Part shown: positions 1-41,029 of the stretch, piece by piece
How the letters are laid out: every line of letters begins with the position of its first letter
How positions within the stretch are numbered: position 1 is the stretch's first letter
Source of the DNA: a virus
Lineage: Duplodnaviria; Caudoviricetes
Length of the DNA stretch: 41,029 bases
Reading direction: 5' to 3' (one strand)
IMG/VR virus record: IMGVR_UViG_3300017766_002845
Location: 1-41,029 of that record
Notes under the pieces: generated by a model
Told to the model about the DNA's origin: nothing
Seen by the model: only the letters and a program-made list of their open reading frames with translations
Databases searched by the model: none
Translations under genes and position numbers: made by a program

Positions 1-321
1 CGCGACTGGCGCTACTTCGTGCGCATCGCCAACATCGACTTCAGCGTGCTGAACGCTGGTGACGCTGGCGCCCTGACTTCGCAGCAGGCTCTGATCACCG
101 CCATGATCAAGGCCAGCGAGCGCATCCCTGTGATGGGCCGTGGTCGCGCCGCCTGGTACGTGCCGCGCAACATCCGCGAGAACCTGCGTCTCGGTATCCT
201 CGGCAAGGTTTCCAACAACCTGTCGTGGGAGACCGTCGAGGGCAAGCGAGTGATGACGTTCGACGACATCCCAGTGCGCCGCACCGACGCGCTGGTGAAC
301 ACCGAGGCCCGCGTGGTCTAA
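1..321 (+). CDS. major capsid protein, C-terminal part (5' truncated), BPP-1 Bbp17-like
   Basis: Open frame from the window start: RDWRYFVRIANID...FDDIPVRRTDALVNTEARVV, typical of this capsid family's C-terminus; lies upstream of cement and tail genes. Confidence 0.85.
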   Translation, partial: RDWRYFVRIANIDFSVLNAGDAGALTSQQALITAMIKASERIPVMGRGRAAWYVPRNIRENLRLGILGKVSNNLSWETVEGKRVMTFDDIPVRRTDALVNTEARVV

Positions 322-327
322 AGCGAA

Positions 328-353
328 CAGCCCGGGGTGAGAGCCCCGGGTTG
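328..353 (+). other. GC-rich hairpin between capsid and cement genes
   Basis: cagcccgggg-tgagag-ccccgggttg inverted repeat; no U-tract, so more likely a stabiliser or attenuator than a terminator. Confidence 0.5.
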
Positions 354-383
354 ATGCAACCAACTCAACCTAGAGAGAAGACC

Positions 384-863
384 ATGATCCTCGACAAACT
401 GAACGAATTCGCTGACGCAGTCAGCGTGGCCGCTGCCGCTGGCACGGCTCTGATCGGCAACCAGATCGACCTCGGCGCCGCTGGCCGAGGCCTGGGCGGC
501 AACCAGGCGCTGTACCTGGTGGTTTCGGTCGATACCGAGATCATCACGGGCGGTACCGCTGGCACGATCCAGTTCCAGCTGGTGTCGGATGCGCAAGCAG
601 CCATCGCCGTGGACGGCAGCGCCACCGTGCACGCCGCCTCGCCCGTGTTCGTGACCGACGACGCAGCCGCCAACAGCCCCCAGCTGAATGCTGGTGCCAA
701 GGCCTGGGTCATCGCGCTGCCCATCGAGGGCAACACCTACGAGCGCTACCTGGGCATCCTGGCAGTGATCGGCACCACGACCGTGACGGCCGGCGCCATC
801 AGCGCCTACCTGACCGCCGACGTCGCCGACTGGAAGGCGTACGACGCGCCCTTCCAGCTGTAA
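384..863 (+). CDS. capsid cement/decoration protein (Bbp16-like)
   Basis: ATG 384 after a purine-rich RBS; MILDKLNEF...IDLG...YERYLG beta-rich protein directly after the capsid gene. Confidence 0.75.
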   Translation: MILDKLNEFADAVSVAAAAGTALIGNQIDLGAAGRGLGGNQALYLVVSVDTEIITGGTAGTIQFQLVSDAQAAIAVDGSATVHAASPVFVTDDAAANSPQLNAGAKAWVIALPIEGNTYERYLGILAVIGTTTVTAGAISAYLTADVADWKAYDAPFQL

Positions 864-877
864 GCGAGGGCTGACCC

Positions 878-1159
878 ATGAAAGTACGCGCAATCGAGAT
901 GGGCTTCTACGAAGGCAACCGCGTCAAGAAGGGCGAGGTCTTCGAGGTTGCCGACGGCGCCAAAGCGCGCTGGTTCACCCCGGTGCAGGCCCTTGGCCCT
1001 GCCGCGTCCCAAAAGGATGACGGCAAGGTCAAGGGTCCGGCCAAGGGCAAGGCCAAAGAGCCCGACACGCTGTCGGAGATGACGCGCAAGGGCGACGGCA
1101 ACAAGACCATGACGGAAGTCCTGGCCAAGAAGCCCGACGAAGCTGGCGACATCGCCTGA
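878..1159 (+). CDS. small hypothetical head-module protein
   Basis: MKVRAIEMGFYEG...GEVFEV...WF; GAGG RBS; strong GC3 codon bias. Confidence 0.75.
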   Translation: MKVRAIEMGFYEGNRVKKGEVFEVADGAKARWFTPVQALGPAASQKDDGKVKGPAKGKAKEPDTLSEMTRKGDGNKTMTEVLAKKPDEAGDIA

Positions 1160-1181
1160 CCCGTCTCGGGCGGCAAGCACA

Positions 1182-1211
1182 AAGGGCCGCCACAGCGCGG
1201 CCCTTTTTCTT
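1182..1211 (+). terminator. Rho-independent terminator after the head genes
   Basis: aagggccgc-caca-gcgcggccctt hairpin followed by tttttctt. Confidence 0.8.
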
Positions 1212-1222
1212 AGGAGCATCTC

Positions 1223-1879
1223 GTGGCATCTGACGTCGACATCTGCAACATGGCCTTGAGCCACTTCGGCAGCGATGCCACGGTGACCAGCATCAACCCG
1301 CCCGACGGCTCTGTCGAGGCGGGGCGGTGCAAGGTGTTCTTGCCCATCTCGCGCCGCGAGATCCTGGAGCACTTCGACTGGTCCTTCGCACGTCGACGCA
1401 AGGCGCTGACCGAGGTCGCCAACAACAGCGACATCTGGCAGTACGCCTACACCCGCCCGTCCGAGTGCCTGAAGGAGCGACGCATCCTGCCGGCGTACAC
1501 CCAGCCCGGGGGCTCAGCCTTCTTGGGGCAGCAGCTGCCGGTGGCCAATCGATCAGCCATGAACGCCGGCACCGAGCAGGGTGGCGCCGAGTTCATCGTC
1601 GAGAACGGCGTGATCTACACCAACGAGCCCGAGGCCGTGCTGATCTACACCGTTGACGTCACCGACACCACGAAGTACCCCGCGAGCTTCCTGCCCGCGC
1701 TGAGCCACCTGCTGGCCAGCTACATCGTGGGCGGCATCATCCGGGGCAAGGCCGGCACGCAGATGGCACGCGCCATGCGCGACACCGCCATGCAGTTGGG
1801 CGGCGCCTCGGCCGTGACCGACGCCAACGCCGGCTACGAGAACACCGAGTTCCGGCCCATGGCTTTGCAGGTGCGCTGA
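1223..1879 (+). CDS. tail tubular protein A / adaptor (T7 gp11-like)
   Basis: GTG start after AGGAG; VDICNMALSHFG...HFDWSFARRR...WQYAYTRPSECL motifs. Confidence 0.85.
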   Translation: MASDVDICNMALSHFGSDATVTSINPPDGSVEAGRCKVFLPISRREILEHFDWSFARRRKALTEVANNSDIWQYAYTRPSECLKERRILPAYTQPGGSAFLGQQLPVANRSAMNAGTEQGGAEFIVENGVIYTNEPEAVLIYTVDVTDTTKYPASFLPALSHLLASYIVGGIIRGKAGTQMARAMRDTAMQLGGASAVTDANAGYENTEFRPMALQVR

Positions 1880-4173
1880 TGGCCCGCAGCCTGTACCGCT
1901 CCTTTGCCGGCGGCGAGATCACGCCTGAGCTCTTCGGGCGCATCGACCTGGCCAAGTTCCAGACGGGCTTGGGCCTGTGCTCGAACTTCCGCATCCTGCC
2001 CCACGGCCCGGCCACGCGCCGCCCCGGGTTCGAGTACGCCACCAAGGCCAAGAGCGGCGTGACCCGCATCCTGCCCTTCGTGTTCAGCACGACGCAGTCG
2101 GTGGTGCTCGAGTTTGGCGACCAGTACATCCGCTTCCTGATCGACGGCGCCCCGGTGCTCAACACAGCGCAGAACATCACCGCCATCAGCCAGGCCGCCA
2201 CCGGCGTGCTGACCTACACGGGCGCGGACTACACCAACGGCCAGTTCGTCTTTTTGTCGGGCATCGGCGGCATGACCGCGCTCAACGGGCGCTACGCCGT
2301 GGTCACCAATGTGAACGCAGGCGCCAACACGTTCGAGCTTTTTGACCTGTTCGGCAACCCCATCAACACCTCGGCCCTGCCCGCGTTCACCGCAGGGGGC
2401 ACCGTGGCCTCGGTCTACGAGATCGCCTCGCCCTATCTGGCGGCCGACCTGTTCGGCCTGCGCTACACACAGGACGCCGACGTCTTCACGATCACGTCCA
2501 TCGAGTACGCCACGCGCGAACTGCGCCGTCTGGGCGCCACGAACTGGACGCTGACCGAGGTCGACTTCAGTCCTAGCACCACGGTCCCCACCGGCGTCGG
2601 TGTGGTGGCGACCGTGGCTGTGGCCACGAACCTCTCGCCGCAGAGTTATGTGGTGACCACTATTGACGCCGACGGTGTGACCGAGTCCCTGCAGTCGGCC
2701 ACCGTCACGGCGAGCAACAACCTGAGCCTGGCCGGCAACTTCAACACCATCAGCTGGGGCGCTGTGGCCGGGGCCACCCGGTACAACGTCTACAAGCTGC
2801 GCGGCGGCACCTTCGGGTTCATCGGCTCGGCCACTGGCCTGAGCGTGGTGGACGACAACGTGACAGCCGACACCACGAAGACGCCGCCCCTGGACGACAC
2901 CGCGCTCAACACGGGCGCTGGCGACTACCCCACCGCAGTCACGTACCACGAGCAGCGCCGGTGGCTGGGCGGTACCATGAACTCCCCCCAACGCATCATC
3001 GCAACGCGCAGCGGCACCGAGTCGAACCTCACGACCTCACTGCCAGCGCAGGACGACGACTCGCTGGACTTCCGCGTGCGTGCGCGCCAGCAGAACGCCA
3101 TCATGCATCTGGTGCCGCTGTCGGACCTGATCGCGTTGACCACGGGTGCCGAGTTCCGCATCTTCTCCGACGGCGCGCCAGCCATCACGCCGACCAGCCT
3201 GAGCGTGAAGCCACAGGGCTACACCGGCGCCAGCCAGGTCACCCCCGTGGTGACGTCCGGATCCATCCTGTACGTGCAGGCGCAGGGCTCACGGGTGCGC
3301 GAGCTCTCGTACAACTGGGAGACCCAGGCCTACCGCTCCATCGACATCACCCTGATGGCGCCACACCTGGTGGCCGGGCGCACGGTGGTCGACATGGCCT
3401 ACGTGCGCGCACCTGACCAGACGCTGTGGGCTGTGCGCGACGACGGCACGCTCCTGGGCATGACCTACGTGCCCGAGCAGCAGGTGTACGGCTGGCACCA
3501 GCACAGCACCGACGGTGCGTTCGAGAGCGTGTGCACGGTGCCTGAGAACGGCGAGGACCGGCTCTATGCCGTGATCCGGCGCGAGATCAACGGCGACACA
3601 GTGCGCTACATCGAGCGCATGGCGCAGGGCTTTGTGCCCGAGATCGACGACATCGCCGACGCCATGTTTCTCGACTCGGCGCTGACCTACAGCGGCGCTC
3701 CGATCACGAACATCCGTGGGCTGCACCACCTTGAGGGTGAGACGGTGGACGTCCTGGCCGACGGCACGGTGGAGCCCAGCAAGACCGTGGTCAACGGCGC
3801 CATCACGTTGATCGCGCCGGCCAGCAAGCTGAGCATTGGACTGGGCTTCTCCTCTCGCCTGCGCACGCTGCCATTGGCCATGGAGCGCATGGAAGCCGGC
3901 GGGCAGGGCACGCGCAAGAACGTGGCCAAGGTCCACCTGCGCGTGCGCTCGAGCAACCTGCTGCGCGTTGGCCCGAGCTTCGACAAGCTGACCCTGGCCC
4001 CATCGCGCGACGCAGGCAGCAACTACAATTCGGCCGTCGACCTGCGCACCGGCGAGGTGGCCCTTGTGGTTGCCCCATCGTGGTCCGACGACGGGGCCGT
4101 CTGCGTCGAGCAGAGCAGCCCCCTGCCAACGACCATCGTGTCGATGACCTTGGAGACCGAGTTCGGTGATTGA
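1879..4173 (+). CDS. tail tubular protein B / nozzle (T7 gp12-like)
   Basis: 764 aa; SFAGGEITPELFGRIDL N-terminus, YPTAVTYHEQR, GWHQHSTDG motifs. Confidence 0.85.
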   Translation: MARSLYRSFAGGEITPELFGRIDLAKFQTGLGLCSNFRILPHGPATRRPGFEYATKAKSGVTRILPFVFSTTQSVVLEFGDQYIRFLIDGAPVLNTAQNITAISQAATGVLTYTGADYTNGQFVFLSGIGGMTALNGRYAVVTNVNAGANTFELFDLFGNPINTSALPAFTAGGTVASVYEIASPYLAADLFGLRYTQDADVFTITSIEYATRELRRLGATNWTLTEVDFSPSTTVPTGVGVVATVAVATNLSPQSYVVTTIDADGVTESLQSATVTASNNLSLAGNFNTISWGAVAGATRYNVYKLRGGTFGFIGSATGLSVVDDNVTADTTKTPPLDDTALNTGAGDYPTAVTYHEQRRWLGGTMNSPQRIIATRSGTESNLTTSLPAQDDDSLDFRVRARQQNAIMHLVPLSDLIALTTGAEFRIFSDGAPAITPTSLSVKPQGYTGASQVTPVVTSGSILYVQAQGSRVRELSYNWETQAYRSIDITLMAPHLVAGRTVVDMAYVRAPDQTLWAVRDDGTLLGMTYVPEQQVYGWHQHSTDGAFESVCTVPENGEDRLYAVIRREINGDTVRYIERMAQGFVPEIDDIADAMFLDSALTYSGAPITNIRGLHHLEGETVDVLADGTVEPSKTVVNGAITLIAPASKLSIGLGFSSRLRTLPLAMERMEAGGQGTRKNVAKVHLRVRSSNLLRVGPSFDKLTLAPSRDAGSNYNSAVDLRTGEVALVVAPSWSDDGAVCVEQSSPLPTTIVSMTLETEFGD

Positions 4174-4642
4174 CGTCCAGTTCGTGTACACCACGCCAGA
4201 GCACTGCCAGCACCTGGCCGACAACCTGCGCGAGCAGGACGCCGTGGAGATGGCTGCGCTGGGGTACGTCGGCCAAACCTCCCTTCGGCGCATGGTTGAC
4301 GTCGCTGTGCGGATCAGCTTGCTCAAGGCCACCATCATGGTGGACGGCCAGCTGGCCTGCATCTTCGGCGTGTCCCCGATCAACACGGCAGCCGGCCTGG
4401 GCGCGGTGTGGCTCCTGGCCACCCCGCACGGCCAGCGGCACGCGAAGGCGCTTACGCGACGGGCGCGCCCCTACATTGACGAGATGCTGACCCTGTTTCC
4501 CCTGATGACCAACCTGGTCCACCAGGAAAACACTGCCAGCCGCCGGTGGCTGACCATGCTGGGCGCCAAGTTCGGCGAGCCGGTGTTGATGTCAAACGGC
4601 GCCACGTTCATTCCATTCGAGATGCGAGCCGACCATGTGTGA
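4166..4642 (+). CDS. T7 gp13-like (GNAT-fold) internal virion/assembly protein
   Basis: LADNLREQDAVE...GAVWLLAT...NLVHQENTASRRWLTMLGAKF; position after the nozzle gene. Confidence 0.7.
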   Translation: MIDVQFVYTTPEHCQHLADNLREQDAVEMAALGYVGQTSLRRMVDVAVRISLLKATIMVDGQLACIFGVSPINTAAGLGAVWLLATPHGQRHAKALTRRARPYIDEMLTLFPLMTNLVHQENTASRRWLTMLGAKFGEPVLMSNGATFIPFEMRADHV

Positions 4643-5147
4643 ACCAACAACCTTGACCGCCATCGGTACGTGGGCCACCGCGAACGCCGGGTGGATCTCG
4701 CTGGCTGCAGCCGGCACGAGCACGGTGGTGAACGCCAAGTCCGCGCGCGACCAGGCCGCCTACACCCAGCGCGTGGCGCAGAACAACGCGGTGGAAGCCG
4801 AACGCGCCGCCGGCAAAGCCACGGCCAAGGGCGAGCAGGATGCGATGATGGTGCGTCGACAGGCCGCACAGGCGAAAGGCGGGCAACGTGCAGCCCTAGC
4901 CGCGCGCGGCCTGGACCTCAACAGTGGCACCGCCGAGCAGCTGCAGGCGCAGACCGACTTTTTCGGCGAGATCGACCAGGCCACCGTGCGCGAGAACGCG
5001 GCCGAGACGGCTCGTGGCTACCGCACGCAAGGCGCGAACTACAAGGCCCAGGCGGCCAACAGCAAGCCCGGCGAGGCCGGTTTCGTGTCGCTGCTGAGCG
5101 GGGCCTCCAGCGTCGCCGACAAGTGGCACAGCTTCGCCAAGGCCTGA
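4635..5147 (+). CDS. internal virion (ejection) protein, gp14-like
   Basis: MCEPTT N-terminus, Ala/Gln-rich helical body, QRAALAARGLDLNSG motif. Confidence 0.75.
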   Translation: MCEPTTLTAIGTWATANAGWISLAAAGTSTVVNAKSARDQAAYTQRVAQNNAVEAERAAGKATAKGEQDAMMVRRQAAQAKGGQRAALAARGLDLNSGTAEQLQAQTDFFGEIDQATVRENAAETARGYRTQGANYKAQAANSKPGEAGFVSLLSGASSVADKWHSFAKA

Positions 5148-5148
5148 G

Positions 5149-6834
5149 ATGCCACGCGTCCCAACCTACGACCAACAGGTAGGCCTGCGCCCCACGGGGA
5201 TCGCGGAGCAGCAGAACCTGGACGTCACGAAGAACGCGCGCGGCCTGGCCGGCGCGCTCAACCAGGTCAGCGAGGTCGCCGACCGCATCGACCTGCGCGA
5301 AGCCACGGCTGCGGCGCAGCAGGCCCAGATCGAAGTGCGAGACCGGTGGTCGGCCTTCGACAACGAACTGCGCAACAAGTACAAGGGCGGCAACGTCGAT
5401 GTGCGGGGCGAGAACGGTGAGGTGGTCGACAGCGTCGAGCTCCAGACCGAGAACTTCTGGAAGGCCGAGAAGGAGCGCCTGGCCAAGGGGCTGAGCCCCC
5501 GCGCGCGCACGCTGGCCAGCAACCAGCTGGCCAACCTGCAGGGCCAGGCGCTCGTCAACACCCGGCAGTACGGTGCGCGCGAGCGCGAGCGCTACCAGAC
5601 CGAGGTGTTCACCGGGTTCAAGCAGACCGAGATCCAGAGCGCCGCAGCCTCGGGCGACCCCGCCAAGGCCGACGCCGCAGCCACCATCATCCAGGCCGAG
5701 AACGCCAAGCACGCGCAGCTGTACGGCCGGCCCCCTGAGTGGGTGGCCGCCGAGACGCAGAAGGACTTGCAGACCCTGCACTCTTCGATGGTGCGCGGCC
5801 TGCTCGAGGGCGACAACCCCGAGCGTGCGCGCGAGTACCTGGACAAGCACAAGGAGCAACTGGGCGTCCTGGGCGCCGAGCTCGCCACCAAGGTCGACAA
5901 CGTGGTGGCCGACGTGAAGGGCCAGCGCCTGGCCGACTCGCTGGCGGCCAAGCCCTACGAGGAGGCCTTGGCCGAAGTGGCCAAGATCGAAGACCCACGC
6001 GAGCGCAAGTCCGCGCGCCTGCAGCTGCAACAGAACCGCGCCGACCAGATGCAGATCCGCGCCGCACGGGAGAAGGAAGCCTCCGACGCCGTGTGGCAGC
6101 TGGTGGCCAACGGCACCCCGGCCGGCAAGTTGCCGCGCGCTGTGCTCGACCAGATGGACGGCAAGGATCGCATGGCCGTCACCGAGCACTACCGGGCCGA
6201 GGCCAAGCGCCGGATGACCGAGGCCGAGGGCCGGTCGGTCAAGACCAACATGAGTGTCCTCGAGGACATCTACAACCTGCCCAAGGACGAGTTCTTGGGG
6301 TTGCGGATTTCCACGCTGCAGGACCAGCTGTCGCGCGCCGATCAGGAGGAACTGATCAAGCGCCAGGCCAAGCTGCGCGAGCCCGGCGAGGAGGTCAAGA
6401 TCGCCACCCGTGAGCAGCAGGTGAGCGCGGCCATGGACCTGCTGGGCTTCGCGTCCAAGGACCAGGAGAAGAAGGGCCTTTTCCGCAAGACGTTCAACGA
6501 CCAGGTGGCGGCGTTCTCCGCAGAGAAGAAAGCCGAGCCCACCTACGCTGAGACGCAAGAGATTCTGAGCCGCCTGATGCGTGAGCGCAAAGCAGGTTGG
6601 TTCGGCGGCAAGCAGCGCTACTTCGAGGCCATCGGCACCGAAGACGCGGCCAAGTTCGATCCACCGCCAGCCGGCGCCGCAGCACCTGCGCCGCGCCCTC
6701 GCGGAGCAGGCACAATCGTGGAGATCGACGGCAACGACCGTCGACTCATCGCAGAAGCACTGCGCGCTGAGAAAGTCCCCGTCACCGAGGACGCCATTCA
6801 GCAACGGTATCGACAGGTCAAAGGCGCTCAATGA
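5149..6834 (+). CDS. internal virion (ejection) protein, gp15-like
   Basis: 561 aa, MPRVPTYD start, helical/coiled-coil; syntenic between the gp14-like and giant virion genes. Confidence 0.7.
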   Translation: MPRVPTYDQQVGLRPTGIAEQQNLDVTKNARGLAGALNQVSEVADRIDLREATAAAQQAQIEVRDRWSAFDNELRNKYKGGNVDVRGENGEVVDSVELQTENFWKAEKERLAKGLSPRARTLASNQLANLQGQALVNTRQYGARERERYQTEVFTGFKQTEIQSAAASGDPAKADAAATIIQAENAKHAQLYGRPPEWVAAETQKDLQTLHSSMVRGLLEGDNPERAREYLDKHKEQLGVLGAELATKVDNVVADVKGQRLADSLAAKPYEEALAEVAKIEDPRERKSARLQLQQNRADQMQIRAAREKEASDAVWQLVANGTPAGKLPRAVLDQMDGKDRMAVTEHYRAEAKRRMTEAEGRSVKTNMSVLEDIYNLPKDEFLGLRISTLQDQLSRADQEELIKRQAKLREPGEEVKIATREQQVSAAMDLLGFASKDQEKKGLFRKTFNDQVAAFSAEKKAEPTYAETQEILSRLMRERKAGWFGGKQRYFEAIGTEDAAKFDPPPAGAAAPAPRPRGAGTIVEIDGNDRRLIAEALRAEKVPVTEDAIQQRYRQVKGAQ

Positions 6835-9800
6835 ACGACAACCCATTTGCACTCCAGAACGTAAAACCCGAAGCCCCAGTTGAACAGGCCCCCGCTCAAG
6901 AAGCGGATAACCCGTTCAGCCTGGCGGCCATTCAGCGCTCGGAGAAGCAACAGCTGCAGGCCACACTGCAGGACGCCGTGCGCGTGCCGCCCGAGAAGGC
7001 CGCACGCGCTGCGCAGCTGAGCAAGAAGCTGCAAATCTACGCCGACCCTCTGTCACAGAGCCTGGCCGACATCGAGCTCCAGGACGCGGTCATGGAGGCC
7101 GACAAGAAGCTGGCCACCTCGCCCAAACTGGCCAAGGCCATGCGCGAGGGCACCGACTTTGCGCGCCAGTCGCACGACGACATCGAGCCGCTGAGCAAGG
7201 TAGAGCGCTCCATCACCGACTACCCCCGCTCTCTGGCCGCTGGCGCCGCGAAGGGCGTTGGCACTGCGCTGACCGGCTCGGCCGAACTGCTGGACATTGG
7301 CGCGCGTGCGCTGGACAGCGGCTACCGCGCGGTGTTTGGTGACAACGCTGCCGACCTGCTGTGGTTCGACAACCCGACCATGGGTGGCGTCGAGATCCAG
7401 ATGAACCCGGGCGCACCGCTGCGCATGGGCGGCGCCGGGTACACGGCCATCGGCGAAGCCGTCGACATTGACGCCAAGAATCGCGCGTTCGACACCGACG
7501 TAGCCTCGGCTGTGGGTCAGATCACCACGCAAATCGTCGCGGCGCTGACCACTGGCGGCGCCTCGATGATCCCCGTTGGCATGTCGCAAGGCGCGGGCGA
7601 GATGGCCGACCGGGTCAAGGCCGACAAGGCCGGCCAGGAGCTCACCGACGTCGCGGTGCTGGCGGGCGCAGCCACCGGCTTGCTGGAGAAGCTGCCCATC
7701 GACAAGATCCTGTCCAACACCCCGGCGCTGCGCGATGGCGTATTCCGGTGGCTTGGCGACAAGGTGGTGGCGGGCGGCCTGGAGGCCACGACCGAGATCA
7801 CGCAGGGCATTTTGATGGACGTGGCGCGCATCGCCACGACCAACCCGGACGCTACCATCGACGTGATCGACAACCTCTACGAGGGTGGTGTCGCCGGCAC
7901 GGCGGCAGCCATCCTGCGCGCAGTCATGGGCATCCGGGGGCGCACGAAGCAGCCTCTCGAGCAGGCCGGCAAGGCCAACGACGACGCCACCAAGCTGAGC
8001 GAGTTGTTCGCTGCGGCGGCCGAGTCGCGCCTGAAGGTGCGCAACGTCGACAGCTTCGCGCAGTTCGTGCAGCAGGCAGCCGACGAAACCGACGGCGCGC
8101 CCTCGGCTGTGTACATCGATGCGCGCACTTTGGCCGACACGCTGCAGCAGGCGGGCGTCAGCGAGGCGCAGATCGCCGAATTGATGCCCACGGTGCCTGA
8201 GCAGCTGCGCGACGCGCTGGCAACCGATGGCGTGGTCGAGATCCCCATCGGGGACATCGCCGCTCGGGTGGTCGGCACGCCCCTGGAGCAGGTGCTGCTC
8301 CAGCACATGCGCGTGGAGCCGGACGGGCTGAGCCAGTTCGAGGCCACCCAGGTTGCGGTCGAGGCCGAAGCCATGTTCCAGCAGGCGGCCACCAGCATCA
8401 CGTCGGGCGCCATCGACATCGCGTCCCTGCAGCAGAGCTCGGAGGCCGTCAAGACCACGGTGCTCGACCAGCTGAACGCCACCAAGCGCTTCCGGCCCGA
8501 GGTGAATGACGCCTACGCCACGCTGGTGCGCGACTTCTACGCCGCCACCAGCGTGCGCCTGGGTGTCACGCCCGACGAGCTCTACGCGCGCTACCCCCTG
8601 CGCGTGATCGGCGCGCCCATCGTGCCTGGCGACACCCCAGCCACCACGTTGAACGCCGAGAACGCCGCGCCCATCACGCTGCCCGAGGGCGTGTCGATTC
8701 GCGAGATTGCGGACGGCACCGGCTTCGAGGCGGTCGACGCCAGCGGTGCAGTGGTCGGTCGCCTGCGCGACAACCTGCTGCGCGGCCAGGCAGAGCAGAT
8801 CAACGAGAACGCCAACATCGACATCGTGGCGGTGGACAAGGAGCGCAAGGGCCAGGGCATCGGCCGCGCGCTGTACGACGCGTTTGACAAGAAGCACGGC
8901 GGGCGCATCGCCCCCAGCGGCAAGACCACACGCGACGCCTGGGCTGTGTGGAAGCGCAACTACCCGGCCAAGGTCGAGCAGTTCGTGCAGCAGGAAGCCG
9001 ACCGCATCGCGCAAGGCGCTGACCCCCAGCAGATCCTGGCCGGCATCACCGACCCCGAGGTCGCGCAGATGGTGGTCGAGCGTCCGTTTATGCAGAGCGG
9101 TATGCCGGCGTCGCCCTTCGCGTTCGCTGCGCCCGCTGAGCAGACCGAGGCCGACCTGGCCAACTCGCGCAACGCGTCGCGCGTGTCGCCCCGCGCCCCC
9201 ACCGGCGTCAAGGCGACCGAGGACCAGTACGGCGAAGAGCGCCTGCAGCCCAGCATCGAGGCGATGAGCCGTGCGCCCAGCGTGCTGGAGAACACCGCGC
9301 GCGAACTGCAGAAGTACCCCAACTTCAGCAACCTGACCGGCACCCCGATGGAGGTGGTGCAGCAGGCCAAGGAGCGCATGAAGGGCAACCTGCGCCGGCT
9401 GATGACAGCCTTCCCACAAGACCTGTCCGACCGTGCGCGCATGTGGTACGTCGGCGGCAACCGGATCGCCCAGCGCTTCGCCGACCGCTACGGGTTCAGC
9501 ACCGAGCAGGCCGCGCTGGCCATCGCCGCGCTCTCGCCCCAGAAGAACTGGTTCGAGAACGTGAGCGCGGCTGAGCGCGTGATGGACATCGTCACGAACC
9601 ACAGCACCGAGCCGTGGTCCGAGGGCATGACCGCCGTGGCCAACAGCCGTGGTTGGTTCGATGACCCACGCATCAGCCAGTCGGTCACGCCAGACATCGC
9701 CGGCAAGTCGCTGCGCGACCTGTTCGACCCGGCCGACATGGACGCCAGCGTTACGCGCATGGCCTGGTGGGTCCGCGCCTTCGACGAGGCAAACAACCCA

Positions 9801-12800
9801 CGCGGCCTGGCGGTCATCACGCCAGAGGGCACGTTCCTGGCCAAGCAGTTTTCCGACAACGCTGTCGGCCGCCCCACGCCGCTGCGCTGGGGCTCGGCCG
9901 GCGAGATCGGCAAGGCCATTCGCGCGCTGATGTCCGAGAGCCCACAGGCTCGCAGCGGCATCGCGGGCGGCGCCCACAAGGTCCGCTCGTTCTACAACAA
10001 CATCGTGGCCCCCTTCGGCGGCGGTGACATCACGGTGGACACCCACGCTGTGGCCGCTGCTCTGCTGCGCCCGCTGGGCGGCACCACACCCGAGGTGCAG
10101 CACGCACTCAGCGGCGCGGTCATGGCGGGCGACCGCGCGCTGGGCTTCGACAGCATCGGCAGCAACAGCATCGTGGGCGTGACCGGCAGCTACGGGGTCT
10201 ACGCTGACGCCTACCGCGAGGTGGCTGACGAGTTCGGCCTGCTCCCGCGCGAGGTGCAGTCGATCACCTGGGAGGCCGTGCGCTTGCTCTTCGACAAGAA
10301 GGGCGCCACACTCAAAGATCAGACCGCCCAGGTGTGGGCGCAATTCAACCAAGGCCTCATCAGCGAGGAGCAGGCACATGAACAAATCTTTGAACTGGCT
10401 GGCGGCATTGGCCGACCAGATTGGGCCGACGGACTTGTCGACCCCCACCCCTTCGACAGCAGCTACCGACGGGATTCAGACCGCGCCGTCGGCACCCCCG
10501 ACCGGCAGTTCGAGGGAGATGTTGCAGCGCAAGCCGCAGCTGGAGGAGTTCAAGACGGTGGAGGAGTTCGAGGAGGCGATGGGCAGCTGGCAGCTGCACC
10601 AGCAGCGGATCTTGGCCTTGACCGCCCCCTCGCCGGCCTCCCAGCAACCGTCAGCGTCGATGGCGTAGAGGTCACCTTCGGCCCGTTCGCGCTCGCGCGC
10701 ACGGCGGCGGCCAACTACATGGCCAAGGCGGGCCTGCCCTACTCGCCACCCACCACCTACGCAGAGGTCGACCCCGAGCGCGCACGGCGCATCGCCGACG
10801 CGTTCGAGGCCATGCCGCACAACCCGAACGACCCCGAGGTCAAAGCCGCCTACGACGCGCTGGTGCGCGAAACGATGGCCCAGTGGCAGGCGGTCAAGGA
10901 GACCGGCCTGGTGGTGGAGTTCATCACCGGTGCGGACCCCTACGGCAACCCACGCAACGCCATCCTGGACGTGGTGCAGAACAACCACCTGTGGGTCTAC
11001 CCGACCGACGCGGGCTTCGGCGGCACCGAGTCCCTGGACGTCGACATCAGCGGCAACCCGCTGCTGGCTGTCGTGCCTGGCGAGCGCATCGCTGGGCGCG
11101 AGGTGCGCGTGAACGACCTGTTCCGCATCGTCCACGATTACTTTGGCCACATCAAAGAGGGTGTGGGCTTCCGCGCCGGTGGCGAGGAGAATGCCTGGCG
11201 CTCGCACTGGGCCATGTTCAGCCCGCTGGCGCGCGCCGCGCTCACGACCGAGACCCGTGGCCAGAACAGCTGGGTGAACTTCGGCCCCTACGCCGAGTTC
11301 AACAAGACGGCCAACGGCGGCGACACGCAGTACGCCCCGCAGAAGGTAGGCCTGCTGCCAGCATGGGCGGTGAACGAGGGCGCGACCGACGCGAACCCCG
11401 AGACCGGCGTCTACAACCAGTCGGCCGCCGCGCCCACCAAGGGTGTGCACTTCAGCAAGCAGCCGCGCATGATGCTTGACGGGCGCCTGTACGGCACGGG
11501 GCTCAAGGGCCTCGAGGCCGAGCGCATCGCAGCCAGTGGCGACCCCCGCCTGGCCGAGCGCGTGTACTTCTACATCGACGAGGGAAAGGGCATTCGACCC
11601 GAGGCCGGTGTTGGCGGCTTTGCGCACGAGGTGCAGCTGCCCCCGCTGTACGACGCGAAGGCCAACCCAGAAGGGCTGTGGGCCGCCGACCTGAACGTGG
11701 CCGAGCAGCGCATCCTGGACGCCGGCTACGCGGGCTACTTTGTGAGCAACGCGTTCAACGGTCAGGGCGCCGCTGTCGTGATCGGCAAGGCCTCGCGCGG
11801 CCTGCAAGCCGCGCAGATTCCCAACCCCACGACGGGCTACACCCCCGACCCGATGCGCGTGCCCACGCGCCTGACGCTCAGCCGTGAGCAGCTGGCTGCG
11901 CTCGACGAGCAGGCACTGCGGGCCGCCGCGCCCAGCGCCACCATTGACCGCAGCTTCGTGGCTGTGCGCCCTTCCTCGCTGTTCGTGGACGCGGCAGAGC
12001 TCGCGGCCATCCAGGACCAGCTGGCCGCCGCTGGCGTGGCGCTGCCTGCACAGAGCCAGTCGCTGCAACAGGGCCCCCGAGGCACGTTCAACCCGAGCAC
12101 GCTGACGATCAACCTGCTCGAGGCCGCCGACCTGTCGACCTTCCTGCACGAGACTGGGCACTTCTTCCTCGAGGTGATGGCCGACATCGCCAGCCAGCCC
12201 AACGCGCCGATGGACATCCAGAAGGACATGGGCGACGTGCTGGCGTGGTTCGGTGTGACCGACCTCTACGAGTGGAACACCCGCACGCTGGAGCAAAAGC
12301 GCCCCTACCACGAGAAGTTTGCCGAGTCGTTCGAGCGCTACCTGCTGGACGGCAAGTCCCCCAGCGTTGAGCTCAACTCGATCTTCGGGCGCTTCCGGTC
12401 GTGGATGCTGTCGGTGTACCGCTCGCTCAAGAACTTCATGGCGGTCAACACGAACGCGCAGTTGAGCGACGAGGTGCGCGCGGTGTTCGACCGGATGCTG
12501 GCCACCGACGAGCAGATCCAGCTGGCCGAGCAAATGGCCGGCTACGAGGCGGTGTACAAAACGGCCGACGAGGCTGGCATGAGCCCCGAGGAGTGGGCCG
12601 ACTACCAGGCCAAGCACCGCGCGGGGACCGAGCGCGCGATTGCCGAGATGCAGTCACGCAGCATCCGCGACCTGAAGTGGAGCATCAACGCCCGCAGCCG
12701 CGCCATGCGCGAACTGCAGCGCGAGACCAACGACCGGCGCAAGGCGATGCGCCTGGACGTGCAGGCCGAGGTGCGCGCGATGCCGGTGTACGCTGTGCAG

Positions 12801-15800
12801 CGCTGGCTCAAGACCGGCAAGATGCCCGATGGCGTCACCACCGTGGGCGGCAAGCTCTCGACCGCTGCGCTGCGCGAGATGTACGGGGACAACCCCGCCT
12901 CGCTGTGGCGCTACCTGGCCACCAACATGGTGACCAACGACAAGGTGGCCGGCTTGCACCCCAACGTGGTGGCCGACATGTTCGGCTTCCCCAACGGCGA
13001 CGCGCTGGTGCGCGAGATCGTCGACGCCTTCCCTGAAGAGCAGACCATCGACGGCATGACCGAGCAGCGCCTGCTCGAGACCTACGGCGAAGCGGTCACG
13101 CTGGACGGCATGGAAGCGGCTGCGACCGAGGCCATCCACAACGAGGCCCGGGCGCGCGCTGTCGCCACCGAGGTGGCCACCATGCGCAAGGCCTTGGGCC
13201 AGCGCGAGGGCAAGGTCAACGTGCTGATGAAGGCTGCCCGCCAGTTCGCGGAGCAGCTGGTGGCCCGGCGCAAGATCAAAGACCTCAAGCCCTCGGTCTT
13301 CACCGGTGCCGAGGCGCGTGCGGGCAAGAAGGCGCAGCGCGCCATGGCGGCCGGCGACCAGCAAGGCGCGGTCACCGCCAAGCGCGACCAGCTGCTGAAC
13401 CACTACGCGGCGAAGAACACCATGGCGGCGCTCAAGGAAGTCGAGCGCGGCCTGGCGTACCTGAAGAAGTTCGACAAAGAGACGGTGCGCAAGAACGTCG
13501 ACAACGGCTACCTCGACCAGATCGACCAGCTGCTCGAGCGCTTCGACCTGCGCGTCTCGGTGACGCAGCGCGACCTGGCCAAGCGGGCTTCGTTGCGCGA
13601 GTGGCTGGATTCGCAGCGCGAGGTGGGCCTGAACCCGACCGTGCCGCGCAGCATCGAGAACGAGGCCTACTCCCTGAGCTACAAGGAGATGCCGCTCGAG
13701 GAGTTCCGTGGGCTGGTCGAGACCGTGAAGAACATCGAACATCTGGGCCGGCTGAAGGAAAAGCTGCTGCGCGCCAAGGACGAGCGCGACTTCACCACCA
13801 TCGTCGACGAGATCACCGCCACGATCTACGACAGCACCGACAAGCGCACGGTGGAGCGCCTGAACGCCCCCACCAAGAAGGACCGCGCGGTCGACCTGTT
13901 GAAGAACTTCAGCAGCATGCACCGCAAGCTCTCGAGCTACATCCGGCAGCTGGACGGCTTCAAGGACGGCGGCCCGTTGTGGCGCGCTTTCGGGCGCAGC
14001 ATGAACGAGGCGGCCGACAGCGAGCAGACGATGATCGACAAGTCCAACCGCGCGCTGGCCGACATCTTCAAGCCCATGATCGAAGGCGGCAAGCTGCGCG
14101 AGCGGGTCAAGGTGCCCGGCATCCGGGAGACCCTGACGCTGGAGACGCGCCTGGCCGTGGCCCTGAACTGGGGCAACGACACCAACCGCAAGCGCGTGCT
14201 GGAGGGTGATGGCTGGTCGCAGGGCCAGGTCGACGCCATCCTGTCTTCGCTCACCGGCCCGCAGCTGGACTTCGTGCAGAAGGTGTGGGACCACATCGAC
14301 AGCTTCTGGCCAGCCATCAAGGCCAAGGAAGAGCGCCTGAGCGGCAGCGCCCCGGACAAGGTCGAGGCCAGTTCGTTCACGGTCAACGTGGATGGCCAGG
14401 CGCGCGTGATGCGTGGCGGCTACTACCCCATCAAGTACGACACGGCGCGCAGCGACAAGGCCGGCCAGCTGGACGCAGCGGCCATCGCGCAGCAGATGAA
14501 GCTGGGCGTGTTCAGCCGCAGCAGCACGCGCCGGGGGCACCTCGAGGAGCGCGCAGCTGGCGGCCTTGGCCCGGTGCGCAAGGACATCGGTGTCGTGTTC
14601 GAGCACGTAAACCAGGTGGTGCACGACCTGGCATGGCATGAGTGGCTGATCGACGCCAACCGCATCGTGCGCGACCCGCGCGTGCGCGCAGCTATCCGCG
14701 ACACGCTCGGCCCAGAGGTGCTGGACGAGTTCGTCAAGACGCTGCCCGACATCGCGGCCGGTGACGTGCCTGCGGCCTCGGCCTTCGAGCGCGGCATTAG
14801 CCACCTGCGCAACGGCACCACGGTGGTGGGCATGGGCTGGAACCTCGTGACCGCCATGATGCAGCCATTGGGCCTGACCCAGTCCATGGCGCGCATCGGG
14901 CCGAAGTGGGTGGCCAAAGGCATGGGCCGGTGGGTCGGCGACGCAGCCAAGCTGGAGAGCAGCGCGAAGTGGATGTACGAGAAGTCCGAGTTCATGCGCC
15001 TGCGCAGCACGGCGCTGAACCGGGAGGTGCGCGACCTGCGGGGCAAGCTGACGGGCGAGATGCCGTCGGCGCTGCAGGACACCTACTTCTGGTTCATCAT
15101 GAAGGGCCAGATCATCGCCGACCTGCCGACGTGGTACGGCCAGTACGAGAAGACCATGGCCGAGAGCAATGGCGACGAGTCGTTGGCGTTTGCCATGGCC
15201 GACCAGGCCGTGCGCGACTCGCAGGGCGGCGGGGCCATCAGCGACCTGGCGCGCATCCAACGTGGCGGCCCGCTGCAGAAACTCTTCACGAACTTCTACA
15301 GCTACTTCAGCACGACCTACAACCTGTTGGCCGAGCGCACCGCGCGCACCAGCTTCAAAGACCCGGTGTCGGTGGCGCGGTGGATGTCGGACTTCTTGCT
15401 CGTGGCTGTCGCACCGTCGGTGCTGGTCACACTGCTGAAGGCCGCCGTCAACGCAGCCATGGGCGGCGAAGACGACGAGGACGAGATCCTGGAGGCGGTG
15501 ATCCGGGACCAGATCGGTTTCCTGATGGGCACCATGGTCGGCCTGCGCGAACTGAGCGCGGCCACCAACGGCTTCTTCGGGTACAGCGGCCCGGCCGGCA
15601 CCCGGTTCTTCAGTGAGTTTGCCAAGCTGGGCAAGCAGATCGAGCAGGGCGAAGTCGACAAGGCGCTGCTCAAGGCGCTGAACAACAGCGCGGGCATCTT
15701 GCTGCACTACCCGGCCGGGGCCATCAACCGCTTCGTGGAGGGCGCGGTGGCGCTGAACGAGGGCGAGACCGAGAACCCTGCCGTCATGGTGTTCGGCCCA

Positions 15801-15812
15801 CCCCGGGACTGA
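6831..15812 (+). CDS. giant polyvalent internal virion protein (GNAT, HhH-glycosylase-like, HDxxGH, ART-like and zincin domains)
   Basis: 2993-aa ORF at the gp16 position; motifs VAVDKERKGQGIG, AALSPQKNW/KVRSFYNNI/VDTH/QSITW, FRIVHDYFGH, GVHFS/VYFY, TFLHETGH. Confidence 0.85.
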   Translation: MNDNPFALQNVKPEAPVEQAPAQEADNPFSLAAIQRSEKQQLQATLQDAVRVPPEKAARAAQLSKKLQIYADPLSQSLADIELQDAVMEADKKLATSPKLAKAMREGTDFARQSHDDIEPLSKVERSITDYPRSLAAGAAKGVGTALTGSAELLDIGARALDSGYRAVFGDNAADLLWFDNPTMGGVEIQMNPGAPLRMGGAGYTAIGEAVDIDAKNRAFDTDVASAVGQITTQIVAALTTGGASMIPVGMSQGAGEMADRVKADKAGQELTDVAVLAGAATGLLEKLPIDKILSNTPALRDGVFRWLGDKVVAGGLEATTEITQGILMDVARIATTNPDATIDVIDNLYEGGVAGTAAAILRAVMGIRGRTKQPLEQAGKANDDATKLSELFAAAAESRLKVRNVDSFAQFVQQAADETDGAPSAVYIDARTLADTLQQAGVSEAQIAELMPTVPEQLRDALATDGVVEIPIGDIAARVVGTPLEQVLLQHMRVEPDGLSQFEATQVAVEAEAMFQQAATSITSGAIDIASLQQSSEAVKTTVLDQLNATKRFRPEVNDAYATLVRDFYAATSVRLGVTPDELYARYPLRVIGAPIVPGDTPATTLNAENAAPITLPEGVSIREIADGTGFEAVDASGAVVGRLRDNLLRGQAEQINENANIDIVAVDKERKGQGIGRALYDAFDKKHGGRIAPSGKTTRDAWAVWKRNYPAKVEQFVQQEADRIAQGADPQQILAGITDPEVAQMVVERPFMQSGMPASPFAFAAPAEQTEADLANSRNASRVSPRAPTGVKATEDQYGEERLQPSIEAMSRAPSVLENTARELQKYPNFSNLTGTPMEVVQQAKERMKGNLRRLMTAFPQDLSDRARMWYVGGNRIAQRFADRYGFSTEQAALAIAALSPQKNWFENVSAAERVMDIVTNHSTEPWSEGMTAVANSRGWFDDPRISQSVTPDIAGKSLRDLFDPADMDASVTRMAWWVRAFDEANNPRGLAVITPEGTFLAKQFSDNAVGRPTPLRWGSAGEIGKAIRALMSESPQARSGIAGGAHKVRSFYNNIVAPFGGGDITVDTHAVAAALLRPLGGTTPEVQHALSGAVMAGDRALGFDSIGSNSIVGVTGSYGVYADAYREVADEFGLLPREVQSITWEAVRLLFDKKGATLKDQTAQVWAQFNQGLISEEQAHEQIFELAGGIGRPDWADGLVDPHPFDSSYRRDSDRAVGTPDRQFEGDVAAQAAAGGVQDGGGVRGGDGQLAAAPAADLGLDRPLAGLPATVSVDGVEVTFGPFALARTAAANYMAKAGLPYSPPTTYAEVDPERARRIADAFEAMPHNPNDPEVKAAYDALVRETMAQWQAVKETGLVVEFITGADPYGNPRNAILDVVQNNHLWVYPTDAGFGGTESLDVDISGNPLLAVVPGERIAGREVRVNDLFRIVHDYFGHIKEGVGFRAGGEENAWRSHWAMFSPLARAALTTETRGQNSWVNFGPYAEFNKTANGGDTQYAPQKVGLLPAWAVNEGATDANPETGVYNQSAAAPTKGVHFSKQPRMMLDGRLYGTGLKGLEAERIAASGDPRLAERVYFYIDEGKGIRPEAGVGGFAHEVQLPPLYDAKANPEGLWAADLNVAEQRILDAGYAGYFVSNAFNGQGAAVVIGKASRGLQAAQIPNPTTGYTPDPMRVPTRLTLSREQLAALDEQALRAAAPSATIDRSFVAVRPSSLFVDAAELAAIQDQLAAAGVALPAQSQSLQQGPRGTFNPSTLTINLLEAADLSTFLHETGHFFLEVMADIASQPNAPMDIQKDMGDVLAWFGVTDLYEWNTRTLEQKRPYHEKFAESFERYLLDGKSPSVELNSIFGRFRSWMLSVYRSLKNFMAVNTNAQLSDEVRAVFDRMLATDEQIQLAEQMAGYEAVYKTADEAGMSPEEWADYQAKHRAGTERAIAEMQSRSIRDLKWSINARSRAMRELQRETNDRRKAMRLDVQAEVRAMPVYAVQRWLKTGKMPDGVTTVGGKLSTAALREMYGDNPASLWRYLATNMVTNDKVAGLHPNVVADMFGFPNGDALVREIVDAFPEEQTIDGMTEQRLLETYGEAVTLDGMEAAATEAIHNEARARAVATEVATMRKALGQREGKVNVLMKAARQFAEQLVARRKIKDLKPSVFTGAEARAGKKAQRAMAAGDQQGAVTAKRDQLLNHYAAKNTMAALKEVERGLAYLKKFDKETVRKNVDNGYLDQIDQLLERFDLRVSVTQRDLAKRASLREWLDSQREVGLNPTVPRSIENEAYSLSYKEMPLEEFRGLVETVKNIEHLGRLKEKLLRAKDERDFTTIVDEITATIYDSTDKRTVERLNAPTKKDRAVDLLKNFSSMHRKLSSYIRQLDGFKDGGPLWRAFGRSMNEAADSEQTMIDKSNRALADIFKPMIEGGKLRERVKVPGIRETLTLETRLAVALNWGNDTNRKRVLEGDGWSQGQVDAILSSLTGPQLDFVQKVWDHIDSFWPAIKAKEERLSGSAPDKVEASSFTVNVDGQARVMRGGYYPIKYDTARSDKAGQLDAAAIAQQMKLGVFSRSSTRRGHLEERAAGGLGPVRKDIGVVFEHVNQVVHDLAWHEWLIDANRIVRDPRVRAAIRDTLGPEVLDEFVKTLPDIAAGDVPAASAFERGISHLRNGTTVVGMGWNLVTAMMQPLGLTQSMARIGPKWVAKGMGRWVGDAAKLESSAKWMYEKSEFMRLRSTALNREVRDLRGKLTGEMPSALQDTYFWFIMKGQIIADLPTWYGQYEKTMAESNGDESLAFAMADQAVRDSQGGGAISDLARIQRGGPLQKLFTNFYSYFSTTYNLLAERTARTSFKDPVSVARWMSDFLLVAVAPSVLVTLLKAAVNAAMGGEDDEDEILEAVIRDQIGFLMGTMVGLRELSAATNGFFGYSGPAGTRFFSEFAKLGKQIEQGEVDKALLKALNNSAGILLHYPAGAINRFVEGAVALNEGETENPAVMVFGPPRD
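10378..10668 (+). CDS. candidate overprinted gene (+1 frame) nested in the giant virion gene, 96 aa
   Basis: GAGGAG 7 nt before the ATG; GC3 bias moves from the main frame to this frame over about 10515-10665. Confidence 0.6.
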   Translation: MNKSLNWLAALADQIGPTDLSTPTPSTAATDGIQTAPSAPPTGSSREMLQRKPQLEEFKTVEEFEEAMGSWQLHQQRILALTAPSPASQQPSASMA

Positions 15813-15865
15813 CGGGCGCTTAAACCTGTTGGCCCCACCTATTCTTCCTTGATCGGAGCACACCC

Positions 15866-17158
15866 ATGACCGTAGCCGCAACCCCACGCCGCGCCGGCCC
15901 CTTCCCGGGGAACGACGTAACCACGACCCTGCCGTTCAGCTTCAAGGCGTTCAGCGAGGATGACGTGCGTGTGGACCTGACCGACGTCAACTCGGTCACC
16001 ACGACCTTGACGCTCACCAGCGACTACACGCTGACGCTGAACGTAGACCAGGAGAGTGACCCTGGTGGTGAGGTTGAACTGGCGGTACCCATCGCCACGG
16101 GCGAGATTGCCGTGGTGCTGGGCTCCACGCCGTACACCCAGGAGGCCGACCTCCCGTCGGGTGGCCGCTTCAACGACGAGGTGATCGAGCAGGCCCTGGA
16201 CCGCTTGGCGTTCCAGACCCAGCAGCTGGCCGAGGGGCTATCGCGCGCGGCGTCGGTGCCGACCACGGCGGGTGACGCCGAGGACTTGAACACCGCAGTG
16301 GCCGTGCTGGTGGCCAACATCGATGAGCTCAACATCGTGGTCGACAACATCGCAGATCTGGTCGCGTTGGCCGATGACATCGCCGACGTGAGCCTCGTGG
16401 CTGCGAACATCGCTGCTGTACTCGCCGCCCCGGGAGCGGCCGATGCCGCCGCTGCCTCGGCCGCCGCCGCCGCAGCCAGCGCGGCGAGCATCGCGCTCCC
16501 GTTGCCCACCACAAGCGGCGGCTCGGGAGCAAACTACGCCAGCGTCGCGGCACTGTTCAACGGCATCAAGCAGGACGCTTCCGAGACCTCCACGGGGGTT
16601 GTGGAAAAGCTGACCACAGCTGAAGCGCAAACCGGGACCGACGACACGCGGTACCACTCCGCCGCGACCATGAAGGCGGCGCAGATCCAGCACGGCACTG
16701 CGGTAACGCTGACCAACCAGACGTCTGTTGACTTCACAGGCATTCCAGCGTGGGCGAAGCGAATTACCATCACCTTTATGGGGGTTTCTTTGAATGGAAC
16801 CTCCAACTTGGTTCTTTTGTTAGGAGATTCTGGTGGTATGGAAACCACTGGCTATTTGGGGTCAGTAGCTATTCAAGTAGACGCTGGTGCGATCATTGTA
16901 GCTAACAATAGTGCCTCTACTCTGCTAACTGTTGGTAACGCCGCTGCCTATCTGTACCATGGACAAGTTATTCTGACATCTGTTGGTACTGGCAATCGCT
17001 GGGTCATGTCGCATATTTTTGGACTTGAAGGGACAGCGCGTATTGTCTATGGGGCGGGTAGTAAACAACTTTCTGCCGCACTAACCCAACTTCGAGTTAC
17101 AGCAAGCAACGGCACCGACCAAATGGACGCTGGCATTCTCAACATCAACTACGAGTGA
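15866..17158 (+). CDS. tail fibre (T7 gp17-like N-terminal anchor, AT-richer C-terminal tip)
   Basis: GNDVTTTLPFSFKAF...IEQALDRLAFQTQQL anchor motif; GGAG RBS; follows the ejection proteins. Confidence 0.8.
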   Translation: MTVAATPRRAGPFPGNDVTTTLPFSFKAFSEDDVRVDLTDVNSVTTTLTLTSDYTLTLNVDQESDPGGEVELAVPIATGEIAVVLGSTPYTQEADLPSGGRFNDEVIEQALDRLAFQTQQLAEGLSRAASVPTTAGDAEDLNTAVAVLVANIDELNIVVDNIADLVALADDIADVSLVAANIAAVLAAPGAADAAAASAAAAAASAASIALPLPTTSGGSGANYASVAALFNGIKQDASETSTGVVEKLTTAEAQTGTDDTRYHSAATMKAAQIQHGTAVTLTNQTSVDFTGIPAWAKRITITFMGVSLNGTSNLVLLLGDSGGMETTGYLGSVAIQVDAGAIIVANNSASTLLTVGNAAAYLYHGQVILTSVGTGNRWVMSHIFGLEGTARIVYGAGSKQLSAALTQLRVTASNGTDQMDAGILNINYE

Positions 17159-17544
17159 ATATGGACAACACCCAAACCGGCGTGTTTACCCCATCGGGCC
17201 ACGCGCTTCATCGCATGCTGTTTATCTTGCGGCCCAACGCTGCAGGGCAGTGGTACATCCAGAACGACGTGGACCACAAGAGCTTTGGCGTCAACCCGCA
17301 GATCATCCAGACGCCGACCTACCTCGAGGTCGTTTTCGACAAGCCCTACTCGCACGCCGGGGTGATCCAGATCACCAGTGATGACGACTTTAGAAACCGC
17401 ATCAGCGGGCACGGCAATCTTGGCCTGAACAGCACCCGGATCGTCGTTGTGGCGAACGGTGAAAAGATCAACCCAGCCGACGTCTACCAGTACCTGCCGG
17501 TGGGCGGCGGAAACTTCTGGTGCTCGGTCGAAATGTTCCGCTGA
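17155..17544 (+). CDS. hypothetical protein, possibly tail-fibre associated
   Basis: Coupled to the fibre stop (GTGA; alternative ATG at 17161); beta-rich 129 aa. Confidence 0.6.
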   Translation: MNMDNTQTGVFTPSGHALHRMLFILRPNAAGQWYIQNDVDHKSFGVNPQIIQTPTYLEVVFDKPYSHAGVIQITSDDDFRNRISGHGNLGLNSTRIVVVANGEKINPADVYQYLPVGGGNFWCSVEMFR

Positions 17545-17547
17545 ACC

Positions 17548-17904
17548 ATGAACCACATCGACTCTCCAACCACTGACGCCAGCTTGCTGCGCACCGTCTC
17601 GCGCCTCGAGTCTGGGCTTGAGGTATTGCACCAAGACGTGATCGAAGTCAAGGGGGCGATGAACAAACTGGCCGACGCCATCACCAAACTGGCCGTGATC
17701 GAGGAGCGCCAGAGCCAGGTCTCCAGCGCGGTCGAGCGGGCGTTCGGCGCCATCAGTGCGTTGACCCAACAGGTGGCCACCATCGAAGTGCGCATGGCCG
17801 CCATGACGGTGCACGGCGCAACCGCCAACAAGTGGATCGACCGCGCGCTGGTCGCGCTCATCGCCGCAGGCGTCGGCACCTTCTTTGGGAAGCTTATCGC
17901 ATGA
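17548..17904 (+). CDS. coiled-coil protein with C-terminal TM helix (lysis module, holin/antiholin-like)
   Basis: LADAITKLAVIEERQ coiled coil plus hydrophobic C-terminal ALVALIAAGVGTFFG. Confidence 0.65.
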   Translation: MNHIDSPTTDASLLRTVSRLESGLEVLHQDVIEVKGAMNKLADAITKLAVIEERQSQVSSAVERAFGAISALTQQVATIEVRMAAMTVHGATANKWIDRALVALIAAGVGTFFGKLIA

Positions 17905-18110
17905 ACTGGATCGACAAAATCGGCGGGCGCAAGTACACCATGACCTTGGGTTGTGGCGCAGTAACAGCGTTCCTGCAGTGGGACGGCAAGCTGGACCCGG
18001 GCGGGCTGGCTTACGTGGCGGTAATCACCGCGACGGTTGGCGCCTACATCGGTGGCAACATTCTGCAAAAGAAGCACGCTGCGGAAGCCGCAGAGGAAGC
18101 AAAGCGATGA
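17901..18110 (+). CDS. putative holin (2 TM segments)
   Basis: MNWIDKIGGRKY...VAVITATVGAYIGGN...KK; ATGA overlaps on both sides; immediately upstream of the endolysin. Confidence 0.7.
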   Translation: MNWIDKIGGRKYTMTLGCGAVTAFLQWDGKLDPGGLAYVAVITATVGAYIGGNILQKKHAAEAAEEAKR

Positions 18111-18622
18111 AGATCACAGTCACTGCCGGCCACGGCGCCGGTGACCCGGGCGCGGTCTACGACGGGCTGAAGGAAGCCGACCTGATGGCGCAGCTGCGCG
18201 ACGTGGTGGCTGACAAGCTGCGCAAGATGGGCCACACGGTGAAGACCGACGGCGCGAAGTGGCATAACCTACCCCTGGTGCACGCGCTCACCCTGGTGCC
18301 CGGCAGCGACGTGGCCATCGAGCTCCACACCAACGCGTTCACCAACCCGGCGGCGCGCGGTGTCGAGGTGGTGGCCCTGCCCAAGGACAAGGCAAAGGCC
18401 CAGCGAATCGCGCAAGCCATCTCCCGCGTGCTCGACACCCCGGTGCGCGGCGACGGCGGCTGGATCGATCAGTCGGCCTCGGCCCGTGGGCGCCTTGGCT
18501 TCGTGCGCGCGGGCGGCATGGTGGTCGAGGTGTTCTTCCTGTCTAACCCGGACGAGCGCGCCAAGTATCTGGCCAGCTACTGGCCGGTGGCCACGGCCAT
18601 CGCCGAGGCGGTGACAGCATGA
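18107..18622 (+). CDS. endolysin, N-acetylmuramoyl-L-alanine amidase (Amidase_3)
   Basis: AGHGAGDPGA, KE, IELHTNA, GVEV and VEVFFLSN zinc-amidase motifs. Confidence 0.9.
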   Translation: MKITVTAGHGAGDPGAVYDGLKEADLMAQLRDVVADKLRKMGHTVKTDGAKWHNLPLVHALTLVPGSDVAIELHTNAFTNPAARGVEVVALPKDKAKAQRIAQAISRVLDTPVRGDGGWIDQSASARGRLGFVRAGGMVVEVFFLSNPDERAKYLASYWPVATAIAEAVTA

Positions 18623-18978
18623 TCGGCGCGCTGTACACCGCACTGGGTGGCGTGCTGCTGGCCGTGGCTGCGTTCTTCTACGGCCAGGAGGTTGGCGAGG
18701 ACGCGGCCTTGGCCAAGCAGAAGACCATCGAGGACGTGGCCGAGGCGGTCTACGACAAGGCGCAGCAGGGGGCGGCTGACGCCATCGCCAAGTTGAAGCC
18801 CCGCAACGTGACCATCCGACAGGAGCTAGAACGTGAAATTCAAACCAACACTGTTTACCGTGAGTGCCGCGTTCCTGCTACTGGGGTGCGCCTCGCCAAC
18901 GAAGCCCTTGCCGGTGGCGCCGAGCCCGTTGGTGGTGGCCAGCTGCCCGGCGCCGACGCCGCTATCCCCCGACCCTGA
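18619..18978 (+). CDS. i-spanin (Rz-like)
   Basis: N-terminal TM, helical periplasmic domain, YRECRVP; follows the endolysin. Confidence 0.75.
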   Translation: MIGALYTALGGVLLAVAAFFYGQEVGEDAALAKQKTIEDVAEAVYDKAQQGAADAIAKLKPRNVTIRQELEREIQTNTVYRECRVPATGVRLANEALAGGAEPVGGGQLPGADAAIPRP

Positions 18979-19069
18979 CGGTACCGCCAGCATGGGCGCC
19001 GTGCTAGACAAGCTGGTCGCCCTCGCCGGGCAGTACCTTGAATGCCGGGCCGCCGCCCTCGCGCAGTAG
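18833..19069 (+). CDS. o-spanin lipoprotein (Rz1-like), overlapping the i-spanin
   Basis: AGGAG RBS, GTG start, lipobox LLLG-C, Pro-rich body with SCP and YLECR. Confidence 0.8.
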   Translation: MKFKPTLFTVSAAFLLLGCASPTKPLPVAPSPLVVASCPAPTPLSPDPDGTASMGAVLDKLVALAGQYLECRAAALAQ

Positions 19070-19237
19070 GCTCTCCACAAAGGCGGCGCCCATGATCGGC
19101 GCAGGAGGCTTCACAGCCGCCCAACGCCACCCTGCAATTGCCAGCTTGAGATCGGCGCGCAGAGCCCGGTTCTCGTCATTCGCTTGAGCCGCAAACTCTT
19201 CTAGGGTCTTGCGGTTCCAGGTGGAAAAATCGGTCAC
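19004..19237 (-). CDS. hypothetical protein
   Basis: GTG start overlapping the helicase stop; DFSTWNRKTLEEFA; 3' end overlaps the o-spanin convergently. Confidence 0.55.
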   Translation of the reverse strand: MTDFSTWNRKTLEEFAAQANDENRALRADLKLAIAGWRWAAVKPPAPIMGAAFVESLLREGGGPAFKVLPGEGDQLV

Positions 19238-20670
19238 TGGTTTTCCTTGCGGTTCATGTAGTCGAGCAGCAGGTCTTGCACGCTGCGTTTTGAGGCGCGG
19301 CGCTCCACCGCCACCTCATCGACGGTGTCCTCGGCCACGAGATAGTACAGCGACACCACCCGGTTATGGCCCGACTGCAGCTGGCGCACGGGGCCAATGC
19401 GCTGCAGCAGCTGGTCGTGGGTGTCGAGGTCAAAGCTCTGCCCGAAGAAGCACAGGTTCCAGCACACGTCCTGCAGGCCGTCAACCCCATGGCCGAGCGA
19501 CTGCGGGTGGCACAGACCCAGCACGCTGCGCCCGTCCATGAAAGCCTCAAACCCTGCCTCGGTGGCCAGGTCGACGGCCTGGGGGTAGGCCTTCATGATC
19601 CGGGTCTTCTCGTGCTTGTAGTTGTACGAGATCATCAGCGGCGCGCCGCCCAGTTCGTTGATCACCGAGTCGAGCGCGTCGATCTTGGCGTAGCTGACCT
19701 CGACCCACTTGTCCTTGCCGTAGCGCTCGGGGTCCAGGTACACCGCACCGCCGGCTGCCTGCAGGCACTTGCTGCTCTTGCTGGCGGCGCTGAACACCTC
19801 GATCTCCACGCCGTTGCCGAGCTCCAGGAAGAGCTCCTTCTCCAGCGCGCGGTACTTGGCTCGGGCCGAGGGCTCGAGCTCCACCGGCACCGGCACCACG
19901 CGTAGCTCGTCGATGGGGAACCAGTCCTTGGGGTCAAGCGTGAGGCACACGTCCTGCAGCCGGGACATGATGTCGTCCTGGCTGTGCGGGAAGATGATCG
20001 TCTGGATGTGCTCTTTGTGCGGGTTGATGGCGTCGCGCACCCGGCGGTAACCGAACCACCGCTGCTCGAACGCGTCAAAGGTGCGGCCCAGGCGCACGCC
20101 CTCGTCGATGAACCACTGCTGCCCCCACAGATCCTTCAGCCCGTTTGGGGCCGGCGCGCCGGTGAGGTTCTTCCAGTATTTGACCTTGCTGTGCGCCACC
20201 GAGGCCAGGGCCTGCGCGCGCTTCGTGCCCTGCAGCAGCCGGAACCCTTTCAGCTTGGTGGCCTCGTCGGGGATGACGGTGCGGAACGGCCAGCGCGGGC
20301 CCAGCGTGTCGACCAGCCAGACGATGTTCTCGTAGTTCAGGGTCATGACCTGGGTGTTGCCGCGCATCACGTCGGCCAGCACCCGCTCGCGCTGGTCCGG
20401 GTCGCCGGTGCAGGCGCTCACCGACAGGTCGCTCAGGTGCTCCCACTTCGCAGCCTCGGTGGTCCAGCCGCGCTTGGCCACGCGCAGCGGGCCGAGCACC
20501 AGGGTGGGGTCGGACTCGCCCAGCACGTTGTGGTGGATGTCCAGCCAGGTCTCGGCGATGGACGTCTTGCCCATGCCCATGCCGGCCCACAGCGAATTCC
20601 GATTGGCGCTGGCCAGGAAGTCGAGGGCCTGGGCGAAGAACGCTCGGGGGGTGTAGACGCGGCGGGTCAC
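19234..20670 (-). CDS. SNF2-like SF2 helicase
   Basis: GMGMGKT Walker A, DEATKLK, LTGAPAPNG, GHGVDGLQ, QLLQRIG. Confidence 0.9.
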   Translation of the reverse strand: MTRRVYTPRAFFAQALDFLASANRNSLWAGMGMGKTSIAETWLDIHHNVLGESDPTLVLGPLRVAKRGWTTEAAKWEHLSDLSVSACTGDPDQRERVLADVMRGNTQVMTLNYENIVWLVDTLGPRWPFRTVIPDEATKLKGFRLLQGTKRAQALASVAHSKVKYWKNLTGAPAPNGLKDLWGQQWFIDEGVRLGRTFDAFEQRWFGYRRVRDAINPHKEHIQTIIFPHSQDDIMSRLQDVCLTLDPKDWFPIDELRVVPVPVELEPSARAKYRALEKELFLELGNGVEIEVFSAASKSSKCLQAAGGAVYLDPERYGKDKWVEVSYAKIDALDSVINELGGAPLMISYNYKHEKTRIMKAYPQAVDLATEAGFEAFMDGRSVLGLCHPQSLGHGVDGLQDVCWNLCFFGQSFDLDTHDQLLQRIGPVRQLQSGHNRVVSLYYLVAEDTVDEVAVERRASKRSVQDLLLDYMNRKENQ

Positions 20671-20846
20671 TTGGCCGCCGCCCTGCGCAGCGCGCCGCGC
20701 ACCACCTCGCGAGTGACGTTGAAGCGTTCGGCTATCTTGCGCTGGCTCATTCCGCCAGCGGCCAGGGTGGCCACGCGCTTCTCGTCGATGGGGTAGGGCT
20801 TCGGCCCGCTGCCGGGGCGGGCGCCGCCGTGGTTGCGGTTGTTCAT
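20667..20846 (-). CDS. small HTH DNA-binding protein
   Basis: HGGARPGSGPKP followed by MSQRKIAERFNVTREVV helix-turn-helix. Confidence 0.7.
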   Translation of the reverse strand: MNNRNHGGARPGSGPKPYPIDEKRVATLAAGGMSQRKIAERFNVTREVVRGALRRAAAK

Positions 20847-21118
20847 CGCCGTGCCTTCCACGCCTTGTAGGCGGTGAGAATGGCGCGCGCCTGGCGGTCA
20901 GTGAGGATGCCCCGCTGGCGGGCCTTGCGGATCACGCTGTCCTGCAGCTTCAGCGCGATAAACGCCTTGTTCTCGCTGCCCTCGGCGGCGACCACGATGT
21001 CGAACAGCCGGGTGAACGCCGGCACCTTGCTGGCGGGGATGTAGTTCAGGGTGCGCCGGTCGTGCTGGTGCGACAGCATGCCGGTGGAGTGCGCAACGGT
21101 GGTGGCGTAGATGGTCAT
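20843..21118 (-). CDS. hypothetical protein
   Basis: ATGA-coupled in the operon; GC3 bias. Confidence 0.65.
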   Translation of the reverse strand: MTIYATTVAHSTGMLSHQHDRRTLNYIPASKVPAFTRLFDIVVAAEGSENKAFIALKLQDSVIRKARQRGILTDRQARAILTAYKAWKARR

Positions 21119-21432
21119 GGGAAAGCCTCGTCGATCTGTTCAAAGGTGCCGAGCACCAGCACGCGCTGGCCGACCTTGCGCATGCGCTCGTGCTCGCGGT
21201 CTTGGGCGCGCTCGTGCGCGTTGGAAGGGAAGTGCTTGATGGTCTGGGGGTTCTTGACCTCGACCCACGTCGTGCCTTCGTTGAAGGTCATGCGCCCTTC
21301 GCCGTCGTGGCTGGGCAGCATCACCACCCGGTCGGGCGCCTTGCTGCGGCCGCCCCAGTGCACCTTGCGGATCTCGCCACCCAGCGCCTTGACCTTGGCG
21401 ACGAGGTACTCTTCGACGGTGGACTCACGCAT
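21115..21432 (-). CDS. VRR-NUC domain nuclease
   Basis: MRESTVEEYLV...APDRVV...WVEVK PD-(D/E)xK motif; AAGGGG RBS. Confidence 0.85.
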   Translation of the reverse strand: MRESTVEEYLVAKVKALGGEIRKVHWGGRSKAPDRVVMLPSHDGEGRMTFNEGTTWVEVKNPQTIKHFPSNAHERAQDREHERMRKVGQRVLVLGTFEQIDEAFP

Positions 21433-21946
21433 GGCCGTCCCCTTTCTTGACCAGTCGCACGTCGCACGCCTCGATCTCGCCATAGGTGGTGCGCAGGATA
21501 ATGTGGGTTTTGCGGTTCTCCAGTCCACCCGGCTCGTGCCAGTCGTCCGGTCCGTCCTGCGTGTAATAGACGCCGCCACGCTCAGGAAAGCGCGTGCCGG
21601 TGTGCGCCACGCGCTTGCCTTCAACCAACACCACGCGGTCGACGTGGCCGTGCTTGGGGTAGTACGGGTAGGCGAGCAACGCCTCGCGCGAACCGTCGCT
21701 TAGTGGGTAGTAAATGATCGAGCGCTCGTTGCCACCAAACTTGCGCCGCTCCACTTCCAGCTTGGCCACGGCCTGCAGAAAGTAGCGCGGTGGCGTGTCC
21801 ATGCCGGTCATCTTTTGCGCGAGCGCTTCGATCTCGGGTGTGTCGATCAGGTCGTCCCACCGCAGCGGGTAGCCGACGCGCTTGATCCAGCGCGGGACGA
21901 CAACCCGCACCTGGTCGCCGGGGCGGTAGATGTGCGGCTTAGACAT
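21425..21946 (-). CDS. hypothetical protein
   Basis: 173-aa ORF overlapping both neighbours in the operon. Confidence 0.6.
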   Translation of the reverse strand: MSKPHIYRPGDQVRVVVPRWIKRVGYPLRWDDLIDTPEIEALAQKMTGMDTPPRYFLQAVAKLEVERRKFGGNERSIIYYPLSDGSREALLAYPYYPKHGHVDRVVLVEGKRVAHTGTRFPERGGVYYTQDGPDDWHEPGGLENRKTHIILRTTYGEIEACDVRLVKKGDGHA

Positions 21947-22169
21947 CGCGCTTCCCCCAGTGGATGCAGCCGAACTTCGGGCCGACGTAAACCCCGGCGC
22001 TGTAACCCTCGTAGTCCCAGCCGGCGGCGCGGTCGATGGCCACGCGCGGGGTCTGGTCGTTGCTGTCGACCATCAACTCGCAGCTGCCGCCGTGAGGGTT
22101 TGTCGCGCCGGGGTACTTGACCGGGGTGTAGTGCTTGCACTTGTCGCAGGTGTGGCGGGGGTTAGACAT
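21939..22169 (-). CDS. small Cys-containing hypothetical protein
   Basis: CDKCKH...GSC...GPKFGCIHW, possibly zinc-binding. Confidence 0.65.
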   Translation of the reverse strand: MSNPRHTCDKCKHYTPVKYPGATNPHGGSCELMVDSNDQTPRVAIDRAAGWDYEGYSAGVYVGPKFGCIHWGKRDV

Positions 22170-22440
22170 GCTCGATCTCCCGGGTGTCCTGCTCGACCGG
22201 GTCCGGGTCGTCGGGCAGCGGGGTTAAGACGACGTCGCTGACGAACTTGACCGGCGTGCCGGCGATGCGCGGGCCGCGCGCAGCCGGGTGCACGTTGTCG
22301 GGGTCCACGGCCCAGACAGGGCCGAGCACGTTTACCTCGTGGACGTGGCGCACGGTGAAGACCATGCCAAGGTACCACACGGCGGTCGGCACCCCTGCGG
22401 TGCGGGTCACGATGGCGCGCTGGTTTGGTTTGCAGTTCAT
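22162..22440 (-). CDS. hypothetical protein
   Basis: MNCKPNQRAIV...LTPLPD; GGAG RBS before ATG 22440. Confidence 0.65.
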   Translation of the reverse strand: MNCKPNQRAIVTRTAGVPTAVWYLGMVFTVRHVHEVNVLGPVWAVDPDNVHPAARGPRIAGTPVKFVSDVVLTPLPDDPDPVEQDTREIEHV

Positions 22441-22550
22441 GGCTGTACTCCAGGCCCACAGGTGATGATGACGAGCAGGCCGACGATGGCGATGATGGTG
22501 ATGGCGAACCACCACAGAGCGCCGTAGCCGGCGGGTTTGAAGTCGTCCAT
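22437..22550 (-). CDS. 37-aa single-TM membrane peptide
   Basis: Not in the ORF track: MDDFKPAGYGALWWFAITIIAIVGLLVIITCGPGVQP; stop overlaps the next ATG. Confidence 0.6.
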   Translation of the reverse strand: MDDFKPAGYGALWWFAITIIAIVGLLVIITCGPGVQP

Positions 22551-22553
22551 GGC

Positions 22554-22883
22554 TCAGGCCTCCAGCCGGGTGACCAGCGCGCGGGCGGCGGCGAGCGCCT
22601 GCTCACGGGCCTGCAGCACAGCGTCCTCGAAGGAGGCGTGGTGCACCGACGACATGTTGTACTTGACGCTTTGGACCTTGGCCCAGTACAGCCCCTTGTG
22701 CGCCGGGTAGACCGTGACCAAGATGTCCTTGGCGCGGACATAGAACTTGGTGGACCCGCTGGGCTTGACCTCCCAGACGTGGGCGGGGAAGCGCTTGGCC
22801 AAAGCGTCGCGCAGTTCGGTGGCGGCTTGGCGATTCTGTTCGATCAGGTTGCTGATCTCATCCGGGGTGACGTAGTTGCCCAT
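22554..22883 (-). CDS. hypothetical protein, first gene after the promoter
   Basis: ATG 22883 with GGAG RBS; MGNYVTPDEI... Confidence 0.7.
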   Translation of the reverse strand: MGNYVTPDEISNLIEQNRQAATELRDALAKRFPAHVWEVKPSGSTKFYVRAKDILVTVYPAHKGLYWAKVQSVKYNMSSVHHASFEDAVLQAREQALAAARALVTRLEA

Positions 22884-22921
22884 GTGAACTCCAGTAGTTG
22901 CCTGCTCAACTCGGCAGGTGG

Positions 22922-23269
22922 CTACATTATAGCACATGCTGAAGACTTGAACAAGCCCCTATTTTTCAGGCGGTTGACCAGCGAGGGCAGCGACTGCAGG
23001 TGATCGGGGTTGCAGCACCGGGCGTTGTGGCAGACGTGGTCCACCTCGTGGCCCTCGGGGACTGGCCCGTAGAAAATCTCGAACATCAGGACGTGCACCA
23101 GCTTCTTGGTGTGCTTGCCGTTGACGTGCAACGTGATGCGCGGGTAGCCGTACACCGGGCGCGACAGCTGGCCGTCGTGCTCCCAGCAGCCGGTGCCCTC
23201 CAGCTGGCCCTCGGGGATGGAGGTGTGGGCCACCAGCCGGTGGTACAGGTCGCGGTACTGCTGGTTCAC
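22922..23269 (-). CDS. HNH endonuclease
   Basis: GCWEH...GYPRI...VH...VDHVCHNARCCNPDHL; GTG start overlaps the upstream stop. Confidence 0.85.
   Translation of the reverse strand: MNQQYRDLYHRLVAHTSIPEGQLEGTGCWEHDGQLSRPVYGYPRITLHVNGKHTKKLVHVLMFEIFYGPVPEGHEVDHVCHNARCCNPDHLQSLPSLVNRLKNRGLFKSSACAIM
22926..22954 (-). promoter_or_regulatory. sigma70 promoter with embedded palindromic operator
   Basis: Minus strand TTGTTC-17 nt-TATAAT with extended TG; operator tagcacatgctg at 22930-22941. Confidence 0.75.
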
Positions 23270-23493
23270 GGCTGCTCGTCCGAGTAGAAGCCCAGCACCA
23301 TCTGGTGTGGGCGGGCCGGCCCTTCGGGCGTGGCAAAGCGCCGGTCGTGCTCGGCCTGCAGCCGCGCGGCCTCGCGCCTGGCGCTGCCCTCCTCGCGGTG
23401 CGACGACACGCTGGTGGCGCGGGTCCAGTCGCTGTGCCGCACAACAAGCCATCGCCAGCTGGCGATGGGGTCTGGCCATGCGCTGAAGATCAT
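23266..23493 (-). CDS. hypothetical protein
   Basis: 75-aa ORF filling the gap between DUF1643 and HNH. Confidence 0.55.
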   Translation of the reverse strand: MIFSAWPDPIASWRWLVVRHSDWTRATSVSSHREEGSARREAARLQAEHDRRFATPEGPARPHQMVLGFYSDEQP

Positions 23494-23495
23494 GA

Positions 23496-24005
23496 TCAGA
23501 CCCAGAATTTAGCCATGGATTTTTTGTACGAGATGTACAGCGGGTGCTTGGGGTGGCCGGCCTGCGTGGTCTCCAGCACCAGCGGCATCACGCCCAGTTC
23601 TTCAGCCGTCGCGCGGACGAAGTTGACTCGGGCGATGACCTCCTTGCTGCTGAAGGCGCCCCACGCACATAGGAAACCGTTGCCGCCGTAGGTGTTCAGG
23701 ACGTGGCGCACCTGCGCGTCGTTCAGCGGCCCGACTGGGTAGCCGGCGCGGCGCATGTCCAGTGGGTCTGTGGCGCGGTAGGCAAACAGGTTGACCACCT
23801 CGATACCGGTGAAGCCGTGGCGGTCGGCGAAACCCACGCACTTCTTGATCGTGGCGTCGTCCTCGCTGCCGTCGGCCGTGCTCGGGTTGAGCATGACGAT
23901 GGGCAGCGTGGTGTGGACCTGGTCGAACTTGTCCCACCGGCGCCAGAGACGGTAGCGGAAAGCGTTGCAGTCGGAGATGAGTGCGCCGGTGTCGGTGTAG
24001 TTCAC
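23496..24005 (-). CDS. DUF1643 family protein
   Basis: RYRLWRRW, MLNPSTAD, DDATIKKC, VVNLFAYRATDP, AWG, PKHPLY. Confidence 0.9.
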   Translation of the reverse strand: MNYTDTGALISDCNAFRYRLWRRWDKFDQVHTTLPIVMLNPSTADGSEDDATIKKCVGFADRHGFTGIEVVNLFAYRATDPLDMRRAGYPVGPLNDAQVRHVLNTYGGNGFLCAWGAFSSKEVIARVNFVRATAEELGVMPLVLETTQAGHPKHPLYISYKKSMAKFWV

Positions 24006-26140
24006 TTGTGATACCTCTTCGTTTCAAAGCCGGCGGCTGCCAGCGGTGCGTCGGGCGCCCACTTCGGGGGCGTCGCCATGATCTCGGCCAGGCGGTCGGC
24101 GCTGTGCGCGTCGCTGTCTGGCACCTCGGTGACCAGTTCGTCGTGGACGTGCAGCACGATCTCGTAGCCCTCATTCTCGGCCGGCTGCATGCCGTTGGCC
24201 AGCACGTCACGAGCCCAGGCCTGGTCCCAGTTCTCGATGAACTTGCCGCCATAGCTCTTGATCCGCGCCCACTGCCGGGTGTACTGGTTCACGCCCAGGT
24301 AGCTGATCTGTCCGTCCTCTGCGACGCGCGGCGCCAGGTAGCACAGATACCGGCCGGACGGCAGGCGCACGCGCAGCCACGAGCCGTCGACCTGGACCTT
24401 GATGTGTCGGCCCACGGGGAAGGCTTCCTTGGGGTTGGCGATGGCCAGCTTCACGGCCTCCGAGGCGTCGGCCCACAGCTGCTTGGTCGCGGGGTGGGCC
24501 GTGCGCCACATCGCCTTCAGCGCCTCGCAGGCCACGTACACGTTGCGCTCAAGGCCCAGCGTGCGCTTCTTCTTGGTGGCCCACTCATGCATGCCGTAGG
24601 CCGAGGCCAGCACGTCCTTGCTGGCGGTGCTGTGCACAGCGTCGGCCAGCACGGCGAGGTCCATCTTGTACACGGCGGCGAAAGTGATGAAGGCAGCCAC
24701 GCCACCCTCGTAGCCCAGGCCGAGCTCCATCACCTTGCCGATCTGGCGCTTGTACCCGGTGGCGTCCTTCGGGTCGGTGTTGAACGCCCGGGCGTAGGCC
24801 AGCTTGTAGAGGTCGGGGCCCTTGCCCTGGTCGAAGTCGCGGAAGGCCTTGAGCTTCCACTCCTCGTTGCCGAGGTAGGCCAGCCCACGGCCCTCGATGT
24901 TGGACAAGTCGGCCACGGCCAGCTTCTTATGGGGCGGCGCGATGATCAGGCCGCGCACCAGGTTCGAGGTGAGCGCCATCACGTCGGTAAAGATGTCGTT
25001 GGCGAAGCCGCCCTTGAGCGCGGCCACGCCCTGCTCCTCGTACTCGCGCACCAGCGCTTCGTCGTCGGCCTCGAGATCCTTGGTGCTGCACAGGAAGTGG
25101 TCGGCCATGTGGCCCATGTCCGGCCGTGGCATGTTGTGCGGTTGCAGGATGCGACCGGCCCAGCGCGTGGTGCGCTGCGCCCCGGCGAACTGCGTGGTGT
25201 TGCGCACGCGGCCATCGGCCGAGGCGCTGTTGATCACGGCCTGGTACTTGGCGGTCGAGGTCTTGGTGGCCTCCAGGCGCAGCGAGATCAGCAGCTTGAC
25301 GCCCTCTGGGAGCTCGGGGTCTTCGAGCCGGCGGCGCAGCGTGTCGGCGCGCATGTCCGGCAGGTCGACGCCGTACTCGGCCAGGATGTAGAACAGCATG
25401 TCGTCGCGCTTGCTGGGCCCGCTCACGAGCCCGTCGGTGGCGTCCTGGACCCGGTGCTTCAGGCGGGCCTTCTCGATGTCCACCGCGCGCACGGCGGCGT
25501 GCGCCAGGTCGAGGTCGATGCAGATGCCCCGGTCGTTGACGCGCTGGTCAAGGCACCACAGGTTGTGCTCGGGGTGGCCGATGCGGTAGTTCCACTTGGG
25601 CAGCTTCTGGTGGATGGCGCGCATGGCCACGATGTCCTGGCGGCTGTACTCGAGGAACTCGTCCCACTCGTCTGGGTGCGTCCAGCGGGTGGCGCGGCGC
25701 TCCTTCATGTTCTTCGGGCGCGGCTTGCAGAACAGCTGGATCAGCTGCTTGCCGCGCTTGTCCTTTTGCTGGTCGCTGTCGATGTTGAGCGCGGCGCCGA
25801 TCTTGTCCAGGCCCCCCGGCAGCCCGTGCGCCATGGCCTGCACCATCGTGTCGATGATGCGCTCCGGGTCGACCTTGACGCCCCAGACGTGGCGCATCAG
25901 CGTCCGGTCGAAGTGGCTGTTGTGCAGCACCACCGGCGTGGTCTTCTCGTGCAGCCAGTGCGTGAGTTCTTCGCCGCGCTTGCGCGCGGTCAGGTCTTCG
26001 ACCACCGGCTCAGCGTCGCCCAACGCCCACTGCGCGATCATGATCTCGGTGCTGGGGTGCTCGGCGTAGCGGTGCGTGCCGGCGCTCTTCAGGTCGGCTT
26101 CGCTGAATGTCTCGGTGTCGAGGTAGAGGGGAGTGGTCAT
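24002..26140 (-). CDS. family A DNA polymerase with 3'-5' exonuclease
   Basis: DTET and HNSHFDR exonuclease motifs; DLSNIEGR (A), RQIGKVMELGLGY (B), VHDE (C). Confidence 0.95.
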   Translation of the reverse strand: MTTPLYLDTETFSEADLKSAGTHRYAEHPSTEIMIAQWALGDAEPVVEDLTARKRGEELTHWLHEKTTPVVLHNSHFDRTLMRHVWGVKVDPERIIDTMVQAMAHGLPGGLDKIGAALNIDSDQQKDKRGKQLIQLFCKPRPKNMKERRATRWTHPDEWDEFLEYSRQDIVAMRAIHQKLPKWNYRIGHPEHNLWCLDQRVNDRGICIDLDLAHAAVRAVDIEKARLKHRVQDATDGLVSGPSKRDDMLFYILAEYGVDLPDMRADTLRRRLEDPELPEGVKLLISLRLEATKTSTAKYQAVINSASADGRVRNTTQFAGAQRTTRWAGRILQPHNMPRPDMGHMADHFLCSTKDLEADDEALVREYEEQGVAALKGGFANDIFTDVMALTSNLVRGLIIAPPHKKLAVADLSNIEGRGLAYLGNEEWKLKAFRDFDQGKGPDLYKLAYARAFNTDPKDATGYKRQIGKVMELGLGYEGGVAAFITFAAVYKMDLAVLADAVHSTASKDVLASAYGMHEWATKKKRTLGLERNVYVACEALKAMWRTAHPATKQLWADASEAVKLAIANPKEAFPVGRHIKVQVDGSWLRVRLPSGRYLCYLAPRVAEDGQISYLGVNQYTRQWARIKSYGGKFIENWDQAWARDVLANGMQPAENEGYEIVLHVHDELVTEVPDSDAHSADRLAEIMATPPKWAPDAPLAAAGFETKRYHK

Positions 26141-26234
26141 AGGTCAGGAGTGGCGGGGCTCGATACCCAACGTCTTTGCTGCGCGTATAGCCAGCAACGC
26201 GATGCGCTTCGCCACACCCCTGACCTATGCCCAC
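26133..26234 (-). ncRNA. multi-branched structured RNA that sequesters the PolA start codon
   Basis: cataggtcagg/cctgacctatg (11 bp) plus gtggcg/cgccac stems enclosing ttgctg/cagcaa and ggg-tatcgag-ccc hairpins. Confidence 0.55.
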
Positions 26235-26240
26235 TGGGCA

Positions 26241-26390
26241 AGGAGCTATTCTGCAGATCCCCCGATATGCGTTGCCGCGTGGGCGGGGTACTTAAACGAT
26301 GGGGCCAAAGTCAGTGGCGGGCACCCCATCGTTGATCATCTGCAGCTTCTTAACCAGGTAGCTACCCTGGCAGGATTCCCCACGCCCCGC
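26241..26390 (-). ncRNA. structured non-coding element with nested or pseudoknotted stems
   Basis: aacgatgggg/ccccatcgtt, ctgcagat/atctgcag, ccagg-7 nt-cctgg, gcgggg/ccccgc; no credible ORF. Confidence 0.45.
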
Positions 26391-26407
26391 ATTGTTCTCG
26401 CTGTGTA

Positions 26408-26480
26408 GGGAAGGCACCGGAATCGAACCGGTCTCCAGCTGCTACTGCAGCTGCCACAGCGCCTTGCCGTGTTGCCCCCC
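26408..26480 (-). tRNA. atypical tRNA-like gene (pseudo-tRNA, non-canonical anticodon loop, no encoded CCA)
   Basis: GGGGGGC AA CACG-GCAAGGCGC-TGTG G CAGCT-GCAGTAGC-AGCTG GAG ACCGG-TTCGATT-CCGGT GCCTTCC C, a 73-nt cloverleaf. Confidence 0.7.
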
Positions 26481-26515
26481 GCACACAGCCCTCGTGAGAG
26501 GGCTGCGGGCTCAGT

Positions 26516-27106
26516 TTACGCGATGTCGTCGGCGTCGCTGCCGTCGCTCACGTCCTCGAACTCGTCCTCGCTCGCTGGGCGGCCGGCGCTGAAGGCGTCA
26601 CCGTCCTTGGCGAACTGCACACCGCGCAGCTGCGCGTTGATGCGGCTGCCACCTTTGGGGTGGTCCTTCTGCGGCCAGAACTCGATGCTCGCGTTCACGA
26701 AGCAGCCGGCGTAGACCCGGCCGCTGGTTTGCTTGAGCGGGGTGCGGTCGCGGTCCAGCACGGTGGGTGGCACGTCGGCCTGGGCGCCAGCGCTGATGAA
26801 GTAGTTGCCCTCGAAGCCGTCGAACTTGGCCTTGAGATCGCCGTCGTGCAGCGCCAGGCGGTCCTGCTTCTCGAGCAGCTTCTTCGTGGCGGGCCACTTG
26901 TCGCCCCACTTGCCGGCGCCCACGGCGTCCATCTTCGAGCGGATCTCGGCGATCTGCGGGTGGTCCGTCGGGATGATCAGCGTGGCGCCGAAGCGGGGCT
27001 TGTCGCCGGGGTTCACGGCCTTGGCTTCCCACAGTTCAGGGAAGGCCAGGCGCACGCCTTTGAGGAGCATGCGGCCGGGGGTGTCGGTGGTTTTGGTGTC
27101 GCTCAT
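26516..27106 (-). CDS. single-stranded DNA-binding protein (DUF2815)
   Basis: VRLAFPELW, LHDGD, VYAGCFVNA, LRGVQFAKDGDAF, acidic tail. Confidence 0.9.
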   Translation of the reverse strand: MSDTKTTDTPGRMLLKGVRLAFPELWEAKAVNPGDKPRFGATLIIPTDHPQIAEIRSKMDAVGAGKWGDKWPATKKLLEKQDRLALHDGDLKAKFDGFEGNYFISAGAQADVPPTVLDRDRTPLKQTSGRVYAGCFVNASIEFWPQKDHPKGGSRINAQLRGVQFAKDGDAFSAGRPASEDEFEDVSDGSDADDIA

Positions 27107-27133
27107 GGGGATGGTCTTTCAATGGTTGTGCTG

Positions 27134-28411
27134 TTAAGCGATGTCGTCGTTGGTCACGTCTGCGAAGTCATCCACCGCCGGTGTGACCTGAATGGCCGGC
27201 CGTGGATCAGAGACGGGTGCCACATGAGGCTTGCCGTCGGTCTGTGTGATGAGCGCCTGCAGCTTGGGCCACTGGCGCTTGCCGATCTTCTCTGCCTTGG
27301 CCAGCTTGTCGGCCGTGGTGGGGGAGATCAGTTTCAGGTCGTACATTTCCTCCTGCTTGAGCCTGAACGTCTTGAGCATTTCCTCGGCGGCCTTGGCGTC
27401 GCTCCAGGTGCGGTTGCCTCGTTTGCCCTGCACCACCTTGTAGCCCGGCACGTCCTCGCCAGCCAGCAGACGGCGGTCGGTCTCGGCGCGCACCGCCTTG
27501 CACCAGTCCTCGATCTGGTCGACCTTGCTCATGCACGCGGCGAGCCACGCGACGGTGTCGTCCTTGCCAGGCGTGGCGATCTCGTCCAGGAAGTCGTCTG
27601 GCGCAGCAGCAACGAGACCACTGCCGCCTACTTCGGTCTCGACCACATTGCGCAGCGCCGGGCAGGTGGCCTTGACGCGGCAGAAGCGGCAGCTGTCCTC
27701 GGCCGGGCGCAGGAACGTCGACTCCCACTCGCTGTCGCCAGCGCGGTAGGTGCTGATGGCCGAGAGCGCGGACATGGCGGCCGGGGTCGCCTCGGTCTTG
27801 GCCCAGGCCAGCAGGTCTTCGATGGTGCAGTCCCACTCGCTGGGCTTCTCGTTGATGCGCGGCTGGCTGATCACCATGCGCACGCGCTTGAAGTCGCCCA
27901 GGTCGCCGAACTGCGCCAGCGCGCCGAGGGCGTACAGGCTCATCTGGTCGTTGCCTTCGGCGTCCACCTGCACGCCCATGCCGGTCTTCAGGTCGATGAC
28001 GATGATCTCGTCGCCGCGCAGGATCACGGCGTCGCCGGTGCCCCAGGCCAGGTCGGCCTTCACGCCGAGGTAGCTGCTGTAGTTCAGCTTGCTCTCGACC
28101 ATGAGGTAGCCGTCCTCGCCGGTGTACTCACGCACATGGCGCAGGTACACGTTGATGCACTCGGCCATCTCCTCGCTCTTGACGATGGTGAAGCCCTCGC
28201 ACTCCACCTCTTCGTCGTAGGAGATGGCCATGCTGTTCACGCCGTAGGCGCTCAGCAACAGCTGGGCGGCCCAGTCGTGCGCCACGGTGCCCCAGGCGGC
28301 GTACTGGCTGGTGGAGTCGGGCTTGCCCTTCTCCATGGCCAGCTTGCCGGGGCACAGGCGAATGGCTTTGAAGCCACTCGCACTGAGCAGTGCGTGTGCT
28401 GGTTCGGTCAT
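27134..28411 (-). CDS. DUF2800 Cas4-like PD-(D/E)xK exonuclease
   Basis: HALLSAS..CPG, GTVAH, WGTGD, IDLKTGMG, QMSLYALGA, CRFCRVKATC; GGAG RBS before ATG 28411. Confidence 0.9.
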   Translation of the reverse strand: MTEPAHALLSASGFKAIRLCPGKLAMEKGKPDSTSQYAAWGTVAHDWAAQLLLSAYGVNSMAISYDEEVECEGFTIVKSEEMAECINVYLRHVREYTGEDGYLMVESKLNYSSYLGVKADLAWGTGDAVILRGDEIIVIDLKTGMGVQVDAEGNDQMSLYALGALAQFGDLGDFKRVRMVISQPRINEKPSEWDCTIEDLLAWAKTEATPAAMSALSAISTYRAGDSEWESTFLRPAEDSCRFCRVKATCPALRNVVETEVGGSGLVAAAPDDFLDEIATPGKDDTVAWLAACMSKVDQIEDWCKAVRAETDRRLLAGEDVPGYKVVQGKRGNRTWSDAKAAEEMLKTFRLKQEEMYDLKLISPTTADKLAKAEKIGKRQWPKLQALITQTDGKPHVAPVSDPRPAIQVTPAVDDFADVTNDDIA

Positions 28412-28578
28412 GCCAGGATCTCCGCGATCAGGTTGAGGAGAAGCATCGCGAACACAATCCAGTTGCCCACGCGCAGATCGGACCACGATGGTTGGTAGCC
28501 CTGGCGCATGCGGTAGCGGTCCACCAGCATGCCGGCAATCCACGCCACCAAGCCGATGCTGAGTAGGATGATGCTCAT
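28408..28578 (-). CDS. small 2-TM membrane protein
   Basis: MSIILLSIGLVAWIAGMLV...WIVFAMLLLNLIAEILA; ATGA-coupled. Confidence 0.6.
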   Translation of the reverse strand: MSIILLSIGLVAWIAGMLVDRYRMRQGYQPSWSDLRVGNWIVFAMLLLNLIAEILA

Positions 28579-28907
28579 GGCTTCAGCGCTTTCTGCACAG
28601 CGGCGTCGACCTGGCTGGCGGTCACGGGCTTGAGCTTCTGCACGTAGGCCCACGCGTCCTTCGGCTCCATGAACGCGATGGCGTCACGGTGCTTGGAGGC
28701 CTCGGCGCGGAAGAACTCTTGGATCGCGGTGCTGTACAGCAACCGCGTCCGGTCGAAGGCCTGCACCTTGGCGCGCGCTGCGGCAATGTGCTTGGGCTCA
28801 GTGCCTTGCGCGCGCTTCAGGAAAGGGCCCATAGCGGGGAGGCCAAACAGTTCGCCAGAGCGGCGGTTTATGGCCTCGCGCTGGGCCGGTGTCATCTTGT
28901 CGGCCAT
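28575..28907 (-). CDS. hypothetical protein
   Basis: AGGAG RBS before ATG 28907; MADKMTPAQREA. Confidence 0.65.
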   Translation of the reverse strand: MADKMTPAQREAINRRSGELFGLPAMGPFLKRAQGTEPKHIAAARAKVQAFDRTRLLYSTAIQEFFRAEASKHRDAIAFMEPKDAWAYVQKLKPVTASQVDAAVQKALKP

Positions 28908-28908
28908 G

Positions 28909-29136
28909 TCAGTGGCTCCTTGCTTTGTTGCGCCGCTTCGCAGCGGCTCGTTGGAAGGCCTTGGTGCCGGTCTGGCGGTGGGGGCGCTTGCCGCCCTTGC
29001 CACGGCTCTCGTAGGGGCCGATGGCGTTGAACGCCATCTGCTGGCTAGGGCCGGGCATGGGGTGCGCGGCCATGACAGCGCCGATGGCCGCCATCATGGC
29101 GCGCACAGCCTTGAATGGCTGGCTGCGCTGCATCAC
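28909..29136 (-). CDS. small basic hypothetical protein
   Basis: YESRGKGGK...QRAAAKRRNK basic tail. Confidence 0.6.
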   Translation of the reverse strand: MMQRSQPFKAVRAMMAAIGAVMAAHPMPGPSQQMAFNAIGPYESRGKGGKRPHRQTGTKAFQRAAAKRRNKARSH

Positions 29137-29594
29137 GCCACCTCGGCGGTGAGCTCAGCGTGCAGGGCGATGACGCGGTCGCGCGCCTCGGCCCAGCGCG
29201 TGGCCGGCAGTTCCTTGAAGGTCGGCGCGCCCATTTCGGCAGCGATGGCCAGCACCTTGGCCTTTGGCTCGGCGCCCAGGCCAGCGACCTTGAAGACCTC
29301 CTTCTGCAGGTCGCTGTAGGGGATGGTCTCAGCGTCGGTCGCGCCGGCTGATTTCGAGCCCTCGGTCGAGGAGGCACTGGAGGCAGCGTCGGTCGCCGGT
29401 TGTGAAGAGGCCGCAGCAGCCGGCGGGGAGGCCGGCTTCTTCTCGACTTTTCCCTCGGCTTTGGCCTTCTCAGGTGTGGGCGCCGGGGTGGCGTTCTTCT
29501 CGACAACGGCGGTGGCATTGCCGGCCATGGCGCCGAGCAGGCGGGCTGCCTCGGTCAGGCTGTCGAACTCAAAGGTCAGGATGATCTTGCTCAT
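29133..29594 (-). CDS. hypothetical replication-module protein (low-complexity linker plus helical C-terminus)
   Basis: Ala/Pro/Ser linker, then GAPTFKELPATRW; this architecture is commonly seen upstream of DUF2800 genes. Confidence 0.7.
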   Translation of the reverse strand: MSKIILTFEFDSLTEAARLLGAMAGNATAVVEKNATPAPTPEKAKAEGKVEKKPASPPAAAASSQPATDAASSASSTEGSKSAGATDAETIPYSDLQKEVFKVAGLGAEPKAKVLAIAAEMGAPTFKELPATRWAEARDRVIALHAELTAEVA

Positions 29595-29631
29595 GGGATG
29601 GTTCTCAGGTTGAGGTTTGCAGGGTGGGAGA

Positions 29632-30027
29632 TCAGATGGCCAGGCGGGCGAGGATGTCGATCAGCTGGCGGTTGGCGATGCGGACGCGGTTGGCGTGGTG
29701 GGCCAAGCCGACGACCAGCGCCGAGTTGGTGTAGCCGCAGCTGTCGACGCTGGGTTGTTCCGGGTCGCACGGCGCGGCCTCCAGCGCGCCGTCCAGGCGT
29801 TCGTACAGGCGCTGGATCAGTTGGGCCTGTTCGTCCAACTGATAGACCATGTCGGCGGTGGCGCGGGAGAGGGGGATCTCACGCAAAATGTCGCCCTTCT
29901 GGGGTGGCGGCATCGCGCGGCCAGCGTCGGTGTCGCGGCGCAGGAAGCCCGGGGCGTCGGCGGCTTGGCGCTCTGCGCGGTGACGCATGTCTAGTGGGTC
30001 GTAGCGGCTGGTGGTATCGAAGGCCAT
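29632..30027 (-). CDS. hypothetical protein
   Basis: 131-aa ORF ending ILARLAI; start uncertain. Confidence 0.6.
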   Translation of the reverse strand: MAFDTTSRYDPLDMRHRAERQAADAPGFLRRDTDAGRAMPPPQKGDILREIPLSRATADMVYQLDEQAQLIQRLYERLDGALEAAPCDPEQPSVDSCGYTNSALVVGLAHHANRVRIANRQLIDILARLAI

Positions 30028-30032
30028 GATGC

Positions 30033-30284
30033 TCAGACCGGTTCGCTGGAGGAGGGCGCGCCGTTGTAGGCGGGCGAGAGGAGCTCGACGCGGTTGCCCG
30101 GCGCCTCGTTGGTATGCGCGATGGCGGCACTGTTGCGCGGCGCCTCGGTGTCGAACGCCTCGTAGTCGATGAAGTTCACGCCGCTGTACTTCAGCACCAC
30201 GAACTTGCCGTCGGCGACGGCCTTGCGAGAAGCGGACTCGACGGCCTCGCTGTTTTTCTGGATGATCTGGTTCAGGTCGTTCAT
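30033..30284 (-). CDS. hypothetical protein, first gene after the promoter
   Basis: GAGGA RBS before ATG 30284; MNDLNQIIQKN. Confidence 0.65.
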   Translation of the reverse strand: MNDLNQIIQKNSEAVESASRKAVADGKFVVLKYSGVNFIDYEAFDTEAPRNSAAIAHTNEAPGNRVELLSPAYNGAPSSSEPV

Positions 30285-30314
30285 GGAAGTCCTCAAAGGT
30301 TGGTTGAAACTCAT

Positions 30315-30362
30315 CAGCAGGTGCTGAGCGCTGAGTGTAGCATGTGCTGCACGTTGCGCTCA
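30315..30362 (-). promoter_or_regulatory. extended -10 promoter with two palindromic operators
   Basis: Minus strand TGc-TACACT; tagcatgtgctg at 30338-30349 and cagcaggtgctg at 30315-30326. Confidence 0.65.
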
Positions 30363-30375
30363 GCTTTTCTGTGAT

Positions 30376-30657
30376 TTATTTTGGCTTGCGGCCGGGGCCG
30401 GCTTCGCGCGGTTGGATAAACCCATCGACCCCGATCATGCCGACGAGGGCCGCGTGCACCGCGCTAACCGCGCGGCGGGCGTCGGTCTTGTCGCGGTGCC
30501 CTTGACTGCTTTGGCACATCGTTTCCCCGTTGGCGCCGACCAACCGCCAGTTGACCCGCCAGCCGTCCGGGTCTAGGGGTCGGGTCAAGCCCCCTTTAGG
30601 TCCGCGCAAAACGCGGCCTGTCCAGTAATACCCGATCTTCGGTTTGCGTGCGGCCAT
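30376..30657 (-). CDS. YegP/DUF1508-like protein
   Basis: WRLVGANGETMCQSSQGHRDKTDARRAV; AGGAG RBS. Confidence 0.65.
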   Translation of the reverse strand: MAARKPKIGYYWTGRVLRGPKGGLTRPLDPDGWRVNWRLVGANGETMCQSSQGHRDKTDARRAVSAVHAALVGMIGVDGFIQPREAGPGRKPK

Positions 30658-30710
30658 GGTGCGGGCTCCTAGTTGCTCTGGCCCGGGGGCCAGAGCGGGT
30701 TGCGGTTGAC

Positions 30711-31370
30711 TTACTTGGCCGCCAGTCGTGCACGCACGATGGGGTCGTTGCCGGTGTAGCCAGCCACGGGCGCGGAGGCTGCGGCAGGAGCAGCGGCGGC
30801 CACCTTCTTCACGGGGCACTTCGTGCCGGCGGCTTCCATCGCGGCTGCGATCTCGGCCTTCTGGCACAGGCGAGCCAGCGCGGCGGTGGTCTGGCCCACA
30901 GCCTGGAGGGCCTGCGCGTCGTAGCGCAGGTCGCAGCTGTCGTCGGTCCAGGTGGTGCCGAACGACAGGCCGAAGGTGCCCTGCGCGCCGACGCTGGAGG
31001 AGCCCATGCAGGTGCCGTTGCTGGCCGTCAGCGGTGCGGCGTAGGCGGTGGCCGCCGTGCGGTAGGTCTCGGCCGCTTCCACGGTGATGACGTTGCCGCC
31101 GGAGTTCGACACAGCCTTCTGCGCTTGGCCCTGGATCTGGCCTTGTTGCTGGCCCTGCACGTTGCTCACGTCGGTTCGCACCGAGGTGATGTTCGTGGCC
31201 GAGGCACCGGCGGTGGCCGACGCTGCAGCTGCGGCGCCAGCGGTGGCCGAGGCGTTGCCGCCAGCGCCGCCCGCACCACCTTGGTTGTTGGTGGTGTCAC
31301 CAAAGTTGACGGCCATGGCCGAGGTGGAGATGAAGGCCAGAGCGGCCAGGGAGAGGAGAGTGCGTTTCAT
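30711..31370 (-). CDS. exported protein with Sec signal peptide and Cys-containing C-terminal domain
   Basis: MKRTLLSLAALAFISTSAMA signal; G/A/Q-rich linker; CMGSSSVGAQG...WTDDSCDLR...LC...C. Confidence 0.8.
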   Translation of the reverse strand: MKRTLLSLAALAFISTSAMAVNFGDTTNNQGGAGGAGGNASATAGAAAAASATAGASATNITSVRTDVSNVQGQQQGQIQGQAQKAVSNSGGNVITVEAAETYRTAATAYAAPLTASNGTCMGSSSVGAQGTFGLSFGTTWTDDSCDLRYDAQALQAVGQTTAALARLCQKAEIAAAMEAAGTKCPVKKVAAAAPAAASAPVAGYTGNDPIVRARLAAK

Positions 31371-31407
31371 GGTGATGCCCTTTCAAGGCGTTGAGGTTCA
31401 AAAAATT

Positions 31408-31456
31408 CAGCGGATTGCTGAAACTTGACTATAGCAGATGCTGTGGTGAATGTGTG
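31408..31456 (-). promoter_or_regulatory. extended -10 promoter with palindromic operator
   Basis: Minus strand TGc-TATAGT; tagcagatgctg at 31432-31443; variant cagcggattgctg at 31408-31420. Confidence 0.65.
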
Positions 31457-31467
31457 CGTGAAAGATT

Positions 31468-32097
31468 TCACGAAGCCGTGCGAATCATTTCGTTGAGCCT
31501 GTCGGCCAGCACCTTCGCCTCGTGGGCGATGACACCCGCCTGGCCGGCCAGCTTGGTGAGCTCGTTGCCGTCGACCATGCGCGTGCGGCCGATCTTCGCC
31601 GGGGTGTACAGGTGGGCCATGCCTTTGAACACCTGGGGCGTGAACTCGGCAGCCTCGTCGAACCAGACGGCGTCATGCCGGCGGCCCTGGATCTCGACCG
31701 GCTTGCTGGGGAGCAGAGCGTTGCGCTGCTCGGCCCAGCGTAGCCATCCGGCCTTGTCGGTGAAAGGCACCTGAAACGTCCCGTGCTCCGGGGCGCCGTC
31801 GCGCAACACCCACCACGCGTTGTTCCAAAAGACGCAGCCCCTTGCCGGGTCGATGCGCGGCACGCGGGCGTCTTCTGGCCAGTAGTCGGTCCAGCAGTGC
31901 ACCGGGTTGCGCTCGGGCCCGAGGCTCTTTACGTTGTCCTCTGGCAGACAGCGCTGGTACCAGACGGCACCGTCCCAAAAGCGCCAGAAGTCAGTGAAGT
32001 CCATCGCGCGGGGCTTGGGTTCGGTGGTGGCGTTCCACCACCCGGCGTGGGGTGGGTTGCCCTTGTTCCAGATGCGGTGTGTGGCTGTCGATTTCAT
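31468..32097 (-). CDS. Trp-rich hypothetical protein
   Basis: AGGAG RBS; WNKGNPPHAGWW...RFWDGAVW. Confidence 0.7.
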   Translation of the reverse strand: MKSTATHRIWNKGNPPHAGWWNATTEPKPRAMDFTDFWRFWDGAVWYQRCLPEDNVKSLGPERNPVHCWTDYWPEDARVPRIDPARGCVFWNNAWWVLRDGAPEHGTFQVPFTDKAGWLRWAEQRNALLPSKPVEIQGRRHDAVWFDEAAEFTPQVFKGMAHLYTPAKIGRTRMVDGNELTKLAGQAGVIAHEAKVLADRLNEMIRTAS

Positions 32098-32303
32098 GTT
32101 GTGGCTCCTTGTTGAAAATGGGTGTTGTGCGCGGGGCAGTAGTGGTTGCGGCAGACCGACCCGCAGCTGCCGGGGCAGGGTTCCTTGGCGACGTGCAGGT
32201 TGGCGTTGAACAGCTGGCGCTCGCTCGGCGGCTTCGCCGGGGTGGGCGGTGCAGCAGGGAAGCGGAAGCCCAAGGCGTGGAGTTCTCCGTTGAACGCGCC
32301 CAT
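32094..32303 (-). CDS. small Cys-rich hypothetical protein
   Basis: CPGSCGSVCRNHYCPAH; AAGGA RBS. Confidence 0.55.
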   Translation of the reverse strand: MGAFNGELHALGFRFPAAPPTPAKPPSERQLFNANLHVAKEPCPGSCGSVCRNHYCPAHNTHFQQGATT

Positions 32304-32304
32304 C

Positions 32305-32544
32305 TCAATTTCCTTTCAGGGTGTTGGCGCAGCTGGCGCAGTAATAGGCTTTGAACGGGGCGCCGTCGAGGTCGGCAAAGCCGGTGCCCTCCCAGACCTC
32401 GGCGGCGCACATGGTGCGGAACCCGGCGGGCGCGTTGAGCACCTGCTTGGGGTTGACGCAGCGGCCCAGCCGGGCGGCGCCCAGCCCGTGGCGCTTCAGG
32501 ATCGGGTTGAGCACGGTGCTCACAGGGATGGGTTGCAGGTTCAC
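32305..32544 (-). CDS. hypothetical protein
   Basis: GTG coupled to the upstream stop; ADLDGAPFKAYYCASC. Confidence 0.65.
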   Translation of the reverse strand: MNLQPIPVSTVLNPILKRHGLGAARLGRCVNPKQVLNAPAGFRTMCAAEVWEGTGFADLDGAPFKAYYCASCANTLKGN

Positions 32545-32918
32545 TCGGTGGCTCCCAAAAAGCGGATGAAGAAAGCGGGGTTGAACTCACCCCACTGGTC
32601 GGCCCGGGGGCCGATCAGCTGGCCGTCGCCGGTGTCGGGGCAGTAGGCGGCGTAGCAGTCTTGACCGAACACGGCCCCGAGCGCGGCGCCCAGCGCGTCC
32701 AGCTGCCGGTAGCTGGCGTCAGCCAGCTTCGCCACCAGCACGTTCTCGTGGACGGTCTCGCCGTCGCGCTGGTAGCTGGTATCGGTGCGGTACATGCTGG
32801 CCTGCGGGTCGATGTGGCGCAGCAGGGCGCGCACGGCGCGGTCCCGCTCGGTGATGGCCGGGCCCTCGTTGGGTTGGCCTTCGATGTCGAGGCCGATGTT
32901 CAGTTCGATGGTGCTCAT
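32541..32918 (-). CDS. putative S-adenosylmethionine lyase (T3 SAMase-like)
   Basis: SYQRDGETVHENVLV...LGAVFGQDCYAAYCPDTGDGQL resembles the T3 gp0.3 core as recalled (GCYRE...EEKTV...WEQDCVLVY); early-region location. Confidence 0.55.
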   Translation of the reverse strand: MSTIELNIGLDIEGQPNEGPAITERDRAVRALLRHIDPQASMYRTDTSYQRDGETVHENVLVAKLADASYRQLDALGAALGAVFGQDCYAAYCPDTGDGQLIGPRADQWGEFNPAFFIRFLGATE

Positions 32919-32921
32919 GGG

Positions 32922-33125
32922 TTACTCCAGTGGTTGGACGTGGAGCACGACCTCGGTGGTGCCGTGCTTGGTGGCGTTGGTGCGAACGATCTTCACGCCG
33001 ATGCGCTCGCAGAGCAGAGCGATGGCCTTGTCACGGTCGGCGTCGGTCAGGCTGTCGCCGACCATGCCGAAGCCGTAGAGCACGTCCTCGAACACGGCGT
33101 CGCCGTTCTGGTTCAGTCGGACCAT
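32922..33125 (-). CDS. hypothetical protein
   Basis: AGGAG RBS; 67 aa. Confidence 0.65.
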   Translation of the reverse strand: MVRLNQNGDAVFEDVLYGFGMVGDSLTDADRDKAIALLCERIGVKIVRTNATKHGTTEVVLHVQPLE

Positions 33126-33128
33126 GGC

Positions 33129-33491
33129 TCAAATCTCCTTGGTTGCGTGGATGAAGTTGGGGTCGGTCTTGCGGTCGCGCTCGTCGCTGAAGTCCGAGCA
33201 GAAAAACTGGGTGACGGTCGGGCGCTCCTCCATCCACAGGCTGATGGGCTCCACACCCAGTTCGCCACAGAGGGCGCGCACGGCGCCGTTCACGCCGGTC
33301 CAGCCGTCGGGGCGATGAGGGTCGTATTCAGCCCGCACGACCAGCAGGTATTCGCCAGTGGCCACGCGGTGCTCGACCTTGCCGCTGCCGTGCTTGAAGC
33401 CCAGCCGGCGCAGCGCCTTGGCGGCTGCGATGACGGGGCCGCCGATTTTGCGGGGGTCGGCGGGCATGGGGATGTTCAGTTCGACGATCAT
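33129..33491 (-). CDS. hypothetical protein, possible divergent paralog of 32541-32918
   Basis: AGGAG RBS before ATG 33491; MIVELNIP...GEYLLVVR...DPNFI. Confidence 0.65.
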   Translation of the reverse strand: MIVELNIPMPADPRKIGGPVIAAAKALRRLGFKHGSGKVEHRVATGEYLLVVRAEYDPHRPDGWTGVNGAVRALCGELGVEPISLWMEERPTVTQFFCSDFSDERDRKTDPNFIHATKEI

Positions 33492-33492
33492 T

Positions 33493-33645
33493 TCAATTCT
33501 CCTGATGGCGCCGCGCGATGACGGTAAGGGTGAAGCGGTTGCGGATCGTGCCGCCCTCGTGGGCGGTGGCAGCGAGCCACTCGATGGCGGTCGACCAGCG
33601 CCAAGCAACCTGGCGTGTCCCGTAGCTGTCGGTGATGAGGTACAT
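33493..33645 (-). CDS. 50-aa hypothetical protein
   Basis: Not in the ORF track: MYLITDSYGTRQVAWRWSTAIEWLAATAHEGGTIRNRFTLTVIARRHQEN; AAGGA RBS; fills the gap exactly. Confidence 0.6.
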   Translation of the reverse strand: MYLITDSYGTRQVAWRWSTAIEWLAATAHEGGTIRNRFTLTVIARRHQEN

Positions 33646-33648
33646 GGG

Positions 33649-33885
33649 TCAGTCCTTCAGGCCGAACATCGACAACCAGACTTCGGCGGCCAGCTTGTCG
33701 CTGGCGTCGGCATGTGGCGACGTGAGGTTGCGCACGTGTCGGATGGCCACCTCGGCATGATCGAGGCGCTCGAGCGCAGCCTGCACCACGTCAAGACGCA
33801 CGCTGATCCACTCGGCGTGGGGCTCTGGGTGGGGGCCCAGCGGGATTGACTCGCGCAGGTACCGCATAGCGAGAGCGGGCTTCAT
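33649..33885 (-). CDS. hypothetical protein
   Basis: ATGA-coupled 78-aa ORF. Confidence 0.6.
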   Translation of the reverse strand: MKPALAMRYLRESIPLGPHPEPHAEWISVRLDVVQAALERLDHAEVAIRHVRNLTSPHADASDKLAAEVWLSMFGLKD

Positions 33886-34094
33886 GCGACGTCCAGACGA
33901 TACCGGCCGAGGGTGGTGGAGTAGAGAACGTGTGGGCCGTTGGCGTAGAGGTAGGACACCACCACAGCCACCGCGAAGGGGTTGGTTTCGCGCACGGTCT
34001 TGGAGTCGGCCACCGCGAGGGTGATGGCTTCGTGGTCGGTCTTGCCCTGGGCAACAACGCCAGCGCCGCCGGCAATCAATCGAGCTTGGTACAT
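33882..34094 (-). CDS. hypothetical protein, first gene of the leftward early operon
   Basis: AAGGA RBS before ATG 34094; MYQARLIAGG. Confidence 0.65.
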   Translation of the reverse strand: MYQARLIAGGAGVVAQGKTDHEAITLAVADSKTVRETNPFAVAVVVSYLYANGPHVLYSTTLGRYRLDVA

Positions 34095-34127
34095 GTCAGA
34101 TCCTTGGTTGAGTGAAGCGATGACTGC

Positions 34128-34156
34128 AATGTAGCACCTGCTGAAGTCTGTGTCCA
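34128..34156 (-). promoter_or_regulatory. leftward sigma70 promoter with operator
   Basis: TGGACA-17 nt-TACATT with extended TG; tagcacctgctg at 34132-34143. Confidence 0.7.
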
Positions 34157-34170
34157 CACCGCTCGTCGGA

Positions 34171-34199
34171 TTGTGCAGCGACCAGCTAAGCGCTATACT
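34171..34199 (+). promoter_or_regulatory. rightward sigma70 promoter
   Basis: TTGTGC-17 nt-TATACT upstream of the HTH gene. Confidence 0.7.
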
Positions 34200-34237
34200 C
34201 GCGCGGACCATTCCCCCACCCCACCTGAGACCCACCC

Positions 34238-34588
34238 ATGACCACCATGCTTTCGCACTGGATGCGCAAGGCCACCGCCGCCCAACAGCAGGAGCTCGCC
34301 GCAGCGTTGGGCACCTCGCGCGCCTACCTCTACCACCTGGCTGCCAGCCCCGACAAACGCTACGCCCGAGAGCCAGCCCCCGCTCTCGCGGCGCGCATCG
34401 AGGAGGAGACCGAGCGCATGCACAAGGCCAGTGGCGGCGTGCTGCCCCAGCTGTACCGCTCGGACCTGAACAGCGCCTGCCGGCAGTGCCAGTTCGCGGC
34501 CAAGTGCCTGGGCTCCATCGTCAACCGCTCGGACTTCGACGCCGTGATCGAGGACGTGTCGGGCGACACCGAAGGCGGTGCGCCATGA
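34238..34588 (+). CDS. Cro-like HTH transcriptional regulator with C-terminal CxxC motif
   Basis: QQELAAALGTSRAYLYHLA HTH; LAARIE; RSDL; CRQCQFAAKC; sits at the divergence point. Confidence 0.75.
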   Translation: MTTMLSHWMRKATAAQQQELAAALGTSRAYLYHLAASPDKRYAREPAPALAARIEEETERMHKASGGVLPQLYRSDLNSACRQCQFAAKCLGSIVNRSDFDAVIEDVSGDTEGGAP

Positions 34589-35115
34589 GCCGGGCGCTGC
34601 AGCTGGCGGAGCAGCACAAGGGGCGCGCCGATGATTGCGGCGAGCTTGCGCGGGCGGTGCTTGAGGCAGTGGCACCCCCTGTGCCCGAGCCGAAGTGGCC
34701 GCCGTGCCGTGGAGTGCCGCGTGCTGGGTGCAACTACCTTGCTGCGTGCGACTCGATTTGCAACAAGTGCGGTCAGGTGCATCGCTTTCCCGATGCAACC
34801 CACACGCAGCCAGCGAGTGAGCCTGTTGCGTGGCATGTAAACCATCACGGAAGCTGTCAGATTTTTACGAGCCTTGATGGCCTCGATTTGACGGAATGCA
34901 CTGTTGCGCCGCTCTACGCCACCCCGCAGCCAGCAGCCGCCCCGGTGCTGCACGTCCCGGTACTGCACGTCCCGCTGCATGGCGTCGAGTTGCGGGCCGA
35001 GTGCCGCTCGCGCTTCCTGGAGTCGTTCACGGTCATCGTCGACCCCGACGTGCCTGATGGTGAGGCGCACCTGGTGCACGGCGGCCGGGTCATAGCCAAG
35101 CTGGTGCTGTCATGA
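34585..35115 (+). CDS. hypothetical mosaic protein
   Basis: ATGA-coupled; CNYLAACDSICNKCGQVH zinc-like motif, EPVAW...PLYATPQP. Confidence 0.65.
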   Translation: MSRALQLAEQHKGRADDCGELARAVLEAVAPPVPEPKWPPCRGVPRAGCNYLAACDSICNKCGQVHRFPDATHTQPASEPVAWHVNHHGSCQIFTSLDGLDLTECTVAPLYATPQPAAAPVLHVPVLHVPLHGVELRAECRSRFLESFTVIVDPDVPDGEAHLVHGGRVIAKLVLS

Positions 35116-35246
35116 GCGACTGCATCATCAACTGGCGCTTCGGCAGCTACCACTTCCAGATCCACCGCAACAGCCCGCACTTCACGTTCAGCCAGAACGA
35201 CTACTGGCTGCGCAACAAGCCGTCGCGCTGGTTTGAGAGGTATTGA
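35112..35246 (+). CDS. 44-aa hypothetical protein
   Basis: MSDCIINWRFGSYHFQI...WFERY; ATGA overlap; not in the ORF track. Confidence 0.55.
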   Translation: MSDCIINWRFGSYHFQIHRNSPHFTFSQNDYWLRNKPSRWFERY

Positions 35247-35247
35247 C

Positions 35248-35388
35248 ATGATGTTCATCGCTCTACAGCTGTTGGCCGTCGCGCTCTTCGCGGTGGCCGT
35301 CTACCTCGAGGCCGTCGGCGCGCGGGGCGCCCCCACCACGTTCGTGGCCGGCGCTGCGGTGTCGTTCCTGTCCGGGTGGGTGGCATGA
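35248..35388 (+). CDS. 46-aa membrane peptide
   Basis: GAGG RBS; MMFIALQLLAVALFAVAVYL...; stop overlaps the HNH ATG. Confidence 0.55.
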   Translation: MMFIALQLLAVALFAVAVYLEAVGARGAPTTFVAGAAVSFLSGWVA

Positions 35389-35807
35389 AGCCTTGCGTCG
35401 ACCACGGGCAAAGGGGTGACGAACACGGCTACGGCCGGGTGGTCGTGGCTGGTGTGAGAGTGCCTATCCACCGCTTTCTCTACTGCGTGGCCAACGGCGT
35501 CGAGCTAGACGCTGTGGGCGAGCAGCTGACACTGCATGCGTGCGACAACCCGCGCTGCATTGAGCCTTCACACCTTCGGCTGGGCACGCACGACGAGAAC
35601 ATGGCCGACATGTCTCAGCGTAGACGCCATCGCAACTCAACACTCAGCCCCGCTGCGGTGGCTGACATCAGGGCGAACTGCAAGCCGGGCAAGGTGGGAG
35701 ACCACCAAACGAACCCCGCCGGCTTGCGCGCTTTTGCCAAAAAGTACGGCATCAACCACCGCTCAGTGCGCAACGTGCTGGCCGGTGTGAGCTACCGCCA
35801 CGAGTAA
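35385..35807 (+). CDS. HNH endonuclease with C-terminal HTH
   Basis: GYG...HR...LHACDNPRCIEPSHLRLGTHDENMADM. Confidence 0.9.
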   Translation: MKPCVDHGQRGDEHGYGRVVVAGVRVPIHRFLYCVANGVELDAVGEQLTLHACDNPRCIEPSHLRLGTHDENMADMSQRRRHRNSTLSPAAVADIRANCKPGKVGDHQTNPAGLRAFAKKYGINHRSVRNVLAGVSYRHE

Positions 35808-35812
35808 TTTTC

Positions 35813-35903
35813 AAGGACCGTCAGGCGAGGCATCTGCCGCGCAGCCGAAAGGCTGTACGGGGTGGTGCTCGTGGCAGGTGTCTCACCTGACGGCCCTTTT
35901 CTT
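35813..35903 (+). ncRNA. long hairpin leader/attenuator upstream of the primase
   Basis: About 29-bp imperfect stem enclosing a cagcc-gaaa-ggctg GNRA hairpin, followed by ttttctt. Confidence 0.55.
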
Positions 35904-35924
35904 CAACGCACCACCCTAGAAACA

Positions 35925-38174
35925 ATGACCACATCACGCTGGGGCGCAACGCCCGACGACTGGAATTTCCTCTGCACCCAAGGCATCACCACCGACCTGC
36001 TCCCTGTGGTCTCGAACCCGCAGGCCGTGATCTCGGAGCGGTCGGCCATGAAGGATCTGGGCAAGACGCCATCGCGCTACAACGGCGCGCGGGAGGCCGT
36101 GGGCATCCCGAAGTGGACCACGGCCCAGACCGAAGAGCGCGAGGTCAAGCGCTGGCTGCAGGACGGCGACCTGGGCATCTGCGTGCAGACGCGCAGCTGG
36201 CGCGCCATCGACATCGACATCGCTGACCCAGCCCGCGCGGCCGAGGTGCGTGAGCTCATCGAGATGACCGCCGGCAAGATGCAGCTGCGCATGCGCCCCA
36301 ACAGCGGCAAATGCCTGCTGGTCTTCCAGTACGACGGCCCGCTGACCAAGCGCGTGATCAAGACCCAGGACGGCATCATCGAGCTCCTGGCCACGGGCCA
36401 GCAGTTCATCGCCGTGGGCACCCACACCTCGGGCGTGCGCTACGAGTGGCCCGAGGGGCTGCCTGGCGAGCACTTCCCCGTGGTCGAGCTCACGCTGCGC
36501 GAGATCGACGACCTGTGGGCTGGCCTGATGTCGGTGTTCGGCCTGTCGCAGACCGAGCAGAAGGCCGGCGTGCGGCCCACGGTGGCGCGCTCGCACGAGC
36601 AGATGCATGGCGACCCCCTGGTGCCGTTCCTGCAGGACAACGGCTGGGTGCGCAGCTACGACAACGACGGCCGGGTCCATGTGCGCTGCCCATGGGAGGA
36701 CCAGCACACCACCGACTCGGGTGACACCGCCACCTCGTACTTCCCCATCGGCGTTGGGGGCTTCGCCAATGGTGGTTTCAAGTGTCTGCACGCTCACTGC
36801 GACACCAAGCACCTGGGCAACTTCGAGCAGGCCGTCGGGTTCATCGCCAGCGAGTTCGAGATCATCCCCGAGACCCCGCCACCACTGGTGCAGGGCGAGA
36901 GCCAGCCAGGCGTCGGCCGGGCGTTGGGCCTGTTCGACACCGACGAGGCCTGGCCGGTGCTCACGCGCACCAGCAGCGGGGCCAAGAAGGGCCGCATCGA
37001 GTGCACGGCCAACAACATGCTGCTCATGCTCGCGCGCCCCGACATCGTGCGCTGCCGCGTGGCGCTGGACAAGTTCAAGCAGGTCATCCTGATCGAGTGG
37101 GCGCCCGAGCTCGCGGCGCAGAACAGCCCGGGCGATGAGCCTGGCCAGTGGCGCCCGCTGGGTGACAGCGACTACATCTACATCCAGCAGCAGCTGGACC
37201 TGCGCGGCGTGTCCGACCCCTCCACCGAGAAGGTGCGCGCAGCGGTCAGGGCGGTAGCTGCCAGCTTCGCGTTCGACAGCGCCATGCTGTGGGCCCGGGG
37301 CCTGCACTGGGACGGCGCGGAGCGCATCCCTGAGTTCTTCTCGCGGTACATGGGTGTGGCCGCGTCGGCGTACACCACAGCGGTGTCCAACTACATGTGG
37401 ACGGCCATGGCCGGGCGCTGCCTGAGCCCAGGCATCAAGGCCGACATGGTGCCGGTGTTCATCGGCGAGCAGGGCTCGGGCAAGACCTCGCTGGTGGAGG
37501 CCCTGGCACCGGAGCCGGGCGCGTACCTCTCGGTGGACTTGTCGCACCGCGACGACAACCTGGCTCGCGCCATGCGCGGCAAGCTGGTGGGCGAGCTCGG
37601 TGAGTTGCGCGGGCTGCAGACGCGCGAGGCCGAGTCCATCAAGGAGTGGCTCACGCGGCGCTCGGACGAGTGGGTGCCCAAGTTCGTGGAGTTCGCCACC
37701 GTCTACCCGCGCCGGATCCTGTTCATCGGCACCGGCAACAACGAGGAGTTTCTGAGCGACCCCACAGGCTCGCGGCGCTGGTTGCCGTTGATGGTGGGCA
37801 GGACCGACATGGAGGCGCTGGTGCGGGATCGCGACCAGCTGTGGGCCGAGGCGGTCATGAAGTTCGACCTGGAGGGCATCGCCTGGCGCGAGGCGCACGA
37901 CCTGGCCAAGCACGAGCACGAGGACTTCAGGGTGGTGGACGCCATCGAACGCGACATCCAGACCTGGCTCGAGACCGACGGCATGGACGACAAGGAGGGC
38001 GTGCCAAGGGGCTCTCAACCGTTCCACATCAGCGTTTTGATGGCGGGTTTGGGCAAGGCGGGGGCCGGACGTGCGGACCAGATGCGGTTCGCTGCGGCGC
38101 TGAAAGCGCTCGGCTACAAGGTGCGCGTGACCAAGGATGGAGCCCGCAGTGTGCGGGTTTGGGTGAAGGCATGA
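35925..38174 (+). CDS. bifunctional primase-polymerase / VirE (VapE)-type SF3 helicase
   Basis: IDIDI prim-pol motif; CPWEDQH...FKCLHAHC zinc motif; GEQGSGKT Walker A; FIGTGN, DPTGSRRW, RDQLWAEA. Confidence 0.9.
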   Translation: MTTSRWGATPDDWNFLCTQGITTDLLPVVSNPQAVISERSAMKDLGKTPSRYNGAREAVGIPKWTTAQTEEREVKRWLQDGDLGICVQTRSWRAIDIDIADPARAAEVRELIEMTAGKMQLRMRPNSGKCLLVFQYDGPLTKRVIKTQDGIIELLATGQQFIAVGTHTSGVRYEWPEGLPGEHFPVVELTLREIDDLWAGLMSVFGLSQTEQKAGVRPTVARSHEQMHGDPLVPFLQDNGWVRSYDNDGRVHVRCPWEDQHTTDSGDTATSYFPIGVGGFANGGFKCLHAHCDTKHLGNFEQAVGFIASEFEIIPETPPPLVQGESQPGVGRALGLFDTDEAWPVLTRTSSGAKKGRIECTANNMLLMLARPDIVRCRVALDKFKQVILIEWAPELAAQNSPGDEPGQWRPLGDSDYIYIQQQLDLRGVSDPSTEKVRAAVRAVAASFAFDSAMLWARGLHWDGAERIPEFFSRYMGVAASAYTTAVSNYMWTAMAGRCLSPGIKADMVPVFIGEQGSGKTSLVEALAPEPGAYLSVDLSHRDDNLARAMRGKLVGELGELRGLQTREAESIKEWLTRRSDEWVPKFVEFATVYPRRILFIGTGNNEEFLSDPTGSRRWLPLMVGRTDMEALVRDRDQLWAEAVMKFDLEGIAWREAHDLAKHEHEDFRVVDAIERDIQTWLETDGMDDKEGVPRGSQPFHISVLMAGLGKAGAGRADQMRFAAALKALGYKVRVTKDGARSVRVWVKA

Positions 38175-38221
38175 GCGTGCAGCTTTTTGCACGTTTCATT
38201 GGGCGAAAAGCGCTGAATTTC

Positions 38222-38440
38222 GCTACGACCTTGGTCGTAGTGGATGGTGGAGGTCGTAGCGCAAAAAGCCCTTTGAAATCAACACCTCCTACGTCCTCTA
38301 CTACCTCTACGACCTATCTCTATAAAGGATGGGAGAATAGGTATACTGGGTTTTTATACAGTATTGTTACATTTGTTACATATTTGGGGGCCTCTAAGGA
38401 AAATGGATGTAGAGGTCGTAATGGACGTAGAGGTCGTAGC
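38222..38440. repeat. putative replication origin: CTACGACC-type iterons around an AT-rich core
   Basis: At least 8 exact or variant ctacgacc/ggtcgtag copies; the nearest arrays are inverted around AT-rich 38315-38405; directly downstream of the primase-helicase. Confidence 0.65.
38344..38363. promoter_or_regulatory. LexA (SOS) box
   Basis: taCTGggtttttataCAGta matches proteobacterial CTG-N10-CAG with TA flanks and an AT-rich spacer. Confidence 0.6.
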
Positions 38441-38489
38441 GTGCAGGTTTTTGCGCATTCGCGCGTTCAACGGTGAAAGGGCGACAGCG

Positions 38490-38750
38490 ATGAGCAAATT
38501 GGTCCCGCGCAATGACAGGGGCAATGTGATCGGTGAGGCGCACCATCGCGCACAGCTGACCGACGCTGACGTCGAGTTGATCCTCTACCTGCGCTTCGAG
38601 GCTCACCTCACGTACCCAGCGATCTGCGACAAGTTCGACGATGGCGGCTTCAAGCCCAGCCGGGAGACGGTGCGCGACATCTGCCTGGGCAAACGGCGCA
38701 GCCAGCTGGCGGTGCGCTACGGGCCAGCGGTGCGCCGCAAGAAGCCCTGA
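38490..38750 (+). CDS. HTH DNA-binding protein (possible late regulator)
   Basis: GEAHHRAQLTDADVELI...SRETVRDICLGKRR; upstream of TerS. Confidence 0.7.
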   Translation: MSKLVPRNDRGNVIGEAHHRAQLTDADVELILYLRFEAHLTYPAICDKFDDGGFKPSRETVRDICLGKRRSQLAVRYGPAVRRKKP

Positions 38751-38789
38751 GCGGCGCATAGAACCGCAGCGCTGCGCTACAACGCGCAG

Positions 38790-39368
38790 ATGACTGACGA
38801 CTCCTGGGTCCAACCCTTCCTCCAATCGCTCGCTGCCACCGGCATCGTGTCCCGCGCCTGCGAAGCAGCCTGCGTGACCCGAGCCCGGGTGATGGCGCGC
38901 AAAGCCAAGGACGCCGACTTCGCGGCCGGCTTCGAGGACGCCATGGAGCAGGCTGTGGACATGGCCGAGTCGGAGGCCTGGCGCCGCGCCATCAAGGGTG
39001 TGACGCGCATCGTGATGCACAAGGGCATCCCGGTGTGGCAGGTCAAGCGCGTGGCCCAGCTGGACCCCGACACGCTAGAGCCCACCGGCGAATTCCGCTT
39101 TGAGCACGTCCTGGACGACAACGGCCAGCCCATCCCCTACGTCGAGCACGAGTACAGCGACGCGCTGCTCGGCCGGATCTTGGGCGCGCACCGCAAGGCC
39201 TACAGCACCGAGCGCACCGAGATCACGGGCGCCGATGGTGGCGCGCTGAAGATCGACAGCGGCAAGCGCGCAGAGCGCATGCAAGCCCTCATGGCCATGG
39301 CAGCATCACGACGGGACGAAGCGCGGCGCCTGGAGGCCATGGCGGGCGAGCACGGGGACATTGCCTGA
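38790..39368 (+). CDS. terminase small subunit
   Basis: [43 protein letters not shown]. Confidence 0.85.
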
Positions 39369-40039
39369 TGCCGCGCGCACCGAACCAACGCCAGGCCTCG
39401 CCCTTCGGCTTTGCGCAGCCAGGCGCCACCGGGCCCACAGGACCAGCAGGCCCTCGTGGGCTGCAGGGTGAGATAGGGCCAGCAGGCCCCACCGGGCCGA
39501 TGGGACCGCCTGGCCCAGCCGGCGTGATGGGCCCAGCAGGCATAGGCCTGCCAGGCGCCACTGGCCCAGCGGGGGAGCGAGGCGCCAAGGGCGATACAGG
39601 CGACACCGGGCCGCAAGGACCAACCGGCCTCACTGGTGCGACAGGTGCTCAAGGCCCACAGGGTGAGCGCGGACTGCAAGGCGATACCGGCCCAGCTGGC
39701 CCCACCGGCGCCACTGGACCACAGGGCCCAGCTGGTGCGACAGGCGCCACTGGCCCAGCAGGCACAGGTGGTGGCGCATCACCCATCGCCATCACCATCA
39801 CGGTGCCAGCCCCGACCTTCTACGACGAGGAGGTCGTCGCAGTGCCGGGGCTCACGACCGACAGCGTGGTGCGTGCGGCGCTTGCACTGCGCACCGATGC
39901 CGAGAATGACATCGAACACGCAACCGACATCGGGCTGCGCCTGTTCGCTCAGGCCGAGGTGGACCAGATCCGTTTCGTGCTGACAGCTGACACCCGATTC
40001 ACAGGCCCCATCCCCATCGTCTACGAGGTCACACCATGA
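39368..40039 (+). CDS. collagen-like protein
   Basis: About 37 Gly-X-Y triplets with one interruption, plus a globular C-terminal domain. Confidence 0.85.
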
Positions 40040-40824
40040 GCATCTTCCGCAACCTAGCAGGCGCCTTCGTGCCCGTGCGTGAGCAACGCGCAATCAGCGG
40101 CACGCTCAACGTGCTCAACGGTGAGGTCGTGCTCGACGTCAACGGCGACCAAGCAGCGCTGGTGTACATCGGCAGCACGTCCTTCATCGGCACGCTGGAG
40201 TTCACGGGCTCGGCCGACGGCACGAACTTCTTCCCCATCATGGCCTACCCCTACGCGGTGGGCTCAGTGGGTGGCACGCTGCCGCTGTCGGCCCAGCCCG
40301 TGCTGGTCGACGCGCTCGTGGCAGCCAACACGGCGCGCGCCTACTCGGTGCCCTGTGGCCAGCTGCGTAAGGTGCGCGTGCGGGCCTCGGCCTACACCTC
40401 GGGCTCTGCGCAGTGCACGATCAACAGCGACACGATGGACCCGCTCAACCCGGGTGTGAACTCTCGGCCATCCACGCTGTGCGTGAGCGCCACCGGCGCT
40501 GCAGGTGCTGCGGTCACCGCCACGCTGCCGTTGGTGGCTGGCCTGCGCCATGTGGTCGACTACATCCAGGTCACACGCTCGGCCACCGCCGCGCTGACCG
40601 CCTCGGCCACACCGGTGGTGGTGACGACCACGGGCCTGCCGGGCAACCCCGCGCTGACCTTCGGCCAGGACGTGGCGGGCATCGGTGTCGACAAGGAAGT
40701 CAAGCTGGACTTCGGCAGTTCGGGCATCGCAGCCACCGCGCTAGCCACCGCCTCCACGGTGGTGTGCCCAGCCTACACCGGCGTGATCTGGCGCGTGAAC
40801 GTGGCATACCGGCTGGGCGCATGA
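40036..40824 (+). CDS. beta-rich hypothetical protein, probably virion-associated
   Basis: 262 aa; [15 protein letters not shown] and [13 protein letters not shown] jelly-roll-like motifs; ATGA-coupled. Confidence 0.7.
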
Positions 40825-41029
40825 CCGCAGCCGAACTCGCCGAGCTCGAGGGCTACCTGACAGACGCCGAGCGCGCAGAGCTTGACGCGCTCGTGGCGGC
40901 TGACCTCGAGCAGCACCTGTGGTACCCGCTGCCCGGCCCACAGACCACAGCGTTCAACAACCGGGCCGACATCATCGGCTTCGGTGGTGCAGCTGGCGGC
41001 GGCAAGACCGACCTGGCCTGCGGCAAGGC
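40821..41029 (+). CDS. terminase large subunit, N-terminal part (3' truncated)
   Basis: WYPLPGPQ...IIGFGGAAGGGKTDL Walker A. Confidence 0.85.
   Translation, partial: MTAAELAELEGYLTDAERAELDALVAADLEQHLWYPLPGPQTTAFNNRADIIGFGGAAGGGKTDLACGK

Follow-up and report, generated by a model that had tools for sequence, protein, structure and literature searches.

Nested gene in a giant virion protein gene

The locus described here raises the question of what a second reading frame is doing inside the gene of a giant virion protein and which partner, if any, its small product serves. The window, by which we mean the whole stretch of DNA analyzed, is IMGVR_UViG_3300017766_002845, a virus record of 41,029 bases that is 92% complete. 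The gene at 6831..15812 (plus strand, 8,982 nt), whose frame is the host or main frame in what follows, encodes a protein of 2,993 residues, in which Pfam identifies LPD22 at residues 41 to 129 and also DUF7178. On its 5′ side, the genes at 4166 and 4635 match the T7 gp13 family (below the cut-off) and the T7 gp14 family, respectively. From this gene context and from the account of phage polyvalent proteins by Iyer et al. 2017 (PMC5512222), we infer that the product is a polyvalent protein of the ejection type: LPD22, DUF7178, and a further domain, called X here, are found in one large protein with a T7 gp14-like neighbor, and the likeness to the proteins treated in the main text of that paper extends to the giant multidomain layout, the virion-gene context, and the enzyme-like domains joined by linkers.

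The linker of interest follows DUF7178 (9363..10424, plus strand; Pfam E value of 2e-23; model pLDDT of 92), which the first-pass annotation had called glycosylase-like. Structural comparison of the model supports this reading, since the top 22 matches listed are all DNA glycosylases or queuine-salvage enzymes (Z scores of 8.8 to 4.6, the next, unrelated match being at 3.7), with the best at a Z score of 8.8 and an rmsd of 4.1 over 183 aligned residues; a Foldseek search with the same model gave no significant match. We take the fold to be that of the HhH-GPD superfamily, with the invariant residues K206 and D226 as putative catalytic positions.

The nested open reading frame (ORF) runs in the +1 frame from ATG 10378 to TAG 10668 (10378..10668, plus strand, 96 codons), and every element that had been described for it is present in the sequence, namely, the Shine-Dalgarno sequence GAGGAG at 10365..10370 (plus strand; −8.1 kcal/mol; no listed difference in three close relatives), the 7-nt spacer, the ATG, and the 96 codons. 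An open +1 frame is unremarkable on its own because the frame was open in 58.5% of 20,000 synonymous resamplings, and it was both open and ATG-initial in 3.7%. Codon choice departs further from chance, as 45 of 98 main-frame codons end in A or T, a count matched by none of the 20,000 resamplings, and the excess is present in each half of the ORF (16 of 47 codons, where the mean was 4.3, and 25 of 36, where it was 3.8). Over 10518 to 10622, the main-frame GC3 falls to 0.29, compared to 0.90 for the whole gene, while the GC3 of the +1 frame is 1.00, and the 30-codon windows starting at 10461 to 10551 are the only ones in the 8,982-nt gene in which another frame outscores the main frame. The frame-specific GC3 check proposed in the first-pass annotation thus came out as expected, and the excess of A/T-ending codons that it had placed over 10515 to 10665 is beyond chance, but the strong +1-frame signal stops near 10625, not at 10665.

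Selection was assessed on 58 matches to the peptide family (family B, see below), one of which was dropped for want of the anchor motif, leaving 47 unique sequences and 40 under 90% identity. Among 10 disjoint homologous pairs, the uncorrected pN/pS was 0.37 in the nested frame and 1.04 in the main frame, the latter value being partly a by-product of the constraint on the nested frame, since the overlap inflates it. Nucleotide entropy across the 40 sequences peaks at the third position of the nested codons (1.41 versus 1.13 and 1.16), which is the opposite of the pattern left by main-frame selection, and the mean BLOSUM score, 1.84 versus 0.70, also counts for selection on the nested frame. 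The main frame is open in 40 of 40 sequences and the third frame has stops in 21. Three contigs that are ∼90% alike (X3, X4, and X7, from three runs) carry the nested ORF with no stop or listed indel in the parts covered, to 10622 in X3 and to 10665 in X4 and X7, and of the 16 codons changed in X4, 5 are silent in the nested frame versus 1 in the main frame. The earlier proposals that selection acts on the nested frame and that close homologs keep it uninterrupted are therefore borne out and, at the level of sequence comparison, these data establish that purifying selection maintains a small gene in the +1 frame of the linker. We regard the gene as almost certainly real and its translation from its own ribosome-binding site as likely. 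In searches of 9800 to 10800 for a sigma-70-type promoter or a terminator, a weak test, none was found, and the predicted mRNA structure at the nested start is not unusual (z of −0.23).

Linkage of the nested helix to the downstream domain

Family B was noticed on reading the frames 5′ of domain X, and its profile was made from 24 B peptides. The core, KPQLEEFKTVEEFEEAMGSWQLHQQRILALT (10519..10653, plus strand), appears from profile and alignment to be an acidic amphipathic helix with the motif KP..F...EEFEEA...W, and the complex model described below predicts that it binds X. When the window was left out of the profile, its peptide was still recovered, at an E value of 8e-15, with the next match at 0.013; single-sequence searches with the 49-residue peptide gave no match, and family database searches gave no family assignment for the nested peptide.

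The search for B covered the fetched loci and the called proteins (10 matches without context in the latter), so that copies distant from X would be missed. The fetched loci included 57 viral loci with DUF7178, 80 viral loci with X, and 80 metagenome loci that were collected later by X alone. B occurs in 33 of the 80 viral X loci, which were the source of profile training, and in 0 of the 57 viral DUF7178 loci. In the metagenome set it is found in 24 of 80 loci, always in the +1 frame and 107 to 143 nt before X; 22 of these 24 lack an exact training stretch, some of them possibly being close kin nonetheless, and no other match above 11 bits was present among the 6,812 ORFs of these loci. B was also found in 5 of 52 genome loci and in 1 of 3 phage records.

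Once loci with less than 240 nt upstream had been dropped and the remainder collapsed at 90% identity (155 to 105), the nonredundant set of X copies contained 41 with B, 20 with another helix in the same slot (family C, see below), and 44 with neither; B or C is thus seen in 61 of 105, and diverged or remote partners in the other 44 would escape detection. Because no partner was detected for 44 copies, 41 of which retain both the HDxxGH and GEE motifs, the peptide does not appear to be obligatory, unlike in a strict toxin-immunity pair. Among 38 sequences lying upstream of B, 26 clusters or contexts are distinguished, and DUF7178 precedes B in the window only. The linkage data thus show that the family B helix, the one singled out in the first-pass annotation, travels with the downstream domain X and not with DUF7178. 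Co-occurrence with the upstream domain, as had been predicted, is therefore not seen; what survives as the best reading is the more general idea that a neighboring enzyme-like domain has a small partner, that domain being X.

Linkage by itself would yield co-occurrence, and the paired alignments come from the same loci, so B could be a small gene in its own right, or one whose product mimics a substrate and targets a host protein, that hitch-hikes beside X. Against this stand the tight, fixed spacing across the 26 upstream contexts, the persistence of B next to X, as a separate gene and with a different frame relation, in a Paraburkholderia sediminicola locus, and a complex score far above the controls, and we regard hitch-hiking as the least probable of the explanations considered.

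The Paraburkholderia sediminicola locus (L236) has a free-standing B gene of 84 codons at 1706-1960, directly followed by a stand-alone X gene with a likely start at ATG 1962. X and B also lie near a gene there that, by its motif, we take to be MuF-like. A possible cassette is seen in a metagenome-assembled genome (MAG; L226:1944-2867), where a C-terminal X fragment is followed by B and then by X; just before it lies a gene end that resembles threonine dehydrogenase. Both arrangements would suit a peptide that neutralizes the X of related phages, as in superinfection-type immunity, or an antidote cassette kept by the host; the second of them sits beside a housekeeping-like gene. The window gene, however, lies inside a late structural gene with no sigma-70-type promoter detected around it, and such a role seems quite unlikely for it.

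The B-X pair is carried by bacterial isolates and by a deposited cyanophage record (OL906435.1), that of Planktothrix phage Pag-Yong1, in which an unannotated B gene is nested in a large polyvalent protein (L218:1172-1381, about 2122-2331 of the record). Three phage records under different host names are each 65,014 long and have equal scores.

Start site and N-terminal extension

Most B relatives start about 45 to 70 codons before the stop, and these lengths suggested ATG 10519 as the start in the window. This candidate was dropped for the window lineage. The Shine-Dalgarno sequence of ATG 10378 ranks second among the 15 +1-frame ATGs of the gene, compared to −2.3 kcal/mol for ATG 10519; there is no change at 10362 to 10433 among the differences listed for X3, X4, and X7 (2 to 6 further differences per contig are unlisted); and ATG 10519 is replaced by a Thr codon in X3. 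For these reasons the peptide likely starts at ATG 10378 in this lineage, with an extension of 47 residues. In the family as a whole, an ATG lies within 40 codons 5′ of 44 of 51 unique B cores versus 65 of 192 control positions, and a Shine-Dalgarno value of −4.5 or lower accompanies 32 of 51 versus 18 of 192.

The extension (10378..10518, plus strand, 47 codons) overlaps the C terminus of DUF7178. Its pattern SLNWLA..D.QIG recurs in a +1-frame ORF of a second locus (L001), with 15 of 38 residues identical; the DUF7178 of that locus is 68% identical, there is no X nearby, and the ORF has its own Shine-Dalgarno sequence and a GC3 dip to 0.43. A search for further close DUF7178 relatives returned just the contig of this locus and one unrelated match. 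Judging from this one distant relative, the extension may form another element under constraint that is linked to DUF7178. Two called proteins (P0160 and P0161) have B fused behind different N-terminal stretches, as in the 96-residue product of the window.

Carried further, these observations would make the nested protein a partner of the upstream DUF7178, at most through its N-terminal 47 codons, the 96-mer then being a fusion of two peptides. The unchanged stretch around ATG 10378, the loss of ATG 10519 in X3, the L001 ORF, and the fusions of B behind other N-terminal stretches are all in keeping with this. The shared residues, on the other hand, coincide with conserved residues of the main frame and with an initiation region, a single distant relative was found, none of the 57 DUF7178 loci has B after the domain, and the small ORF that often accompanies DUF7178 elsewhere is unlike both the window ORF and the L001 ORF. 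We consider this explanation very unlikely and retain X as the probable partner.

That small ORF defines a separate family, A (LTRE.YL.LAY), distinct from B, which follows the domain in many DUF7178 loci. Where the main ORF continues, the family A gene is nested, and where the main ORF stops, it is free-standing, examples in the +1 frame or as overlapping free genes on the plus strand being L002:3501-3662, L005:3483-3638, and L015:3603-3773; it is convergent and antisense, on the minus strand, in L008:3577-3720, L009:3430-3576, and L017-L019, none of them profile seeds. With seeds included, A accompanies 23 of 37 nonredundant DUF7178 copies, and profile comparison gave no match of A to the window ORF or the L001 ORF. 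One locus (L274:1795-1992) has the order of the window, a DUF7178-like end, a linker, and X, and its nested gene is of family A and not of family B, which, like the X copies for which no partner was detected, counts against a strict toxin-immunity reading. Family C helices, such as DLSHLDDPEEIAAWQKHRER and WDPEEEGRLEQAAYQKHRQR, occupy the slot of B about 50 to 135 nt before X in the 20 copies counted above (examples are L083, L091, L128, L192, L199, and L201; profile from 12 seeds). Families A, B, and C showed no mutual alignment, the hhalign probability of C to B being 0.7%. The pairing of DUF7178 with A parallels that of X with B and suggests a general rule.

Domain X, a putative metalloenzyme

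Domain X (HDYFGH; 10632..11390, plus strand) is delimited by alignment and predicted to be globular, with a model pLDDT of 91 and a pTM of 0.90; it corresponds to phrog_3170, of unknown function. Its invariant residues are H168, D169, H173, E185, H192, E207, and the ETRGQNS stretch, with many Arg, Asn, and Gln. Searches of Pfam, NCBIfam, PDB sequences, Foldseek, VIA, and named Atlas clusters gave no clear match, which does not by itself demonstrate a new fold. Aromatic amino acid hydroxylase was considered as an identity for X and dropped, the matches being at an E value of 0.38 and weaker. The best structural match is a minimal metallopeptidase (Z score of 2.8, rmsd of 4.4, 91 residues aligned), and one X member matches MATCAP weakly, at an E value of 0.0098.

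DPP III and MATCAP are zincins of the HExxxH type. Like them, X has a helix with an H-x4-H pattern and, after it, a helix that bears a Glu (HDYFGH...GEENAW), and the invariant E185 lies at a helix start in the model. X differs in that Asp replaces the general-base Glu: HDxxGH is found in 104 of 105 copies, there is no HE form, and X thus falls outside the HExxH/HExxxH definition. We infer that X is an enzyme that depends on a metal and has an acidic substrate. An HExxxH zincin variant, the MPTase clade, is mentioned in PMC5512222, and X may be among the LPD or MPTase sets of that paper.

Homologs of X are found in phage polyvalent and head-morphogenesis proteins, with 213 phage records of which 199 are mycobacteriophages, and the homolog in Rhodococcus phage E3 is annotated as structural. 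The X of the mycobacteriophage records is a distant form, as in Colt gp97 (L219:1285-2586), a locus without a B, A, or C match. Compared to BFVD, the X model also has weak matches, at ranks 23 to 32, to uncharacterized podophage proteins of 160 to 200 residues (LKA1, shl2, and Percy), which are possibly stand-alone minimal forms of X.

Predicted complex of the peptide and domain X

Modeling of X with residues 1 to 40 of the peptide, counted from 10519, gave a score of 0.68 (0.68, 0.46, and 0.70 in the individual runs), while the best of three controls scored 0.00. Of 157 solved complexes, 116 attain the score mark used, as do 2 of 215 mismatched pairs; with our own alignments these counts are only a rough guide. 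The runs have at least 85% of contacts in common, with a partner pLDDT of at least 68. Invariant residues make up 16 of the 41 interface residues versus 49 of 253 overall (P = 0.001), and in the model, which places the peptide on the conserved cleft of X, its invariant E19 meets the invariant R181 of X. H168, H173, and H192 are absent from the listed contacts, so the peptide would border the putative metal site and not cap it. Searches by sequence and by fold gave no similar solved complex for X, which makes it less likely that the score reflects a structure already known to the predictor. The modeling supports binding of the peptide to X, which we consider probable.

What the peptide would do to X is a separate matter. 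A folding chaperone, an activator, or an adaptor for packaging or ejection would have the same linkage and the same complex model, would leave the putative metal histidines outside the interface, and could be dispensable, as the peptide is in 44 of 105 X copies. X is, however, predicted to fold well alone, the contacts are enriched in invariant polar residues of the cleft, and the presence of the apparently unrelated family C in the same slot would be more in line with interchangeable immunity proteins, and a chaperone or adaptor role is consequently judged improbable, if less so than the other alternatives. On balance, and with slightly better than even confidence, we favor the peptide as a putative cognate inhibitor of X made from the same mRNA, X itself having no assigned activity.

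As an inhibitor, the peptide would come from the late mRNA that also encodes X and would hold X inactive in the cell that makes it. At packaging or ejection it would stay behind or be removed, X then becoming active in the next host. Nesting would allow an internal enzyme domain and its antidote to move as one DNA module during domain shuffling, which is possible because frame 0 across the antidote encodes a tolerant linker. More tentatively, and with less than even confidence, the loci could reflect a hidden layer of antidote genes overprinted in linkers (B or C with X, and A with DUF7178), each shuffled with its domain, with X a new family of metalloenzyme effectors; two such peptides would be fused in the window because their domains became neighbors.

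This reading bears on a question left by the polyvalent-protein model, namely, how a multienzyme payload is made without acting in the producing cell. It also indicates that "linkers" can hold genes that annotation misses. The analysis points to a specific pair that can be tested, a helix of 35 residues and a domain of 250, together with the interface residues, and the peptide offers a way into an enzyme family whose function has yet to be assigned.

Comparison with known systems

The main text of Iyer et al. (PMC5512222) does not use "overlap," applies "nested" to hairpins only, and has passages on immunity and inhibitors without partner peptides. Our literature search, with most subscription papers outside its reach, found no description of partner genes nested within those of polyvalent proteins. 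The partner assignment and the predicted binding are what is new here.

In MuF polymorphic toxins, as presented by Jamet et al. 2017 (PMC5576092), a C-terminal toxin is followed by a separate, small immunity ORF. The pair described here resembles these toxins in having a phage-delivered enzyme domain and an adjacent small ORF of less than 150 residues. It departs from the MuF arrangement of a small ORF right after a C-terminal toxin, since B precedes X, is nested within the gene that encodes X, and is not detected for many X copies, and X is internal.

Two-component spanins such as lambda Rz/Rz1 occur in embedded, overlapped, and separated architectures, according to Kongari et al. 2018 (PMC6139136). 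Common to embedded spanins and B-X are a same-strand inner gene whose product complexes with the outer product, as predicted for B-X, and varied architectures. Unlike a spanin, the 96-residue product of the window has no cysteine and hence no lipobox, there is no lysis context, and the partner domain, which belongs to an ejection protein, is soluble and enzyme-like. A further parallel, described in bioRxiv 10.1101/2024.11.07.622342, is an engineered overlapping insertion in an alternate frame, in which the inner toxin is unrelated to the outer protein; that system is synthetic, whereas the window pair is natural, and for its inner product binding to the outer protein is predicted. The architecture of B-X is thus similar to that of embedded spanins and its logic to that of MuF pairs, but it lacks defining features of each.

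Other features of the window

Two further stretches of the giant protein were noted, both without a frame switch. The first, at 8670-9000, is GNAT-like without a family match, and we take its RKGQGIG to be a GNAT-type motif; the second, at 12000-12600, has a canonical HETGH zincin-like motif (phrog_9880, function unknown). Outside the giant gene, a VapE-like domain protein (E value of 6e-53) is encoded at 35862-38174 and is probably a replication primase-helicase.

Follow-up and report, generated by a model that had tools for sequence, protein, structure and literature searches.

What is an RNA with the outline of a tRNA and a closed anticodon arm doing between two replication genes of a tailed virus? 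The question is raised by IMG/VR record IMGVR_UViG_3300017766_002845 (Duplodnaviria; Caudoviricetes), of which the whole stretch of 41,029 nucleotides was analysed and is here called the window. The window is the entire virus record, 92% complete and 65% GC, and its gene content resembles that of BPP-1 and APSE, Pfam identifying a Bbp16, a virion protein of 2993 aa, an SNF2 helicase and a protein similar to gp14. A family A polymerase, an Enc34-type single-stranded DNA-binding protein (SSB) and a DUF2800 nuclease are also encoded (Pfam). The SSB and polymerase genes are separated by a spacer of 375 nt, and the cloverleaf lies inside it, on the coding strand of both genes. Neither a sigma-70 promoter nor a U-tailed terminator was found in a sequence scan of this spacer. 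Elsewhere in the window, a collagen-repeat protein (tail-fibre-like by PHROGs) and a 262-aa ORF of no known kind are encoded at 39368-40824 (+), directly 3' of the small terminase gene and distant from the tail module.

Table 1. Positions of the elements in and around the SSB-polymerase spacer (numbering of the window)
Feature	Position	Strand	Description
SSB gene (upstream)	26516..27106	-	Enc34-type single-stranded DNA-binding protein (PF10991); homolog of BPP-1 bbp40, 48% identity to bbp40
Hairpin H1	26486..26505	-	8-bp stem, 4-nt loop, 10 nt past the SSB stop; no U tail
Cassette S1	26400..26489	-	closing helix of 8 bp, C:C mismatch (-1/73) and 7-bp acceptor; tRNA-shaped insert
tRNA-shaped core	26408..26480	-	acceptor 26474-26480 with 26409-26415; C73 at 26408
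D-like arm	26455..26471	-	4-6 bp, GG in loop; without A14, purine 15 and A21
Sealed anticodon arm	26436..26453	-	7 bp, closed by a 4-nt loop; identical in its inner 4 pairs to the anticodon stem of host tRNA-Ala(UGC)
Canonical T arm	26416..26432	-	5 bp, 7-nt loop; directly stacked on the acceptor/closing helix
Element M	26240..26390	-	structured RNA of ~150 nt with pseudoknot pairings, directly after S1; no Rfam family
Cassette S2	26132..26235	-	second closing helix of ~21 bp, buries the polA ATG; z -5.98
polA gene (downstream)	24002..26140	-	family A DNA polymerase, BPP-1 bbp42-like

A cloverleaf without an open anticodon loop

A sequence-only reading of this DNA had described a cloverleaf without naming its strand. 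All the features that it claimed are present, and they are found on the minus strand, read from 26480 to 26408. The acceptor has 7 bp, among them G3:U70 and G4:U69, and is followed by A8; the D stem counts 4 bp (6 bp in the predicted fold), and its loop contains GG. The 8-nt anticodon loop zips up, which gives a 7-bp stem capped by 4 nt; the variable region is 3 nt long, the 5-bp T arm is perfect, position 73 is a C and CCA is not encoded. The cloverleaf is both the minimum free energy (MFE) structure and the centroid of that strand (-39.3 kcal/mol, 67% of the ensemble), with a z of -3.72 and 1 of 200 shuffles equally stable, and the plus strand folds more poorly (z -2.08). With a model built from 45 phage tRNAs, the core scored 20.0 bits (E 0.0034) and was the top match in the window, the runner-up reaching 12.1 bits. 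A detector of a T arm plus acceptor, designed after the element was known, picked out a single site in the window and none in 300 shuffles of the window or 20000 shuffles of the spacer. The Rfam search gave 0 hits for the core at cut-off, tRNA-Sec coming to 23.3 bits against a cut-off of 47. Assembly error is excluded by a separately assembled contig from sequencing run X1 (possibly the source sample), which is identical over 25632-27200 and thus across the cloverleaf; X1 alone, among the 4 runs compared, covers it. No RNA run was among the sequencing runs listed as containing the element; neither result bears on expression.

These controls bear on two further readings, in which the element is either a chance fold or the relic of an attP site, derived from a host tRNA gene by its 3' half. 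The perfect T arm fits such an origin, one host tRNA-Cys gene having exactly the same T arm, and BPP-1 relatives can be temperate. However, no integrase was found among the ORFs scanned in the window (51 by Pfam and 34 by PHROGs, in a record 92% complete). With 3 mismatches allowed, matches to the 24-nt 3' half were found in only 6 of 301 genomes, 5 of them outside tRNAs, and both the shuffle controls and the E value of the tRNA model speak against a chance fold. Both origins are very improbable and can be regarded as largely refuted already.

Compared with canonical tRNA (RF00005), the core has the cloverleaf with a 7/5 acceptor-T branch and a canonical T loop, and it lacks U8, A14, A21, U33, a purine at 37 and an open 7-nt anticodon loop. 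The loop is predicted to be zipped with pair probabilities of 0.9-1.0, and from this modelling the core is predicted to be unable to read codons. A +1 frameshift suppressor tRNA has an open 8-nt loop that keeps U33 on an otherwise normal tRNA body. The core does contain an 8-nt loop in its 5-bp register, and ARAGORN calls a tRNA-Pro(agg) on 26408-26493 from another register of the same bases. That register differs from the predicted fold, has A33 and C37 and disrupts H1 and the closing helix; also, U33 is at least 90% conserved in the 45 phage tRNAs, and a score under the Rfam cut-off stands against a working tRNA of either kind, which is hardly credible. The frameshift tRNA that the sequence-only reading had entertained is therefore dropped for its missing U33 and zipped loop, and its other suggestion, a non-decoding tRNA mimic that is not the outcome of random decay, is supported by stems that keep pairing through two-sided changes relative to tRNA-Ala(UGC).

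Two other classes of odd RNA were compared and rejected. YrlA Y RNA has a permuted arm order and a closed acceptor; the arms of the core follow the order D, anticodon, T, and the core gave no Rfam hit. Allo-tRNAs, as described in PMC7609411, are odd cloverleafs, some with G3:U70 like the core, and an 8/4 fold of the core lies 0.9 kcal/mol above the MFE. However, allo-tRNAs can decode and combine an anticodon arm with a long variable arm, whereas the MFE of the core is a 7/5 fold with three arms only and no open loop. Overall, the element is a real tRNA-shaped RNA, probably under selection. Covariation of the insert is unmeasurable on a single sequence, for which blastn against cultured phages (polA matches only) and a pattern scan of viral contigs (0 matches) yielded no homolog.

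A closing stem with varied inserts

The acceptor does not end the structure. Beyond the C:C mismatch at -1/73 it is extended by 8 further pairs, which the sequence-only reading had missed, so that S1 has a closing helix of 16-17 bp with one mismatch, or ~21 bp with the stacked T stem. The cassette of 90 nt folds at -52.4 kcal/mol with a z of -5.09, and 0 of 200 shuffles were as good. The leader-trailer helix pairs the 3' end with probabilities of 0.63-0.98 in a 140-nt context, and the last 4 nt of H1 are common to the closing helix.

A hairpin and a long stem after the SSB stop were also found in relatives including BPP-1, in which they lie downstream of bbp40 and enclose a non-tRNA insert of 40 nt; the hairpin that precedes the slot in relatives is of the H1 type. 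Scans anchored on SSB and polymerase gave 252 usable SSB-downstream regions and 85 clusters of long stems, from which 52 cassettes were hand-picked and 33 clusters were excluded as coding sequence, as lying inside M or as plain hairpins. The stems of these 52 cassettes are 13-30 bp long (median 18), with a 5'-strand motif common to 31 and ACCA in the 3' strand in 33; G.U pairs are scarce in them (16 of 416 inner pairs). The closing stem of the window deviates from the family motif in having lost ACCA. A loose pattern scan gave 108 distinct matches, 15 of which passed the stem filter and only 2 of which resembled true cassettes. The inserts range from 6 to 111 nt and fall into 45 unrelated groups. 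A hairpin module of ~26 nt recurs in 7 of the 52 cassettes, some in the first slot and some in the second (L440, L457, L472, L484, L489, L491 and L173), which suggests that inserts move between phages.

The sequence-only reading had named ordinary tRNAs at orthologous loci as evidence that would count against it. None was found in the slot by ARAGORN at 20 loci, and the tRNA model gave 9 matches over 99 chosen loci, none of them an ordinary tRNA in the SSB/PolA locus. Since the orthologous slot holds mostly non-tRNA inserts, the conserved function is shifted to the closing stem; the stem being constant and the insert variable, it is likely the stem that does the common job. A T-loop motif occurs in 5 of the 52 inserts (the window, L117, L428, L227 and L201). 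L227 and L201 came from scans biased towards T loops and were left out of the unbiased count, in which, of the 48 other cassettes, only that of L117 bears a stem-stacked T arm and only that of L428 has a T-loop hairpin placed elsewhere.

The same-slot inserts of L117, L227 and L201 are tRNA-shaped (35.4, 34.6 and 22.5 bits, respectively); in each of them the T arm stacks on the stem, and the anticodon arm departs from the standard form. With L269, L291, L255 and L200, found in other places and selected by us from pattern hits for their non-ordinary look, they make 7 other cores of 22.5-53.7 bits. All 7 keep the T loop and the D-loop GG, and their anticodon arm is inserted, shortened or closed. 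A link between stem mounting and a broken anticodon is suggested. The stricter rule that a stem-mounted core always has a broken anticodon failed when 50 distinct hits of one pattern scan were sorted by an objective rule, a canonical arm being present in 1 of 3 mounted (L265) vs 24 of 39 unmounted cores (Fisher p 0.56).

The tRNA-shaped insert of L227:803-890 (-), from a distant phage (SSB 33% identical), shows CAU within an 8-nt loop on a 9-bp stem and lies immediately ahead of the polymerase ATG. L117:1437-1535 and L255:803-904 have similar D arms, inserts of 35-38 nt that replace the anticodon loop and a short motif in common, and are possibly one RNA family; a match of L117 to Achromobacter phage Mano was rejected as an ordinary tRNA-Lys beside an integrase and not in the slot. 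L265:801-895 (-) is a canonical-looking tRNA with a UUA (ochre) anticodon, the leader of which can pair with the CCA trailer, and L233 is another tRNA with a stop anticodon. More than 20 tRNA genes are densely clustered at G025:C9:140500-145500 (L579, L590, L598 and L599), several of them low-scoring or unusually long (99-112 nt).

Probable alanine ancestry and the likelihood of charging

The stems were compared one by one with 107 tRNAs from three Burkholderiales-order genomes (30 loci each, not full sets). tRNA-Ala ranked top in 3 of 3 host tRNA sets, and the best match, the tRNA-Ala(UGC) of L517, agrees at 24 of 29 stem positions, a value reached by 219 of 20000 null draws (p ~0.01). In the register that starts from 26479, the core has 13 of the 14 acceptor bases of bacterial tRNA-Ala(UGC) (RF00005) and 8 of the 10 anticodon-stem bases with a swapped 27:43 pair, together with G3.U70 and the T loop. 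It differs in the 4-nt anticodon loop in place of 7 nt, in a T stem one base short at the junction with the acceptor, in the re-spelled D arm, in the missing U8, A14, A21, U33, A73 and CCA and in its sealed ends. The favoured fold is shifted by one base, and G3:U70 is present in both possible registers, persisting in the favoured one because C71 is now U. Relative to tRNA-Ala(UGC), two-sided changes that preserve pairing are found at 27:43 and at the T-stem pairs 49:65 and 50:64, and the D stem is entirely re-spelled yet paired. tRNA-Cys was also considered as ancestor and comes a close second: Ala outranks it in two of the sets, and in the third it ties with the second Ala. G48 occurs in 3/3 Cys vs 0/32 others in a pattern-selected set, and in 2/4 Cys vs 3/103 others in the wider set. 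Judged by its sequence, the insert is likely derived from a tRNA-Ala gene. The alanine link of the sequence-only reading is thereby supported as ancestry, and because the stems best match host tRNA-Ala, G3:U70 is explained as a feature that was probably inherited.

A captured tRNA gene may also have no role of its own. It could be drifting in a tolerant slot in which only the closing stem matters, the insert merely staying folded. Inserts of just 6-10 nt exist, no homolog of the present one was found, and U8, A14, A21, U33, A73 and CCA are all gone, as drift would allow; even the sealed arm coincides in part with a palindrome that is nearly repeated in tandem over 12 nt (26433-26456), which gives a hairpin without selection. 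However, full pairing is kept in all four stems although they have changed heavily, in part by two-sided changes against tRNA-Ala, the T loop and the D-loop GG are intact in spite of the re-spelling of the D arm, and retention of the top half is also seen in L117, L227 and L201. Drift is unlikely.

The sequence-only reading had further regarded the core as chargeable, on the strength of G3:U70. Five bacterial alanine identity elements are tabulated in PMC9976931 (G2-C71, G3.U70, A73, G4-C69 and G20), which also states that alanylation can be conferred by G3.U70 alone and that A73 matters for alanylation in minihelices. The favoured register has two of the five, G2-C71 and G3.U70; it has C73, G4:U69 and C20 in place of the other three, and it offers no free CCA, the trailer being paired. 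G4-C69 holds solely in the shifted register, where G2-C71 is lost. In addition, G3:U70 is present in 0/7 of the other tRNA-shaped cores, and the spacing from T stem to ACCA varies among cores (7, 8 or 9 nt; no ACCA in the window), which counts against charging as their common purpose. The case for charging is weak, and the core is predicted not to be charged.

In the fuller version of that claim, the core would be excised, CCA-tailed and charged with alanine, and would act in trans as a non-decoding decoy for tRNA-targeting defence or alter the supply of AlaRS and EF-Tu. The alanine ancestry (p ~0.01), the sufficiency of G3.U70 reported in PMC9976931 and the presence of this pair in both registers of a cassette whose family otherwise rarely uses G.U would suit it, as would the C:C mismatch placed exactly at -1/73, leaving a 12-bp acceptor-T branch. 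The recurring non-tRNA module also suggests that inserts can be selected cargo. Nevertheless, C73 replaces the A73 that counts in minihelices, G4:U69, the missing CCA, the paired 3' end and the other cores all speak against it, and the wobbles are explained by two adjacent C-to-U changes within a C run. A sealed loop would, moreover, leave an anticodon nuclease nothing to recognise. A charged decoy is, like drift, unlikely.

Structured neighbours and a putative processing stem

S1 is followed by element M, copies of which occur in other SSB-PolA spacers, including L445:1039-1190, L466:1131-1283 and L011:3575-3729. A motif search gave 31 candidates, of which 21 were aligned with the window copy (22 sequences) and 10 were dropped (3 wrongly delimited, 3 false and 4 longer variants). 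Of the 14 predicted pairs, 13 showed two-sided changes. A structure of 26 pairs, two helices of which are pseudoknots between leader and loop, was derived from the very alignment used to score it and had 95.4% of cells paired over the 22 sequences and two-sided changes in 22 of 26 pairs, as against 64% paired in shuffles and 33-44% when slid. Two hairpin loops of M are paired to its first 12 nt, and in most copies the 3' tail offers a partner to a third loop. No match to M was found in cultured phages or in Rfam. M might act as an antiterminator, as a ribozyme or as an antisense RNA of the C4/CI kind, and the comparative support for it is much stronger than that for the cloverleaf. A variant of M in the SSB-downstream spacers of L001, L026, L048, L104, L111, L114, L119 and L462 has a terminal hairpin with a GGAAAGAC loop and also a boxA-like stretch, hinting at antitermination. 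A different conserved structured stretch of ~150 nt follows the SSB gene in Acinetobacter-type prophage loci (L062-L094, e.g. L067, L080 and L183).

The second cassette, S2, has an insert that is weakly tRNA-shaped (U8 and D-like and T-like hairpins; 11.4 bits, E 0.63); as a second cloverleaf it was rejected for this low score and its rod-like MFE. A cut within S2 would yield a nearly leaderless polA message, and no Shine-Dalgarno sequence is evident. A third cassette with the same stem type lies at 35813-35898 (+) of the window (z -7.33), at the start of an ORF for a VapE-domain primase/helicase.

The three elements might act together in cis, S1, M and S2 refolding and setting polymerase expression or RNA polymerase read-through with no RNA released. 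The burial of the polA ATG in S2 with no evident Shine-Dalgarno sequence would fit such a leader, and the pairing of M loops with the leader of M is reminiscent of C4/CI antisense control. The D arm is also able to pair with the 3' end of M. In a fold of the whole spacer (395 nt) this pairing has a probability of ~1, and long-range pairs replace the acceptor and the D arm while the sealed arm and the T arm stay; the program used ignores the pseudoknots of M and co-transcriptional folding, which bears on this fold. In relatives, however, S1, M or S2 are missing in varied combinations and the pairing of D arm with M was not seen by eye; by a rough estimate it is within chance for a GC-rich stretch of 375 nt, and a perfect T loop is left unexplained. 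A leader acting only in cis is quite unlikely.

Phages are known to release small RNAs from operon leaders, the CI RNA of P4 being cut out by host tRNA-processing enzymes. The reading preferred here, given a probability of about 45%, is that the tRNA-shaped insert of S1 neither decodes nor is charged and that the stem carrying it, in the spacer from SSB to polymerase, serves for processing by RNase III and RNase P. S1 would be transcribed together with the leftward replication genes, and RNase III would cut the stack of ~21 bp (8 bp, mismatch, 7 bp and the 5-bp T stem). A second cut could be made by RNase P at G1, guided by the elbow of D-loop GG and T loop and by the -1/73 mismatch. Through such cuts at the helix, host RNases would process the transcript of the replication genes, and the insert would be freed as a small RNA; selection would preserve the elbow and the pairing, and the sealed anticodon would hold the RNA off the ribosome.

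Cleavage is proposed by analogy. RNase III is described as requiring a helix of at least 11 bp, ideally 22, and as processing the polycistronic transcripts of T7 (PMC1540722 and PMC3867540), and the S1 helix has 16-17 bp, or ~21 with the T stem. Like the stems of T7 transcripts in the same sources, the cassettes are long intergenic helices, of 13-30 bp and with a common stem motif, among early and replication genes; unlike them, they have multi-branched, lineage-specific inserts, some of them tRNA-derived. The proposed RNase P cut at G1 is modelled on plant mitochondrial t-elements (PMC1920247 and PMC11658184) and on mascRNA/menRNA (PMC8457004). As in S1, a tRNA shape lies inside a longer transcript with no encoded CCA, the top half is kept and the decoding arm is degenerate. 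The t-elements are cut and CCA-tailed and are not aminoacylated, according to PMC11658184. In mascRNA the acceptor stem is extended and has a bulge adjoining the cut, which promotes processing by a eukaryotic enzyme (PMC8457004); the acceptor of S1 is likewise extended, past the mismatch at -1/73. In contrast to these RNAs, S1 lies in a phage operon, its 8-bp extension belongs to a stem family with swappable inserts and the enzymes would be bacterial. The C4 antisense RNA of P1/P7 (RF01695) is a phage small RNA from an operon leader and an RNase P substrate, the latter going by a reference title in PMC4919922; S1 differs in that the Rfam search gave no match to C4/CI family models and no antisense target of the insert was found, and M is the better analogue.

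Some observations sit uneasily with a processing stem that bears a tRNA-shaped insert. Such inserts are rare (1 of 48 other cassettes in the unbiased count), the acceptor and D arm yield to long-range pairs in the whole-spacer fold, the closing stem is without the family ACCA and has 4 nt in common with H1, the insert has no homolog, tRNA-Cys is a close second as ancestor and a paired leader may hinder bacterial RNase P. In a broader and rather unlikely proposal, a conserved closing helix of BPP-1-like phages would launch interchangeable small RNAs, that of S1 being a tRNA whose anticodon is sealed but which can be charged with alanine and would serve in trans to decoy tRNA-targeting host defences, beside an uncatalogued RNA with a double pseudoknot. 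A literature search, which reached few subscription papers, found neither stem-mounted tRNA-like inserts nor the SSB-PolA slot described in phages; PMC5737381 may describe motifs near DUF2800/DUF2815 genes, none being named in its main text and its supplement lying outside the search.

Should the stem prove to be a processing site whose cargo can be swapped, small phages would hold hidden, fast-changing non-coding genes in a fixed slot, an RNA counterpart of accessory-gene hotspots. Scanners for tRNAs miscall or miss such inserts, as ARAGORN does here in calling tRNA-Pro and Rfam in giving no hit. The slot is also present in cultured BPP-1 and is thus open to experiment, and a charged but non-decoding tRNA, if true, would be a new kind of phage counter-defence.
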